DNA of 64,000 bases from a virus (Duplodnaviria; Caudoviricetes): IMG/VR virus record IMGVR_UViG_2922715855_000002, positions 1 through 64,000 of that record, one strand, 5' to 3'. The position numbers and the translations under genes are program-made. The notes below the pieces were generated by a model. It was not told where the DNA came from, did not search any database, and worked only from the letters and a program-made list of their open reading frames with translations. Of this stretch, positions 1 to 64,000 are shown one piece after another. Each line of letters starts with the position of its first letter. Within the stretch, counting starts at the first letter, position 1.

Positions 1-1215
1 TTAGTTCGCCTCTGTACGAGAAGACTTAGAATTATCTTGAAATATTGCATTTAATTTCTCAGCGGCTGAGCGGTCAGCAGATTCGATGACGTGACCATAT
101 ACATTCATTGTGGTTGTGATCTTGGAGTGTCCTAAGCGGTTGGAAATAATTTTAGCATGTACGCCTTTGTTTATTAATAAAGTCGCAGCAGTATGTCGGA
201 GATCGTGAAAACGGATATATTTTAATTTAGGATTTCGTTTGTGAAATGATCTCCACATTTCTCCAAGTGTTTTAGGATAGATAGGCTTTCCGTTGGGTTG
301 TGAAAATAGAAAGAAGTGATCTCCACCCAGCCAAGGTTCCTCGCTTTTTAATCTTTGTTTTTTTAACTCCGAAATATATGTTCTTAATTCATCGATGATA
401 CTCGAAGGGATAACAACCTTTCTTACAGATCCTTTTGTTTTAGGTGATTTAATAACTGCTTCTCTATTTACAAATTTAGGAATGCTCTGTTTTATGTGAA
501 TAATCTCATTATCTAAATCGATATGTTTTTCTTCCAATCCTAATAATTCTCCCCGACGCATTCCAGTTGTTAATGCAAGAATTATCAATATCCTAAACTT
601 TGCATTTTCCTTCTCTAATAATTTGAGAAGCAATTCAACTTCCTCTTCACTATAAACTTCCATTTCCTTTGTGGTTTCTTTTGGTTTCGATACACCTTCC
701 ATCGGGTTCTTAGGTATAACTTTCCAATTAACTGCTTTGGTGAAGATGCTTTTTAGAACCCTATAATTATAGACTAATGAGGCTTGCCCAAGTGTTCCTC
801 CATCCAATCTAGACCCTTCTTCTGAGAGTTTTTGCATATAATTAACAATATGCATTGTCTTAATCTTATCCAAACTCATATGGCCGAAATAGGGGAGGAT
901 ATGGCGTTTTACTTGGAAGTTATAATTTTCAATTGTTGTTGCCTCTAAATCTTTCTCGACAAACTTTGTTCTCCATTCCTCTACGAATGCTTTGAAAGAC
1001 ATCTTCTCCAGAGAAATATAATTCCCCGTCTCAACTTCAATTTTGAATTTTATTAGTTCCTCATCCAGATAATTATTTATCTTTTTTTGGGTTTTGAGAA
1101 GTGAGTCGTCGATTCTAATAGTTTTCGTCTTCTTGATCCTGCTACCATCTGGATTGTATCCTGCTTCAACTACTAAAAGATAAGAGTTTTTACCGCGTTT
1201 CTGATAGCTAGCCAT
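1..1215 (-). CDS. int: Tyrosine integrase of prophage 1
   Basis: TTGMRRGELLGL, RFHDLRHT and RLGHSKITTTMNVYGH catalytic motifs; 404 aa. Confidence 0.96.
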   Translation of the reverse strand: MASYQKRGKNSYLLVVEAGYNPDGSRIKKTKTIRIDDSLLKTQKKINNYLDEELIKFKIEVETGNYISLEKMSFKAFVEEWRTKFVEKDLEATTIENYNFQVKRHILPYFGHMSLDKIKTMHIVNYMQKLSEEGSRLDGGTLGQASLVYNYRVLKSIFTKAVNWKVIPKNPMEGVSKPKETTKEMEVYSEEEVELLLKLLEKENAKFRILIILALTTGMRRGELLGLEEKHIDLDNEIIHIKQSIPKFVNREAVIKSPKTKGSVRKVVIPSSIIDELRTYISELKKQRLKSEEPWLGGDHFFLFSQPNGKPIYPKTLGEMWRSFHKRNPKLKYIRFHDLRHTAATLLINKGVHAKIISNRLGHSKITTTMNVYGHVIESADRSAAEKLNAIFQDNSKSSRTEAN

Positions 1216-1233
1216 ATTAATCGGACCTCCTAA

Positions 1234-2172
1234 TTATTTTGGCCAAAACTTAACTTCCACTACTTTGCCAATTATCTTCACGTCTTTTGCTGGAATTAAT
1301 TGAGGCTCCATCGAAGGGTTAGAGGGTATTAACATGCATTTATCATCGTAATACTTTACCCTTTTTAATGTGGCAAAATCTCCATTGACTGCTACTACGG
1401 CAATGTCGCTTGAAAACACTTCATCTTGTCTCGTAACAATAACTAAATCCCCATCATATATACGATCCCCAATCATGCTGTCGCCTTTGACTCGAAGTGC
1501 GAAAGCTTCTTTACCATGCAGTGTTGCAGGGTCGACGAGCGTATATCCTTCACAATACTCTTGCCTATCTATTGGAATTCCAGCGGCAATCTGACCCAAT
1601 ACTGGAACGCGTCTCATATTGTCCGTTGAATAAATAGATGACCTCTCTTTTACATAAGAATTTTTATCATCATTTAGGCTGTATATGAATGATTGAAAAT
1701 CTTTCGGATCGTTTTCTGACATGTTTTCTAGTAGATCACCTAATATTTGTTTAAGTTCTTCTTCGTTTAGGCTCAATAAAAATTCAGGTGAATTAAAGTA
1801 TTCTATAGCCTCATCATTATCTGAATTTTCATTCTCTCCTATGACTTCCACTTGAAGCGGGTGCTTAGCTAACAAGTAAGAAAATAATTTTTCTAGTAGA
1901 GATGCTTTATTGATGGACTCTTTTATCTTTTCAGGCGCCTTTTCTAAATAACCAGCCATAACGAGTGCCTCAACATCTCCACCTGTAATTTCTGCTAATG
2001 CTCTGTTTATTTCTTCTGATGCGGGGTACTTAGGATCTTTCCGTAATTTAGAAATATAAGATCTATCAATCTTGATCCCCTTTAACTCGTGCATCCTCTT
2101 TGTTATTTCAGCAAGACTAAGACCACTTTTCTTGATGTATTCATCAACAAGAGCTGGATAATTCATCTTCAT
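1234..2172 (-). CDS. CI-like repressor with N-terminal HTH and C-terminal S24 (LexA-type) autopeptidase
   Basis: FALRVKGDSM (Ser) and ATLKRV (Lys) S24 motifs; divergent from a cro-like gene. Confidence 0.92.
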   Translation of the reverse strand: MKMNYPALVDEYIKKSGLSLAEITKRMHELKGIKIDRSYISKLRKDPKYPASEEINRALAEITGGDVEALVMAGYLEKAPEKIKESINKASLLEKLFSYLLAKHPLQVEVIGENENSDNDEAIEYFNSPEFLLSLNEEELKQILGDLLENMSENDPKDFQSFIYSLNDDKNSYVKERSSIYSTDNMRRVPVLGQIAAGIPIDRQEYCEGYTLVDPATLHGKEAFALRVKGDSMIGDRIYDGDLVIVTRQDEVFSSDIAVVAVNGDFATLKRVKYYDDKCMLIPSNPSMEPQLIPAKDVKIIGKVVEVKFWPK

Positions 2173-2216
2173 TTCTCCTCTACCTATTTAGATCTTACAA
2201 TCTGTATTTTAACACA

Positions 2217-2345
2217 CTGTTGATTTTTTATTCAACAGTTTTTTGGGTATGTGATCAAAAATTCATTGACTACGACAAAATTCGTTGATAATATTAAATC
2301 GTCAACAGAATGTGACTAAAAAATCAACAGTGAATATTGAGTCAC
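2217..2345. promoter_or_regulatory. Lysis/lysogeny switch operators of prophage 1, consensus (G/T)TGA-N8-TCA(C/A/T)
   Basis: CTGTTGA-N8-TCAACAG 2217-2238; GTGA-N8-TCAT at 2251; GTGA-N8-TCAAC at 2312; GTGA-N8-TCAC 2330-2345. Confidence 0.7.
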
Positions 2346-2383
2346 ATGTAATTTTTTTTAAAAAGATAGGAGGTGATTTCATT

Positions 2384-2650
2384 ATGAAATACCATGAACT
2401 TTTGAAACTCGGTATCGAAAAAGCGGACCTTTCCCTTGCTCAAATATGCAGACGAATGGACAAGAAAGGAGTCACCATCGATAGAGCGATTGTATGTAAA
2501 TTGAAGAACGGAAAAATCCCGCCAGCAAAAGATAATGTTAACAAGGTTCTCGCTCAAATATTAGAGATTGATGAATCTCAACTAAGAATCGCCGCTGCTA
2601 AAGAAACAATACCTGAAGACCTTTATAACCTCATTAAAGTTGCAGGATAA
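2384..2650 (+). CDS. Cro-like HTH protein resembling the repressor N-terminal domain
   Basis: AGGAGGTG RBS before ATG 2384; LSLAQICRRM/IDRAIVCKLK parallels LSLAEITKRM/IDRSYISKLR. Confidence 0.8.
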   Translation: MKYHELLKLGIEKADLSLAQICRRMDKKGVTIDRAIVCKLKNGKIPPAKDNVNKVLAQILEIDESQLRIAAAKETIPEDLYNLIKVAG

Positions 2651-2666
2651 AACAGGAGGGATACAA

Positions 2667-2978
2667 ATGACAGTTACTAAAAATTCAAATGACTTCATTA
2701 GCGAAATTAAAGAAGTGCTTTTAAATGAACTTCGTGAAGCAATCAATCAAGAAATCCCAAAAATCCTAGATCAGCGACGAATGACAGTTGCTCAAGCAGC
2801 AAAGTACATAGATGTGTCAGAAGATATTCTATATCTAATGTGTAAGGAAGGTGTGATACCTCATTATCGTGCTGGGTCTGAACGTTCAACGAGACAAATA
2901 ATCAGATTTAGAGTATCAGCACTAGATAAATGGATGGAAGAACAGGAACTAAAGTGTATGAAAGGAGCGACAGCGTGA
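2667..2978 (+). CDS. Excisionase-like HTH DNA-binding protein
   Basis: MTVAQAAKYIDVS...LDKWMEEQE; paralogue at 42355. Confidence 0.8.
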   Translation: MTVTKNSNDFISEIKEVLLNELREAINQEIPKILDQRRMTVAQAAKYIDVSEDILYLMCKEGVIPHYRAGSERSTRQIIRFRVSALDKWMEEQELKCMKGATA

Positions 2979-3634
2979 ATCAATTAATAACAATTCAAGG
3001 TGTCAGAGGTTATATCGATGATAAAGGAACAGCTCAATTGCATTTGGAAGACTTGGCCCGTGGCTTAGGATTCATTCAAAGAAAAAAAGAATATGAATAT
3101 GTTCGTTGGGAACGAGTTCATGGTTACCTTGCTGACATGGGATTTCCCCAATTGGTGGGGAAAGATTTTGTACCTGAAAATGTGTTTTATCGGTTGTCTA
3201 TGAAAGGCGAATCAGAAGCAGCTATATCTTTTCAATCCAAGGTTGCTGATGAAATTCTTCCAGCTATTCGTAGAACTGGTACGTACTCAGTCCCAACTTT
3301 AACACCTAATCAAGCAATGGCAGTTGCCTTGCAACAGACCGCGGAAATGATGACTCGTGTTCCAGAACTTGAATCAAAGATTGAAACGGTAGAGCGCAAA
3401 TTGGACAAGCAAATCACATTATTTAGCGGTGAGCAACGTCGATTGCAACAAGCTATTAATCAAAGGGTTTGCATTATCGAGCCAATAAAGTCTGAGCGTG
3501 CAGAATTATTCAGACAATTGCATCGTGACATTAAAAATCGATGGGCAGTTGCGAGTTATAAAGATGTATTACGACAAGACTTGCAGGGTGTCATTAGATA
3601 CGTGGATGCATGGGTGCCAATAAAAAAATTCTAA
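2975..3634 (+). CDS. Phage antirepressor-like protein with C-terminal ORF6C-type domain
   Basis: GTG start overlapping the upstream stop; LEDLARGLGF N-terminus; RDIKNRWAVASYKDV C-terminus. Confidence 0.75.
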   Translation: MNQLITIQGVRGYIDDKGTAQLHLEDLARGLGFIQRKKEYEYVRWERVHGYLADMGFPQLVGKDFVPENVFYRLSMKGESEAAISFQSKVADEILPAIRRTGTYSVPTLTPNQAMAVALQQTAEMMTRVPELESKIETVERKLDKQITLFSGEQRRLQQAINQRVCIIEPIKSERAELFRQLHRDIKNRWAVASYKDVLRQDLQGVIRYVDAWVPIKKF

Positions 3635-3647
3635 GGAGGTTAACATT

Positions 3648-4145
3648 TTGGAGATATCAGAAATCACATTGGTAAGTAGCGAATCACAGACTAGTAAATT
3701 CGAGTGGGTTAATCGCATTGGTTGCGTCGAATTGATTGCAAATTTATGTGTAGACTCTGATCTGAAATTTGATGAGGCTATAGGTCGTGTGCAGCTCGGG
3801 AGATATTGCAGTAACCCTCTGAAAATGACCAAGAAACAGCAATCTATGCTTAAGCGAGACTTTGTTAATAAAGTGAAGGATATTCACCATGAAAGAATGG
3901 TGCCAGAGGTGGGTGATACCGTGCGGGTGGCGAAACTCATTCCAAATAAATTTTTTAGTGGATACATCCAGGAAAGCAAAACCATTGTTGAAGCCGTTGT
4001 AGTTGCGGTCCGGAAAATGTCTAACGGAAATCATTACAGAGTTAAAAGGATACAGGATGGAGAAATGCAGGAAGGTAATGGACACATGATCAAGGGTATT
4101 CTTTCCAAAGGGAACCAGGAGGTGATAGGCCTTGAAGCCCAATAA
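3648..4145 (+). CDS. Hypothetical phage protein (paralogue of 43926..44405)
   Basis: Shared YCSNPLKMTKKQ and QEGNGHMIK motifs. Confidence 0.75.
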   Translation: MEISEITLVSSESQTSKFEWVNRIGCVELIANLCVDSDLKFDEAIGRVQLGRYCSNPLKMTKKQQSMLKRDFVNKVKDIHHERMVPEVGDTVRVAKLIPNKFFSGYIQESKTIVEAVVVAVRKMSNGNHYRVKRIQDGEMQEGNGHMIKGILSKGNQEVIGLEAQ

Positions 4146-4353
4146 TGAACTTGTGAACAGATTATTCGAACTTATAGTATTTTACCGTCAATTGTCTGCT
4201 GTCCAAAACCCGGATGGTACATGGGATTGGTTTCTGTGGAATGAAATACAGGAGATTGGGAGAGAAGTGTTTCAATCAAACGAAAATATGGCATCCCTGC
4301 CAGGACGCCATATCAAATCTTCAACAAATATATCAATAACAGTGTATCACTAA
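4132..4353 (+). CDS. Hypothetical protein
   Basis: Fills the operon gap; start uncertain. Confidence 0.45.
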   Translation: MKPNNELVNRLFELIVFYRQLSAVQNPDGTWDWFLWNEIQEIGREVFQSNENMASLPGRHIKSSTNISITVYH

Positions 4354-4392
4354 AAACGATGTTTATACAACCCCGAGCTAAGGAGGGGGAGG

Positions 4393-5352
4393 ATGGCTAA
4401 CCCACAAACCGGAAACGGGTACGTACGCCTTGCAAATGAGATTTGGGATGAAATACTACGCCGCGACTTTTCAAAGCGTCAGAAAGACATTCTGTTGCTT
4501 ATATTGCGACTGTCTTATGGATGTGGAAAGAAAACGGCACTTATACCAAAACTGAAATATTTTGCATTGTGCGGTATCGGACCCACTCATATCACAAATG
4601 AATTGAAATTTTTGCAAGAATGCAAAGTTATTACTTGGGATCGAAATGAAATGATCTTTTCGTTTAATAAGAATTACGATATTTGGCAGGTCAGCCCCGT
4701 TAGAGGTTGGAATAAAACGGATTTTGATGATCTTTTGCATATAAATCTAACGGAAAAAAAGTTACCGAAACGGGAAGTTACCAAATTGGGAAGTTACCAA
4801 AAAGGTAATGAGAAAGTTACCAAAAAGGTAAGTATAAAGTTACCAAAAAGGGAACTTCGACGTGTCTCAAACCCTTGCGGTTCTAAGGCGAAACGGCTGT
4901 CTAAAGACAGTATTAAAGACAGTATTAAAGACAGTATTAAAGACAGTAATAGATTTAAAGAAGAAGATTCTCTTTTTTTTAAACTTCAAGAGTATCGGAA
5001 AACGATTGAAGACAAGTACATCAAGCGCCGCGGAATTGGTTTGGAATTAAACGTTTCAGATGTGGCAGTTATAGATGATTTCATTGCTAAAAAAATACCC
5101 TTACAAGTCGTTTTGGATGGTATTGATAAAGCATTTAATGATTTTAAGCCACGGAACAATCGAGATCGAATAAACGGCCTGAATCAGTGTTCTCAAATCG
5201 TGTTCAGTCTAAACGCTCAATCAAACGAGGCTACCATATTTGAACCGGATGTAATAGAAGATGTTGCAGCATCACCAGAAGACCAACAAAGCGATGAAGA
5301 GGTACTTCGAATGCTTGAAGAGCTTAAAGCGAAAAGAGGTGAAATGGATTGA
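4393..5352 (+). CDS. Phage replication initiator (replication protein O-like)
   Basis: GYVRLANEIWD...DFSKRQKDILLLILRLSYG N-terminus; internal iterons; upstream of a helicase loader. Confidence 0.88.
   Translation: MANPQTGNGYVRLANEIWDEILRRDFSKRQKDILLLILRLSYGCGKKTALIPKLKYFALCGIGPTHITNELKFLQECKVITWDRNEMIFSFNKNYDIWQVSPVRGWNKTDFDDLLHINLTEKKLPKREVTKLGSYQKGNEKVTKKVSIKLPKRELRRVSNPCGSKAKRLSKDSIKDSIKDSIKDSNRFKEEDSLFFKLQEYRKTIEDKYIKRRGIGLELNVSDVAVIDDFIAKKIPLQVVLDGIDKAFNDFKPRNNRDRINGLNQCSQIVFSLNAQSNEATIFEPDVIEDVAASPEDQQSDEEVLRMLEELKAKRGEMD
4759..4860. repeat. Replication origin iterons (5 x AAGTTACC)
   Basis: Copies at 4759, 4775, 4791, 4814 and 4837 inside the initiator gene, as for lambda ori in O. 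Confidence 0.8.
4903..4948. repeat. 12-bp tandem repeat AAAGACAGTATT (3 full + 1 partial), encoding KDSI repeats
   Basis: Read directly. Confidence 0.9.
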
Positions 5353-6272
5353 TCGAAGAGATCGTAAAGTATATGCCTAATGACTACGCTAACAAGCTTA
5401 AACGCATGCAGGAGGCGTTGAACAATCATCCTGATGTAATTGCCTTGAAAGACTCGCATCCCGACAGAAAGGCGAAAGAGAGTGAATTATTCCATTACGC
5501 CCAAAGTTGTACGCGCTGCCGCTCTTGCCCAGGATTAGAAGATTGTAGAAATGAAATGTCAGGGCATCGCTTAGTGCCTGTTCCAGATCAACTTAAACCG
5601 GATCTTTTGAATTTCGCACTCCGTCCCTGCAAGCTGCAAGAAGCAAGTATGAAGCAATTACAAATTCAAAAATTGATAAGGTGTCATAACGTTAAGGACT
5701 ATATCAAAAATTCTATATTTGATGATTTGGATATTGATCAACGAAAAGCAGCAATAGTTGAGTGTATTAGGTTCTGTAATGACTTCAAACCAAACGAAAC
5801 CAAGGAAGGACTATATTTATACGGTTCTTATGGGGTCGGGAAGAGTCGTATCGCTGGAGCAATAGCCAATGAATTAGCGAAGCAAGGCGTCGATGTCGCA
5901 CTTGTCTATGTGCCGGACTTCCTCGAAGAGATGAAGGATTCAATTAGTGACAATACAGTTCAACAAAAAGTGGATGCTTTAAAAAGGGTAACTGTTTTAA
6001 TACTTGATGACATCGGGGCAGAAACGAATTCAAGTTGGACCCGTGATGGAATTATAAGCGCGATTTTAAACGATCGGATGGAAAAATTCACAACGATCTA
6101 CACATCAAATTTAACGATGAACGAACTTAATAGTCATTTCGCTAAAACTACAAAAGAAGGGATTAATCAAAAAAAAGCGGATCGACTTCTAGAGCGTATC
6201 GAACCGTTTGTGAAAGTTGTACCTGTTATCGGACGAAATCGGCGAAGAGATCGAAATAATCCTAGGGGATGA
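5349..6272 (+). CDS. DnaI/DnaC-like helicase loader
   Basis: Cys-rich N-terminus; Walker A GSYGVGKS; Walker B LILDDIGAE. Confidence 0.92.
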   Translation: MIEEIVKYMPNDYANKLKRMQEALNNHPDVIALKDSHPDRKAKESELFHYAQSCTRCRSCPGLEDCRNEMSGHRLVPVPDQLKPDLLNFALRPCKLQEASMKQLQIQKLIRCHNVKDYIKNSIFDDLDIDQRKAAIVECIRFCNDFKPNETKEGLYLYGSYGVGKSRIAGAIANELAKQGVDVALVYVPDFLEEMKDSISDNTVQQKVDALKRVTVLILDDIGAETNSSWTRDGIISAILNDRMEKFTTIYTSNLTMNELNSHFAKTTKEGINQKKADRLLERIEPFVKVVPVIGRNRRRDRNNPRG

Positions 6273-6490
6273 CATACATGTGTATGATTTGCAAAGGATC
6301 AAGGGTTGATGTTGCATTTAACGGTTCAATGATTATGGTTGGTCCGTGCATTTGTCAAGATGATGAAGATCATCCAGGAGCTAGAATGGACGGGCCTGGG
6401 TGGGGAGATATTCCTAACAACAAAAGAATCCATATCTGCGAATTGAACGAACGTACCCATAATAATACTAATTGGAGGATATTCCCATGA
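6269..6490 (+). CDS. Small Cys-containing hypothetical protein (paralogue of 46549..46761)
   Basis: MTYMCMICKGS N-terminus shared with the prophage 2 copy. Confidence 0.6.
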   Translation: MTYMCMICKGSRVDVAFNGSMIMVGPCICQDDEDHPGARMDGPGWGDIPNNKRIHICELNERTHNNTNWRIFP

Positions 6491-7014
6491 AATCATTTAT
6501 TAATACAAGAATGTTGTGCAAGCAGTTAAAGAAGGATACGAGCATTATTTGGAAACGTGAAGGTTCTACTCACTACATTACGAATCGGCAGTACATGGTG
6601 AAAAATGATGTATTACCAATTGATGTGATGACAACACTTTTCGGACGGTTTTTGCGGATTCCTGAGGACGGTGAGACGCTTCAAATGATTCACGGTGAGG
6701 TTAAGAGTGTGGATAAAGAATTTGGATTTACGGCGCTCTTTCGTCCAGATCAAGCGGTAATTGAGGGTGTGGCTACATCTTATGTAAAAGAACTAGATAG
6801 AGAGCAAGCAAGAATGTTGAAATTCAATGATCAATTTGCCATGGTCAACAATGATTATTTCGGGCTTTCGGATGAAAAAAGGCAAGTATTTGCAACCAGT
6901 GAAAACCTTTTGACTCCGCTTTATTTCGCTAACAAGCAATTGTTGATTTTGCCTTATAGAACAACTAAAACAGTAGATCCAATAGATGAGATTATCCAGA
7001 ATTTCGGGATTTAG
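6487..7014 (+). CDS. Hypothetical protein with a possible sliding-clamp-like C-terminus
   Basis: GGAGG RBS before ATG 6487; ends NNDYF...TPLYF...LLILPYR. Confidence 0.7.
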   Translation: MKSFINTRMLCKQLKKDTSIIWKREGSTHYITNRQYMVKNDVLPIDVMTTLFGRFLRIPEDGETLQMIHGEVKSVDKEFGFTALFRPDQAVIEGVATSYVKELDREQARMLKFNDQFAMVNNDYFGLSDEKRQVFATSENLLTPLYFANKQLLILPYRTTKTVDPIDEIIQNFGI

Positions 7015-7038
7015 GCGACCAAAGGGAGGGAGAAGGGA

Positions 7039-7857
7039 ATGACAGTACCACGAATTTTACATTATCCCGGCAGCAAGTGGAACTTGGCGCAATGGATCAT
7101 TGATCATATGCCGCAGCATGGGACGTATCTTGAACCGTTCTTTGGATCCGGTGCAGTGTTCTTCAATAAACCATCATCCAAGATAGAGACGGTCAATGAT
7201 ATGGACGGCGATGTAGTAAATCTGTTTAAGGTGATTCGAGATCGTGCAGACGATTTGATTCGCGAAGTCGAATGGACTCCATATTCGAGAGAAGAATATT
7301 ACGCTTCTTATGAACCGGATCCCGAAGCGGACGAATTAGAAAGAGCAAGAATGTTTCTTGTTCGGTGCTGGATGGCGCGTGGCGGAAAAACAAGTGATCG
7401 GACCGGATGGAAACACAATATCGATGCGAGTAAATGCCCCAACAGCAATATGCCGATTCAATGGTCCAGAGTGCCGGAGCGAATAAGCATGGTTACGGAT
7501 AGATTACGTGGCGTGCAGATTGAGCAGCAGGCGGCAGTCGATCTGATCAAACGATACAACAATAAAGATGTATTGATATATGCGGATCCTCCTTACATTC
7601 TCTCAACACGCAGCAAACGACTATATAAGCATGAAATGAAAGATCATGACCATATAGCGCTATTGGAAGTCTTAGACGATCATCCTGGTCCGGTATTGTT
7701 ATCTGGATATGCACACGAGTTGTACGATGAGCGGCTTAAACATTGGACGCGAGAAACAAAATCGGCGACTGCGGAAATGGGGAGAATCCGGACCGAAGTC
7801 CTTTGGATAAACCCAGTCGCTGCGGAACAAATGGGCCAGCTCGTTATGAATCTATAA
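7039..7857 (+). CDS. DNA adenine methyltransferase (Dam/D12 class), orphan
   Basis: YPGSKW, EPFFGSGAVF and DPPY motifs; no cognate endonuclease nearby. Confidence 0.93.
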   Translation: MTVPRILHYPGSKWNLAQWIIDHMPQHGTYLEPFFGSGAVFFNKPSSKIETVNDMDGDVVNLFKVIRDRADDLIREVEWTPYSREEYYASYEPDPEADELERARMFLVRCWMARGGKTSDRTGWKHNIDASKCPNSNMPIQWSRVPERISMVTDRLRGVQIEQQAAVDLIKRYNNKDVLIYADPPYILSTRSKRLYKHEMKDHDHIALLEVLDDHPGPVLLSGYAHELYDERLKHWTRETKSATAEMGRIRTEVLWINPVAAEQMGQLVMNL

Positions 7858-7871
7858 AGCCCTGATAGGAA

Positions 7872-7988
7872 TCAGCGAGGGGCTGAATTGAAGGCAACCC
7901 ATATGAGCAAATATATCAATCCGTAATGAACTATTAACCCAACTGCGCAGAAAGACAATATCAAGAGCACAAGTTTTTTGCCACTCAT
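7872..7988 (-). CDS. 38-aa hydrophobic peptide, not in the ORF track (MSGKKLVLLILSFCAVGLIVHYGLIYLLIWVAFNSAPR)
   Basis: GGAGGTG RBS 5 nt before the ATG; fills an otherwise empty 210-bp gap. Confidence 0.7.
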   Translation of the reverse strand: MSGKKLVLLILSFCAVGLIVHYGLIYLLIWVAFNSAPR

Positions 7989-8067
7989 GGATGCACCTCC
8001 AAATAGACTATAGCACAGGATATGGTGCTTGAACCAGTGATAACCAATTTATAGGGAGAGATGAGAT

Positions 8068-8745
8068 ATGGATATGAATTTAATCGTTAACAATACTTTG
8101 GCTGAATTAAAAGAAGAAGGATACATGGAAAAAGTTATCCGCAAGCACCTAGAGAAAACCATTGAGGATGTTGTTGAGGATAGCCTAAGAAGTTGGAGCG
8201 ATTTCGGTAAGAAAATGAAGGAACGGATTAAAGAGCAGATGGATTTTAGCTTAGAAAACCTTGATATACCGTCATACAATCATTTGATCATGAATGTAAT
8301 TAAAGGCGAGTTGAATCGTGCTATGGCAGATGAAGGCACAAAGATGATTCAAGAACAAATGCAAGAATTGCTTGGTACGGCGAAGGAAGAATACAAATTA
8401 TCAGACTTGATCAAGCAAATGGTCGAGGATGATTGCGAATTAGACGAACTGTGGTATGAAGATTACAAAGAAATAACAGTGATCGTTGAAGAGAAGTACG
8501 GAAATCAATATATTTACATCGATCCAGAAGAGGAGAAGGACTGGTATGAATGCAAATATATGATTGCTCTTAATAAGGACGGTACAGTCTGGAGATCCGA
8601 TGTAGACAAGAAGAATTTCGAAAATAGAGTTATCATGGGCGGTATTTATGGGTTAGAACGAATGATTTTCCAAATGTGGACTCGTAAATCAAAATTGATC
8701 ATCGATAATTATGAAACGTCGTTTACAAATCCTGAATACGAATAG
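8068..8745 (+). CDS. Hypothetical phage protein
   Basis: 225-aa ORF with RBS in the early operon. Confidence 0.8.
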   Translation: MDMNLIVNNTLAELKEEGYMEKVIRKHLEKTIEDVVEDSLRSWSDFGKKMKERIKEQMDFSLENLDIPSYNHLIMNVIKGELNRAMADEGTKMIQEQMQELLGTAKEEYKLSDLIKQMVEDDCELDELWYEDYKEITVIVEEKYGNQYIYIDPEEEKDWYECKYMIALNKDGTVWRSDVDKKNFENRVIMGGIYGLERMIFQMWTRKSKLIIDNYETSFTNPEYE

Positions 8746-8810
8746 GAACGGATATTAAGGAGAGGGCAAAGCCCAATGAGGGATAAACACTGAAATAGGA
8801 TCTAGTCCCT

Positions 8811-9245
8811 TTGGAGCGTAAAGAAGCACAGGCATTTATCAATATGCATCATAGGCATAACGTAGCGCCTATAGGTGACAAGTTCAGGATTGGGTTAGCG
8901 TGCGGCGATGAATTGATAGGTGTTGCAGTAGTTGGTCGCCCAATAGCTCGCCATAATGACGATGGCATGACGCTAGAAGTAATCAGATTATGCGTGTTGG
9001 AAGGATATAAAGATGCTTGCTCTAAGTTGTACGCAGCTGCTTGGAGGGCGAGCAAGAACCTTGGTTTTCATCGGCTAATTACCTACACGCTTAAATCTGA
9101 GCCGGGAACGAGTTTGAAAGCAGCAGGGTGGAAAGTAATCGGGGAGACACAGGCTAGGCCGAAAGGATGGGATACACCGAGCCGCAGGAGAAAGATGGCT
9201 GAAAGGTATCCTACAGAACAAAAGACGATATGGGAAATGTGCTAA
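8811..9245 (+). CDS. XF1762-family protein (Mom/GNAT-like)
   Basis: HHRHN..., GVAVVGRPIARH.DDG.TLEVIRLC and LITYTL.SEPGTSLKAAGW motifs. Confidence 0.75.
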   Translation: MERKEAQAFINMHHRHNVAPIGDKFRIGLACGDELIGVAVVGRPIARHNDDGMTLEVIRLCVLEGYKDACSKLYAAAWRASKNLGFHRLITYTLKSEPGTSLKAAGWKVIGETQARPKGWDTPSRRRKMAERYPTEQKTIWEMC

Positions 9246-9259
9246 ATCAATCAGGGGAG

Positions 9260-9586
9260 ATGAAACGGATGAAGATATATAAAGTCAGTGAAATATCGCA
9301 ATGGGGTCATGATGGTTCAGTTAAATATTTTAGAAACCCAATCGCTGCGGAAAAGGATTTCCACAGAAGAGTTAAGGAAGGTATCACATCTAAAGACCTC
9401 CCAACCCGGGACAACATGGATGGTTCGCCGCCGTGGAAAGTTAGATGTGACCAGAAGTTTAGGTTTAAAGAAAAAATAAAATTACAGGCTACTATTCATT
9501 TTTGGGACTCATATCATACGGATTGTGGCACAGAGTACGACATCTCAAACTACGATATCCAAATTGAAGAGATTGAAGTCGAATAG
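9260..9586 (+). CDS. Hypothetical protein
   Basis: GGGGAG RBS before ATG 9260. Confidence 0.65.
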   Translation: MKRMKIYKVSEISQWGHDGSVKYFRNPIAAEKDFHRRVKEGITSKDLPTRDNMDGSPPWKVRCDQKFRFKEKIKLQATIHFWDSYHTDCGTEYDISNYDIQIEEIEVE

Positions 9587-9603
9587 TTAAGGAGGTAAAG
9601 GAA

Positions 9604-9855
9604 ATGAGCAAAGGAGCGTATTTAGGTTTTGGATTACTCGGTCAGCTCGTTAATACTGTAGACAAGCTAGGTAATCCTAAACGATGGGTATGGACAGACA
9701 AAGGTGCGGAAGTCATGCGCCAGCTACCAGGTCGCTTTGTATGGGATCATTACAAGGATTGTATACCTCCAGCATGGGTTGCAGATGGATGGGTTAGGGA
9801 AGCAACACCGGAGGATGGCGAGCCGGGGCAAATGGATTTGTTGGACTTTGTATAA
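9604..9855 (+). CDS. Hypothetical protein
   Basis: AAGGAGG RBS; ends GQMDLLDFV. Confidence 0.7.
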   Translation: MSKGAYLGFGLLGQLVNTVDKLGNPKRWVWTDKGAEVMRQLPGRFVWDHYKDCIPPAWVADGWVREATPEDGEPGQMDLLDFV

Positions 9856-9869
9856 TAGGGGGAGGTTAA

Positions 9870-10241
9870 ATGCTCGCAGAACAATTAGAGCTATTCCCTC
9901 GTGCTACGAAAGAGGACATAGAAGCTACTAGACAATTGCTTGACGAGTACGTGGCATGTGTTAATAATGTGAAGGTACTTGAAGAGGACGGAATCGAAAA
10001 GCTTGATCCAGAAGAGAAAAAAACATATGATAAATCCGTTTATAAGATTAACCGACTAAATCGGGCCGTGAAATTAATAGTTAACCAAGATATTAGAGAA
10101 ATTATAAAGTATCGATATATTGAAGGTAACGGGCATTCACTGACAATTCAAAAGTATGCAAAAGTAATGGATGTCAGTACGGTGAATAGAAAGATAAACA
10201 AAGGAATTGAATCGATAGCAGACTCACTTATTAAGTGGTGA
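9870..10241 (+). CDS. ArpU/RinA-like late transcription activator
   Basis: Last early gene; REIIKYRYIEG plus a sigma70 region-4-like HTH. Confidence 0.75.
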   Translation: MLAEQLELFPRATKEDIEATRQLLDEYVACVNNVKVLEEDGIEKLDPEEKKTYDKSVYKINRLNRAVKLIVNQDIREIIKYRYIEGNGHSLTIQKYAKVMDVSTVNRKINKGIESIADSLIKW

Positions 10242-10243
10242 AA

Positions 10244-10272
10244 ATGCGACAAACATGCGATGAAGATGCGAC
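10244..10272 (+). promoter_or_regulatory. ATGCGA(C/T) x3 with 11-bp period, probable late-activator binding site
   Basis: Copies at 10244, 10255 and 10266, just after the activator stop. Confidence 0.65.
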
Positions 10273-10300
10273 ATTCCTGCCAGTTAAATATTAACCCCGA

Positions 10301-10597
10301 AAAGGTACAGTTGAGTTATAGAGCTAAACGCTCGGGTAACTCCTACTGTACCTTTATCACTTGTAGGACTCGGTCACGCTGTGGGTACGATATTTGTACC
10401 TTAGACGCCAGTCGTCAGGGGTGTGATGTGAGGCGGGGTTAGATGCCCTAGATCCGCTCCTCCCGGGCGGGATAGAAGTACGGGATATTATTATGATCTT
10501 ATTGGTGCAGATGGGTTCAACTCCCATCAAGATCAACTTTGTAAATTTTGTTTTTCTCTCCTTGCTGAGCCGTTCCCTAATGGGGGCGGCTATTTTT
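10301..10597 (+). ncRNA. Candidate structured late-leader RNA ending in an intrinsic terminator
   Basis: Inverted repeat AAAGGTACAG/CTGTACCTTT, tRNA-like arm 10494-10535, terminator 10569-10597. Confidence 0.4.
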
Positions 10598-10618
10598 CAT
10601 ACAAAGGATGGTGATTTC

Positions 10619-10714
10619 ATGAAATTATTTCAATGGTTTATTAAGATAACGGCCGCTAGATCTAAGCCAGTTCCGCGGAACCGAGGTGAGCGCAGACATG
10701 GCAGAAAAACATAA
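10619..10714 (+). CDS. 31-aa basic peptide
   Basis: GGATGGTGA RBS; MKLFQWFIKITAARSKPVPRNRGERRHGRKT. Confidence 0.4.
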   Translation: MKLFQWFIKITAARSKPVPRNRGERRHGRKT

Positions 10715-10865
10715 ACGTAATGTATTGCTCGAAAGACCTGAACCCCAACAACCAGTGAAGTGTAAAGGTTGTTTTTGGGGAAATTGGGAGGCCCCAGTTC
10801 AGTTCTGCTCCAAGGTGTTGGGATGTGTAAGGGTCCCAGCATCGAAAGATGGTGACAGTGATTGA
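10698..10865 (+). CDS. 55-aa Cys-rich protein (CKGCFWG..W...QFC...C), not in the ORF track
   Basis: GAGGTGA RBS; translated by hand. Confidence 0.65.
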   Translation: MAEKHKRNVLLERPEPQQPVKCKGCFWGNWEAPVQFCSKVLGCVRVPASKDGDSD

Positions 10866-11464
10866 AGGCCGTACAACCAATTAGGGATATCGAAGTTGTC
10901 GAGGCGATACAAGAATATCTCTATAACACGAATCTACGCAATTGTGTGTTATTCAGTATGGGTGTTTTTAGTGGTCTGAGGGTATCCGATCTTTTGAATT
11001 TACAGGTTGCATCTGTGCGAAATAAGACACATATAACCTTGATTGAAGAGAAAACCAAGAAGACGAAAAAGACCAACAAGGAAAAAACGTTCATAATCCA
11101 TCCTGATATTAAACCGTTGATTGATTTGTACATTCAAGATATGGATGACGATGAGTATCTTTTCGCAAGTAGGCAGCGGAAAACAAAGACGGGCGTAAAA
11201 GGAAAGCCGATTCATCGAACAACGGCATATAAGATGTTGAACTCTACTGCACAGGTATTTAGGTTGAAGGAAATTGGATGTCACACCATGCGGAAAACGT
11301 GGGGATACCACTTATATATCCAAGATCCGGAGAACTTAGCGTTACTAATGGAAATGTTCAACCACAGTAAGCAGTCAATCACATTACGGTATCTTGGATT
11401 GACCCAGGACGCTATGGACAGAGCAATTCTAAGATTGAGTTATTCAAAAAAACGAATTAAGTAG
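10862..11464 (+). CDS. Short tyrosine recombinase (catalytic domain only) in the late region
   Basis: VQPIRD, SGLRVSDLL, IGCHTMRKTWGY and FNHSKQSITLRYLG motifs. Confidence 0.92.
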   Translation: MKAVQPIRDIEVVEAIQEYLYNTNLRNCVLFSMGVFSGLRVSDLLNLQVASVRNKTHITLIEEKTKKTKKTNKEKTFIIHPDIKPLIDLYIQDMDDDEYLFASRQRKTKTGVKGKPIHRTTAYKMLNSTAQVFRLKEIGCHTMRKTWGYHLYIQDPENLALLMEMFNHSKQSITLRYLGLTQDAMDRAILRLSYSKKRIK

Positions 11465-11522
11465 CACTCATTTTCTGAAAGCGAAAATTATCTTGACAGA
11501 TTAATAAATTTTATGATCCGAC

Positions 11523-11554
11523 GAGTGCAACTCTTTGTCTATTGTGATGTACTC
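11523..11554. promoter_or_regulatory. Candidate recombination site, 12-8-12 imperfect inverted repeat
   Basis: GAGTGCAACTCT-TTGTCTAT-TGTGATGTACTC; same geometry as 50179-50210. Confidence 0.45.
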
Positions 11555-11685
11555 AAATTACAATATTTAGTCGATATATCGATTTCGAACCAGTGTCTTC
11601 ATAGCTTCAATCGATCAACAGAGCGTTACCAATGAAGTCGCAGCGTTCAAACCAACTCGAATACATGCGGAGGTGGTGAAATGTA

Positions 11686-12477
11686 GTGTCACGAGAGAGA
11701 AGTTCAAACCGAAAAAAAGCCCTGAAAATGTGGCTGGACAGCGGTCGAACCTTGAAGTTGAAAGATATCGCTCTGGAATTGGGCGTAAGTGATGTTATGA
11801 TCCGCAAATGGAAGTGGACTGATCAATGGGACGAAATCCCCGATAAGCGCAACCGAGGCGGTCAGAAAGGGAACCAAAACGCCAAAGGTAATAAGGGTGG
11901 TTCTGGTGGACCTCTAGGCAATGACAAAGCGGTCACGCATGGATTTTTCCGTAAATTTTTGCCGCAAGATCCTGAATATCTAGAAATCTTGGATATGGTT
12001 CAGGAAATGGACCCGTTAGACATGATGTATCAGAATATCGAACTCCAACAGGCCGCAATTATCCGAGCACAAAGAATCATGTTTGTTCAGAACAAGGATG
12101 AAATGATCAAAGAATTGAAGAAGCAAAAATTTGAGGTTCACAGCACAGGAAAGGGCGATAAGAAGAAGCTTCACCAAGTCGTTACGGAAGAAGAACATGA
12201 ATTCCAGTTTTCGTGGGATCGTTACTCAACATTCCTCAAGGCCCAATCTGTTGCAATGTCAGAGTTTAGGTCCGCTGTCAAACAGTTCTTATCTGCGGCA
12301 CCAGAGAACGATGAACGCCGAGTGAAGTTGCAAATCATGCAAGCGCAGGTTGAAAAAGCACGAATCGAAATCGAGAGCTTGAAAGGTAATGAGAAAGATA
12401 CAAAAGCAGATGATTGGATTTCCGGTATTCAAGAGGTTGCAAATCGCCGCAGGGAGGCGATGAAGGGCAATGAGTAA
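11686..12477 (+). CDS. terS: Terminase small subunit
   Basis: N-terminal HTH (LKDIALELGVS..IRKWK); GNQNAKGNKGG...AVTHG motif; precedes terL. Confidence 0.88.
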   Translation: MSRERSSNRKKALKMWLDSGRTLKLKDIALELGVSDVMIRKWKWTDQWDEIPDKRNRGGQKGNQNAKGNKGGSGGPLGNDKAVTHGFFRKFLPQDPEYLEILDMVQEMDPLDMMYQNIELQQAAIIRAQRIMFVQNKDEMIKELKKQKFEVHSTGKGDKKKLHQVVTEEEHEFQFSWDRYSTFLKAQSVAMSEFRSAVKQFLSAAPENDERRVKLQIMQAQVEKARIEIESLKGNEKDTKADDWISGIQEVANRRREAMKGNE

Positions 12478-13870
12478 AAAGCCATATAACGTTGTTGTGG
12501 ACCTAATTGACCTGTATTGGGACAATCCCGTTGCCTTCTCACAAGACATGCTCAATTTCGAACCGGATGAATGGCAAGCCGCTGTTATGATGGATTTGGC
12601 AAGTAGCCCGAAAGTTAGTGTTCGGTCTGGTCAAGGTGTCGGAAAGACTGGAGTCGAAGCGGCTATATGCATCTGGTATTTATGCTGTCGTCCTTTCCCT
12701 AAGATCATATGTACCGCGCCAACGAAACAACAACTTCATGACGTGTTATGGGCCGAGATTGCAAAATGGCTGAACACCTCTCGCATGAAAGACTTCCTCA
12801 AATGGACCAAGACCAAGATTTACATGATCGGTCAAGAGGAACGATGGTTCGCTACAGCGAGAACCGCGACGCGCCCAGAGAACATGCAAGGGTTTCATGA
12901 AGATTATATGTTGTTTATCGTCGATGAAGCGTCAGGTGTTGCCGATCCGATCATGGAAGCGATTGTAGGTACGTTATCAGGTCTTGAAAATAAACTACTG
13001 ATGATGGGAAACCCCACAAAGACGAGCGGGGTTTTTTATGATTCTCACAATCGAGATCGAGCGGATTACAAGACACATAAGGTATCGTCTTTAGATAGCC
13101 CAAGAACGAGTAAAGAGAACATCGCCATGCTTAAACGAAAATACGGCGAAGGTAGCGATGTTTACAGGGTTCGTGTGGAAGGTGAGTTTCCACGAGGTGA
13201 ATCAGATTCGTTTATTGCTTTAGAATCTGCGTTACATGCGAAAGAACATGTAAGAACGAAGCCAGAAGGCAGCAAGCTATATATTGGTGCCGACATCGCT
13301 AGGTTCGGAGATGATGAAACAACCATTTATGGTCGAATCGGTGGGAAGCTAGTGAAGCAAAAGCAACATCATAAGCAGGACACGATGGTAACAACCGGAT
13401 GGATATTAAGGCTTGTTGATGATGCAAAAACGGAATATCCGCAGATCACCGAAGTTGAAATTCGAGTGGATGACAGCGGAATCGGTGGTGCCGTAACGGA
13501 TCGTTTGAATGAAATCAACACAGAGCAAAACCTTGGGTATACGATCATCCCCGTGAACAACGGCTCCGCTGCACAAGATAAACATTACGGCAACTTTGGA
13601 TCAGAATTATGGGGCCATGTTAAGGATCTGCTTGAAGAGAACATGAGCAACTTTATATTAGGCATGCCAGGAGTACTCGAATTGCCTAATGACGAGAAGT
13701 TGATTACGCAGCTTACAACAAGGAAATGGCGAATGGGTAGTAACGGCAAGATAATGCTAGAACGTAAAGAAGATATGAAAAAGCGCGGGTTACAGTCACC
13801 GGACCGAGCGGATGGATTTATTTTGGCGTTTGCAGAAATTGAGCAAACTTCGGGGTTCGCGTTTGGGTAA
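12470..13870 (+). CDS. terL: Terminase large subunit (PBSX/headful-like)
   Basis: RSGQGVGKT Walker A; IVDEASG Walker B; GADIARFGDD and SPDRADG nuclease motifs. Confidence 0.94.
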   Translation: MSKKPYNVVVDLIDLYWDNPVAFSQDMLNFEPDEWQAAVMMDLASSPKVSVRSGQGVGKTGVEAAICIWYLCCRPFPKIICTAPTKQQLHDVLWAEIAKWLNTSRMKDFLKWTKTKIYMIGQEERWFATARTATRPENMQGFHEDYMLFIVDEASGVADPIMEAIVGTLSGLENKLLMMGNPTKTSGVFYDSHNRDRADYKTHKVSSLDSPRTSKENIAMLKRKYGEGSDVYRVRVEGEFPRGESDSFIALESALHAKEHVRTKPEGSKLYIGADIARFGDDETTIYGRIGGKLVKQKQHHKQDTMVTTGWILRLVDDAKTEYPQITEVEIRVDDSGIGGAVTDRLNEINTEQNLGYTIIPVNNGSAAQDKHYGNFGSELWGHVKDLLEENMSNFILGMPGVLELPNDEKLITQLTTRKWRMGSNGKIMLERKEDMKKRGLQSPDRADGFILAFAEIEQTSGFAFG

Positions 13871-13950
13871 ATGCATTTACGTATTGGAAGAACTATGTAA
13901 TAATTTATTAGGAGATTACGACAAATTATTACATACAGGGAGTTATAGCA

Positions 13951-14763
13951 ATGCAAAAACCAAAAGTACAACTTAGAAGTGTTGGAGAAATTGATAATAT
14001 TATTCTAGCAAATGATGTATATAGTTCTATGAGCGTTGTCGGGCGGGATTATTATGAATCTAAATTAGAAAAATTAAAAATTGACAGAATAGCTCTAAAA
14101 AAGAGAGATTATCTATTCAGATCAGTGTATGGCTTTCTTGCAGCTTCTGGATTAATTGGTATAGTCATGAATATCTCCATACCTTTTACAATTGCTTGCG
14201 TGGTTGTATTTCTAATCGGATTAACAGTTGTTATAGCTTCTTATTTAAGTAGTAAAGCGGATACCATGGATGTAGAAATCAAAACGTTAGAGAACAAGGT
14301 AACTAAAGTTAAAAGTAAACCAGATAAATCTAAAAATACAGATCGATACTTCGATACACTTGTTGGTATTAACTTGAGGAATTTGGAAGAATACTATGAT
14401 CTCGTTAAAAAAAGCAATAAAAAATCTTTTAACGCTTCACTAATTGCTTGTTTTATGGGTTTCTTTCTTATTGCAGGTGGCTTAATAGCTCCATACTTCA
14501 TGGATGGGGCGAAAGAAATTACTTATGTAGCATCAGCGGCTGGTATTGTTGTTGAAGTGGTAGCAGGTTTGATGTTTTATCTCTATAGCAAAACGATTCT
14601 GCAACTAAAGGATTATCATGATAGCTTATTAAATGTTCAAAATATGCTGTTATCATTTAAGTTATTCGAAGATCACAAAACTGATAATGATAGCTCGGAA
14701 ATATTGAAACAAATGATAGGTTATCTATTGAACAAAGAAAAAAATAGTAAAGAGTCAACATAG
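13951..14763 (+). CDS. AT-rich moron: 4-TM membrane protein with a TRADD-N-associated-membrane-like C-terminal domain
   Basis: EEYY..VKK...KSF.AS....MG....AGI.VEV.AGLMFYLY......L..YH..L pattern; own downstream terminator. Confidence 0.7.
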   Translation: MQKPKVQLRSVGEIDNIILANDVYSSMSVVGRDYYESKLEKLKIDRIALKKRDYLFRSVYGFLAASGLIGIVMNISIPFTIACVVVFLIGLTVVIASYLSSKADTMDVEIKTLENKVTKVKSKPDKSKNTDRYFDTLVGINLRNLEEYYDLVKKSNKKSFNASLIACFMGFFLIAGGLIAPYFMDGAKEITYVASAAGIVVEVVAGLMFYLYSKTILQLKDYHDSLLNVQNMLLSFKLFEDHKTDNDSSEILKQMIGYLLNKEKNSKEST

Positions 14764-14790
14764 TAATACATAACGATATTTCGATTGCGG

Positions 14791-14830
14791 AGAAGGTAGG
14801 ATGATGTACATCCCACCTTCTTTTTATTTT
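14791..14830 (+). terminator. Rho-independent terminator after the moron
   Basis: AGAAGGTAGGATG/CATCCCACCTTCT stem followed by TTTTATTTT. Confidence 0.8.
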
Positions 14831-14853
14831 GTCCATGAAAGGAGGTGGTTTTT

Positions 14854-16176
14854 TTGGGAGTTAGACAATGGGTCATTAATTGGCTTGAGGCAGGACGTTC
14901 AAAGAATGAGCCCGTCAGACAGACAGAATCATACCCGTATCCGTTCGGAGTGATAGGGTCAATAGGAAATAACCAACCAATACCAAAGAAGACAGAAACG
15001 AATCTAAGGTCTTTGAGTGAGTCACCAATTCCACGACGAGCGATTAACGTTATAAAGGATGGCATAACAAAACTGAATTGGTCTGTAACAACCATTGATG
15101 AGAATGACGCCGAAAAGTATCAAGAGCTATGTAAGATCATCGAACGGGCGTTATTAAAACCAAACCAAGCGGATTCATTCCGATCATGGGTTGAACAGAT
15201 CATTGAAGATATGCTTGTTTGTAGTGCTGGTTCATCGGAGACGGTCAAATCCAATGATCTGAAACGTCCATTTCGAATGTATCCGGTCGATTCGTTCTCT
15301 ATCGAACTTTACCCCACATGGGATGGACAACCGGAATCATACCGATATGCACAAAGAGTCAACGGGAAATATGTTCACCTAACTGATTCTGAGATGATGT
15401 ATATTCGCATGAATCCGCGAACAAATACGCCATTCGGACTTGGGCCGCTCGAAACGGTATGGGAAACAGCAACAAACTTCGTTATGTCACATCGAACGGC
15501 AGGGAAACAAACGATAAATACATTCTTGAGAAGAATTCTAAATCTCGGGAAGAATGCCAACAGTACCGATGTTAAAGCGTTTCGTGCTTATTGGGAGAAC
15601 GAAGTAATGGGCCGCGGTATAACACCGATTATCTCAGGCGAGAGCCCGAGCATACTGGATCTCGGAGCGACAGATGATAAAGCCTTATTCATCGAGTGGC
15701 AACGCTTCTTGATTGAAATCGTTGCTATCGCATTCGGGATATCGCCAAAGAAGCTCGGGCAGACCAAGGATGTTAATCGAAACACCGCAGACAGCGAAGA
15801 TGAAGATACAAATTCAACGATTCAATCCATTGCGGAAAATATCGTCGAGCATATCAATAACCACATCATCGACGGAATCTTTAAAATGGGTGGAATCATC
15901 GAATTCAAGTTCCATTACGCCACGTCTCTAAAGGATTTGAAGACAAAAGCAGATATAGACGCAATTTATTTAGATCGCGGCGTGGATACGATTGATGAAG
16001 TCCGAGATAGCAAAGGAAAGAAGGCTCACCCTAACGGGCATGGCGAAAGGATTCTTGTTCCCAAAGAAAAAGCGATCGACATCAATAAAACGATGGAACA
16101 GCAGACTCAAACAACGGAACATGTAAACAAAAAAATAGATCCGAATAGCAATGACCCTAACACCACGCCAACGTAG
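14854..16176 (+). CDS. Portal protein
   Basis: Position and size; PFGLGPLE and AFGISPKKLG motifs; TTG start after AAGGAGG. Confidence 0.88.
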   Translation: MGVRQWVINWLEAGRSKNEPVRQTESYPYPFGVIGSIGNNQPIPKKTETNLRSLSESPIPRRAINVIKDGITKLNWSVTTIDENDAEKYQELCKIIERALLKPNQADSFRSWVEQIIEDMLVCSAGSSETVKSNDLKRPFRMYPVDSFSIELYPTWDGQPESYRYAQRVNGKYVHLTDSEMMYIRMNPRTNTPFGLGPLETVWETATNFVMSHRTAGKQTINTFLRRILNLGKNANSTDVKAFRAYWENEVMGRGITPIISGESPSILDLGATDDKALFIEWQRFLIEIVAIAFGISPKKLGQTKDVNRNTADSEDEDTNSTIQSIAENIVEHINNHIIDGIFKMGGIIEFKFHYATSLKDLKTKADIDAIYLDRGVDTIDEVRDSKGKKAHPNGHGERILVPKEKAIDINKTMEQQTQTTEHVNKKIDPNSNDPNTTPT

Positions 16177-16212
16177 GTGTTTTTATTTTGCCTGGAGAGG
16201 GGGTGAAACAAT

Positions 16213-17217
16213 ATGCTCGCAACCTTAAAAATGAGCAAGGAATCTTTACGGGTCCAAGAATTCAAAATGTCGAGTGTCAGTGAGCATCCGAATAAAGTAC
16301 CTTTCAAGTGTGCATTATTTGCAGTTGATCAGCCGAGTGACGGATCACCACATGGTGCAGGCGGTAAGAAGATTCGTATATCGTCAGCGGTGTGTGATAA
16401 GTACCTACAGACCTTCGTAGGAATGGCGTTGAATATCGACTACGTTCACGGTATGTCTGACCATGACCCACGGTTCAAAGTCGCCGTGATTGAAAAGGCG
16501 TATCGTTCCATGGACGGATTCGCTTGGGTCGAAGGGTACATTTTCGGTAAGGACTTCCCCGATGTCGTCGCAACCATTCGATATTACAACAGCTTAGCGT
16601 CAGAAAACCAATGGTCAGAATATCAATTTGGTGCATCGCTGGAGATGGAAGCAGCGGTTCAAGATGCCATGGATACGAACGACGTTCTAGACGTCATCGA
16701 GTTTTGCGGTACGGGTGCAGCGATTCTTTTCGCGGATGCCGCCGCTTATACAACAACAAGCTTTGCAGCTAAAAACAATTCAAAGGAGGTTGTCAATACC
16801 ATGACACCAGAAGAAAGTAAAGCCCTTCAAGATGCAATGATTGCACTTACGGCAAGTATGCAATCGGTCGTAACCGATATGGGGACAATCAAATCGGATG
16901 TAGAATCCATGAAAGCAGCTCAAGCGGAGGGGGAACAACAAGCCGCCGAGCAAACAAAAGAAGCAGAATTGACCGCCGCAAAAGAAGAAGCAGAGAGATA
17001 TAAGCAAGAGCTTGCAACCTTGAAAGCGGGGAACAGCGCGGCTCAGGAACCACAACGTAAAACAGTTTCCGCAGCCCAATTGCTGAATAAGATCGATGCT
17101 TCCAATGGTGCGGATGGCCTTGATTATACTTCGTTCTGTGCAGCCGTAGATAAGATGAATCTTCCGACGGTTGAATCTATGAAATTAAAACTACAAGCCA
17201 AATCTGAGCTTAAATAA
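16213..17217 (+). CDS. Prohead protease/scaffold protein
   Basis: Lies between portal and capsid; globular N-terminus, acidic coiled-coil C-terminus. Confidence 0.65.
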   Translation: MLATLKMSKESLRVQEFKMSSVSEHPNKVPFKCALFAVDQPSDGSPHGAGGKKIRISSAVCDKYLQTFVGMALNIDYVHGMSDHDPRFKVAVIEKAYRSMDGFAWVEGYIFGKDFPDVVATIRYYNSLASENQWSEYQFGASLEMEAAVQDAMDTNDVLDVIEFCGTGAAILFADAAAYTTTSFAAKNNSKEVVNTMTPEESKALQDAMIALTASMQSVVTDMGTIKSDVESMKAAQAEGEQQAAEQTKEAELTAAKEEAERYKQELATLKAGNSAAQEPQRKTVSAAQLLNKIDASNGADGLDYTSFCAAVDKMNLPTVESMKLKLQAKSELK

Positions 17218-17233
17218 AAGGAGAATCTAATCG

Positions 17234-18235
17234 ATGAGTGAACGCGTAGGACAAGCACAGTTTGTATCCATGTCGGCAGCAACCCAATTCCAAGGACCAG
17301 GTACTTTGATCACAGATGATTACCAAAAGGAGATCACCGATGTACTCCGTCGGAATTCTATTCTGGATGGTAGATTGAATTACGTTCCTGCAACTGGTGA
17401 TATTTCAACTTACTACGAACAAAACACGGTTAACGGTGGAGATTTTGTTGATCCAAGAAATCCATCGGCTACAGCATCAAGTAATGAACGCACACCGCAC
17501 GGTGTGAAGATTAAGGCGATTACAAATCAAGTGAATTTCGGTCACTATGACACGACACTTGGGCAGCAGCAAAACAACTTCCCCGAATTAAAAGCAAAAG
17601 ATTTAAACGATATGCTCAATGCCGTTGGTTTGACGCACGGTAAAGGATTATGGAGAGGCACGGATACGAATTTGGTTATTCCAAAAACCTTGTCGTATGT
17701 CGGAATTCCGAAGCAAATCACAAATACATTCGTTGTCAGCCCGACATCTTCAATCGTATCTGCAATTCGCGCCAAAGTTGCCGCTATGGTGGCGAGTGAG
17801 AATTACGAGTTAATGCCGACCGCCATTTATATTCATCCTATTGGTCATCACTACCTGGAAGAAGAAGAACGTCAAGCATCAACAAATCAGACACAAATCA
17901 ACAATCTACGAAAAACGACGGTCGCTGGTCTCGAAGTGCTTGCTATTATGACCGCCGCAGGAATCATTCCTATTATTCCTGAACCATTCATGCCATCAGA
18001 AGTAAATGGTTCGGATTCGACTTTGACGGATTATGGCATTGCGATTCTTACAGAGCCTATGATCGAATACCATTATGTCGGTCAAAAAGGGATCTATCTA
18101 TTTCAGTTAGGCACTGTTTCAGATCTACAAGAGAAGTTTATCGGTATCAAATACGGCGCACCTGTCGCTAAAGGTCCGAGCTATGCACATGCATACGGTA
18201 AAATCGAACGGCCAACCATGGTTCCGGTTGGTTAA
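17234..18235 (+). CDS. Major capsid protein
   Basis: 333 aa; synteny; follows the scaffold gene. Confidence 0.8.
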   Translation: MSERVGQAQFVSMSAATQFQGPGTLITDDYQKEITDVLRRNSILDGRLNYVPATGDISTYYEQNTVNGGDFVDPRNPSATASSNERTPHGVKIKAITNQVNFGHYDTTLGQQQNNFPELKAKDLNDMLNAVGLTHGKGLWRGTDTNLVIPKTLSYVGIPKQITNTFVVSPTSSIVSAIRAKVAAMVASENYELMPTAIYIHPIGHHYLEEEERQASTNQTQINNLRKTTVAGLEVLAIMTAAGIIPIIPEPFMPSEVNGSDSTLTDYGIAILTEPMIEYHYVGQKGIYLFQLGTVSDLQEKFIGIKYGAPVAKGPSYAHAYGKIERPTMVPVG

Positions 18236-18295
18236 ATACTTTTCAAGAGGTAGCGTAATCGCTGCCTCTTTGATATAGAAGGAGGAACGAAGCCA

Positions 18296-18718
18296 ATGGC
18301 TAAATCAAAGAAAGAAAAAGCTATGACGTTAATAGAAACCGCGATATCTTTTCGGGATGCCGCTGTAATTGGGACTGAGGCGGGTAACTTCTCGAAAGAT
18401 GCTGTTGATCTCTTGAATACAGAGATTGAAACAGCGCAAAAATTTATCGAAGATGAATCCACCGATGATGGTCAACTGGATACATTGCTCACGTCGCTCA
18501 ATGGAGCGTTAAAGGTATTCCAGGCATCGGAAATCCCACCATCCACAGATGAACCACAGGTAAATACTAGAATCGTCACACTGAAAGGTTCTGAGAGCGA
18601 GAGAAAGGGCGTTCATTCGCTTCATTTGGGCAAACAGATCATTACATTCATTGACGGTAAAGCCGAGCTTACAGACGCAATAGCGTTGGAATTAGAAAAT
18701 GCTGGTTATATCGAATGA
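18296..18718 (+). CDS. Head-associated protein with a FIVAR-like helical domain
   Basis: GTEAGNFSKDAVDLL..EI..A....D.......L..L..A...F pattern. Confidence 0.6.
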   Translation: MAKSKKEKAMTLIETAISFRDAAVIGTEAGNFSKDAVDLLNTEIETAQKFIEDESTDDGQLDTLLTSLNGALKVFQASEIPPSTDEPQVNTRIVTLKGSESERKGVHSLHLGKQIITFIDGKAELTDAIALELENAGYIE

Positions 18719-19281
18719 GTACTTATTTAACCATCGATGATTCAGATTATGTAGCGAATGGCGTTCAATTAACCATGCCGTTGATTATTCGCGCTTCTGC
18801 CATTATTGATGGGGTGTGTAAGCGATCGATTGCTATAACGTCGTATACAGAGCGTGTACCGTTGACTGATAACCAACGAGGGCATTTGTCTTATTACCCT
18901 GTAAACGATGTGACAGCGGTCAGGGGGCGTCCTACGCACGGAATAACTGGAATTGATATATTTGGACCGCCTACATTCCAAGACGTCTCTACGGACATTC
19001 TGGATGTCGATAAACCCATTGGGACATTATGGTGCGGATATTCTTTGTTCGGGGTTCCATATTCAGAATTAGAAGTCACCTATACAAGTGGATGGGAAGA
19101 CATACCGGAGAAGGTAAAGGTGGCTTGTGGATTGATTATCAATCAATTGGCAAGCAACCCTAATCCGAATGTTAAAGCAAAGAAGGACTTCGATTTATCC
19201 ATTGAGTATTTCAGTAGAAACATGGTTACACCGGAGATTTCCGAGCTGCTATCTGAATATGTACTTCGATTCTTTAGGTAG
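18715..19281 (+). CDS. Head-tail connector
   Basis: VTYTSGWEDIPEKVKVAC motif; synteny. Confidence 0.75.
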   Translation: MSTYLTIDDSDYVANGVQLTMPLIIRASAIIDGVCKRSIAITSYTERVPLTDNQRGHLSYYPVNDVTAVRGRPTHGITGIDIFGPPTFQDVSTDILDVDKPIGTLWCGYSLFGVPYSELEVTYTSGWEDIPEKVKVACGLIINQLASNPNPNVKAKKDFDLSIEYFSRNMVTPEISELLSEYVLRFFR

Positions 19282-19290
19282 GTGAAATGA

Positions 19291-19863
19291 ATGTTTTATG
19301 AATTCACGCATCGTCACACCCCTTGCTATGTTGATAATCAACATGATCTCGTCATCCTTTCGCGGGAAAACAAAGCAACGACGGTCGCAGGAAAGGAATA
19401 TGTCTATAACGGCATGTTCTCTCCAGTGTCGAAAGTACATCAAGGTTCCTTGGTCGAGACAATTGATTCATTCCTGGTCCAGACAATGCGGTCCACGACG
19501 GATAAAGACAAATACTGTAGTTTGATTAAAACCAATGCGGTCATTGAAGTGCAGCGGTATACACAAATCTACGATAAACATGATAATCCGTTAAAAGCTT
19601 CCTTCGATTCGGTCGAAAAAGATATTAAAGCCAATGTACAGTATGTAACGGCACAACTGAGGCAAAATGATGCAGGTTTGCTTCCCACAACTGTCTACGT
19701 GCTGCAAATACAATCAACCGTTGATGTAAAAAGACCAAGCGATAGAGCATTAGTCCTTCCGGACAGAATCATAATTAATGAGCGGCCTTATCAGGTGGAT
19801 GTTGTCGATGATTTGAAATTTCCAAATCTGTATCATGTCCAGTTATCCGAGGACAAACGATGA
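19291..19863 (+). CDS. Head closure/adaptor protein
   Basis: Synteny. Confidence 0.6.
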   Translation: MFYEFTHRHTPCYVDNQHDLVILSRENKATTVAGKEYVYNGMFSPVSKVHQGSLVETIDSFLVQTMRSTTDKDKYCSLIKTNAVIEVQRYTQIYDKHDNPLKASFDSVEKDIKANVQYVTAQLRQNDAGLLPTTVYVLQIQSTVDVKRPSDRALVLPDRIIINERPYQVDVVDDLKFPNLYHVQLSEDKR

Positions 19864-20441
19864 TAACCGGATACGATTATGCGAAAGCCTCCGCAGATTT
19901 AGAACATGATTTAGGTGTTGAGATTGCAGGTTTGACCAAGTTGGTCCTACTTACTGCCAAAAGCGGCATTCGCTATTATCCAGAAGTGCGGGATTACATG
20001 CATATGCAAATGACGGTACTAGCTCATGAGATGGTCGAGGGTGAAATTACGGCCGAACATTGGCAAGCTTGGTTAGAACAGTTTGGTAAAGGTTCCAAAA
20101 TGGCTAATAGCATCGATAATCCGGGATTGGTATCTTACATAAACTCAGATCAATGGAATCCGCTACGATCCCAAGGAAGTAAAAACGTCGTAGGCCGTGG
20201 TGAGGGTAATTATCGCAGCATTGATGGCACTACGCATTATTCAGGTGGTGGATATGCGGGCGTAGATTTAGAAGAGTTGGCAGCAAGGGGCGATATTGAT
20301 AAATCATATGGCCCTACACCGCCATCCTATTTTTTGCGAATTGCTCTCCAGGCCAATAGAAACCGAATCCTAGAAGGCATTAGCCGCGTGCTCACAACAT
20401 TCCCATATCATAAATACTTCAAGGAGGTAAAAGATTCATGA
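19860..20441 (+). CDS. Neck/tail completion protein
   Basis: Synteny; PP.YFLR.AL C-terminal motif. Confidence 0.6.
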   Translation: MITGYDYAKASADLEHDLGVEIAGLTKLVLLTAKSGIRYYPEVRDYMHMQMTVLAHEMVEGEITAEHWQAWLEQFGKGSKMANSIDNPGLVSYINSDQWNPLRSQGSKNVVGRGEGNYRSIDGTTHYSGGGYAGVDLEELAARGDIDKSYGPTPPSYFLRIALQANRNRILEGISRVLTTFPYHKYFKEVKDS

Positions 20442-20872
20442 GCTTACAGCTTATCAATGCTATACAAGATACTCATAAAAACGATCCAACGTTTATGACT
20501 CTCGTTAGCCTGAATCCTCAATCCCCTCCAGAAGACATTGTAAAGAGATTTACGAAGGGGATGGAAGCTGATATTACACTGTCATCCTCAACGGTCCCGC
20601 ATATATGCGAATACATTATGCCTGGGAGGTTTTCTAGGAATCCATTGGTGTTTGAAGGAAAGTTTTGTTTAGATTTTTACGGTAAGACATCTTACGAAGC
20701 AAAACTAATGTTCGAGCGGTCGTTCGAACTACTCCACGATAAGCCTATTCACACATCGGATTTTAGATCCTATTTGTGCGTCCTTGCTTACGATGTGGAT
20801 TTCGCGACAGGTATTCGTGATGTGAAGGGGTACAAAGCAATCTATGATGTGGACTATCTCAGAATGAATTGA
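20438..20872 (+). CDS. Tail terminator-like protein
   Basis: Synteny and size. Confidence 0.55.
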   Translation: MSLQLINAIQDTHKNDPTFMTLVSLNPQSPPEDIVKRFTKGMEADITLSSSTVPHICEYIMPGRFSRNPLVFEGKFCLDFYGKTSYEAKLMFERSFELLHDKPIHTSDFRSYLCVLAYDVDFATGIRDVKGYKAIYDVDYLRMN

Positions 20873-20882
20873 GGTGAATAAG

Positions 20883-21077
20883 ATGCCGAGTAAGAAAAAT
20901 ATCGAGACAGAACATGAAGAAGAAACAGAGCTTAGTAAGTTAATTAATCGCAAGATCGAATTAGCCAATAAGCTTGGCATTATGGACGATTACAATCCAA
21001 TCGATAATTATCAAGGTACTGAAGAATACAAGGAACTACAAGAAATCGATAAACGTTTATGGGAACTGGTCAAATAA
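20883..21077 (+). CDS. Hypothetical protein
   Basis: GAGGTGA RBS. Confidence 0.6.
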   Translation: MPSKKNIETEHEEETELSKLINRKIELANKLGIMDDYNPIDNYQGTEEYKELQEIDKRLWELVK

Positions 21078-21115
21078 TCTGACGAGTTCTTTTTTTATTT
21101 GAAGGAGGAACACAA

Positions 21116-21898
21116 ATGAATCCAATAGTATTTGATGGCGTAGGTACAATGGAAATTACAGAGTTGGACGGCACACTGAAGCTAATTGACGATAAAATCA
21201 CTAAAGTCAATTTCCAAGCACAATTAGATTGGCAAAAGGTCATGGGTGGCGACAGCGGATACGCATTCCACTACACAGCCCAGGATCTGCAAGACAAGGT
21301 TTCGATTGAACTACCGCGATTCTCTACGGCTCTTGCTGAGATTTCACAAGGAGCAGATACGATCAATGGTACGGTAGAGTTTAACGAGACTGAGGAAGGT
21401 ATTCTAAGCCCGACAAATGGGTATTCCATCAAAGCCACCACGAAGTTCGGCGGCACTTTGGTAGATAAAAGTGATTCGGTCTATTTGAAAGATCCAAGCA
21501 CAGGAGAATTAAAGAAGCTTGAACGTGTCGCAGCGACGCCAACAGCCACACAATATATGATTGCAAACGGGAAAATCACATCGAACGCAAGCAATGACAA
21601 CAAGAACATTGTTGTTCGATTAAAATGGTCTACAACAGGTACGAAGAGTGCCTTGAGCGGCAAGCGCCGTCCTAAACCGTTTAAATTCACCCATCGGTTC
21701 GAGTTAGTGGATGATAGATCAGGCAAGCCCGTTCAATGTCAATTGACAATTCATAAGGCGCTTGGCGGTGGTACACTCGACGTATCTCAGGAGCGCAAGA
21801 AACCATCTACTAGCACATTAGCTCTTGAAATTATGGAACCGGATATCACACCAGATAACCCGAATGGTTATGCTGCGGAATTGATTTTTGGAATCTAG
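21116..21898 (+). CDS. Major tail (tube) protein
   Basis: Strong RBS; position before the chaperone and tape measure. Confidence 0.75.
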   Translation: MNPIVFDGVGTMEITELDGTLKLIDDKITKVNFQAQLDWQKVMGGDSGYAFHYTAQDLQDKVSIELPRFSTALAEISQGADTINGTVEFNETEEGILSPTNGYSIKATTKFGGTLVDKSDSVYLKDPSTGELKKLERVAATPTATQYMIANGKITSNASNDNKNIVVRLKWSTTGTKSALSGKRRPKPFKFTHRFELVDDRSGKPVQCQLTIHKALGGGTLDVSQERKKPSTSTLALEIMEPDITPDNPNGYAAELIFGI

Positions 21899-21959
21899 TC
21901 TACGAAATAATATCCCCTACCTCTGCGGTGGGGGATATTCAATATAAGGAGGAATTACC

Positions 21960-22292
21960 TTGGAAGAAACATTAGATCAAACATTGAATATCGGTTCAGA
22001 AATTCGGTTGGCTGAAGGGATTACCAAACGTATTCAAATTGGTAGTATCGGGTTAATTCGTAAGGTCCGTTCGATCATGAAAGGCAATGAATATAAATTC
22101 TCTTTCTCCATCGGACGTGGTAAATGGGAAGCAACCGAGAATCGAAAAGAAATTGATTTTGATGCTGTTGAGGAAGCGTATAAGGAGGCTTTTAACCTTG
22201 TCTTGGTTGAAGGTCTAACCGATGAAGAGTATGAGCAAGTAGATGAGCAAGGAATTAAGGAGCTGGATGAGCTCCTGGAACGATTTCTATAA
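21960..22292 (+). CDS. Tail assembly chaperone
   Basis: Acidic 110-aa ORF between tube and tape measure. Confidence 0.75.
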   Translation: MEETLDQTLNIGSEIRLAEGITKRIQIGSIGLIRKVRSIMKGNEYKFSFSIGRGKWEATENRKEIDFDAVEEAYKEAFNLVLVEGLTDEEYEQVDEQGIKELDELLERFL

Positions 22293-22581
22293 TGAATCAT
22301 TCCCTCCAGATCCCGACGAAGATATGGATGAAGATACCGACGAGGAAGCAGACGGGGAAAGCAGAAAAGATACCGATTGGATGGGGATGTGGGCGCTCTG
22401 TGTATCCAACGGCATAACAGATAGTGAATGGATCAATATGACCATCCCCAAGGTACGAGCGCTCATGAAAGCAAAGAACCGTAAAGAAGAATTTGAAATC
22501 ATGCTTCATGGCGGTAAAATTGAAAACAAGAAACCGAAGAAAGCGAAATACCTCTCTGACCTTGGTTTCTATCCGAAATAG
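22285..22581 (+). CDS. Frameshift extension of the tail assembly chaperone (+1 frame)
   Basis: Overlapping open frame without an RBS; CGA-TTT-CTA-TAA at 22281-22292. Confidence 0.6.
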   Translation, partial: FYNESFPPDPDEDMDEDTDEEADGESRKDTDWMGMWALCVSNGITDSEWINMTIPKVRALMKAKNRKEEFEIMLHGGKIENKKPKKAKYLSDLGFYPK

Positions 22582-22648
22582 ACCCTTCTTAATAAAGGGT
22601 CTATTTGTATTGGCTCTTACCTCAGCGATGGAAAGGGGTGAATGATCA

Positions 22649-25600
22649 TTGACAGAGCTAAACAAGGATGTAGTTGGCGCCAAGATTAACTTGGATGTGA
22701 CCAAGATCCTTCCAGCGTTTAAAGCAATCGACGAGGGAGCGAGAGGGAACGCCGCATCGTTTCAATCATTGAATGCTGAATTGGCAATTACACAAAAGAA
22801 CTTTGCATCCATGGGGAGTGCAGCGGATAAATTCGCTCTGACTTCCGAAGAGCGTCGCAAAAAGATACTTGCGGAGTCCGAGGCGTTAATCAAGCAAAGA
22901 TTAGCGCAAACCGAATTAATTAATGCGAAGAAGAATCAACTGGATCAAACGAACAATATCGTGGAATCGAAGCTAAAGGCCCAACAAGCCATCGTGAAAA
23001 AGCGCGAGGATGCGATTGAGCAACAGGAACGAGAACATCAACTGAAGATGGCGGCTCTTCAACAAAAAACGTCTGCGGCAAGCGGGTTAGACAATCTCAT
23101 GCAAGCTAAAATAGACCGTCAATTTCAGATTATGAAAAACGGTGATGCGAAGCTTGAGATGGAAGCAGAGCGACACGCGGCGAAAATGCAGATATTGAAT
23201 CAATCAGCACTTTCACCGACGAAACAGACGCAACCATTAGTGAGTTCAGAAAACATATTTGGTCGCATCGAAAAGTACGCCGAGCATGCTGTTGTATTCC
23301 ATACAATCACCACTGCAATTAATACAGCTCAACACGCATTAAAAGAGGGTCTTGTCGGTATTGAAACCAACATGGCCGGGTATGTACAAACGAATGAGCA
23401 TTACTTTCTGGAATACAATGCTGGAACGAAAGAAATGGTCATGAACACGGAAAAGCTCCACGATGAGACGACAAAATTCCTCCATACGGCACATGACTTA
23501 GGTTCGGAAATCATGGATGTGACCGAATCCGCTAGATTATGGGGTCGAATGTACAAAGATGTTAATGTTGTGCAAGAGCTTGTTCGGCAATCCACGGCGC
23601 TATCTACGGTAGATATGGTTGAATTAGAAGCTTCTACAAAATCCATGGAATCGGTTATGGCGCAGTATGCTGTTCATATCCAAAATGCTAATGATGCGAT
23701 GGTTATTGGTAACCGTGTTCTGGACAGTTGGTCAAAAGTTGCCCATGATACGATGGCACCAGCAAGAGACTTAGGGGCAGCTTTCGAGAGAACGGGTAAA
23801 ATTGCCGCAGAGACAGGTGTTTCTTTCGACTTCATGAATGGGCTCATATCGACAGGGATTAGAAATACAGCTCTTTCAGGAGAAAACCTAGGGAACATGT
23901 GGAAGACCGTCCTCGGTACCATTCGAACAGAAAAAGCTGTGAATGAGATTGAACGCTTAGGCGTCAAAACAACCGAGCTGGTTGATGGTACCGAACAATG
24001 GAGAAAAGCAGAAGATATCCTGTTAGATCTATCCACGAAGGTCATTGATAAAAACTATGATCTCACGCAATCGTATGCAGATATTTCGCGTGGTGTGTAC
24101 CAGTTCGCAAAATTGGCCGCATCATTGAACGCTGGTGATATTCTCTTAGGTACTGCAACATCTATTGGTTCGACAGGCAGCACCATGGAGTACCTAAAGG
24201 TCCAGATGGATACGATCCAGCGGAAAGCAGCTCAAGCAAAAGCGTCATTGCTCGAAGTATTTAACAACGCAGGGGACGATGGTCTACGTCGGAGTATTAA
24301 AGATGTGCTGGATGTCATCGATCGATTGCTAATTGGTCTAACAAAGCTTCCGAAAGGCACGCTTGAAGTTGCCGCGGGAATCGGTGGCCTCATTGTTGTA
24401 ACGAAATCCTTACAAGGGGTTTTGAATCTTACGTCCGGTGCAATAGCCGCCTTGTCTGCAATCAAATCTAAAAATACGATTGCAACAGTAGCTAATACCG
24501 CAGCGACGGTTGCGAATACAACAACCAATCAAGCGAATGTCGTTGCTACAGAAGGGGTCATATTGTCCACGGTCTCTAGAACGGCTGCAACGGAAGGCGC
24601 GTCACTAGCTCAAACGACCCTTTCCACGACAACCAAAGGGGCAGCGGTTGCAACAGGGATTTTGACAACGGCTCAAGCGGCATTATCCGTAACCATGGCG
24701 GCAGCTACCGCAGGGTTATCTTTAGTTATGGCGGGGTTGGCCGCATTTGCCTTCATGTCCGGTAAAGCTGAAAAAGCTGAGAGAGATCGGATTCAGGCCA
24801 TGAAGGATGAGGATTCGGCGAGTCAACAGATGATTAGCCAATACGAGCGGCAAATCGAGCTATTACCAAAGCTAGTCAATGCTCATGTGTCACTTGAAAA
24901 CTCATTAAAGAGTGGGACATTCTCGTCCGAGAAACAAATCCAAGTCAAGAAGCAGTTGGATGAGGTATCTAAAGCCCTTGTTGTAACATTGGGCGAAGAA
25001 GGAGCGAAGCAGTTAGATGCTGCGAAGTACACGGACGAAGCGGTTCGAATCCAAATTCAAGCCTTGAATGACTTGATCGTGAAGCAGCAAGAGGCGCGTA
25101 AAAACGTGCTCTTGGATCAACAAGATGAGATAACGAAGCAACAGGTTGATAAGCAAAAAGAGCTAAAAAAAGCTTTGAAAGACTTAGAAGATGCACAGAA
25201 AACCGCTTACGATCCACAATACGCACTCGTTCAAGTTCAAGCGATTGAAAAGCTTAGGGAAAAGGTTCAGTCACTCGAAAAAGAAAGTCATAAACTAGAT
25301 GATGCAATGGCAGGAGTTAGCGTACAAATTGGTCAACTTGCCGTGGATAGCATCGATCAGTTCTCGGGTGCGGCCGGGAAGGCGACGGAGAGCGTCAAGG
25401 ACCAAGAAGATGCGTTGAGCTATTTAAGGGATGAAATCAAGGATAACACTTCTGCGATCAGTGAATTGAATCAAGTGTCCCATGATTTATCTAAAGGGCA
25501 ATCCATGAATGCGGAGTCTGCAACGGAATTAATCCTTAAATATCCCCAGCTCGCAGACAAGATTTATAAAGTGGCTGATGGTTGGAAGTTTGAGACTGGC

Positions 25601-27661
25601 GCGGTGGACATCCTTCGCAAAGCGAAGATCCAAAAAGCGATTGATGATTTGAAATCCGAGCAAGATTCTCAATTTAATACCAAGGTAGCAACCGATGCTC
25701 GGTTGCAGTCTTATGGGATTGAAGCTCAAGCGATTAAGAGTCTAGCAGACCTCAAAGCTAAATTAAATAGCGCTCGAACTAACGATCTAAGCTCCGGTGA
25801 CGACTTAAAATACTTCAAACCTGCCTTTAAACAACAAGGGCTTGGTGTCATGGGAGCGAAAGAAGCCGCTGAATCCGATTTGGATAGCATCCTGAATGAG
25901 TATGAAAAGGATATGAAGGCTTATGACGATAAAATCAAGTCACTTTCTAAGTTATACAATGATCCGAAGTTTGGTGTTTCTAAAGACAGTTCCAAAGAAA
26001 AATCCAAAAGCAAAAAGGATGATCCGTTAGCGAAGGCGTTTGATGCTTCGTCGAAATATATAGAACATCAAAAGGCGATTGGTAAGTTGAATACCAGTCA
26101 AGAATTAACAGCGTGGCAGCGCGTCCAGTCCCAATATGCTCAAGGGACCGAACAGCGCATGAAAGCAGATGAGAAAGTCTATGCCTTGAAGAAAACTCTA
26201 TCGGATGAAGCGCAAAAGAAAGAGAAAGAAGCCTATAACGCTTCGATAAATTGGATTTCGCATCAAAAAGGAATCCGTGAGGTCTCAGCAGCGCAAGAGC
26301 TTGATATGTTGTTGCGTGTCCAATCACGATATAAAGTTGGTTCGGAAGAACGAATGCAGCTTGACGAGAAAGTTTATGCTGCTCGTAAGGCGAAGGACCA
26401 GGAGTATTTCGCTGACTTTCAAAGGCAGCTCTCGCACAAGAAAGCGATGGAACAAATAAGCACCGAGGATGAAATCAAAGCTTGGATCAAGATACAGGGG
26501 ATGTACAAAGAAGGCACAGACCAACGGATGCAAGCCGATGAACAGTTATATACCTTGAAAAAGAAATTGCTTGATGATGAACAAAAAGCCGTGGGCGACT
26601 ACACGAAGACCACTAAAACGATCTTAGATCAATCGAAGAACGACGCCATTAAGCGCATTGAAGAAGAACGTGACGCATTTCTTGCATCCCAGGATTTGAA
26701 AATCAAAGCTATCGACGATGAAATTAAGAAGATGGACGAAGCTAATAACATCGATGATTATGAACGTGCCTTAGCGGAGAAGAAAGCAAGGCTCGAACTA
26801 TTGCAATCCGCTGTTGGTCCGGAAGGAATCAAGGAACGCGAACAAGTCCAAAAAGATATCGAGGAAATGGAGCGTAAACACCAACGAGAGCAAGCGAAGA
26901 AAAGTCTCGAAGACCAGAAACAGCAATTACAGGATGAGAAAACGCAGAAGGAGAATGATTATAACGATCAGATCCAGAAAACGAAAGAACATTATGATCA
27001 ATTATCCAATGCGTTCGATACCTTCTCGTCACAAATTGAGTTTAAAGCCGAAGACTTGAAACAACTTCAAATCTTGAAGGAGTCTGAGAAGAATGAAGAG
27101 ATCCTTAAACAACTGGATCAATTCATCTTGGATTATCAAGCAAGAATGGGCAAAATTAGTTCCGTATCGGCTTCCATTTCTCAAAGAGAGCTAGATTTAC
27201 AAGAATACAATAGCAACAAAGACGCCTTCGATGCTGCAAAGGCTCGGGGTGATCAAGCGGAGATGGCGCGCTTATCGTCAAGGAATCAACAAATTCGTGA
27301 TCAGTATGGCATAAAACAGGATACAGGTAAGCTTCAACACTTCAAAAATGGCGGCTTGGTACAAGGTCAGCGTGGGGAAGCTGTTCCGGTCGTTGCTCAT
27401 GCAGGAGAAATGTTCCTGAATGAATCGCAACAGGGGGTGCTATTCAAACTATTGAATTTCAACTTTCCACAATTAAGCTTCTCGATGCCGCAGTTCTCCA
27501 TGAATTCAGGTAGCGGCCAATCTGTAACCAATTATAATTATTATTCTGTTTCATCGGGTGATGTGCATATCTCTGATGATTCTACAGCCCGAACATTCTG
27601 GTCGGAAAAAGATAATCTTGTGCGGAGGATGCAATCCAAGGGAGGGAAAAGGAAAGCATGA
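22649..27661 (+). CDS. Tape measure protein (1670 aa)
   Basis: Length, Ala-rich hydrophobic core, coiled coils, synteny. Confidence 0.93.
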   Translation: MTELNKDVVGAKINLDVTKILPAFKAIDEGARGNAASFQSLNAELAITQKNFASMGSAADKFALTSEERRKKILAESEALIKQRLAQTELINAKKNQLDQTNNIVESKLKAQQAIVKKREDAIEQQEREHQLKMAALQQKTSAASGLDNLMQAKIDRQFQIMKNGDAKLEMEAERHAAKMQILNQSALSPTKQTQPLVSSENIFGRIEKYAEHAVVFHTITTAINTAQHALKEGLVGIETNMAGYVQTNEHYFLEYNAGTKEMVMNTEKLHDETTKFLHTAHDLGSEIMDVTESARLWGRMYKDVNVVQELVRQSTALSTVDMVELEASTKSMESVMAQYAVHIQNANDAMVIGNRVLDSWSKVAHDTMAPARDLGAAFERTGKIAAETGVSFDFMNGLISTGIRNTALSGENLGNMWKTVLGTIRTEKAVNEIERLGVKTTELVDGTEQWRKAEDILLDLSTKVIDKNYDLTQSYADISRGVYQFAKLAASLNAGDILLGTATSIGSTGSTMEYLKVQMDTIQRKAAQAKASLLEVFNNAGDDGLRRSIKDVLDVIDRLLIGLTKLPKGTLEVAAGIGGLIVVTKSLQGVLNLTSGAIAALSAIKSKNTIATVANTAATVANTTTNQANVVATEGVILSTVSRTAATEGASLAQTTLSTTTKGAAVATGILTTAQAALSVTMAAATAGLSLVMAGLAAFAFMSGKAEKAERDRIQAMKDEDSASQQMISQYERQIELLPKLVNAHVSLENSLKSGTFSSEKQIQVKKQLDEVSKALVVTLGEEGAKQLDAAKYTDEAVRIQIQALNDLIVKQQEARKNVLLDQQDEITKQQVDKQKELKKALKDLEDAQKTAYDPQYALVQVQAIEKLREKVQSLEKESHKLDDAMAGVSVQIGQLAVDSIDQFSGAAGKATESVKDQEDALSYLRDEIKDNTSAISELNQVSHDLSKGQSMNAESATELILKYPQLADKIYKVADGWKFETGAVDILRKAKIQKAIDDLKSEQDSQFNTKVATDARLQSYGIEAQAIKSLADLKAKLNSARTNDLSSGDDLKYFKPAFKQQGLGVMGAKEAAESDLDSILNEYEKDMKAYDDKIKSLSKLYNDPKFGVSKDSSKEKSKSKKDDPLAKAFDASSKYIEHQKAIGKLNTSQELTAWQRVQSQYAQGTEQRMKADEKVYALKKTLSDEAQKKEKEAYNASINWISHQKGIREVSAAQELDMLLRVQSRYKVGSEERMQLDEKVYAARKAKDQEYFADFQRQLSHKKAMEQISTEDEIKAWIKIQGMYKEGTDQRMQADEQLYTLKKKLLDDEQKAVGDYTKTTKTILDQSKNDAIKRIEEERDAFLASQDLKIKAIDDEIKKMDEANNIDDYERALAEKKARLELLQSAVGPEGIKEREQVQKDIEEMERKHQREQAKKSLEDQKQQLQDEKTQKENDYNDQIQKTKEHYDQLSNAFDTFSSQIEFKAEDLKQLQILKESEKNEEILKQLDQFILDYQARMGKISSVSASISQRELDLQEYNSNKDAFDAAKARGDQAEMARLSSRNQQIRDQYGIKQDTGKLQHFKNGGLVQGQRGEAVPVVAHAGEMFLNESQQGVLFKLLNFNFPQLSFSMPQFSMNSGSGQSVTNYNYYSVSSGDVHISDDSTARTFWSEKDNLVRRMQSKGGKRKA

Positions 27662-28212
27662 TTGAAGCAACAGTGAATGGTGTTTCGTTCAAATCCATTG
27701 GACTAGGGTTAAAGAGTCATAATATATCAGTCCTCCCGCCAACGAAAGACAATACGATCGAAATTGCCGAGATGGACGGTGAGATCGATTTCGGCAGTAC
27801 GTATGGACCAAGAACATTCGACTTAGAGTGTATTGTTATGGCTGATGATCCGACTATAGATTACCATCGCAGAGTCGCCCAAGTGGCGGCTCTTTTTAAT
27901 ATCAAAAAAGGCGATATCGTATTCACTTTTTCGGATTTGCAAGGAAGGAAATATGTTGGTAGATACGCGGGGACGATGCCCATTGAAAAGTTGATTTTCG
28001 ACGGTGAGGTAACTATCCCCATAAAAATGTCGAATCCATATCCTGAGAGCGATGAAGTTATAAATGAAAAGACTTTGTATCAATCCGGTGATATGATCAA
28101 CGCCTTTTCGGATGGTGGTGTCAGTACAAGCCCTATGATTGTCTTGACCAACACGGGAACCACGACCATTCAACGATTTAAGTTAACACATGAATATCTA
28201 ATTGAGGGGTGA
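27658..28212 (+). CDS. Distal tail protein (Dit), N-terminal part
   Basis: MDGEIDFGSTYGPRTF and FSD..GRKY motifs directly after the TMP. Confidence 0.8.
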   Translation: MIEATVNGVSFKSIGLGLKSHNISVLPPTKDNTIEIAEMDGEIDFGSTYGPRTFDLECIVMADDPTIDYHRRVAQVAALFNIKKGDIVFTFSDLQGRKYVGRYAGTMPIEKLIFDGEVTIPIKMSNPYPESDEVINEKTLYQSGDMINAFSDGGVSTSPMIVLTNTGTTTIQRFKLTHEYLIEG

Positions 28213-28613
28213 ATGTTTTGAATATTTCTAATTTTTTAGCTACTTCCTTATTAAACCAAGTTTTTCGTAATACAAACTATGCGCGTCCAACTACGGTATA
28301 TGTGGCGCTATATACATCTAATCCAACGGCAGCAGATACAGGGGCAGAAGTTTCAACAGGGGCATATAAGCGAATGGCGATAACCTTAGGGGCTCCAGTC
28401 ATTGAGAATAGTAAACAAACAATCAAGAACAGTGCGGACGTTGCATGGAGCGTTGCAACTGCCGATTGGGGGCTTGTTTCACATATCGGAATTCGTGACG
28501 CATTAACCGGAGGGAATTTGCTTTACTTTGGTTCGCTCGATACACCACGAAGTATTTTGGTAAATGATGTGTTCAAATTGCTCACAGGGTCCGTAGTATT
28601 AACATTAAGTTAA
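28209..28613 (+). CDS. Small baseplate/tail-fibre-associated protein
   Basis: YVALYTSNPT...EVS..Y.R and WG.VSH.GI.DA.TGGNLLY motifs. Confidence 0.75.
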   Translation: MNVLNISNFLATSLLNQVFRNTNYARPTTVYVALYTSNPTAADTGAEVSTGAYKRMAITLGAPVIENSKQTIKNSADVAWSVATADWGLVSHIGIRDALTGGNLLYFGSLDTPRSILVNDVFKLLTGSVVLTLS

Positions 28614-28626
28614 GGAGGTATGAACA

Positions 28627-31600
28627 TTGCAAACAATGTATCCTGCCGCGGTAAACAGCCGACAATCTGAGCTGTCTGCCGCAATAACAGCAGCACAAAC
28701 AACGATTCCGGTTATAGATATTTCCGTCATTCCCGTGGCCCCCAATCTACTAACGATTGGGACCGACGAATCAGCAGAGACAATTTTATATACGGGAATC
28801 AACGGAAATACGTTAACCGGAGTTACAAGGGGCGTTCAGGGAACGGCAAAATCTTGGGCAATCGGTACTAAATTAGCTCGATATTTCACCGCTTACGATC
28901 ATGATACATTCAAAGCGAACATTGATGAGATTTCGAAACAAATAAATGAGGTCATATTAAAGAAGACCCTCGGACCAGGCGCTAACATCATCAATGCAGA
29001 TCAAGCTAGTGCATTAGATTTAACTGTATATGGGTCGTCACGGACGAACTTACTTGGGGATTTGGGTAACTTTGAAAAAGATAGTAACGGGGACGGTCTT
29101 GCAGATGGTCTTGCTGCTTCTGGTGGAGTCAGATCTCTGGAACAGAGTGAAAAATACGGCCTAAAAGCACAAAGAATTACTTCCTTGGCAAGTGACACAG
29201 GAGCATCTAGGTATGTTGTGTTTACAGGTATACCAATGCAAGCAGGAAAGTATTATATTTTCATTGCCGATGTAGTAACTGATGGAATAGCATCAGCGAA
29301 AATGGGTGTGTATCGCGATGGTTCGGCTGCTCCAAACTATATAGGTGAAACGCCTGTAAGTTACGCAAGTAAAACACATTATATTAAGCACAACCCAACA
29401 AGTGATACTCCAGATGCGCGAATTTTTATGTATAACGCTATAACAGTAGGTCAATTAGGATGGACTCAATGGGATGGAGCAGGAATCTATGAAGTAGACA
29501 AGATTCTGTATGATCGAATTGGTGTAGATATAACTGAGGCGAACATACGAGATTATTTACCTCATGTAGATGGACGTAAGCCTGTACAGGGTGTTGTGCT
29601 TACTAAGCAAGGTAAAAACCTAGTACCACCACTCCGACCAGACGTTTCATTCCCTGGTGTTAGTTCTTCAATTATCGGATCGTACGAAATGACGATTACA
29701 ACTACAGCACCTAGTCAGGACAACATTGTTTATAGAGATATTCCTGCATTGCCAAATACCGAGTATTCAATGAGCTATGAGGAGAAGATCGGTTGGGCCT
29801 CGGTCCGGTGTATTGACGCAAATGGTAATGAGCTTGGCGCCCAAGGCGTGGGTAGATTTGATATTATCAATAACGTAAATTCTATTAAGTTCACATCTCC
29901 ACCAGGAACGAAGACTATTAGATTATGGCAAGGAAATTACTCTTCCCCAGCAGGGACTTACAAGTTCAAAAATCCAATGTTATGTATTGGTTCATCTACA
30001 TCATTCGAACCACGCGAAGATCAACGCGTCCTCTTGCCTGTATCACTTTGCGAAGTCGGAGGGGTACGTGATGAAGTAACCGTAAGAGGGGTAGATGCGA
30101 CGCTAACCAAAAGAATTGAAAGGGTAATGTTAGATACAAGCCTTACTTATGTGGTATACAAAAACCATAATGGTCGGAAGTTGATGACTATATCAGTACC
30201 CAACTCATTTTCAGATATTTCGGGTTCAAATGATATTCCAGATACTAGCACTAGGCAAGGAACTGTATTCATAAACCAAGTGGGATTCCCTTTGGTGGTT
30301 GCACCTTTAAAAAGCTTAATCGATGCAGTTGATTCCAATAGTTTTGATAACTGTTATACGATCGATGATAGAAGGTTATTTGTCCTTTTAAGCAATGATG
30401 AAACAGGGTTCAACTTTACAGGATCTCCAACATCAGATGAGATGAGAGCTTATTATCTAGGTTGGATAATGTGTAGTGCAGACGGATCGAAGTATGTGAC
30501 TGGAACCAAGTATTGGAAAAGGAAATCTGATGGAGGAGGAATTACATCTAACTTACCGATAAGCAGCTATCCCGGCGGTGATGGTTTCCAAGTTAATTAT
30601 CAGCTTGCTACACCTGTAATTAGCAAAGTAACCGATGCAGATGGGTCTATATCCTTACTCGCTGGCGGTAACATGATGACGGTTGAGTCGGGTGTTGTAA
30701 TTCGTGAAGAAATTACTTTTATGGATGGAAAAGACGGTTATTATTACAGCAACTCCACTGCCCCAGCGGAATATTCAGCGACTAAATTTAAGAATAGGGT
30801 TAAAAAGATTGTCAGAATAGATGAGGGTATCAAAACGGGCATTCCATTTGAGTTATCTACAAACAGCGCAAACGGTTTAGAGAGACCTAAATTAAAGGCG
30901 GTAGCTTATAACTCTAAGGCTCAGTATTTTGCGTCTTATCTGACTCTAGATAACTACGCTTATTCTTCCAACGTTACGCAGACAGATGTGCAGTATAAAG
31001 CAGGTCTTAACGGTACTGTATCGGATAACGTCAATAATATCGCACGGCTGACCACCGAGAATGATGCGCAGAACTACGCTGATACGTACATCCAAGCCAT
31101 GACGGAGAATAACGCCAAGGACATCAAGGATCATAAGTCCAGCGCATCAGCGCATGATGCAACGGCAATTGTCGTCAACGATCCCGACTTTACCGATAAA
31201 ACCGTGCTAGGGGTGCTTAAGTATTTAAAGTCGCTTGCCAATAACCTCAAGAGTAAGGTTGCAGGGGCTATTGGCGCACCGCTTGCTGCAACCGATACAG
31301 CGGAGCAAATGGAAACGAAGATTAAAGATTTAAAGACGACGTTTGCCGCAAATCTGACAGCTAAGAGAATTACAGCAAGTGCAACTGAAACTCTAAAAAG
31401 CTTAATAGACAAGGTTAGCAGCATTGTACTTGGTTCTGGAGATGCTGTTGCATCCGATCTAAGAGCAGGTAAAACAGCTACAAACAATACTGGTGTTCAA
31501 TTTACAGGTACTCTAGCTGTACAATCTACTACAGCTCAAACGGTTACGCCAACCGCTACTGATATTGTAAAAGGTGCAGGTATTTATGATGGAGTCATTA

Positions 31601-32304
31601 CCGTGAAAGGTGTTCCAGTAGATAGTAGTAAGGTTTTAGTTGGTACGACAATAGCTGGGCAAGCTGGGGAGATGCCAAACCTTACAGGTACAAGAAACGC
31701 AACAGGCGTTGCTAAATGGCCTGACGGTGCTTTAGCTGTATATCCTGAAAAAGGATACCAAAAAGGAGGTGTTGGCGACGGAGAACTTAAAGTGTCCATT
31801 GCTCAGATGCAGTCAATTAATCCCTACCTTAAACCTCAATATATTGCGCAAGGCGCTGATGTTTTCGGAGTTGTAGGGACGTACACGAATGACGGGACGC
31901 TTACTGACCCTGACGATCTGGACGTTAACCGCTCAGCGTACTCAAAGGGCGTCAAGATATCTGGTAAGTCTAGTAGATCAGGTAGAACAGAGTTTGTGAC
32001 GATACCTCCGAACCACGTACTAGGACCAAATCAGTCGATTTCGCTACCTTTTCCTACTAAGCAAGTGGTATCTAGAATCGCAACTTTCATTGCTAGGGTT
32101 AGGCTGAGAGACGCTAATGGTGCAGGTCACGTAGTGTATCTTGTGAACACGCAAGAGGGTGTATCACTTAACATCGGTACAAGTAACTACGCTATGGTAT
32201 CGCTAGGAATTGACCAGACAGCAAAGACTGTGACGATAACCAATAACGCTAACTATGCCAGCACAACGCTCATAGATGGGGAAATAATGTATCTAATGAT
32301 CTAA
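28627..32304 (+). CDS. Tail fibre / receptor-binding protein (1225 aa)
   Basis: Modular beta-rich protein in the tail module; TTIAGQAGEMPN and GADVFGVVGTY fibre motifs. Confidence 0.8.
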   Translation: MQTMYPAAVNSRQSELSAAITAAQTTIPVIDISVIPVAPNLLTIGTDESAETILYTGINGNTLTGVTRGVQGTAKSWAIGTKLARYFTAYDHDTFKANIDEISKQINEVILKKTLGPGANIINADQASALDLTVYGSSRTNLLGDLGNFEKDSNGDGLADGLAASGGVRSLEQSEKYGLKAQRITSLASDTGASRYVVFTGIPMQAGKYYIFIADVVTDGIASAKMGVYRDGSAAPNYIGETPVSYASKTHYIKHNPTSDTPDARIFMYNAITVGQLGWTQWDGAGIYEVDKILYDRIGVDITEANIRDYLPHVDGRKPVQGVVLTKQGKNLVPPLRPDVSFPGVSSSIIGSYEMTITTTAPSQDNIVYRDIPALPNTEYSMSYEEKIGWASVRCIDANGNELGAQGVGRFDIINNVNSIKFTSPPGTKTIRLWQGNYSSPAGTYKFKNPMLCIGSSTSFEPREDQRVLLPVSLCEVGGVRDEVTVRGVDATLTKRIERVMLDTSLTYVVYKNHNGRKLMTISVPNSFSDISGSNDIPDTSTRQGTVFINQVGFPLVVAPLKSLIDAVDSNSFDNCYTIDDRRLFVLLSNDETGFNFTGSPTSDEMRAYYLGWIMCSADGSKYVTGTKYWKRKSDGGGITSNLPISSYPGGDGFQVNYQLATPVISKVTDADGSISLLAGGNMMTVESGVVIREEITFMDGKDGYYYSNSTAPAEYSATKFKNRVKKIVRIDEGIKTGIPFELSTNSANGLERPKLKAVAYNSKAQYFASYLTLDNYAYSSNVTQTDVQYKAGLNGTVSDNVNNIARLTTENDAQNYADTYIQAMTENNAKDIKDHKSSASAHDATAIVVNDPDFTDKTVLGVLKYLKSLANNLKSKVAGAIGAPLAATDTAEQMETKIKDLKTTFAANLTAKRITASATETLKSLIDKVSSIVLGSGDAVASDLRAGKTATNNTGVQFTGTLAVQSTTAQTVTPTATDIVKGAGIYDGVITVKGVPVDSSKVLVGTTIAGQAGEMPNLTGTRNATGVAKWPDGALAVYPEKGYQKGGVGDGELKVSIAQMQSINPYLKPQYIAQGADVFGVVGTYTNDGTLTDPDDLDVNRSAYSKGVKISGKSSRSGRTEFVTIPPNHVLGPNQSISLPFPTKQVVSRIATFIARVRLRDANGAGHVVYLVNTQEGVSLNIGTSNYAMVSLGIDQTAKTVTITNNANYASTTLIDGEIMYLMI

Positions 32305-32314
32305 GGAGGAATCA

Positions 32315-32368
32315 ATGTTAGCCAAGGATCTCCTTACGTACGTCAAGAGTGGAGTCGTATCAGAATAA
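32315..32368 (+). CDS. 17-aa mini-ORF or gene remnant (MLAKDLLTYVKSGVVSE)
   Basis: Strong AAGGAGG RBS; followed by a GC hairpin. Confidence 0.35.
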   Translation: MLAKDLLTYVKSGVVSE

Positions 32369-32448
32369 AGCGCCGCCGATATGGTAGGCGCTATTATTAT
32401 GCCCTCGGAAGTCCGGGAGCTTAATTATTAAGAATGAGGTATAAGAGC

Positions 32449-33210
32449 ATGTTCAATAGAGCGTCATTCAATCGTATGGGATTCAATCGTCAGATGACGG
32501 TGTTCGTTTTTGGGAGTGCGACAATTAATGTTAATGGCGATATCGCGGCGTTAGCCAATGCAGACATGACGGGAATTTCCAACATGTCTGCGGAAGGAAC
32601 TGCTTCATTTGACTTCATCCGGGAACGCTCTTCTCAAGTCAAAATGCATGCAGAAGGCGATTTAAAGTCAGACTTCATCCGCGAAATATCTTCTACTTCA
32701 ATGCTAGAGGCCGACGGAAGTATGAAAGCTTATTTCATTCGAGAAATATCCGATTCTGCTTTACTACAAGGTGAAGGCAGTATAAGAGTTACAGCATCTT
32801 TAGAAAGTACGGGTAAGGCGAGGATGGATGGGGATGGAACGCTACGAGCGAATTTTATACGCGAAATCGCCTTTACCGCGAAGTTAGAAGCGTATGGAGA
32901 ATTGAAAGCTGATTTTATCCGTGAAATAACTCGTAAGGCTCTATTAAATGGGATTGGTGGCCTGATAGCTAACGGAAGTCACTATCATATCGAGACGATT
33001 GATTTTATAGGACCTTTCAAACCCGGGGATCGCATTGAGATAGATTCAAAGAAATATGAGATTAAGCATAACGGCGTTAACGCATTCCCACAGATGCAAG
33101 GTGATTTCTTTGATTTATCCCCTGGGACAAACCCAATCATGTACACTGATCCCGAAACATCTCGCCAAGTCCTTATACGGGTAACGCACAAGGATAAATA
33201 CTTGTATTAA
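32449..33210 (+). CDS. Tail component with ~20-aa FIREI repeats and a Dit-like C-terminal domain
   Basis: Five FIRE(I/R) repeats; GDRIEIDS..Y.I..NG.NA.....GDFFDL.PG.N C-terminus. Confidence 0.75.
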   Translation: MFNRASFNRMGFNRQMTVFVFGSATINVNGDIAALANADMTGISNMSAEGTASFDFIRERSSQVKMHAEGDLKSDFIREISSTSMLEADGSMKAYFIREISDSALLQGEGSIRVTASLESTGKARMDGDGTLRANFIREIAFTAKLEAYGELKADFIREITRKALLNGIGGLIANGSHYHIETIDFIGPFKPGDRIEIDSKKYEIKHNGVNAFPQMQGDFFDLSPGTNPIMYTDPETSRQVLIRVTHKDKYLY

Positions 33211-33221
33211 GGAGGTGCTAA

Positions 33222-35354
33222 GTGAAATATCTTAAAGTGTTTGATAAAAACTTAATTCAAAATGGTTATCTGATTAACGCTTATGAAGTTGAGCGTAGGC
33301 GCAGGATTAATAGTGATTATGAGATTTCTTTCATGGTCCCTATGACCTCCGAGGATTACAAAACTAAGATTAGCATAAAGGGACACATTCAAGATGAACG
33401 CGGCCAATTCTATGTAATTAACTCTCGGGGCCGTATAAGGGATGGCAAGAAGCTTACATCATCAATCTATTGTACGCATGTTATGTTCAAACTGACGGAT
33501 TTTAAGTTCCCATATGCTTCGTACATTGATGAGGCTTACGGTATTCATATATCCCAATTAACCGATGCAATTTCGGCAGCTACCGGAGGGAAATTCAAAT
33601 TCTCCATCGATGATTCATTTGATCTTCACGATGTAAAGGATTTCGGGCGCGGGAATTGCTTGCAAGCTCTCAACCAAATCATAAAGATGTATGGTTGCGA
33701 AGTGGAACCGGATAATTTCGTCATTCATTTGAAAAAGAAGATAGGAACAAATAGTGGGATGCAATACAGGCTTAAAAAGAATATTGTTTCCAGTTCTTTT
33801 AAAGATGATGGTTCTTCACTTGTAACCCGGATGTTTGCTCAGATGAAGGATGGGAGGACCTTCATTGGTATAGAATCATCTAATCTAACACCGGACGAAC
33901 TAAGCCTTTTGAATTCTGTACCAGGCGCCATCGATAACGGTCGGCTTGCTGTCAATTATCTAATATCTCCATTCGCTCAGTATTGGTCAAACACCACGAA
34001 TACGTACTTTGATGGCGAGTTAATAGAGCAAGATATTGAAGACCCGATTGAATTGTTGAAGGCAACCAGGAAAGCACTAAATGAGCAAGATATATTGACC
34101 TTAGAAGCGACCATTTCCGCTGCGGATCTCTTCAAAATCGATCAATCTCAACCGATCCCTAAATTAGGTGATACGGTTCTTTGTATTGATCCCAAAATGG
34201 ACATGAAGAATTTATCATGCAGAATCACGGAACTTGTGGAATATCCTTTCTCGATGGAAAAACACAGTCAGCCGACAATTTCGAATTCAACCTTACAGGA
34301 CTATGACGATATCATCTCTGACTTGGAGCGTGCTAAAAATATCGTAGACAACCTATTTAGCAATGGGAAAGTGCGGACCGAGGTATTCGAATCATTTGCC
34401 AAGCAAGCCGTGATCGATATCAATAATTCCAAAACGGAACTAATCTACCCACCCGAGGGCGGCATACTAGCCCAAGAGAAGACGAATCCATTAGAACAAG
34501 TCAGGCTTACATCAAAGGGGATTGGGATCTCAACGGATGGATGGAATAGTATACGTGCAGCCATTACAGCTCGTGGGGTTGTCGCCGAACAAGTTATAGG
34601 TCAGCTCGGGAACTTCGTTTCGATGGTGATTGGTTCAGGGAACAACGTCACCAAGATCAATACAAACGGGATCTCATCAGGACATGCAGACTATTACTCC
34701 GCACCGTTTCGTGTTGATATGCAAGGGAACGTTATTGCAAACTCAATCAAGCTCATGGGACAGATTAATAACTCGGAAATGAATTCTTCCGTTATTAATG
34801 CGGGGACCATAATTGGGTCTTTGATAAAGGCGGGTATTTTAGAAGGCGGGACGATTACGGGGGCGCTTATTCGAACGGCTGTTTCAGGAAGAAGAATTGA
34901 AACAAGTTCCCAAGGGTTCGGAGCTTTTGATTCTAATGGTGTTAACCGAATTGCAATCAAGACATCAGGTGATGACACAATATCGGCATTATCGTTTTTC
35001 GGGTCCGGTGGATCTTTTGCTGGAGAAATCAATTCATATGCAAACCAAGGCAGAATGAATATTTTTTCAAATGATCTTTTTATCGGAAGTAATAGCATGT
35101 CGAATCCAATATATTTTCAAGGAAGGTCGACATTTAATGGTGTCGTAACATTTAACTCCTCTGTTAATGGGTTAAGCTTAGGTATTGGAGATATCAACGG
35201 GTTAAGATCGGAACTTGAATCTTTGAAAGATCAACTCAGCAGTCTAAGGTCTGAATTCCGCGGTCATTCCCATTCAGTTAATATTGGTACTCATAATCAT
35301 GGCAATAAAGAAAACCAAAACTGGGGCGGAACGTTTACTACTTCCTTGCCGTAG
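33222..35354 (+). CDS. Tail-associated hub/spike protein (Tal, prophage endopeptidase-tail type)
   Basis: EVEPDNF.IHL.KKIG and GD.V..ID motifs; 710 aa. Confidence 0.8.
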   Translation: MKYLKVFDKNLIQNGYLINAYEVERRRRINSDYEISFMVPMTSEDYKTKISIKGHIQDERGQFYVINSRGRIRDGKKLTSSIYCTHVMFKLTDFKFPYASYIDEAYGIHISQLTDAISAATGGKFKFSIDDSFDLHDVKDFGRGNCLQALNQIIKMYGCEVEPDNFVIHLKKKIGTNSGMQYRLKKNIVSSSFKDDGSSLVTRMFAQMKDGRTFIGIESSNLTPDELSLLNSVPGAIDNGRLAVNYLISPFAQYWSNTTNTYFDGELIEQDIEDPIELLKATRKALNEQDILTLEATISAADLFKIDQSQPIPKLGDTVLCIDPKMDMKNLSCRITELVEYPFSMEKHSQPTISNSTLQDYDDIISDLERAKNIVDNLFSNGKVRTEVFESFAKQAVIDINNSKTELIYPPEGGILAQEKTNPLEQVRLTSKGIGISTDGWNSIRAAITARGVVAEQVIGQLGNFVSMVIGSGNNVTKINTNGISSGHADYYSAPFRVDMQGNVIANSIKLMGQINNSEMNSSVINAGTIIGSLIKAGILEGGTITGALIRTAVSGRRIETSSQGFGAFDSNGVNRIAIKTSGDDTISALSFFGSGGSFAGEINSYANQGRMNIFSNDLFIGSNSMSNPIYFQGRSTFNGVVTFNSSVNGLSLGIGDINGLRSELESLKDQLSSLRSEFRGHSHSVNIGTHNHGNKENQNWGGTFTTSLP

Positions 35355-35403
35355 TAGTATGATATGGTAAATACATACTATTCTTTACTGGAGGTAATGC
35401 GTT

Positions 35404-35946
35404 GTGAAAAAGTGGGCGTATCTACTAAGTGGATTGATTATTGGGGGATTAATAGCGACAACAGGCAGTGCATTTGCAGATCAAGTTAAAAGTCTTATCG
35501 GAAAAAAAGTAACTGGTGAATACACTGTTGTTGTAAATGGGAAGACATTACAGGATAAAGGGGCAGTTATTGACAGTAAAACAAATGCCCCTGTCCGCGC
35601 ATTGTCTGAAGCTTTAGGAGCTGATGTGAAAGTGGAAGGTAAGACGATTACAATAACAAAAGATACAGGACAAGGCGAAGCAGTGACGAGTGAAACAAAC
35701 CCGTATTTTGGTCAGAAAAAAAGTATACTAGAAGATCGTAAAGATGTACTTGAAACCAGTATTTTGAAACCAAGAATTGAAGAAAGAAAAGATATTATAG
35801 ATCAGATAGAAATTTTAAAGAAATCTGGAGCAGATGAGTCGCTAAAAAAGAAAGAAGAGCAATTAAAAGAGTACGAAGATGCTATCACTAAATACACCAA
35901 AGAACTAGAACAAGTAAATGAAGCATTAGCGGCATTAGAAAAATAA
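35404..35946 (+). CDS. Secreted moron protein with a copper-amine-oxidase N-terminal-like domain
   Basis: Signal peptide ending SAFA; APVRALSEALGADV motif; own terminator near 35958-35990. Confidence 0.7.
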   Translation: MKKWAYLLSGLIIGGLIATTGSAFADQVKSLIGKKVTGEYTVVVNGKTLQDKGAVIDSKTNAPVRALSEALGADVKVEGKTITITKDTGQGEAVTSETNPYFGQKKSILEDRKDVLETSILKPRIEERKDIIDQIEILKKSGADESLKKKEEQLKEYEDAITKYTKELEQVNEALAALEK

Positions 35947-36005
35947 TGAGTTTTTAAAGTCTTACCTCATGGTAAGGCTTTTTTATTTCTATTTTGAAAG
36001 GATGA

Positions 36006-36194
36006 TTGTACTTGGCACATGCAATACCAAAACTTGAAGTGCTTATTGATTTATCCCGTCCGGTCGAAGAAATAACTGAAGTAATTACATTGGTAATCAG
36101 TTCGCATCCAGGGAAGCAAAAAGAGATTCTTGAAGCCGTTGATTTATCGGTTGGGGAAGCTTTAGCAAAATTCGAAGAAAATAATATCAATTAA
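36006..36194 (+). CDS. Hypothetical protein
   Basis: 62-aa ORF, TTG start. Confidence 0.55.
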   Translation: MYLAHAIPKLEVLIDLSRPVEEITEVITLVISSHPGKQKEILEAVDLSVGEALAKFEENNIN

Positions 36195-36242
36195 AGTCCC
36201 GAATAACATCGGGTCTTTTTTTATGGGAGAGGGGAATTAACA

Positions 36243-36692
36243 ATGGACAAATTCTGGTCCACGATTGTTGGGGCTATTCTGGTACCTGCGTTTAATTTTC
36301 TTTATGGGGGTGCCACCAAATCGATGATGATTGCTTTAATTTTTTTCATCGTCTTAGATTGGATCACTGGTACAAGAGCGGCAAAAAAAGATAATTCATA
36401 TGCAAGTGAGTACGGGATAGATGGCGTATTCAGAACATTCTTTATTTTGTTACTACCTGCGGGAGGTCACTTATTAGATGAAGCATTCGGACTTCCAGGC
36501 GTTTTATTTGGAGCCCTTTGCATTGGCGTTCTATATCACACATTGCAATCCATGATAGCAAATGCTGTAAGGGCTGGTTGGGCAAATTGGTTCCCTGAAA
36601 AGTTACTTATCAAAATTACCGATTGGGTCAAAAGTGAGTTGGATAAGAAGGTTCAGCGTGCAGAAAGTAGGAAAGGGGATAGTGGTAACTAA
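36243..36692 (+). CDS. Holin (phage holin family 4 type)
   Basis: FIVLDWITG motif; transmembrane segments; abuts the endolysin. Confidence 0.88.
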   Translation: MDKFWSTIVGAILVPAFNFLYGGATKSMMIALIFFIVLDWITGTRAAKKDNSYASEYGIDGVFRTFFILLLPAGGHLLDEAFGLPGVLFGALCIGVLYHTLQSMIANAVRAGWANWFPEKLLIKITDWVKSELDKKVQRAESRKGDSGN

Positions 36693-37486
36693 TGCGTATA
36701 CAAGGACAATTTACTTTATTTGATAGAGAAGAATTCGAAGAATGGTTAATGAAGCAATCTTTTAAAAGAAAAGTTGTTCTGATTCAAAATCATCATACAT
36801 GGAGCCCTGATTACAAAGACTTCAACGGAAGTAATCATTTTCAACGATTAGATTCTATGAAGAGCTTTCATATAAACGATCGTGGATTTAGCGATATTGC
36901 TCAGAACTTGACTACGTTTCCAGATGGAATGATTGCGGTGTGCAGACCTTTTGATGTAGCTCCAGCAGGAATAAAAGGAGCTAACTCCAATGGCATATGT
37001 ATTGAGCATTTCGGCAACTTTGATATTGGCGGCGACAAAATGACGGACGAGCATAGAAAAACAATTCTATTCCTTAATGCAGTTCTTTGTAAGAAATTCA
37101 AATTATCTATTAGTACAGAATCGGTTGTATACCACCACTGGTGGTCAACAGATGGTGACAAGGTGTTTAACCTGAAAACTGGTGAGAAGCTAAAGGGTTC
37201 ACCGTCTAAAACATGCCCAGGTACCGCATTTTTTGGTGGAAACACAGTGCTGGATGCACAAAAGAATTTTATACCTTTGATTGCTACAGCTTTCAATGAT
37301 AATGGAGAGGATGAAGACAAATTGAAACTAACTAACTATCAAAAAACGCAATTGATCGAAGTATTAAAAGGATTACTATTGCAAGGTGTTATTACTGATA
37401 AAAGTTGGGTAGATAAAGCTCAGAATGATACATTGACTGTATCCGAGCTTACTTGGCTCAATATGATTGTTATTGCTAGAAAATAA
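36692..37486 (+). CDS. Endolysin, N-acetylmuramoyl-L-alanine amidase (Amidase_2 type)
   Basis: QNHHT, IEHFGNFD, YHHW and KTCPG zinc-amidase motifs. Confidence 0.9.
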   Translation: MRIQGQFTLFDREEFEEWLMKQSFKRKVVLIQNHHTWSPDYKDFNGSNHFQRLDSMKSFHINDRGFSDIAQNLTTFPDGMIAVCRPFDVAPAGIKGANSNGICIEHFGNFDIGGDKMTDEHRKTILFLNAVLCKKFKLSISTESVVYHHWWSTDGDKVFNLKTGEKLKGSPSKTCPGTAFFGGNTVLDAQKNFIPLIATAFNDNGEDEDKLKLTNYQKTQLIEVLKGLLLQGVITDKSWVDKAQNDTLTVSELTWLNMIVIARK

Positions 37487-37489
37487 TTA

Positions 37490-37518
37490 TTTACAAATTT
37501 ATGCAAGTGAGTTAAGAT
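37490..37518 (+). promoter_or_regulatory. SigA-like promoter TTTACA-N17-TAAGAT
   Basis: Read directly; no ORF downstream on this strand. Confidence 0.5.
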
Positions 37519-37524
37519 GACTAT

Positions 37525-37587
37525 ATCAAATCCAGAAGCACTGGTAAAAAGAGCCGTTAGGGAAGTACCCTAGCGGCTCCTTTTTTT
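37525..37587 (+). ncRNA. Candidate ~65-nt sRNA convergent with the accessory operon
   Basis: Promoter, CCAG-AAGCA-CTGG hairpin, then a terminator. Confidence 0.35.
37546..37587. terminator. Bidirectional terminator
   Basis: AAAAA-GAGCCGTTAGGG/CCCTAGCGGCTC-CTTTTTTT. Confidence 0.8.
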
Positions 37588-37598
37588 CTTTCATTACA

Positions 37599-37766
37599 TT
37601 AATATTCTGATTTATTATAAATGTCCTTGGCTTCATCAACACTCTTGAAATCGAATTCGTAGTAAACCGAACGTACCACTTTCTTAATTTCCTCGCGTGA
37701 ATATCCTGCTCGCTGCATGCCTGATATGATGTAACCTAAACAAGCGTTATTGCTCCAGTCTTCCAT
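37599..37766 (-). CDS. 55-aa hypothetical protein
   Basis: GGAGGG RBS; MEDWSNNACLGY...IYNKSEY. Confidence 0.7.
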   Translation of the reverse strand: MEDWSNNACLGYIISGMQRAGYSREEIKKVVRSVYYEFDFKSVDEAKDIYNKSEY

Positions 37767-37785
37767 ATATGAACCCTCCATTTGA

Positions 37786-37869
37786 TTATTTCTTTCGTAT
37801 AACTCTATATAAAGCTATGCAACTGAGAATTAAGGCAGTCAAAGAAACGATCCAGGTAATTACATTCAT
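37786..37869 (-). CDS. 27-aa hydrophobic peptide (MNVITWIVSLTALILSCIALYRVIRKK), not in the ORF track
   Basis: GGAGGT RBS; single TM helix with a basic tail. Confidence 0.65.
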   Translation of the reverse strand: MNVITWIVSLTALILSCIALYRVIRKK

Positions 37870-37899
37870 GATCCATACCTCCGTAGGGGCCGAAGCCCC

Positions 37900-38172
37900 T
37901 TAGTCTAAAATACTTTCATGGCTGATGCTATATTGTTGTTTCAACTTTTCAAAGGCCAAGTCCGTTACTTTATAGCGATGTGTACCGTTGTCACTGCCAA
38001 CAAGCTTTATACCTCGCCCCGAAAGTTCAATTTTAGTTCTTATGAAGTATCCTCCATAGTGCCCGATGGACATTTGAAGCTCGCAATTAGGCTTACGTTG
38101 CCCCATTTCGAGCGTATATGAATGAATACCTCTTGCAATGTTGCTTGCTGGAAATTCAAATATTGCTGCCAT
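37900..38172 (-). CDS. 90-aa hypothetical protein
   Basis: GGGAGG RBS; LSGRGIK...YKVT..AFEKLKQQYSIS. Confidence 0.75.
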   Translation of the reverse strand: MAAIFEFPASNIARGIHSYTLEMGQRKPNCELQMSIGHYGGYFIRTKIELSGRGIKLVGSDNGTHRYKVTDLAFEKLKQQYSISHESILD

Positions 38173-38254
38173 TGTGATCATCCTCCCGATTTATTTTGTT
38201 TAGCATTTATGTTATGATTGGGGGGAGAGGTCTTTCGACCCCTCCGAGGGAACT

Positions 38255-38377
38255 TTAACGTTTGCGTGGGCGCTTCCGTTTGGTTCCTTTTTTGTTGTTC
38301 TTACGGCTTTCTTTGAGTAGTATGTAAGCTGTTATTAGCTGAATGAGAGCCGTAAGAAGTTGTACCCAATCTTTCAT
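38255..38377 (-). CDS. 40-aa holin-like/type I toxin-like peptide (MKDWVQLLTALIQLITAYILLKESRKNNKKGTKRKRPRKR), not in the ORF track
   Basis: AAGGAGGTGA RBS; hydrophobic helix with a very basic tail. Confidence 0.72.
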   Translation of the reverse strand: MKDWVQLLTALIQLITAYILLKESRKNNKKGTKRKRPRKR

Positions 38378-38405
38378 TGCTTGTCTCACCTCCTTATATA
38401 TTCAT

Positions 38406-38466
38406 TATACGATATCGTATAAATAAAGTCAATAGTATTGATAAACTTTATTCGATATCGTATAAT
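38406..38466. promoter_or_regulatory. Palindromic operators over divergent promoters
   Basis: Perfect palindrome TATACGATATCGTATA 38406-38421; CGATATCGTATA 38453-38464 overlapping TATAAT; TTGATA at 38438. Confidence 0.78.
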
Positions 38467-38485
38467 CTTGGTGGAGGTGATTAGG

Positions 38486-38686
38486 ATGATTGTCACGCCT
38501 AAACTAAATGCAATATTGAAAGATCGAGGAATTACTCAAATGAAGCTATCTGAGATGTGCGGGGTCCCGCAGGGGTCTATTTCTCGTTTTGATAAAAATA
38601 CTAGACACGAAGACAGTCATATATTTGCAATCGCTAAAGCATTGGGTATAAAAATTGAAGATTTGTTTGATATAAGAGTTGAGTAA
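38486..38686 (+). CDS. XRE/Cro-type HTH regulator
   Basis: LKDRGITQMKLSEMCGVPQGSISRF...AKALGIKIEDLF. Confidence 0.88.
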   Translation: MIVTPKLNAILKDRGITQMKLSEMCGVPQGSISRFDKNTRHEDSHIFAIAKALGIKIEDLFDIRVE

Positions 38687-38723
38687 CCTATCTTAGGATA
38701 GGTTATTTTTTTGTTCTTGTTTA

Positions 38724-38759
38724 CGAACGTACATTCGCTTATAATGGAAACAAATGTTC
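38724..38759. promoter_or_regulatory. Two near-consensus LexA (Cheo) boxes flanking a TATAAT
   Basis: CGAAC-GTAC-ATTCG 38724-38737 and AAAC-AAAT-GTTC 38748-38759 versus consensus GAAC-N4-GTTC. Confidence 0.6.
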
Positions 38760-38797
38760 TTATCGGTTGTAATATTTTAAAATAAGGGAGTTTTAAA

Positions 38798-39169
38798 ATG
38801 AAATCTACCCCATTACAGACAGAAGTTGATTTCACTTTAGTCAAACAATATATCCTTCTTCCTATGATTTTAGACGTCTTGGAACGTGATATGAATACAA
38901 TGAAAATGGCACCACTAAAAATGGCTACAGTATATGTAAAAAATTTAGAGCACATACAGAGTCTGATCCACGATGACCTGATACGCCTTAGAAAGCAAAT
39001 GCGGTCCCATGGATTGAAGGTATATGAGGAAAAGCGAACGAGTATTAATGTAGAGATTCAATATATCTGCCGAGGATATCACCACACATTCGCTATGTTG
39101 TGGACTTTAGTTAAAGCTGATATCGAGCGATATTTAAGCGAATACTTTAATGTAGATTTAGAGAGTTAG
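38798..39169 (+). CDS. YhjD-like hypothetical protein
   Basis: ILLPMILDVLERD...YICRGY motif resembling Bacillus YhjD; SOS boxes upstream. Confidence 0.6.
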   Translation: MKSTPLQTEVDFTLVKQYILLPMILDVLERDMNTMKMAPLKMATVYVKNLEHIQSLIHDDLIRLRKQMRSHGLKVYEEKRTSINVEIQYICRGYHHTFAMLWTLVKADIERYLSEYFNVDLES

Positions 39170-39237
39170 GGCGCGTACATTAAATTTATTTGACCAATAA
39201 AGCTAAACTAAGAGATACAGGGATTAAGTAAATATCA

Positions 39238-39279
39238 ATACACAATAAGCCCCGGATTTCTCCGAGGCTTATTGTGTAT
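39238..39279. terminator. Long hairpin, probable bidirectional terminator
   Basis: ATACACAATAAGCC/GGCTTATTGTGTAT perfect 14-bp stem. Confidence 0.7.
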
Positions 39280-39476
39280 ATCAAATTGTATTTGATTTCA
39301 AATATGTAAGGCTGGTTCTTAATTGTAAAATTCTTCAACAAATTACCGCTTTAGGAAAATGAAATTATTTCCTATAATTATTTATGTGGTTAATTGTTCT
39401 AATAAAGAGGGGGATTAAGAAATTCGTACTTACCATATAGGTAAGTTTCGGTTTGGGAGGAGCCTAATAAATCAGC

Positions 39477-39701
39477 TCACTGCCGTTTACCTTTTTTTAC
39501 AACAATCCACTGGTACATGTCTTCTGCATGACAATCGAGAATACGTGATGCGAGAACAGCGTTTTCATAAGTCATTTCCCTTTTATTGTTGATCCATCGT
39601 GAAACAGTGGCTTCGGTAACATTTAAACGGCGAGCGAGTTCGGCTTGACTCATATCGCCTAAAAGTTCAGGTAAACGGCATTCTCCTTTGCGGAGTGCCA
39701 T
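39477..39701 (-). CDS. XRE-family HTH protein
   Basis: MSQAELARRLNVTEATVSRWINN. Confidence 0.85.
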   Translation of the reverse strand: MALRKGECRLPELLGDMSQAELARRLNVTEATVSRWINNKREMTYENAVLASRILDCHAEDMYQWIVVKKGKRQ

Positions 39702-39844
39702 GTTTTCCCACCTTGAATGTATTGTTATTTCAGAAAGATTATATAACTATTTATCATTTCTAGTAAACAACAACCCACATTTAAGGACTCATAATCGATT
39801 AACGTTCCAACTGCATTTCATCACATAGAGTAACTGGAGGGTGC

Positions 39845-40039
39845 ATGGTGAAAAAAACGGACTTAGAACAATTGATGGTTGTAATCTCTAATTCAATAGC
39901 TGTTATTAAAAATGAGAAACACATTAATGAAGCTACACAAGGAAAGTATAAATGGGGATATTCGGGTCAGTTGAAAATTATAATAAAAGAAGAAGGTTCT
40001 CCAAATCCGTCAACAACTCGTCAACAACGTCTCGTATAA
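39845..40039 (+). CDS. Hypothetical protein
   Basis: GGAGGG RBS; terminator 40079-40107 downstream. Confidence 0.55.
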   Translation: MVKKTDLEQLMVVISNSIAVIKNEKHINEATQGKYKWGYSGQLKIIIKEEGSPNPSTTRQQRLV

Positions 40040-40078
40040 GCCGTTATAATTAATGACGATAAAGTGATCGAAAGATGG

Positions 40079-40107
40079 AAAACCCCTTTATATAAAAGGG
40101 GTTTTTT
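40079..40107. terminator. Hairpin terminator
   Basis: AAAACCCCTT/AAGGGGTTTT. Confidence 0.7.
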
Positions 40108-40277
40108 GATAACCCCTAATAAATATTCTGGAGCCCTCTTTCGAGAGCTCCATCATGGGAGAGGATAAACCAAGGTAATACACACTATTACAATTTATCT
40201 CAAAACGCTGATAATAAAGGCGTTATACTATTATTATTGCACACATTGGCATAGTTTAATCATTGATTAAATAAAAA

Positions 40278-40297
40278 ATGCCACCTTTTATGCCACC
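40278..40297. repeat. ATGCCACC direct repeat, probable integrase arm-binding sites at the att junction
   Basis: Copies at 40278 and 40290, just downstream of the integrase stop. Confidence 0.55.
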
Positions 40298-40310
40298 CCA
40301 ACCCACACAC

Positions 40311-41495
40311 CTAAACCTTGAATACATCGCTAAATGTATCTGCCGCCTTTGCTTCCGCTGTTCGCATAAGGTGTCCGTACACATCCATTGTAGTTCCTAT
40401 TTTCGAGTGCCCAACACGCTCAGAAATAATTTTCGCATGAATCCCCCGATTGATTAATATAGAAACTGATGTGTGTCGAATATCGTGAAATCTTATATAT
40501 CTAATATGCGGATTTCGGATTTTGATGAAATCCTGCCAACGTTCACGCAGCGTTTTTGGGAAAAGCGGCATACCTAAATTTTTATGGTATCTGATGTTAC
40601 AAAATAAAAAGTCGCCTTCTTCGAACCAAGTATCTTCATTTTCAGACTTCCAACTATCCCAAACTTTCTTGTACTCTTTTAATTCCAATGTTACATAATT
40701 AGGAATAGCAACAATTCGAATAGATCCTTTAGTTTTTGGGCTTTTAACGTGTGGTTTTCCATCAACAAAAACAGGAATGGATTGTTTTATATGGATACAA
40801 TCATTCTCGAAATCGATGTGTTTCCACTCTAACCCAAGTAATTCTCCACGTCTCATTCCTGTTGTGAAGGCGAGGGTGATTAGAGTTCGAAATTGAATGT
40901 TTTCAGATTGTAAAGCAATCATTATTTGTCTTGATTCTTCTTCTGTATATGCATCAACATTAGGGGATGAATTCTCTTTTGGTTTAAGCACATTATCCAT
41001 AGGATTCGGATCGATGTTGTACCATTCTTTTGCTTTTTGAAAAAGGCTTCGAAGAACTCTGTAAGCATATACCCGAGTTGCTTGGCCTACGGGCTTTTTT
41101 TGATTTTTCAATTCAAACATGTCGTTTAAAAACATCACTATATGAATTGTTTCGATATCGTTGAGGTACATATGCTTAAAAACAGGCAAGATGCGACGAT
41201 AGATGTAATTGCTATAGTTTTGTTGTGTAGTCTTCTCCAAGTGTACATTTACATACATTTCCATCCATTGTTCCACGAAGTGTTCAAAATTGATTTTTTT
41301 CATATCTATGTTGTTTGAAATATTTTTCATTAATTCAGCTTCAAATATTACGAGTTCTTTTTCTGCAATGCGTTTAGAGTTCGTATGAACAACTTTTGTT
41401 TTTCTTTTGCGCTTACCGAAAGGATCGTTAATATCTACAACTAGTCGAAACCCATTGTTACGTTTTTCTACCCAACCCAAAATTATCAACTCCAA
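40311..41495 (-). CDS. int: Tyrosine integrase of prophage 2
   Basis: TTGMRRGELLGL, RFHDIRHT and GHSKIGTTMDVYGH motifs. Confidence 0.96.
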   Translation of the reverse strand: MELIILGWVEKRNNGFRLVVDINDPFGKRKRKTKVVHTNSKRIAEKELVIFEAELMKNISNNIDMKKINFEHFVEQWMEMYVNVHLEKTTQQNYSNYIYRRILPVFKHMYLNDIETIHIVMFLNDMFELKNQKKPVGQATRVYAYRVLRSLFQKAKEWYNIDPNPMDNVLKPKENSSPNVDAYTEEESRQIMIALQSENIQFRTLITLAFTTGMRRGELLGLEWKHIDFENDCIHIKQSIPVFVDGKPHVKSPKTKGSIRIVAIPNYVTLELKEYKKVWDSWKSENEDTWFEEGDFLFCNIRYHKNLGMPLFPKTLRERWQDFIKIRNPHIRYIRFHDIRHTSVSILINRGIHAKIISERVGHSKIGTTMDVYGHLMRTAEAKAADTFSDVFKV

Positions 41496-41514
41496 TCAAT
41501 TCGGTGTTAAAAAT

Positions 41515-41898
41515 TTATTTTCTAGTAGTCCTTAAGAAGGATATCGCAAACTTAATCTCGTCTATAGACAACTCTTTATCATCTAAAAGAAATGTGTAGT
41601 TTGACAACTCATCACTTGAGAAATCCACTGTGACTGAATTTGACTTTATACCCCGAGGTGAGGGGATGTTAGTTGCACCAACTAAATAATCGACAGTCGT
41701 GTTAAGCTCATTCGCAATGATCGCGAGCATATAAGGCTGCGGGGCACTTAGACCACTTTCGTAATTGGATACAGCGGTGCGTTTCGAACCGATCTTATTT
41801 GCAAATTGTTCCTGTAAATACCCCTTTTTTTCTCGTAGTTCACGAATACGTTTTCCAATTAGAATACGGTTTTCTTTTACTGCATCCACAAATATCAC
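41515..41898 (-). CDS. XRE-family immunity repressor (no peptidase domain)
   Basis: RIRELREKKGYLQEQFANKIGSKRTAVSNYESG. Confidence 0.9.
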   Translation of the reverse strand: MIFVDAVKENRILIGKRIRELREKKGYLQEQFANKIGSKRTAVSNYESGLSAPQPYMLAIIANELNTTVDYLVGATNIPSPRGIKSNSVTVDFSSDELSNYTFLLDDKELSIDEIKFAISFLRTTRK

Positions 41899-41932
41899 TC
41901 TTTCTTTGAAAAAATATTTAAAAAAGGTATTG

Positions 41933-42312
41933 CGTCATAATTTATGACGTGCTATGATTGGGGTGTCAAAAATATTGTCGTAAATTCGCGATATGTCAAA
42001 AATAGTGGAGGTGACTACATGATAAGAAAAACATTCTCACAACAAAGAGAATTAAAAGGAGTTTCAACAACTAAAATGGCTGCCGACCTTGGAATTACTG
42101 AAAGTCATCTGAGAGGAATTGAACGTGGTCGAAACAATCCAACATTAAAATTAGCCTTTCAAATCTCAAAATATCTAGGTTCATCACTTGAAGAATTATT
42201 CGGAGATGCAAGTTGATGTTTATTTATGCTGTCCTTATCACTAAAGAGAGTATAACACGTCAAAAATTATGACGCAATATTTTTTATGTGAATTATGTCA
42301 AAAATTATGACA
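41933..42312. promoter_or_regulatory. Prophage 2 operators, YGTCA-N7-TGACR
   Basis: 41933-41949, 41964-41980 (1 mismatch), 42258-42274 and 42296-42312; half site at 41994. Confidence 0.8.
42019..42216 (+). CDS. Cro-like XRE protein
   Basis: GGAGGTGA RBS; MAADLGITESHLRGIERGRNNPTL. Confidence 0.88.
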   Translation: MIRKTFSQQRELKGVSTTKMAADLGITESHLRGIERGRNNPTLKLAFQISKYLGSSLEELFGDAS

Positions 42313-42354
42313 TTTATTGTTTTTAATTCAAAAATAATGGCAAGGAGTGATTTC

Positions 42355-42666
42355 ATGACAACATTAGATTTTATCGGTGAGGTGAAAGAATGCCTGATAT
42401 CGGAAATAAAACCATGGATAGAGTCACAAGTAAATGAAATGTATAAAAATCGAATCGCAAAAGCGACATTGACCGTCGAAGAGGCGGCGGAGTACATCGG
42501 GGTTTCTGTTTCCATGCTTTACATTATGGCGAGAGAAAAACAAATTGCTTATATACCTGTTGGGGCGATGAGTTCATTAAAACCTAAAATGAAATTCAGA
42601 TTATCTACATTGGATAAATGGATGGAGGAACAAGAACGTAAGAGTATGAAAGGAGCAGGTGCATGA
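42355..42666 (+). CDS. Excisionase-like HTH protein
   Basis: LTVEEAAEYIGVS...LDKWMEEQE. Confidence 0.8.
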   Translation: MTTLDFIGEVKECLISEIKPWIESQVNEMYKNRIAKATLTVEEAAEYIGVSVSMLYIMAREKQIAYIPVGAMSSLKPKMKFRLSTLDKWMEEQERKSMKGAGA

Positions 42667-43526
42667 ATCAATCTCAAATATCAAAATCAAATAATCTTAA
42701 TGAGATTACCGCTGAGATAAACATATACAAGCAGCAAGCCGGACAAGCGGTATTCGAAATAGGACGGCGACTAAAATTCGTAAAGGAAAATGATCTGACA
42801 CATGGTCAATGGATTCCCTGGATAGAGTCGATGGAAATAGATCGAAGCACAGCAACACGTTTAATTCAAGCTTTCGAACAATTTGGAAACGATGCGACAT
42901 CGCACCATTTGCCAACCGGGAAGATATTCGAAATGTTATCACTTCCAGAATCGGTTGATCGACACGAATTCATACAAAAGAGTCATTCAGTGCCATCCAC
43001 AGGCGATGAAAAGACAGTGAATGAAATGAGCGTTCGTGAGTTAAGGGAGGTGAAACAAAAGTTAAAGGAAGCAGAGCAACGAGAAAAACAGGTTAAGCAA
43101 GAAGCAGAGAAAGCGAAGAAGAACGCACAACATTTTGAAGCACTGTGGACTTGCGAAAAGGATAAACCGCCGCAGTTGATTGTTCAAGAGCCGAACGATT
43201 ACACGGAACTAAAGTCCACCGCTCAGGAGCTAAATAATAGGGTCGTTCAATTAGAGCGAGAAAAACGACAAATCGAGTCCAGTTATCAGGAAAAGGTTAC
43301 TCAAAAAGATCAGTCGGAACATGCTCTTCGCGAGCTAAAAAAGTCATTTAAAAATATCATCACATTCGTTACTACGGAACAGATGAATGCGATTTTTAAC
43401 TATTCCATGGTGGAAGGTCATGTCGAAGCACATAAGGCGGTCGAACAGTTTTTACACCAATTTGATGAGCAGATAAAAGGGGTATTCGATCATTGGAATG
43501 GGCATACGAAAATTATTGATATTTAG
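42663..43526 (+). CDS. DUF3102-domain protein
   Basis: ITAEIN.YKQQAGQA.FEIGRRL..VKE..L.HGQW..W motif. Confidence 0.85.
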   Translation: MNQSQISKSNNLNEITAEINIYKQQAGQAVFEIGRRLKFVKENDLTHGQWIPWIESMEIDRSTATRLIQAFEQFGNDATSHHLPTGKIFEMLSLPESVDRHEFIQKSHSVPSTGDEKTVNEMSVRELREVKQKLKEAEQREKQVKQEAEKAKKNAQHFEALWTCEKDKPPQLIVQEPNDYTELKSTAQELNNRVVQLEREKRQIESSYQEKVTQKDQSEHALRELKKSFKNIITFVTTEQMNAIFNYSMVEGHVEAHKAVEQFLHQFDEQIKGVFDHWNGHTKIIDI

Positions 43527-43537
43527 GAGGGATTAAA

Positions 43538-43948
43538 TTGAGCACAGCACTACAAGTTCCAGAATGGAATCAAGAAGAGCAAATCGAACGTCTTATTGCG
43601 ATTAGTACGAATTTTGCACATGGGGCGGGCAAGCAAGATAAACGGATCGGTAGCCTAGAACAGCGAATGAACAGTGTTGAGAGCAAAATGACTTGTGACA
43701 GTCGGCATCAGAATAACATTAATGATTTCGCAAAACGCAGTATTTCGAAGGTGTTAGGATCAGCAGCACACCCGGATTATCGGAAAACAATCTCCGCATT
43801 ATGGGCTGATTATAGACGAATTTTCGGGATTAATTCTTACCGCGACACACTAGTTGCTGATTATGATCGTGCGATAGATTGGATTCGTCTTTGGAGACCA
43901 GTAACAAAACGGGAGGGTGAATGCAATGGAAGCAACGCAATTGATTGA
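43538..43948 (+). CDS. ORF6C-domain (antirepressor C-terminal-like) protein
   Basis: LWADYRRIFGINSYRDT....YDRA..WI..W. Confidence 0.75.
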   Translation: MSTALQVPEWNQEEQIERLIAISTNFAHGAGKQDKRIGSLEQRMNSVESKMTCDSRHQNNINDFAKRSISKVLGSAAHPDYRKTISALWADYRRIFGINSYRDTLVADYDRAIDWIRLWRPVTKREGECNGSNAID

Positions 43949-44405
43949 TGTTGATATCGAAGAGTCAGTAATAGGTATCGGAGGATTTGAATGGAAAAGT
44001 CGAGTTTCATGTGTTGAGAAAATGGCATCTGTATGCATAGAAAGAAAGGTGAAATTCGATGAAGTACTTGGGGCTATCAACTTCACGAGTTATTGTTCTA
44101 ATCCGTTGAAGATGACCAAGAAGCAACTATCAATGCTTAAGCGTGATGTTAACAAACGTGTAAAGGATTTGCAGCATGAAAAAATGGTTCCAGAAGTGGG
44201 TGATCAGGTTCGAGTACCAAAGTTAGTTAAGAACCAATTATTAGGCGGTTACGTGCAGGATGGTAGAAATTTAGTGGAAGCGATTGTGATAAGTCAAAGG
44301 AAAATGACCTCGGGTTATCACTACAAGGTTAAGAGGGTGGCAGACGGAGAAATCCAAGAAGGCAACGGGCATATGATCAAAGAGATTCTAACTAAGCGTG
44401 AGTAA
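43926..44405 (+). CDS. Hypothetical protein (paralogue of 3648..4145)
   Basis: Shared motifs. Confidence 0.75.
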   Translation: MEATQLIDVDIEESVIGIGGFEWKSRVSCVEKMASVCIERKVKFDEVLGAINFTSYCSNPLKMTKKQLSMLKRDVNKRVKDLQHEKMVPEVGDQVRVPKLVKNQLLGGYVQDGRNLVEAIVISQRKMTSGYHYKVKRVADGEIQEGNGHMIKEILTKRE

Positions 44406-44425
44406 TGAGGAAGGGGACAAAGAAT

Positions 44426-44557
44426 ATGGGTAAATATAAATGTGGTAAGCGCGTGGGAAACCGCTTGTGTGTATTATGTGGCGAAGTTTGGATCGATCTA
44501 TTAACACTAGCAGAGATAGAAAGGATCTGCATTGATGCATGGGGATTGAAATCATGA
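44426..44557 (+). CDS. 43-aa Cys-containing peptide, not in the ORF track
   Basis: AAGGGG RBS; MGKYKCGKRVGNRLCVLCGEVW... Confidence 0.45.
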   Translation: MGKYKCGKRVGNRLCVLCGEVWIDLLTLAEIERICIDAWGLKS

Positions 44558-44680
44558 TTAAAGAAAAGAGATAGGTACGTCGGCAAACGTAACTATCTCA
44601 CAAGTTAATTACAAATAAAATCAAAGATAGTTTAACACTTATTATCAATTTCGCGCAACCCCAAGTTAAGGAGGGGGGAT

Positions 44681-45628
44681 ATGGCAAGCCCGCAGTTAGG
44701 AAATGGCTTTGTGAGCATCGCAAATGAATTATGGGATGAAATAATAAGTCGTGACTTCTCAAAGCGTCAAAAAGAGATTCTATTGCTAATATTGCGATTA
44801 TCTTATGGATGCAGGAAGAAACATGCACACATACCCAAATTGAAATATTTTTCATTATGCGGTGTCGGTCCCACTCATATTTCAAAAGAGTTGAAACTCT
44901 TACAAACATACAAGGTGATTACTTGGGAGCGTGAAAATATGAACTTTGCTCTCAATAAAGATTATGATGTTTGGCAAGTTGCTGCTGTGAAGGATTGGAA
45001 TCCAGTTGATTTCAACGAGTTACTTCACCTCAACTTAACAGAAAAAAACTTACCAAAACGGGAAGTTACCAAAACGGGAAGTTACCAAAAAGGTAACAAG
45101 AAACTTACCAAAAAGGTAAGTATAAAGTTACCAAAACGGGAAGTTCGACATGTCCCAATGCCTTGGCGCTCTAAGGTGGACCGGATGTCTAAAGACAGTA
45201 TTAAAGACAGTATTAAAGACAATTGTTGTTGTTTAGGAGAAAACAATCAATTTAATGATCTGCAAAAGTATCGTAAGGAAGTAGAAACCAAGTACATCCA
45301 ACGAAGAGGTGTAGGTTTAGAACTAACCATTTCTGATGAAAGCATGATAGAAGAATTTTTCACAGAAAAGGTGCCCTTACAAATCGTCTTGGATGGAATC
45401 GATAAAGCCTTTAATAATTACAAACCAAGGAATTCACGGGACAAGATAAACAGTTTGAAATATTGTTCTCAAATCGTGTTTAGCCTTCAAGCTCAACAAA
45501 AAGATGCTCCTGTTAATGAGTCGGATTTCATAGAAGAGATTGCAGCATCTACAGAAGAACAGCAAAGCGACGAAGAGGTGCTTAGATTGCTTGAAGAGCT
45601 TAAAGCAAAGAGGGGTGGAAGTGAGTGA
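44681..45628 (+). CDS. Phage replication initiator (O-like)
   Basis: Close paralogue of 4393..5352. Confidence 0.88.
   Translation: MASPQLGNGFVSIANELWDEIISRDFSKRQKEILLLILRLSYGCRKKHAHIPKLKYFSLCGVGPTHISKELKLLQTYKVITWERENMNFALNKDYDVWQVAAVKDWNPVDFNELLHLNLTEKNLPKREVTKTGSYQKGNKKLTKKVSIKLPKREVRHVPMPWRSKVDRMSKDSIKDSIKDNCCCLGENNQFNDLQKYRKEVETKYIQRRGVGLELTISDESMIEEFFTEKVPLQIVLDGIDKAFNNYKPRNSRDKINSLKYCSQIVFSLQAQQKDAPVNESDFIEEIAASTEEQQSDEEVLRLLEELKAKRGGSE
45047..45147. repeat. Origin iterons (5 x AA(G/C)TTACC)
   Basis: Copies at 45047, 45063, 45079, 45102 and 45125; spacing identical to prophage 1. Confidence 0.8.
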
Positions 45629-46533
45629 TCGAAGAGATCGTAAAGTACATGCCTAACGACTATTCAAAACGGCTTAAAGGCATGCGGGAGGCGTTGAACA
45701 ATCATCTAGATGTAATTGCCTTGAAAGATTCATATCCAGATAGAAAGGCAAAGGAGAATGATTTATTTCATTACGCTCAATCTTGTACGCGATGCAATTC
45801 ATGTCCGGGCTTAGAAGATTGTCAAAATGAAATGCCAGGGCATCGATTGGTTCCAGTCCCAGATCAACTAAAACCGGATCAACTAAATTTTGCATTGCGT
45901 CCCTGTAAGCTTCAGGAGGCGAAATTGAAACAGCAGCATATTCAGAAATTGATTAAGTGTCATAACGTGAAAGATTATATCAAAAATTCTGTATTTGATG
46001 ATTTGGATATTGATTCACAACGAAGATCGGCAATCGTCGAGTGTATTCGGTTCTGTAATGACTTTAAACCCAACGAAACCAAGAAAGGTCTTTATTTGTA
46101 CGGTTCCTATGGGGTCGGAAAAAGTCGTATAGCCGGAGCGATTGCTAATGAATTAGCGAAGCAAGGCGTAGACGTCGCACTTGTCTACGTGCCGGACTTC
46201 TTGGAAGAAATAAAGGATTCGATTAAAGATAATGCAGTACAACAGAAGGTGGACGCTCTAAAAAATGTCACTGTTTTAATATTTGATGATATCGGAGCAG
46301 AACCAAACTCTAATTGGACTCGTGACGGAATTATCAGCTCTATCCTAAACGATCGGATGGAGAAGTTCACAACGATCTATACATCTAATTTAACTCTGAA
46401 CGAACTTAAGAGTCATTTCGCTAAAACTGCAAAGGAAGGGATTGATCCTAAAAAGGCGGAACGACTCCTTGAACGTATCGAACCGTTTGTGAAGGTTGTG
46501 CCTGTTATCGGACGTAATCGGCGAAGAGATTGA
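45625..46533 (+). CDS. DnaI/DnaC-like helicase loader
   Basis: GSYGVGKS and LIFDDIGAE motifs; paralogue of 5349..6272. Confidence 0.92.
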   Translation: MIEEIVKYMPNDYSKRLKGMREALNNHLDVIALKDSYPDRKAKENDLFHYAQSCTRCNSCPGLEDCQNEMPGHRLVPVPDQLKPDQLNFALRPCKLQEAKLKQQHIQKLIKCHNVKDYIKNSVFDDLDIDSQRRSAIVECIRFCNDFKPNETKKGLYLYGSYGVGKSRIAGAIANELAKQGVDVALVYVPDFLEEIKDSIKDNAVQQKVDALKNVTVLIFDDIGAEPNSNWTRDGIISSILNDRMEKFTTIYTSNLTLNELKSHFAKTAKEGIDPKKAERLLERIEPFVKVVPVIGRNRRRD

Positions 46534-46548
46534 TTCAATCCTGGGGGG

Positions 46549-46761
46549 ATGACGTACATGTGCATGATTTGCAAAGGATCAAAGGTTGATGTTGCATTTA
46601 GCAGTTCGATGATGATGGTTGGACCGTGCAAATTTTGTCAAGAGGATGACGATCATCCGGGAGCTAGAATGGATGGGCCTGGGTGGAATGTCAGTGATTG
46701 CGAATCACTTTGGAGGGGTATGGATGCAAATAAAAGTATCGCGACTGTCTCTCATAAATAA
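46549..46761 (+). CDS. Small hypothetical protein (paralogue of 6269..6490)
   Basis: Shared N-terminal ~45 aa. Confidence 0.6.
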   Translation: MTYMCMICKGSKVDVAFSSSMMMVGPCKFCQEDDDHPGARMDGPGWNVSDCESLWRGMDANKSIATVSHK

Positions 46762-47815
46762 TCTTAAGAATCTGAATCTAACTAATAAATTATTGCTCTT
46801 AGAGGCGACGGAAAAAAGCCTAGAAATCACAATATCAAATGAGTTCACGGTCACTCGTACATTCATAGTTGAGAATATCGAAATAGTTGCCATTGGGTCG
46901 CTTATTATGCAAGCTAATCTATTCTTTGAAATCATTGATAAATTGCGTACGGATGAAATAAGTATCGCATGCACAGGCAATAAGGCAAAAATCAAAAGTG
47001 GACAAACTCAAATGGATGTTTCGGTCCTGGATGCCATCGCAAAAAGAACAGTGGAGAAGCCAGAAAATTGGCTCTTCACACTGGATGGGCAGGTATTGAA
47101 AAGTTTCATTAAGTGCGTAATGCATGCGGTAGACAAGAAGGATAGTACGAACGTGGCTCTAACAGGCGTCAGATTAAAACTAGAAAGTGATTGCTTAAGC
47201 GTAACGGGCTGCAATGGGTCACAGTTGGCTCATTTGAGAACAGAGATTCAAGATAGTCCCGAGTTCGAAATCGTTATATCAGAAGAGCATGCGAAGCTAT
47301 TGCAAGGATTCATTCACGATGGCGATGCACTACGGTTTGCCATCAAGGGTAATGATGCCGTCTTTGCAACTGATACGCATACATTTTATTTGCGACTTTT
47401 AGATGCGAAGTTTCCGCCAGTTGATTCACTCCTGGATAAAGAAGTCATCGCTTCGGCAATCGTGAATGTGGATGACCTGGTTAAATCTATAGATATTTCA
47501 ACCATTGCAGCGCATAGGGCGAAAGGCGGGATCGTTGAAATATTAGTTAAATTGGCGGATAACACTCTATCAATTATGTCGAAGAGCCAGCTTGGTAGAA
47601 GTGTTGATATTGTTCCATTAAGTAATTGTGAAGGCGCTAATGTTTCAGTGGTGTGTGACGCTAGATTCTTAAGGAGTGCGGTCAAATCCGCTGATAGAGA
47701 ATCGGTAAAAATCGGCTTTGTAGGGCATGAGGCGCCAATAATTATTGATTCGCAAAAGTTCGGAAAGTTTTTGATACAAGCCAGAAGAAAGGGGCGCGAA
47801 TGGGATGGAGAATGA
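46724..47815 (+). CDS. dnaN: Phage-encoded DNA polymerase III beta sliding clamp homologue
   Basis: GGAGGGG RBS; ~363 aa; ALTGV.L, G.NG.QLA, RLLDAKFP and D.R.L..AVK three-domain clamp motifs. Confidence 0.82.
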   Translation: MQIKVSRLSLINNLKNLNLTNKLLLLEATEKSLEITISNEFTVTRTFIVENIEIVAIGSLIMQANLFFEIIDKLRTDEISIACTGNKAKIKSGQTQMDVSVLDAIAKRTVEKPENWLFTLDGQVLKSFIKCVMHAVDKKDSTNVALTGVRLKLESDCLSVTGCNGSQLAHLRTEIQDSPEFEIVISEEHAKLLQGFIHDGDALRFAIKGNDAVFATDTHTFYLRLLDAKFPPVDSLLDKEVIASAIVNVDDLVKSIDISTIAAHRAKGGIVEILVKLADNTLSIMSKSQLGRSVDIVPLSNCEGANVSVVCDARFLRSAVKSADRESVKIGFVGHEAPIIIDSQKFGKFLIQARRKGREWDGE

Positions 47816-47884
47816 AAAGCAAATTGAAATGGTTATCGTAGATGATGTTTTGATCATTGAGGAAACGGATGGTCAGGGGGCTGT

Positions 47885-48160
47885 ATGAATCCTCTTGTCA
47901 ACAGTAAAGCGATGTTACTTATTCATAGAGCGCTTACTCCTATTATTCATTCCGGGAAAAAGATAGACCGAATCCATATGCATGTATCTCAAAATTCAGA
48001 ATTATCTTCAATCAGTTATATAGAAACTCAATTTGGTGATTTGGAAATCATAGTGAATCCCCACATACACAAAGGATTTTGTTATTTGATTGAAAGCCCA
48101 ATCAGTCGGGGTGGCATAGGATTTAACTGGGTATCCAAACCGAAAAAAATGGAGGTTTAG
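47885..48160 (+). CDS. Hypothetical protein
   Basis: ORF within the early operon. Confidence 0.65.
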   Translation: MNPLVNSKAMLLIHRALTPIIHSGKKIDRIHMHVSQNSELSSISYIETQFGDLEIIVNPHIHKGFCYLIESPISRGGIGFNWVSKPKKMEV

Positions 48161-48163
48161 AGC

Positions 48164-48417
48164 ATGGTACAGGGGATGAGGCATGAACTCAAAATATTGC
48201 CCGAATACTTTATAGATGTAATCAGTGGAGTGAAAAAATTCGAAGTAAGAAAGAATGATCGGAATTATCAGCTAGGTGATGTTGTTGTACTTAAGAGTTT
48301 GATCCAACAACGCAGCAGTTTACAGGTGATAGTGTAATCAAATGCGTGTCCTATATATTAAATGATCGGGATTATGTAAAAGAGGGTTATGTCATTTTAG
48401 GAATGGAGGATTACTAG
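48164..48417 (+). pseudogene. Frameshifted DUF3850/ASCH-domain gene
   Basis: HELKILPEYF...KKFEVRKNDRNYQLGD in one frame; EFD...FTG...YIL...YVKEGYVILGM in another; break near 48293. Confidence 0.8.
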
Positions 48418-48419
48418 GT

Positions 48420-48797
48420 ATGAATATATGGTTAAAAGAATTCAAAGCAGAAAAGATACGGGCGGATTCCGCGGAGTGTCGCGAGTCTCAATTAAAGCAA
48501 GCATTAGAATCTGTGATCCATCAATGCAGTGGTTCGCCAGCTTATACAGATGGAGCTTATGCGTGCTATTATGCGAACCGAACGTTATTGAATGTGTACG
48601 GTGAAGTTTCTCGGTCAAATAACGGTATTGGACAAGTCGATAAGATGCTACATGATATTAGACGAATAGCCAAAGATGCAGATATGGATGTGATCGTCAC
48701 AATCATAGATCAAGATTTAGGTTATCAGATGGGCTATCATCGAATCGATTTGCCATGCGTCGGGCAGTTACCTAAATTTAAAGGGGTGACAGGGTAA
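48420..48797 (+). CDS. Hypothetical protein
   Basis: 125-aa ORF with RBS. Confidence 0.6.
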   Translation: MNIWLKEFKAEKIRADSAECRESQLKQALESVIHQCSGSPAYTDGAYACYYANRTLLNVYGEVSRSNNGIGQVDKMLHDIRRIAKDADMDVIVTIIDQDLGYQMGYHRIDLPCVGQLPKFKGVTG

Positions 48798-49231
48798 TGG
48801 GACAAATGAACATGTTCGTGTTCGATGAAAAAGAGACATGGCGCCGCGTAGAAGAAAGACTTGAATCAGCTAGGATATACAAAAAGTTCGGATTCATTCG
48901 GCGTGAAATCAAAAGCACGCCTTCATATGCTAACAGAGAACATGGGAACACAAATGCGATATCAAAACCAGTTCAAGATATCGCAATATGGAACGTTGAC
49001 CGGGAAGAAGAAATGTATAAAGAATATGAGGAAGTTATGCGTGCGGTCTCCCGATTATCAAAGCTTCAACGGCAAATCATCGAAAAGAGATACCTGGAAG
49101 ATGAATATGTCTTTGATATTAATGTGTATGTGGAGCTTGAAAAATCTGAACGTTCGTATTATTACGCCAAATCAAAAGCAATGTATCGATTAGCGTTCGC
49201 CCTTCGTCTTGAAATGTATTGCGAGAATTAA
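48797..49231 (+). CDS. ArpU-family late transcription activator
   Basis: RQIIEKRYLE...SERSYY..KSKA.YRLAFAL. Confidence 0.9.
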   Translation: MGQMNMFVFDEKETWRRVEERLESARIYKKFGFIRREIKSTPSYANREHGNTNAISKPVQDIAIWNVDREEEMYKEYEEVMRAVSRLSKLQRQIIEKRYLEDEYVFDINVYVELEKSERSYYYAKSKAMYRLAFALRLEMYCEN

Positions 49232-49239
49232 AAAAACCG

Positions 49240-49278
49240 TTGCAGACATTTTGCAGTTATTTTGCAGAGTTCTTGCAG
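49240..49278 (+). promoter_or_regulatory. TTGCAG x4 with 11-bp period, probable ArpU binding site
   Basis: Copies at 49240, 49251, 49262 and 49273. Confidence 0.72.
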
Positions 49279-49310
49279 TTCATTAGGTTCTACAGGTGAT
49301 ATTCTTATAG

Positions 49311-49464
49311 CATAGAGAATTGAAAAGAACACCCGACACAACAATGTACTCATGTGAAGGCTACGAGCTGTAAGAGTAGGACAAGCGGGGGAAAGTTGTT
49401 TGATTCTCTATCACACTGGTTTCTCTCCTTTCACCATAGCCGCTCCTTCGGGGGCGGCATTTTA
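49311..49464 (+). ncRNA. Candidate structured late-leader RNA ending in a terminator
   Basis: ATAGAGAAT/ATTCTCTAT long-range stem; TTTCTCTCCTT motif; GCCGCTCC-TTCG-GGGGCGGC hairpin. Confidence 0.4.
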
Positions 49465-49549
49465 ATTAGAAATGAGAAAACAATTACCATTCATTAGGTC
49501 GCTGATTATTCAGCGGCTTTTTTATTTTGCATTGAGGGGGTGACCGACA

Positions 49550-50092
49550 ATAGAGTTTGTTCAGCCAATCAGAGACCCGGAAATCTTAGCAGACATTAAA
49601 GATTATTTACGAGGTACGAATCAACGTAATTACATGATGTTCATGCTAGGGATCAACACAGGTCTGCGTATCAGTGATTTGCTTAAGCTTCGGGTACGTG
49701 ATGTACAAGGGACGCACATCGTTCTCAAAGAACAGAAGACAGGCAAGACAAAGCGAATCCTCATTACGCCAGATTTGAAAAAGGAATTGAATGTTTACAC
49801 GGAAGATAAGCAACCGATTGAGTATCTAGTGAAAAGCCGTGAAGGTATTAATAGACCTATCACACGATCTATGGCTTATAAGATTCTCCGCAGCGTCGCT
49901 GATGAATTCAGACTCGAAGAAATCGGTTGCCACACTCTTAGGAAAACATTCGGATATTTTTTCTATCAGCAATATAAGGACCCGGCAATGCTCATGAAAC
50001 TATTTAATCATAGTTCTGAAAAGGTCACATTACGCTATATAGGCATCGAGCAAGACACGATGGACATGCATCTAAAACGCTTCAAAGTGTAA
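49550..50092 (+). CDS. Short tyrosine recombinase with an apparent ATA start
   Basis: (M/I)EFVQPIRD N-terminus in frame with the track ORF; TGLRISDLL, IGCHTLRKTFGY and FNHSSEKVTLRYIG motifs. Confidence 0.88.
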   Translation: MEFVQPIRDPEILADIKDYLRGTNQRNYMMFMLGINTGLRISDLLKLRVRDVQGTHIVLKEQKTGKTKRILITPDLKKELNVYTEDKQPIEYLVKSREGINRPITRSMAYKILRSVADEFRLEEIGCHTLRKTFGYFFYQQYKDPAMLMKLFNHSSEKVTLRYIGIEQDTMDMHLKRFKV

Positions 50093-50094
50093 TC

Positions 50095-50211
50095 AATTAC
50101 TCATATTGAGCATAGGTGGAACTCGTTTCTGTGAGGTTGGTTAAACTCAATCAGCAAGCAGGTTTTCGGTTCCTCACTGAGTTCAACAAAATATAACATA
50201 TGGATAACTCA
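50095..50211. promoter_or_regulatory. Candidate recombination sites (lox-like 13-8-13 at 50178-50211; related site at 50095-50124)
   Basis: TGAGTTCAACAAA-ATATAACA-TATGGATAACTCA. Confidence 0.5.
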
Positions 50212-50269
50212 AACGTTCACAAAGCGTTCGTGTTTTGAGGGAACAAATATCTTGAAAAGGGGAAATAAA

Positions 50270-50899
50270 ATGAGGTCAGAAGTGGTGAAAAATAAACTTC
50301 AATACTTGAGTATATTAAGCGACTTAGCTATTCAATGCTTAAAAAAAGGAACAATACGGTATAACGGAATCGCGCATGGCGCCATGTTAGATAAAAGATT
50401 GATAGATACTTGTAATAGCATCGAGTGTGAATTGGGGATCGGTATTGATGTTGATCCATTTGATAAATATGTCTCACAACCGCCAACGATAGAACAACGC
50501 ATTCGGGCAGCTATGATAGATGAATACCCTTATCAAGTTGTTTATTACACAAGGAGAGAAGGGGCGACATCCTCCATTATTGAGATTGCGAAGGAGAACG
50601 AGTCTATTGTAGTTCTTACTAACTCGGTAATGGAAAGACAATACAAAGAAAAAGGTATTCGCTGTATGAATTATCGAAATAGTCATCAAAGATGGTTGTA
50701 TGGTAAGAAGCCTATAACGCTTATAGCCGATGTCGTACCAGATGAAGCATTGGCTCCATGGCGAAGAGAACTTAGAGGACCAATCAATCGCATTATCGCA
50801 GTGAAAAGTATTCAAGTTGGTTTAGATGGGTCGGCATCTGTTCAAGGCATCGATCTTAAGAAAGCTAATAAGAGCTTTGGGAGTGAATGGAGATGCTAA
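50270..50899 (+). CDS. Hypothetical protein
   Basis: ORF of about 210 aa; start uncertain (50252 or 50270). Confidence 0.7.
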   Translation: MRSEVVKNKLQYLSILSDLAIQCLKKGTIRYNGIAHGAMLDKRLIDTCNSIECELGIGIDVDPFDKYVSQPPTIEQRIRAAMIDEYPYQVVYYTRREGATSSIIEIAKENESIVVLTNSVMERQYKEKGIRCMNYRNSHQRWLYGKKPITLIADVVPDEALAPWRRELRGPINRIIAVKSIQVGLDGSASVQGIDLKKANKSFGSEWRC

Positions 50900-51096
50900 A
50901 GTGTCTTATTGGAAAGACCATAGTTTATGCAATGCGATACGTCGATCAGTCATTTGACACTGTGACAATTGAATGCGATGACGGTACCACATTAACCATT
51001 ACATCAACTAAGTCACATATGGACAATGAAGGATTAGATGTTGAGGTTCACAAGGATGGTGAAGAGATTGCCTCCGATCGCACAGAAACCATGTAG
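50887..51096 (+). CDS. Hypothetical protein
   Basis: Operon context. Confidence 0.55.
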   Translation: MEMLKCLIGKTIVYAMRYVDQSFDTVTIECDDGTTLTITSTKSHMDNEGLDVEVHKDGEEIASDRTETM

Positions 51097-51436
51097 CCAC
51101 ACTGGGTGTCGCATTCTAACAAGAGAGCGTTATTGTTCAGCGCATACTAAGGATAAAAATAAGTATGACCGTTATCGTGGAACTGCATCACAGCGCGGAT
51201 ATAACAGCAAATGGCGCCAGGCTCGCGTATGGTACTTAGTTAAGCACCCGTTGTGTGTATACTGTGCAATGCAAGACAAGGTAATCGCTGCAACAGTCGT
51301 CGATCATATCAAACCACACAAAGGTGACAAGTTACTATTTTGGGACCGAGATAATTGGCAAGGGCTATGTATCTCATGCCATAATTCAAAAACGGTAAGA
51401 GAGGATGGTGGGTTCGGAAATACTCAAAAATGCTAG
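51068..51436 (+). CDS. HNH endonuclease (cos-packaging accessory)
   Basis: HPLCVYC...ATVVDHIKPH.GD...FWD..NWQGLC.SCHNSKT. Confidence 0.93.
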   Translation: MPPIAQKPCSHTGCRILTRERYCSAHTKDKNKYDRYRGTASQRGYNSKWRQARVWYLVKHPLCVYCAMQDKVIAATVVDHIKPHKGDKLLFWDRDNWQGLCISCHNSKTVREDGGFGNTQKC

Positions 51437-51497
51437 AAAATCTTTCTAATATATAGTATATTTTCTATAACTATATGCTATTGAGGGAGCGAATAAT

Positions 51498-52214
51498 TTG
51501 ATAATCAGTGCGGTTTTTCAAAAGGAGTTAGAAGACTCATTGTGTGGTACATATTTATCGGCTGATGATTTTCTTATTTCCGAAGGGAAAGATAACGCTA
51601 GAAATCCAATGATTAATATATTCTACAGGTATTTTACTGGTCAACCCAAATATTCTCTTTTATTATATATAAGAAAGGGTTCTTTTAAAGTCGCTAAGAG
51701 ACCGGGAAAAGTATTAGAACTAGAGTCAATTGAACTAACTGATAAAGGAGAAGTACTACTCGAAATAAGAAAGTGGATAGATAATATAGAAACTGAGTTT
51801 AAAATATTTAATGAAGTAAATGAAATTATAAAAAATAGGGAGCAACGCACTGAAAGAATAAAAGGGATGGAACAGTCATTATCCGGAATAGGGAATGAAC
51901 AATTTTCTACTGATGAAGTCAATAAGTTAATTCAGAGAGTATCAACATTAGAAGAACTTTTTTTAGCTCAATTAGAAGAAGAGATAAAAGACAAAGAACT
52001 ACTCAGAAACGAAATTAATAAATTTAAAAAAGATATTAGTTTCTTGAAAATGCAAGTCAGTATTTTGAATAAAAAGAACTGGCTTTTCGCGTTTGACTCT
52101 AGAATATCTCAGTGGAGAAAAAGGAACCCTAGAGCTGTTGAAGCATTAGATATTAAGAATTTCGAGGTTTTACCAGAGGCAGTAAAAATGTTAACCCATT
52201 CTGAAATAGATTAG
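51498..52214 (+). CDS. AT-rich moron, soluble coiled-coil hypothetical protein
   Basis: Abrupt AT-rich composition; inserted between HNH and cos/terS. Confidence 0.8.
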   Translation: MIISAVFQKELEDSLCGTYLSADDFLISEGKDNARNPMINIFYRYFTGQPKYSLLLYIRKGSFKVAKRPGKVLELESIELTDKGEVLLEIRKWIDNIETEFKIFNEVNEIIKNREQRTERIKGMEQSLSGIGNEQFSTDEVNKLIQRVSTLEELFLAQLEEEIKDKELLRNEINKFKKDISFLKMQVSILNKKNWLFAFDSRISQWRKRNPRAVEALDIKNFEVLPEAVKMLTHSEID

Positions 52215-52256
52215 ATTAATATAAATAGAGAGTTGTTTTTTAGGGGGGGATCCGGG

Positions 52257-53015
52257 ATGGTTGATAAAGTAAAAAAAGTAAGCAATCCACTTACTATTGT
52301 TGCTATTTTTGCTGGTTTAGCAGAGGTTGCTAGTACAGTAGCATTAGGGCTAATAAATGAAGAAATACAGCTTATTTTTATTTGGTTCGTTATGGTGTTC
52401 CCTGTTCTATTGGTTGTTATATTTTTCTTAACATTAAATTTAAATCCAAAAGTTTTATACTCTCCAAGTGATTTTAAAGATGAGGATAACTTTTTGCAAA
52501 CACTAGCAGGAAGCTATACATTAAAAAAACAATTTGATGAGATGAACAATATTATTACCGAATCTAAAGCGGAAATTATATCACTTGCTAAAGAGGCAAC
52601 AAAAAAACCTTCCGAGCAAAATACAGAAATTTCAACGCCTACAAATGGTGAATCATCAGTTTCAGGGGTTATAGAAGTCAGCAAAAAAGAAGACCCTTCG
52701 AAATCAGTGGAATCACTAATAAATGAGAAGTTTAGTCCTATTGAAGAAAAAATAAAGGATTTCAAGATATCTACTGAATTACTAACTATGGATAATATAA
52801 ACAGTAATACATCTTCACTCCAATTACAGATTATCAATTTATTGATAAGCCGAGGAGCATTAGATGCAGTTACGATTTCAAATGTCTTAAGTATTACTGT
52901 AAAAAGAGCACTGGAATCTTTAGAGAAACTCAGAAGAAGGGGTTTAATAGATGTAAATTATTATGACGATGAGAAGAAGTATTATGTAAAAATGAATAGC
53001 TGGACAGCTTCTTAG
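52257..53015 (+). CDS. AT-rich moron, 2-TM membrane protein with C-terminal winged HTH
   Basis: NPLTIVAIFAGLAE...LYSPSDFKDEDNF N-terminus; TISNVLSITVKRALESLEKLRRRGLI C-terminus. Confidence 0.8.
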   Translation: MVDKVKKVSNPLTIVAIFAGLAEVASTVALGLINEEIQLIFIWFVMVFPVLLVVIFFLTLNLNPKVLYSPSDFKDEDNFLQTLAGSYTLKKQFDEMNNIITESKAEIISLAKEATKKPSEQNTEISTPTNGESSVSGVIEVSKKEDPSKSVESLINEKFSPIEEKIKDFKISTELLTMDNINSNTSSLQLQIINLLISRGALDAVTISNVLSITVKRALESLEKLRRRGLIDVNYYDDEKKYYVKMNSWTAS

Positions 53016-53037
53016 AGACTCCCGTCCTACTATATGA

Positions 53038-53096
53038 ATAGACCCCCCATGGGGTCTATTTTTATTATTAAGAAATTGCGAGACCGCGTGTCCCTC
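53038..53096. other. Candidate cos region
   Basis: ATAGACCCC/GGGGTCTAT palindrome, then GACCG-CGTGTCCC-TC just upstream of terS, resembling 3'-overhang cos sites of Bacillus/Paenibacillus phages. Confidence 0.55.
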
Positions 53097-53153
53097 TAAT
53101 GTGAAAAAAAGTCCCCGACAGAAGTTTTAGAGGGAGAAGGGAGGTGGACACAC

Positions 53154-53636
53154 GTGAATGAGGTCATTGACTTCAATCATATGAGGATTGGAAAAAAGGG
53201 CGGCGGTAAACATTGGACAAAAAAAGAAGTTGAAAACCGCGAAGCAGCGGCAAAGAAATTTGAGCGCAAAAAGAAGAGGAAGCTTAAGGTCCCGGATTGG
53301 TTGACAGATGAAGCACGAAAGGTTTGGCGTAAGACTGTCAAGGACATGGAAGAGTTCGACGTATTGGATAAAGTGGATGAAGATGTTTTGGGAACGTATT
53401 GCGATGCGGTCGCAAAATATCAATATGCAAACACGCTAATCGAAGAACACGGTTACACCGAAGTAAATGCTCAAGGGAATTCGGTTGTAAGTGCTCATGT
53501 CAAACTAGCGCAAGGATATTCACGAATCATACTTGCTTACTCCAATAAACTCGGATTGAACGCCGATGCCCGCGCCCGACTCGCCAAGAAAATAGCGGAC
53601 GGGGAAGGTGATCCGAATGAAGACCTATTCGACTGA
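53154..53636 (+). CDS. terS: Terminase small subunit (P27 family)
   Basis: PDWLTDEARKVW, YCDAVAKY and LGLNADARARL motifs. Confidence 0.9.
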   Translation: MNEVIDFNHMRIGKKGGGKHWTKKEVENREAAAKKFERKKKRKLKVPDWLTDEARKVWRKTVKDMEEFDVLDKVDEDVLGTYCDAVAKYQYANTLIEEHGYTEVNAQGNSVVSAHVKLAQGYSRIILAYSNKLGLNADARARLAKKIADGEGDPNEDLFD

Positions 53637-55407
53637 ATGGGAAGACGTTCACCCCACACATCGTTACGCGGCGGAAATTATAACCGGGAAGCGCAAGGGA
53701 TGTGAATTAGAGCAATTAGCATGTAGACGTCATTTGAACGATCTTAAGCGACAAGGGACGGATGAGTTCCCTTACGTATTTGATGAATCACGTGCAGATC
53801 GCATATTTGATTGGTTCGAAAAGTGTTGCCGACATGTGCGAGGACCATTCTCCGGGCAGCTCATTGAGTTACTACCCTTTCAAAAGTTTGATTTAGGTGT
53901 TGTGTTCGGTTGGGTGCATCGCGAGTCAGGAAAACGAAGATTTAAAAAGGCATTTCATTTACGCTCCCGCGGTAATGTCAAATCAACCGAAATGAGCGGA
54001 CTTGCCCTGTATGGCATGTGTGGCGATTGTGTTTATCCGCCTGGGAATCCTGCATTTAAGCGGTACGAGGACAGCCCGGAGGTTGAATGTGCTGCGGTAG
54101 ATAAGACGCAAGCAAAACGGGTATGGGGCGACGCGCAGAAGATGGGCGAGCACAGCCCGGATATTATGAAACGCTTGCGAATTAAGCGAACATACATTGA
54201 GCATTCGACCCGCGGTGGGTGGATGCGTCCACTTTCGAGGGATACGAAAAATAAAGACTCGGGCGCGCCTTGTTTAGTTATCATCGACGAATATCATGCG
54301 CATCCAACTTCGGATATTCTTGATGTCCTTTTCTCCGGATTTGGTAAGCGACTGCAATCTCTCATGATGATCATCTCGACAGCGGGGAAGGATGCAGAGA
54401 ACAGTCCATGTAAGAAGGAATATGATGCCCTTTGTAAGATGATGCGAGGTGAAAACCCTATGAACGAGACAATTTTTGCGATGATTCGTGAACTGGATAA
54501 AGGTGATGATCCGCACGATGAATCCAATTGGGTAAAAGCAAATCCGATTCTTCAAGAAGAAAACGAATACGCAGAAGAATTGTATAACCAGATTAAAGCA
54601 GAGCATGACGAAGCTTACAATACTGGTGACCCGGCTAAAATTCGGGAATGGTTGACGAAACGCGTTAACCGATGGCAAGCAGACAGTGAAACAAAATATA
54701 TGTCCGGTATTATGGATAAATGGAAGGCGCTCGGTATTTCTCGGGACGCTTTTTTGGCGTTGGTTCGCAACCATAAAACTTGGAGCGGTTTGGATTTAGC
54801 AAAAACGACGGACCTTACCGCAGACGCAAATGTCTTCAAGCTAAGTGACGGAAGGTATGCAGTCACGGCTCATGGCTTTATGCCGAAAGAACGAGCCACG
54901 CAGCACGAACACTCTGATAGGGTGCCGTACAATACCTGGGCAGAAGAAGGTTGGTGTACGCTGACCGAGGGAGCCGTGACAGACTATAGATTCATCAAGA
55001 GCCACATGCAGCAATTAGAAGCCGATGAGGGCTGGACGATTGAAGAGATATGTTATGACCCGTACAATGCAACACACTTCACCCAAGAACTTGAAGCAGA
55101 AGGTTATCAACGGGTGGAGATTCGCCAAGGGGTTCAGACGCTATCAGAGCCGACGAAGTTCTTTAGAAATCTTGTGCTCAAAGGATTGATTGTTCATGAT
55201 GGCAGTCCTTTATTGACTTGGTGCCTTTCTAATGCCGTCGAGGTTGTAGATAACAACGGTAATATCAAACTGAGCAAGAAACACAAGGACGATAGTCAGC
55301 GGATAGACTTGCTTGCCGCAATCATAAATGCGTTTGTTCGAGCGATGTTGGATGAAGGCGACACAGATTTGAACGAGCATATCTTAAGCGAAGAATTTTC
55401 ATTCTGA
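53617..55407 (+). CDS. terL: Terminase large subunit (HK97/cos type)
   Basis: RSRGNVKST, IIDEYHAH, GLDLAKTTDL, YDPYNA and RIDLLAAIINA motifs. Confidence 0.95.
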   Translation: MKTYSTEWEDVHPTHRYAAEIITGKRKGCELEQLACRRHLNDLKRQGTDEFPYVFDESRADRIFDWFEKCCRHVRGPFSGQLIELLPFQKFDLGVVFGWVHRESGKRRFKKAFHLRSRGNVKSTEMSGLALYGMCGDCVYPPGNPAFKRYEDSPEVECAAVDKTQAKRVWGDAQKMGEHSPDIMKRLRIKRTYIEHSTRGGWMRPLSRDTKNKDSGAPCLVIIDEYHAHPTSDILDVLFSGFGKRLQSLMMIISTAGKDAENSPCKKEYDALCKMMRGENPMNETIFAMIRELDKGDDPHDESNWVKANPILQEENEYAEELYNQIKAEHDEAYNTGDPAKIREWLTKRVNRWQADSETKYMSGIMDKWKALGISRDAFLALVRNHKTWSGLDLAKTTDLTADANVFKLSDGRYAVTAHGFMPKERATQHEHSDRVPYNTWAEEGWCTLTEGAVTDYRFIKSHMQQLEADEGWTIEEICYDPYNATHFTQELEAEGYQRVEIRQGVQTLSEPTKFFRNLVLKGLIVHDGSPLLTWCLSNAVEVVDNNGNIKLSKKHKDDSQRIDLLAAIINAFVRAMLDEGDTDLNEHILSEEFSF

Positions 55408-55428
55408 GGAAGGAGGTGAAACAAAACT

Positions 55429-56697
55429 TTGGCTAAACGATGGTGGAAGTTTTGGAGTAAACGCTCCATCGAATGGAATGGTGGCAGATTTGATGGGGGC
55501 GGTCGCACAAGAAGTGGTGAGTTAATCACAACAGAAACCGCCATGCTGAACAGCAACGTGTATACGGTCGCTTCGATTCTGGGCGGAGATATCGGAAAGT
55601 TTCCTCTACAGGTATTTAAACGTGTTGGTGACAACATTCGCCGCGATACGAATCACCCCGTATCAAAGCTGCTTGGCAAACGATCTAACCCACACATGAC
55701 CGCCTACACGTTTAAAGAAACGATGAAGCTGCACTGTGTGGTTTGGGGAAATGCTTACGCAGAAATTGAATTCGGCGAAGATGGTTATCCCAAAGCTCTT
55801 TGGCCTCTTGATCCCGGACGTACCGATGTGATGACAGACCTTGAAGGGAATGTTTGGTATGTAACTACATTACCAAACGGTTCGCGTCGGAAATTAACGG
55901 TTGATCAGGTACTACACTTTAAAAGTATAGGTCGCAGCGGATTAAAAGGGATTACGCCTATTGAAGTCATCCGCGAGGAATTAGGGATTCAAAAGGCGCA
56001 GAAGAAATTCCTAGGGTCCTTCTATGGGAACGGGACAACCGTCGGCGGAGTACTTAACGTTGAATCAGATAAGCCTTTAACAGGAGCAGCAAAGGACCGT
56101 ATTCGTGACGAATGGGCAAAGATTAACTCCGGTTTAGATAATATGGCGCGCGTTGCGATATTAGATAACACAACGAAATACCAGGCATTAGGTATGCCCC
56201 TCAAGGATGCGGAATTTATCGATTCATCGAAATTCGGTATTGCCGAGGTCGCCAAAATTTATAAAGTGCCAGGTTACAAGCTAGGTATTTCGGATGTGAA
56301 GTACTCCAATATGGAGAATCAATCCTTGGAGTACGTGAAGAATACGCTGCAACCTATCGTAACCAATTGGGAAATGGAAATCGATACGAAACTATTCACT
56401 GAAACAGAACAAAAGAAATACTACGTCAAATTTAACATGACAAGCGAATTGCGGGGCGATTCAGCCACGCGCGCCGCCTTCTATAAGGCGATGTTAGAAA
56501 TTGGTGTCCTGACTATCAATGAGGTTCGTCTTATGGAAGAACTAGACCAGATCGGACCTGACGGAGACAAGCATTTCATTAATTTGAATTTAGTGAATTT
56601 GGCGAATATGGACCAATATCAGAATGCAAGGGCAGGAACGAAGGGGGGTGAGGACGATAAAGAAGGAAATACGGTACCTAACGATCCAGCAGCTTGA
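55429..56697 (+). CDS. Portal protein, HK97 family
   Basis: WGNAY, VLHFK, YSNMENQSLEY and ELRGD motifs. Confidence 0.94.
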   Translation: MAKRWWKFWSKRSIEWNGGRFDGGGRTRSGELITTETAMLNSNVYTVASILGGDIGKFPLQVFKRVGDNIRRDTNHPVSKLLGKRSNPHMTAYTFKETMKLHCVVWGNAYAEIEFGEDGYPKALWPLDPGRTDVMTDLEGNVWYVTTLPNGSRRKLTVDQVLHFKSIGRSGLKGITPIEVIREELGIQKAQKKFLGSFYGNGTTVGGVLNVESDKPLTGAAKDRIRDEWAKINSGLDNMARVAILDNTTKYQALGMPLKDAEFIDSSKFGIAEVAKIYKVPGYKLGISDVKYSNMENQSLEYVKNTLQPIVTNWEMEIDTKLFTETEQKKYYVKFNMTSELRGDSATRAAFYKAMLEIGVLTINEVRLMEELDQIGPDGDKHFINLNLVNLANMDQYQNARAGTKGGEDDKEGNTVPNDPAA

Positions 56698-57256
56698 GAC
56701 ACGATCAACAAGTGAAGGATCGGATTCGATTACCATCGTGGGGTATGCTGCGAAGTTCAATACACGATCAAGGCTTTTGTATGGCGAGTTTTTCGAAAAA
56801 ATCGCACAAGGTGCCTTTACGCTCACGTTACGAGAGGACACGATCAAAGCGTTATGGAATCACAACAGCGATATGGTCCTTGGATCAACCAAAAGCGGCA
56901 CATTAAGGCTTTATGAGGATCAAATTGGATTGCGTATGGAAATAGATTTACCTAACAGTACATGGGGACACGATGCCTATGAATCCGTGAATCGCGGAGA
57001 CGTAGACGGCGTGTCCTTTGGTATGTATGTGCGACGAGATTCAGTCGTGTACCTCCCGGATGAGGATGTATATGAACGCACGTTACTTGATATCGAACTA
57101 TTCGAAGTATCGCCCACGGCTTTCCCTGCCTATGAAGACAGTGAGGTCGAAACAGAATCCAGAACCTTAGAGGATTTGGGCATTGTCCCGAAAGAAATAC
57201 GAAATCTTGCTGAATTAGAGCAATTATTAATACAAATCGAATTGATGGGGGTTTAA
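56648..57256 (+). CDS. Prohead protease, HK97 family
   Basis: GYAAKFN, ALWNH, VSFG and FEVSPTAFPAY motifs. Confidence 0.93.
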   Translation: MRTIKKEIRYLTIQQLETRSTSEGSDSITIVGYAAKFNTRSRLLYGEFFEKIAQGAFTLTLREDTIKALWNHNSDMVLGSTKSGTLRLYEDQIGLRMEIDLPNSTWGHDAYESVNRGDVDGVSFGMYVRRDSVVYLPDEDVYERTLLDIELFEVSPTAFPAYEDSEVETESRTLEDLGIVPKEIRNLAELEQLLIQIELMGV

Positions 57257-57259
57257 TCT

Positions 57260-58435
57260 ATGAAAAATAAAGTACGTGAATTACGCCAGTTATTAGCTGC
57301 GAAAAAAGAGGCTGCAACGGTAGCCGCGAACGAAGGAAGAACCGAAGAAGCACGTTCAATGTTATCCGAAATGCGAAGTTTACAGGAACAGATTCAAACG
57401 TTGGAAGAATTGGACGATGTTCAAGTTCCGATCCCAGGAACGGAAGTCCCTGTTATCGAGAATGAAGAAGAAACGCGTTCGATGAAAAAGGTAAAAACTA
57501 TTGTTAGCAGCAAAGAGTATAGAACGGCGTTTTTCAATCGAGTATTAGGTGAAGCGACGAACAAAGATCGCCAAATGCTTGAAGAAGTGCGGACTCTCTC
57601 GGGCATTACAGGAAAGGATGGAGGCTACCTAGTTCCGAAGGATGTTGAGACAGAGATCATTCGATTGAAGCGCGATTTACCACAATTAGAAAAACTCGTT
57701 CGCGTAATTCCGGTGAAATCGAATACTGGTACGCGAAATATTGAGACGGGTTCTCGCTTTACAAAGTTCCTCCCATTAGCTGAACTACAGGATATGAAAG
57801 AAGGTGGAAGCCCTCAATTTTCTCAAGTTCCTTTTTCTGTTGTGGATAAAGGTGGGTTTTTCCCGATTCCAAATGATTTACTTGATGATTCACCAGAAGA
57901 TATTGAGGCTTATTTGGCTGAATGGATCGCCCGCGGCGTAGTTGGCACGAGGAATGGTGAAATTTTGGTATTACTAGGTGCAATTGAAAGTAAGGTTCCG
58001 ATCGCTAACATTCAAGATTTGAAAAAAATCTTGAATGTTACTCTTGATCCAGCCATTTCAAAGATCGCCTCGATTATTACGAACCAAGATGGTTTCAATC
58101 ATTTGGATAGTCTTGTTGACGGTCAAGGGCGTCCTTTACTTCAACCTAATCCATCTGATTCGACCGGGAGATTATTACTTGGTAAACCTGTTGAAGTTGT
58201 GTCTAACGAATATTTACCTTCCACAGGTACAACCGAGAAAAAAGCTCCAATTTTTATTGGCTCTTTCTCTGATTTCATTGTTATTTTCGAGCGTCAAGGC
58301 TACCGGATTGATACAACAAATGTCGGCGGCAATTCATGGCGTAACAACAGTACCGAAGCACGGGTAATTTACCGGGATGATACTGAGAATCTTGATAGCG
58401 CAGCGGTAGTTGCTGGTGAGATCACGCTTGCATAA
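57260..58435 (+). CDS. Major capsid protein, HK97 family
   Basis: Delta-domain coiled coil; DGGYLVP and DGQGRPLL motifs. Confidence 0.94.
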   Translation: MKNKVRELRQLLAAKKEAATVAANEGRTEEARSMLSEMRSLQEQIQTLEELDDVQVPIPGTEVPVIENEEETRSMKKVKTIVSSKEYRTAFFNRVLGEATNKDRQMLEEVRTLSGITGKDGGYLVPKDVETEIIRLKRDLPQLEKLVRVIPVKSNTGTRNIETGSRFTKFLPLAELQDMKEGGSPQFSQVPFSVVDKGGFFPIPNDLLDDSPEDIEAYLAEWIARGVVGTRNGEILVLLGAIESKVPIANIQDLKKILNVTLDPAISKIASIITNQDGFNHLDSLVDGQGRPLLQPNPSDSTGRLLLGKPVEVVSNEYLPSTGTTEKKAPIFIGSFSDFIVIFERQGYRIDTTNVGGNSWRNNSTEARVIYRDDTENLDSAAVVAGEITLA

Positions 58436-58471
58436 CTCAAGGGGCTTTAAGCCCCTCCTGTGAGGTGTAGA

Positions 58472-58993
58472 ATGTTAACGACCATCGAACGATTAAAGCA
58501 ATCAGTTTCAAACGTCGAGGATCAGCAACTTGAATTTTTAATCAAGGCGGCATCATCGTCAATCATCCGATATATCAACCGCCCACTCGAACAAAAAGAA
58601 TTGGGAGAGTTCCATAATGGGCATGCAGAATCAAAATTTTTGAACTTGGAACTCTATCCGCTACATGAGGTAACATCGGTTGAGATGGACGGTGAGACAA
58701 TCCGGGACATTAAGTTGATTCCGGAAATTGGGCGCTTGTATAGAGAAAAAGGTTGGACTCCAGGCTTCCGAAATATCGAAGTTCGCTATTCGGGCGGGTA
58801 CGTGTTGCCTGGTAATGAGAACGCAAATTTGCCAGAGGATATTGAACTTGCTTGTATCCTTCACGTACAAGACCTCATGAGAACGCCGGGTGTTGTATCT
58901 GAGCGCGTTGGAGATATATCGGTAACATATTCACAGGATCGAATGTCAAACGCAGTGAGAAGCCTTCTAGAAGGTTACAGGCGGTACTTATGA
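58472..58993 (+). CDS. Head-tail connector
   Basis: YSGGY.LP...LPEDIELAC and SERVGDISVTY motifs. Confidence 0.82.
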   Translation: MLTTIERLKQSVSNVEDQQLEFLIKAASSSIIRYINRPLEQKELGEFHNGHAESKFLNLELYPLHEVTSVEMDGETIRDIKLIPEIGRLYREKGWTPGFRNIEVRYSGGYVLPGNENANLPEDIELACILHVQDLMRTPGVVSERVGDISVTYSQDRMSNAVRSLLEGYRRYL

Positions 58994-59472
58994 GTAAGGC
59001 AAGACGAACAAGATCACGGAGAGCGAACGTGGAGGTCACCGAAGTTACTTATTTACCGGATATTCTTCGCAAGCTTGAAGAGTTGACAAAGCATGAAGTG
59101 CATATCGGTGCTAGTGGGGATCAAGAAACGGCGATGATTGCCGGAATCCATGAATATGGCTCCTTGAAGGCGGGCATCCCGGCTCGTTCGTTCATTGGTA
59201 CCGGGAAGAAGAAAGCACAGGCGGCTATTTCCAAGCTTGCTAAATCCGGTGTGAATGCGATTGTTCAGAAAAGCGAAACCGCTAGGGGGTTGCTGGAATC
59301 GATCGGGCAAGAAGGGGAATCACGCGTTGTTAAAAACTTCGATAAGATTCGCACGCCTTCATTGTCGCCATTGTACGCACGTCGAAAGGGTAACGGTAAA
59401 ATTCTGGTACAAGAACAAAAGTTGAGGGATTCTATCACATTTATTGTGATTCCTAAAAAGGGGCGTAGGTGA
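58990..59472 (+). CDS. Neck/virion morphogenesis protein
   Basis: IAGIHEYG...IPARSFI motif. Confidence 0.75.
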   Translation: MSKARRTRSRRANVEVTEVTYLPDILRKLEELTKHEVHIGASGDQETAMIAGIHEYGSLKAGIPARSFIGTGKKKAQAAISKLAKSGVNAIVQKSETARGLLESIGQEGESRVVKNFDKIRTPSLSPLYARRKGNGKILVQEQKLRDSITFIVIPKKGRR

Positions 59473-59819
59473 TGAGGAATTTTCGTTTTGCATCTATCGT
59501 CCGTAAATACTTTCGTCCATATGTCCAGGTTCAAGAAAGTGAAGGGAAGAGGGATGAAGACGGCGTATGGATTCCGTCTGAACCCATCCTTAAGAGTTTG
59601 CAAGGGCATATCCAGCCGATCAGTGCTGAATTGCAGCAGGTCGAAGGTGGCCGCTATACGAAAACGGACCGGATGCTCTTCACGGAATCAAGTCACGAAT
59701 CCGGCGATATTATCGGATACCAGGGCAATCGATATACCGTAGGGACCGAAGTGGAACGAGAGTATAGTGACATCAATCAATACGTCATTAAGAAGGTGAT
59801 CGTCAGTGATACAGTTTAA
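59469..59819 (+). CDS. Head closure/adaptor protein
   Basis: Synteny; EGGRY.KTDR. Confidence 0.65.
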   Translation: MMRNFRFASIVRKYFRPYVQVQESEGKRDEDGVWIPSEPILKSLQGHIQPISAELQQVEGGRYTKTDRMLFTESSHESGDIIGYQGNRYTVGTEVEREYSDINQYVIKKVIVSDTV

Positions 59820-60300
59820 GTTGATTCGTTCAACGATCATTCGGAACCTAAAAGCATATCTTCATCTTGAGATCATAGAAATGAATGGTGGCGGAGACAT
59901 TCCGAAAACAGCTTTCCTGACCTATGACTTCACAGAAGGGATAGGAGATGCCAAAGGTTTCCCTATCGTTTACGCGGAAGAAAACAAAATTAAGTATGTC
60001 GAGACGGTGCCTTTTACCGTCTCTTTTTTGTCTTACGCAGATGATAAAGCGACCAGTTTCGAGAATGCGATAAAGGCTCGGGATTGGTTCAAAACTATTG
60101 GACACGACATATTAAAAGATTTGGCCAATGTGATTGTGGTGGATACGGGTCCTGTTGAAAATCGAGATATCGCGATTGGGATTGAGTGGGAACGAAGACA
60201 GGGTTTTGAGGTCATGTTCCGTACGCTGGACATTATCGAAACAGAGCTGAACCCCATCGAGAAAGTAAATATAAAAGGAGCTGAGAACCTTGGCAGTTAA
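59806..60300 (+). CDS. Neck/tail terminator protein
   Basis: Synteny before the sheath gene. Confidence 0.65.
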   Translation: MIQFKLIRSTIIRNLKAYLHLEIIEMNGGGDIPKTAFLTYDFTEGIGDAKGFPIVYAEENKIKYVETVPFTVSFLSYADDKATSFENAIKARDWFKTIGHDILKDLANVIVVDTGPVENRDIAIGIEWERRQGFEVMFRTLDIIETELNPIEKVNIKGAENLGS

Positions 60301-61294
60301 AGGTGATGTAACAGTAACGATAGACATGCAACGCCCTACACCAAAATTAGGTTTTGGGAAGCCTCTTATCATTGGATCGAGCGCTACAGGCATGGAGTAC
60401 ACGACGTATTCTGATTTAGAAGGCGTCGGGAAAGATTTTGCTGCTAATTCAGACGTTTATAAAGCTGCATTAGCATTATTAAGTCAAGGCGATAATTCAC
60501 CTGCGGAAATTGCCATTATGTTATATAAGACCGAGGGAGAAACATTACAGACTTTTCTTCCCAAAATTTTCGCGAAAGATTGGTACTTCCTTATTTCGAC
60601 AAGCAGCCAGGTTACCAATATTACCGCGATTGCGGACGCCGTAGAATTGGATAAATCCCGCCAGTTCTTCGCGAGTACGAGCAGTTTAGAAGACTTGGCG
60701 AAAATCTATGCAAAGAAATACGACAGAACGACTCTTTTCTATCATACGGATACAGATAATTACCCGGAAGCCGCTTGGATTGGGGAGGCTGCTTCGGCAG
60801 AACCCGGAAGCCTGACATGGAAATTCAAGACATTAAAAGGGATTGCTCCATTGGATATCGATACGACAGAGCTAATGGAGATTGAAGCGTTAGGTGCCAA
60901 TACCTATGTCACGAAAGCAGGGGATGACGTGACAAGTGAGGGTAAAACGGTCTCCGGTGAGTACATCGATATTATTCATTCTCGCGATTACCTCGTAACT
61001 AGCATTCAGTATGCAATTCAAAAGTTACTCAACAAAGCAAAGAAAATTAACTATGACAATGGAGGGATTGCACAACTAGAATCTGCTACTCGGAATGTAT
61101 TGAAACGCGCGGATTTGAACGGTATGATCGCGCACGATGACGATGGACAAGCGTTGTACGCAACTTTCTTCAAGACGCGCGACCAGGTCGATCCTGCCGA
61201 TAGACAAAACCGGGAATACAACGACGGAACATTCGAGTTTGAACTTGCTGGAGCGATTCACAGATCGAAAATTAAAGGAATTATCAAACTGTAA
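60290..61294 (+). CDS. Tail sheath protein (DUF3383 type)
   Basis: GSLTWKFKTLKG, SGEYIDI...DYL and FELAGAIH motifs. Confidence 0.88.
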   Translation: MAVKGDVTVTIDMQRPTPKLGFGKPLIIGSSATGMEYTTYSDLEGVGKDFAANSDVYKAALALLSQGDNSPAEIAIMLYKTEGETLQTFLPKIFAKDWYFLISTSSQVTNITAIADAVELDKSRQFFASTSSLEDLAKIYAKKYDRTTLFYHTDTDNYPEAAWIGEAASAEPGSLTWKFKTLKGIAPLDIDTTELMEIEALGANTYVTKAGDDVTSEGKTVSGEYIDIIHSRDYLVTSIQYAIQKLLNKAKKINYDNGGIAQLESATRNVLKRADLNGMIAHDDDGQALYATFFKTRDQVDPADRQNREYNDGTFEFELAGAIHRSKIKGIIKL

Positions 61295-61310
61295 GGAGGA
61301 TTGAAAAATC

Positions 61311-61700
61311 ATGAATACGTATGATCCAAAAGATGTGACGGTTGTCGTCGGCGGGACGTATCTCACGGGTTTTAGTGAGGATATGGTTGAAGCTGAGAAG
61401 GACGAGGATAACTATGAGACGAAAGTCGGCGCGCAGGGGGATGTTATCCGTACAAAAGTGAATAATCCCCTTGGCACCATTACATTAACTTTACTCCCGA
61501 CCAGCCCTCAAGTGGCATACATGGATAAATTAGCGAATACCGGGGCACTAGTTCCGGTTTCGGTCATCCATAGCGGTACACCGAAAGAGACGATCACAGT
61601 TACAGAGTCTTTTGTGAAGAAACCAGCAACACGCACGTACGGTAAAGATGCCGAAGATCGCGAGTATGAATTGCAATGCCTTGATATGGATATCCAATAA
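61311..61700 (+). CDS. Tail tube protein (DUF3277 type)
   Basis: TYDPKDVTVVVGG..LTGF and GTITLTLL.TSP motifs. Confidence 0.85.
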   Translation: MNTYDPKDVTVVVGGTYLTGFSEDMVEAEKDEDNYETKVGAQGDVIRTKVNNPLGTITLTLLPTSPQVAYMDKLANTGALVPVSVIHSGTPKETITVTESFVKKPATRTYGKDAEDREYELQCLDMDIQ

Positions 61701-61723
61701 CAAACAAAGGGAGACGATTCACA

Positions 61724-62032
61724 ATGTTTAAACAAAAGAACTTTACAACTAAAGCAGGAAATAAATTTGTATTCCAACATCCAGGTGTGCGGATGGTATC
61801 CAAGATCAATGACGCCAGTAAAAACAAGCATGGCGTTGTATCGGAGGAACGGCTTGCAGAAGAAATGTTAAAGCACGTGGTTGTTGATCCAAAAATGAAA
61901 ATCGATGATTTCACTAATTACAAGGAGTACAGCGAAGTAATTAATTCCGCATATGCTTTTATTTCCGGTCAATCAGACGGTGGTGAGGAAGACAATGACA
62001 ATCAGCAAGAAGGAAGCGAAACGGAGGGCTAA
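61724..62032 (+). CDS. Tail assembly chaperone
   Basis: Synteny; FQHPGVR motif. Confidence 0.72.
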   Translation: MFKQKNFTTKAGNKFVFQHPGVRMVSKINDASKNKHGVVSEERLAEEMLKHVVVDPKMKIDDFTNYKEYSEVINSAYAFISGQSDGGEEDNDNQQEGSETEG

Positions 62033-62183
62033 GGAACGTTGGTTCCAATGGCGGATACTGCTTTCTGATATGAATATCACATACGCGGATTTAATGCTCA
62101 TGGATGATGATGATCTTGCGGAAGCAAACGCCGCACTTGATATTCATATCGAACAGCAACAAAAAGAAATGAATAAGAAGTAA
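61995..62183 (+). CDS. Second tail assembly chaperone segment
   Basis: GAGG RBS before ATG 61995; DDLAEANAALD motif. Confidence 0.65.
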   Translation: MTISKKEAKRRAKERWFQWRILLSDMNITYADLMLMDDDDLAEANAALDIHIEQQQKEMNKK

Positions 62184-62232
62184 CGCAAGCGCCCAACATG
62201 GCGCTTGTTTTTGTGTAGAGGTGGTGAGGTAT

Positions 62233-62883
62233 TTGGGTGTAATCGGTAACCTGATGTTTGCCGTTGGCTTCAAAGTCGGCGATAGTGCGCTGAAAAAGGT
62301 CGATAAGCAAATGACCGGGTTGAAAGATAATTGGACAAAAGTCGGAATCGCGACCGCTGCGGTGGGGACGGCAATTATTGGCGTTGGTGTTGCGGCGTTA
62401 TCAGCTTCAAGTGATTTCAATAAATCTATGGCATCTATTCAAATGGCAACCGGACAAACTGCGGATCAAATGGAAGCGACGAAGGATGTCGCTAAAAATC
62501 TGTATAAACAGAATTTCGGCGAGAATTGGCAATTACTCAGTGATGCGATAGCGGTAACGACTCAAATTACACAGCAGCACGGTAAGGAACTCGAAAACAC
62601 AACGCGTAACGCCTTGCTATTCCAGGAGGCATTCAAAAAGGATATTCCCGAATCCATCAAAACTACGGATACCATGATGAGGCAATTTGGGATTACGAGT
62701 GATGATTCCTTTAATCTTCTGGCTCAAGGACAGCAGAAAGGGTTGGATAAGTCCGGCGAGCTGCTAGATACAGCGAATGAATACGCCAATCAGTTTAAAG
62801 CGCTTGGGTTCTCTGCTGATGAAATGTTCGACACATTGGCAGCCGGGTCTGAGAACGGCGCGTTCAATTTAGATAAAGTGGGT
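62233..62883 (+). CDS. Tape measure protein, exon 1 (interrupted by an intron)
   Basis: Minor-tail/TMP motifs (MMRQFGI, GLDKSGELLDT.NEY..QF..LGF, GAFNLDKVG) end at the splice site. Confidence 0.9.
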
Positions 62884-64000
62884 TATACGGCTCACTATAA
62901 ACTCCTCTATTTGCTGGGACGTCTTATGTTGATATTAAATCAAATCATATGTAAAAGAATTTGTTTGATATAATACATTTAACAAGATAATCAGCAGGGA
63001 AGCTTTTTGGGAGGGACTAATTTTGTTTGATATTTACGTCATTAGAAATATCATTAACGAGAAAAAATATATCGGTTACACCTCGAAAGGATATAAAACG
63101 AGATTTAGACTTCATATAAAGGAAGCATATGAAGGAAATACTTCGCGTTACCTTTGTAAAGCCATTCGCAAATATGGTAAAGAAAATTTCACCGTTGAAT
63201 TACTTGAAACCGTTGAGACTCATGAGCTTGCAGTAGAGAAAGAAATCTACTATATCCAAAAAATGAACACCTTTGCTCATAAAAAAGGAAGCCATGGATA
63301 TAATGCAACACTCGGCGGGGAAGGTGTAAACGGTAAGTTAGTTCCCCAAAGTATGAGAGACAAGATGAGTAAAATAAAAAAGGACCAGTTAGCTTGGGTC
63401 GGTAAAAATAATCCTATGTATAAGAAGGGGTATTTGATTGCCGGAGATAAGCATCCTTTGTTTGGAAAGAATCATTCATCTGAAACAAAATCAAAAATAA
63501 GTCAGTCAAATAAAGGACGACATATTGGGATTAATAACCCTGCTTCTAAGCTGACCGAATGTTACTCTCTTGAGTGTAAAACAGGAAAAATTGAAATGTT
63601 CAGTAGTTTTTATGAAATGCAGCAGTTTTTCATTAGCTTGGGGATGAAGTTGAATAGAAGTATCGTACTAGGTATTATGCGAATGGATAAAGGTAAGAAA
63701 AGCTACAAAAGATATAAGTTTTTTCGAGAAGACGTTACACCGAATGATATTTTTTCGGAAATAAGACGTAAATATCAAATGAAAATCTTTGAGCCCATAG
63801 AATTAAAGGATCATAGGCAAGGTGAAGAACACCCGAAAGCCAAAAATATGATATGTTTTGCTAGTGAGATTTCAACAGGAAAGATATATAGATTTGAATC
63901 ATGGTATGAATTGAAAAGAGGACTCGGAATAATTACAGGTAAAGAAATTACATACTCTAGCCTCTTTAAAGTTCTCACTGGTAAATATAAACAAACGACA
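62884..64000 (+). mobile_element. Group I self-splicing intron (5' part) in the tape measure gene
   Basis: P1 AGTGGGT/GCTCACT with U.G at the splice site; P4 TGCTG 62912-16 with CAGCA 62992-96 (TTGCTGGGA and AATCAGCAGG signatures); P5 stem between. Confidence 0.9.
63023..64000 (+). CDS. Intron-encoded GIY-YIG homing endonuclease with NUMOD3-type motif (3' end beyond window; absent from the ORF track)
   Basis: GGGAGGG RBS and TTG start; DIYVIRN...KKYIGYT..Y.TRF..H, AIRKYG.ENF, E..YI, GYNAT.GG, HPLFGKNHS.ETK.KIS; no stop in 326 codons. Confidence 0.93.
   Translation, partial: MFDIYVIRNIINEKKYIGYTSKGYKTRFRLHIKEAYEGNTSRYLCKAIRKYGKENFTVELLETVETHELAVEKEIYYIQKMNTFAHKKGSHGYNATLGGEGVNGKLVPQSMRDKMSKIKKDQLAWVGKNNPMYKKGYLIAGDKHPLFGKNHSSETKSKISQSNKGRHIGINNPASKLTECYSLECKTGKIEMFSSFYEMQQFFISLGMKLNRSIVLGIMRMDKGKKSYKRYKFFREDVTPNDIFSEIRRKYQMKIFEPIELKDHRQGEEHPKAKNMICFASEISTGKIYRFESWYELKRGLGIITGKEITYSSLFKVLTGKYKQTT

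Follow-up and report, generated by a model that had tools for sequence, protein, structure and literature searches.

Four very small genes, packed between the endolysin and the attachment site of a prophage and read away from a gene for a 66-aa HTH protein, raise the question of what they do for the phage, and whether disarming a host defence is part of it. The locus occupies positions 37599-38686 of a 64,000-nucleotide stretch of Caudoviricetes DNA (IMG/VR record IMGVR_UViG_2922715855_000002), referred to here as the window, and a sequence-only reading had described it as an Acr/Aca-like accessory locus. Judged by comparison of related sequences, it is one copy of an undescribed, apparently self-regulated accessory cassette that Paenibacillus-type prophages, within one Firmicutes family, carry at their lysin end.

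Genomic setting of the locus

A 43-bp repeat is found at three places (position -189 in window coordinates, 40124-40166 and near 77578), and this arrangement means that the window holds two tandem prophages, A and B, with one att site. The locus lies within the right arm of prophage A, with the endolysin on one side and attR on the other. The endolysin (36692-37486; Amidase_2) is read rightward and follows a holin of the Phage_holin_4_1 family (36243-36692), so that it is convergent with the leftward operon. The operon had been placed immediately after the endolysin, and this is correct, a bidirectional terminator common to the two being what lies between. A promoter-like site at 37490-37518 is aimed into this shared terminator, and any overlap of its transcript would be with the 3' end of the operon only. 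The integrase at 40311 was considered as part of the same phage and ruled out: it belongs to prophage B, which uses the same att site and has an integrase 44% identical to that of prophage A.

The main repressor of prophage A, with a Peptidase_S24 domain, is encoded elsewhere (1234-2172), which makes the 66-aa protein a second, local regulator. The view that the locus is an autonomous accessory operon, sited in the lysin-to-att end of a temperate phage, is supported.

The next gene after the locus, p123 (38798-39169; phrog_34234), has relatives in phages of Paenibacillus larvae, for example Tripp, where they are flanked by the lysin and the integrase. The spacer of its promoter contains CGAACGTACATTCG (38724-38737), whose arms are identical to those of the host recA box CGAATGTATGTTCG when read on the other strand. 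Given these shared arms, p123 is probably under LexA control.

Organization of the operon and its control region

The operon consists of four leftward genes of 40, 90, 27 and 55 aa, named here p4, p3, p2 and p1, as shown in Table 1. Its anatomy agrees with what had been described for it. All four genes are present in the sequence and in the list of open reading frames, with starts assigned by ribosome-binding site, and the strong sites attributed to them are of the GGAGG type and stand 6-9 nt upstream of each gene. Both tetraloop hairpins fold in the manner described, and the divergent gene does encode an XRE protein.

Table 1 Features of the locus and its immediate borders, in window coordinates.
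Feature	Position	Strand	Remarks
Bidirectional intrinsic terminator	37551..37579	.	12-bp stem, T runs on both strands; -24.2 kcal/mol, z -4.8
p1, 55 aa, acidic (pI 4.9), soluble	37599..37766	-	GGAGG site 7 nt upstream
p2, 27 aa, predicted membrane micro-protein	37786..37869	-	One TM helix and short basic end
UUCG-tetraloop hairpin	37885..37900	-	Between p3 stop codon and p2 ribosome-binding site
p3, 90 aa, beta-rich (model), uncharacterised phage family	37900..38172	-	Optional cargo
RNA element: GAAA hairpin (38224-38245) and single-stranded tail (38206-38221)	38206..38245	-	Directly 3' of p4 stop codon
p4, 40 aa micro-protein, first gene of the operon	38255..38377	-	TM helix and polybasic tail (predicted)
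Sigma-A-type cargo promoter, TTGACT-17-TATAAT	38404..38432	-	11/12 consensus matches
Operator 1 (putative), perfect 18-bp palindrome	38405..38422	.	Over -10/spacer of cargo promoter
Sigma-A-type repressor promoter, TTGATA-17-TATAAT	38438..38466	+	11/12 consensus matches
Operator 2 (putative), palindrome with one mismatch	38448..38465	.	Over spacer/-10 of repressor promoter
66-aa XRE/HTH_26 protein, presumed cognate repressor	38486..38686	+	Pfam HTH_26, E 3e-10
Terminator-like hairpin closing repressor transcript	38681..38708	+	12-bp stem and T run

The cargo and repressor promoters stand back to back and score highest among the promoter-like sites of the region. A perfect palindrome and a second copy had been reported to cover both of them, and both are there: the perfect one, TTATACGATATCGTATAA, is on the cargo-promoter side, and the centres of the two are 43 bp apart. 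The 66-aa protein may bind both palindromes, shutting the cargo promoter first and then limiting its own. The burst of expression followed by autorepression that had been proposed for the locus is thus a fair inference from a small divergent repressor with operators over both promoters. When the 66-aa protein was compared with all PDB chains using phmmer, only generic XRE proteins (HipB, HigA, 434 repressor) were matched, with E values of 0.05 or worse.

Predicted membrane micro-proteins at the core of the cassette

The locus was compared with 46 related loci, the whole set (window included) being made up of 20 genome loci and 27 viral loci. Searching with tblastn places the p4 family in 43 of the 401 genomes of the host family, across 9 of its 19 genera, including a second copy in the same genome as the window (contig C1). 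It is also present on 27 IMG/VR viral contigs, mostly within a few kb of the contig end. Outside the host family, only three weak partial matches were found in a class-wide sample. A collection of 50,697 phage records gave no match to the locus by megablast, nor to p4 by tblastn, a search in which the low-complexity filter may mask the p4 tail.

Of the cassette genes p4 is the most conserved, and two parts of it are near-invariant, the N-terminal helix (MKDWV..LLTA..Q..TA) and a KKGT motif. Divergence at codon positions 1, 2 and 3 is 0.26, 0.16 and 0.51, a pattern that points to selection at the protein level. A role as a mere leader peptide was rejected on this account, since it is the amino-acid sequence that is under selection. 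The protein combines a hydrophobic helix bearing a conserved polar stripe with a polybasic tail, for a net charge of +11. The best 18-residue Kyte-Doolittle average is 1.86 for p4 and 2.43 for p2, both above the transmembrane threshold.

A p2-like peptide of 26-31 aa is encoded on the same strand downstream of p4 at 17 of the 20 genome loci and at no fewer than 15 of the 27 viral ones, the search filters having missed it in the other 3 and 12, respectively. It either adjoins p4 or stands 0.3-1 kb off, with unrelated small genes between. The smallest cassette (L102) consists of the regulator, p4 and p2, followed by the lysin, and a minimal cassette with only these two operon genes implies that the conserved function belongs to p4 and p2. 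On this comparison, the core of the cassette is p4 plus p2, and p3 and p1 are best described as cargo.

Both peptides are toxin-like in their size, single TM helix and basic end, with no toxin-family match. For either one, no holin or toxin family rose above noise. For p4, the match to the holin family phrog_920 (E 0.08) is at noise level, and no Pfam holin was matched.

A conserved RNA element behind p4

The two hairpins of the operon differ in how widely they occur. The UUCG hairpin (6 bp, -12.2 kcal/mol) is specific to the window locus and is absent where p2 stands directly behind the p4 element. The GAAA hairpin, which in the window has 9 bp and -17.1 kcal/mol, is one copy of an element that stands behind the stop codon of p4 in every one of the 20 genome loci. 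Across these, the stem is 8-12 bp long, with energies of -15 to -26 kcal/mol and a GGAG...CUCC base. The possibility that either hairpin is an intrinsic terminator was rejected because no U run follows.

The 20 genome loci have 15 distinct stems between them, and each of stem pairs 3-10 shows compensatory changes, with at least two different base pairs and pairing kept. For instance, 11 loci have G-C at stem pair 5 and 8 have A-U. This covariation was read from copies folded singly, with pairs numbered from the stem base; RNAalifold, given a MAFFT alignment of this region, made no prediction, the stems being out of register in that alignment. The hairpin is separated by 2 nt in 17 of 20 loci from a tail, CCAAUCUUAACAUAAAC, and the conserved tail is also found in 26 of the 27 viral loci. 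No Rfam family matched the element. We infer that hairpin and tail form a processing or stabilising signal that would uncouple p4 from the downstream genes.

Exchange of regulators within a constant layout

Around this core the layout is constant, and the regulators are swapped. A divergent regulator of 54-85 aa is present in 19 of the 20 genome loci, 14 of them HTH_26/XRE-like and 5 RHH-like. In each locus a near-consensus promoter is overlaid by a repeat pair of its own, and similar regulators come with similar operators. For example, L086 and L094 share the operator TAACGAAATTCGTTA, and L085 and L096, which are of the RHH type, share TACTGGTACCAGTA; the operators of L088 and L099, and those of L087 and L091, are likewise similar within each pair. 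Of the two operator copies, the cargo-side one is perfect in the window, L095, L096 and L102. The two cassettes that reside in the same genome differ both in the fold of the regulator and in the operator. In the other loci, the cargo side borders on a lysin or holin and the regulator side on an integrase or serine recombinase, the same position in the phage as in the window. The cargo carried among the conserved genes of the 20 loci consists of highly variable small proteins, mostly without known function.

Distribution and structure of the cargo genes

The two cargo genes of the window differ in how far they have spread. Among 5.8 billion proteins p1 has a single relative (78% identity), and among the 20 genome loci it is found in the window locus only. 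Its AlphaFold2 model contains three helices (pLDDT 70), and the best fold match has an E value of 1.9.

For p3 there are 8 close relatives, the closest being 57-88% identical, and about 75 loci. A profile search extends the family to 330 representative clusters, many of them N-terminally extended; in the long fused forms no Pfam domain was found. The AlphaFold2 model of p3 (pLDDT 80) has five strands and one helix. Against the PDB, its best Z is 3.8 and the Foldseek E value is 0.34, and the p3 profile gave 0 matches to PDB sequences. Wider fold searches (PDB Foldseek, viral BFVD and VIA-align wide) return uncharacterised phage relatives only, and the ESM Atlas returns clusters labelled 'hypothetical protein' only. 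Structure modelling with Foldseek, which the sequence-only reading had put forward as a check, gave no match to a solved fold for either cargo protein.

The settings in which p3 is found indicate that it is a mobile phage gene. It is present in 3 of the 20 p4 loci, in the order p4-p2-p3 in two of them and p4-p3-p2-p1 in the window. It occurs at one locus among species genomes and was not found in the genomes of 60 relatives. The roughly 75 p3 loci are mostly in phages of human-gut Lachnospiraceae, with 45-47% identity, and are devoid of p4, p2 and p1. In three of them (L032, L034 and L007) p3 is again behind a divergent HTH_26 gene, and the L034 regulator is 64% identical to one of the cassette regulators. 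In L005 and L033 an RHH-like stretch lies in frame upstream of p3 (Pfam E 0.002, a weak match under the curated cut-off), and in L070 p3 stands just ahead of the terminase genes. From these gene orders, p3 appears to be mobile and tends to be the first gene behind a small divergent repressor.

Possible functions of the cassette

The account we favour, to which we would give an even chance, is that of a repressor-gated cassette with a fixed payload acting at the membrane. The 66-aa XRE repressor would be transcribed rightward and the cargo operon leftward, with a repressor palindrome over the -10 of each promoter. Since the cargo-side operator is perfect, the cargo would be the first to be shut and the most tightly held, after which the repressor would limit itself. 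An established lysogen would keep the operon silent, and DNA arriving in a repressor-free cell would give a short burst of expression. The payload would be p4 and p2 as two single-pass membrane micro-proteins, with the RNA hairpin and tail setting p4 apart from the genes downstream and the 90-aa and 55-aa genes serving as interchangeable cargo. Our guess, from hydropathy and charge pattern, is that p4 and p2 jointly target the cytoplasmic membrane, much as a small holin or a type I toxin does, which would explain the tight gating. Candidate purposes are takeover of the host at entry, the exclusion of competing phages and cell killing. The 66-aa repressor has no sensor domain; this counts against the gated-payload account and raises the question of what would trigger de-repression in a lysogen.

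A bolder and rather unlikely reading is that p4, the hairpin with its tail, and p2 constitute a new phage system: a gated micro-protein pair with a cis RNA element, serving as the chassis of a cargo hotspot and acting by a new mechanism. This could be a viroporin-like role in entry or exclusion. Alternatively, the Arg/Lys-rich tail of p4 might bind the hairpin and tail and in this way control the downstream cargo, which can be likened to the N-type peptides of phages that bind nut sites.

Anti-defence, the function first proposed for the locus, is in our judgement unlikely as an explanation of the whole. Under this reading, p3 and p1 would be the inhibitors that meet host defence upon entry, with the divergent repressor in the role of Aca and with p4 and p2 as accessories. 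The burst-then-repress layout fits, as do the site beside the lysin on the opposite strand and the very variable small cargo amid conserved genes in 20 loci. The diversity of repressor and operator specificities, with two in the same genome, would suit escape from cross-repression by resident prophages. An inverted repeat over the operon promoter, here the 18-bp palindrome across the -10 and spacer, is also present. However, no family link to Acr or Aca has been found. The statement that no protein of the locus matches a recognised Acr agrees with the searches: in Pfam, PHROGs, NCBIfam and PADLOC no named family matches p1 to p4 beyond noise. Guilt by association, which had been proposed as a check, gave no known anti-defence gene among the 41 cargo ORFs of the other loci; Acr, Aca and anti-restriction families match neither these ORFs nor the products of the locus, and neither Aca nor AcrIIA1 chains are among the PDB matches of the 66-aa protein. 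Further points against this reading are that the host genome (100% complete) has no Cas1 match and no CRISPR array of more than 4 repeats, that the L102 cassette does without any cargo, and that fold searches with the p3 model gave no match to a solved structure. The regulator, moreover, is divergent, with its own promoter and terminator, and is not co-transcribed at the operon end, and its fold is interchangeable. Anti-defence is therefore possible for the cargo and unsupported for the core of the cassette.

A cell-killing module for abortive infection or addiction is quite improbable. Here a labile repressor would keep two membrane toxins, p4 and p2, silent, and the cell would be killed once that repressor was lost or titrated, for example upon superinfection. 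The toxin-like build of both peptides agrees with this, and so do a very strong promoter and ribosome-binding site under a perfect operator, a location among prophage morons, and the XRE and RHH folds, which are those of type II antitoxins. Against it, the genes are divergent, where a toxin-antitoxin pair would be co-transcribed, neither peptide matches a known toxin family, Rfam yields no antisense antitoxin RNA family, and instability of the repressor is an assumption.

Lysogenic conversion or superinfection exclusion, with micro-proteins expressed at a low, self-limited level blocking the entry of foreign phage DNA or altering the envelope, is very improbable, for although the peptides are probably in the membrane (from hydropathy), the autoregulated promoter pair could give steady low expression and a prophage end is typical for such genes, the perfect cargo-side operator points to silence instead of steady expression and the peptides bear no likeness to known exclusion proteins.

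Significance and comparison with known systems

A guess about a single locus has become a family found in about one in ten genomes of a large family of soil- and insect-associated bacteria. The family comprises a micro-protein pair with a covarying RNA element, both absent from Pfam, PHROGs, NCBIfam, PADLOC and Rfam, together with matched sets of repressor and operator; the micro-proteins are smaller than most annotation pipelines report. The cassette also marks a cargo-swapping hotspot that can be mined for phage accessory genes, perhaps anti-defence genes among them, and its many small repressor/operator pairs, predicted to be orthogonal, could be ready-made regulatory parts.

Several known systems share some of these traits. 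The type I toxins of Bacillus subtilis prophages, such as BsrG/SR4 and YonT/SR6, are 30-60 aa long, have a single TM helix and a basic C terminus, and are controlled by an overlapping antisense RNA. In contrast, a protein repressor acting at the promoter is predicted to control the present cassette, for which Pfam, PHROG and Rfam offer no match. The dicA-dicB region of Qin, a cryptic prophage of E. coli, combines a small XRE repressor with a divergent, silent operon of tiny toxic or host-modulating genes; it is the remnant of a lambdoid immunity region, from another phylum. The HTH match to DicA is only weak (E 0.04), and dicA-dicB lacks any equivalent of p4, of p2 and of the hairpin.

The acrIIA loci of Listeria prophages sit beside lysis genes. 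Their strong promoter carries a palindrome bound by the N-terminal HTH autorepressor of AcrIIA1 (bioRxiv 10.1101/787200). The present locus is similar in being an accessory operon of small genes in a temperate Firmicutes phage, with a palindrome at the promoter and a small HTH protein. In Listeria, however, the HTH is encoded in the operon and fused to an anti-Cas9 domain, whereas here it is a separate, divergent gene, the host is without CRISPR-Cas, and the conserved genes are membrane micro-proteins. In Aca-controlled systems, the regulator gene aca usually closes the acr operon and is its conserved marker. For Aca1, Aca2 and other Aca proteins, inverted repeats overlap the acr promoter, resulting in a burst followed by repression (PMC9410906 and PMC8633003). 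The inverted repeat over the operon promoter is a likeness to these operons; the difference is that the regulator of the present cassette is divergent and may be of either the XRE or the RHH fold, and it is the micro-proteins on the cargo side that serve as the conserved markers.

Tandem prophages at one attachment site

The 43-bp att core is present in three copies (see table), which shows that two different prophages, A and B, stand in tandem at one site, which lies downstream of an HD-domain gene. The integrases of the two are only 44% identical. The right arm of prophage B, reached by the stretch L002, carries two open reading frames that are listed with their resemblances in the table; the one like the YolD-like cargo ORFs is located between lysin and attR. 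Promoter-like units follow the lysin genes of both prophages, and from the unit in prophage A an RNA of about 60 nt would be produced, overlapping the 3′ end of the operon of small genes.

Features in the window, in L002 and at the compared loci
Feature	Coordinates	Strand	Remarks
43-bp att core, first copy	window -189..-147		
43-bp att core, second copy	window 40124-40166		
43-bp att core, third copy	window about 77578-77616		= L002:13578-13616
Promoter-like TTTACA-17-TAAGAT	within window 37490-37587		after lysin stop, directed into shared terminator
Similar unit after prophage B lysin	L002:10600-10700		basic 67-aa ORF converges there
417-aa protein	L002:10979-12232	-	TaqI-restriction-endonuclease-like match, weak (E 2.5e-5, below cut-off)
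Protein like YolD-like cargo ORFs	L002:12467-12823		resemblance judged by eye
LexA box, Cheo-type	window 38724-38737		within 38717-38745, between weak -35 and TATAAT, upstream of p123
p123, 123 aa	window 38798-39169		phrog_34234
Divergent pair adjoining attR of prophage A	window 39477-40039	-/+	74-aa HTH_3 gene (-), 64-aa gene (+)
Second cassette, L096	G000:C1:6826-14945		same genome, contig C1; p4 copy at C1:10826-10945
p3 relatives, extended	L005/L033:5860-6315; L006:5755-6267; L070:5767-6285		

Variation of the p4 cassette

The same genome holds a second cassette (L096), in which the copy of the 40-aa protein p4 is 90% identical to that of the window and is adjoined by a copy of p2, the 27-aa gene of the window cassette. 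Its cargo differs from that of the window cassette, and its regulator is of the RHH type, with a palindrome unlike the window's. A squalene-hopene cyclase gene is found at the edge of this locus.

At seven other loci (L089, L090, L092, L093, L100, L101 and L103) a short hairpin, with compensatory changes in its stem, lies in the p4 leader about 60 nt upstream of the gene, CGAAAGG then stands at the ribosome-binding site, and the stem sequence is repeated near the promoter. Judged by sequence, the leader hairpin and its promoter-side repeat form a second type of control region among p4 loci.

Relatives of the 90-aa cargo protein p3 also occur in extended forms. In some, the p3-like part continues in frame from an RHH-like stretch, whose Pfam match is weak (E 0.002) and falls short of the curated cut-off; others are forms of ~170 aa with an uncharacterised N-terminal extension. 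The relative at L070 is flanked by a RelE/ParE-like pair and by terminase genes.

A candidate SOS gene beside the cassette

Relatives of the 74-aa HTH_3 protein encoded next to attR are found near p123 and p4 cassettes at L085, L094, L097 and L099. The gene p123 itself, which follows the repressor gene of the cassette, is preceded by a LexA box whose arms, by sequence comparison, are identical to those of the host recA box. It is probably a prophage gene induced by SOS. Relatives of p123 are carried in the lysin-integrase gap of the P. larvae phages Tripp, Halcyone, Heath and Scottie.
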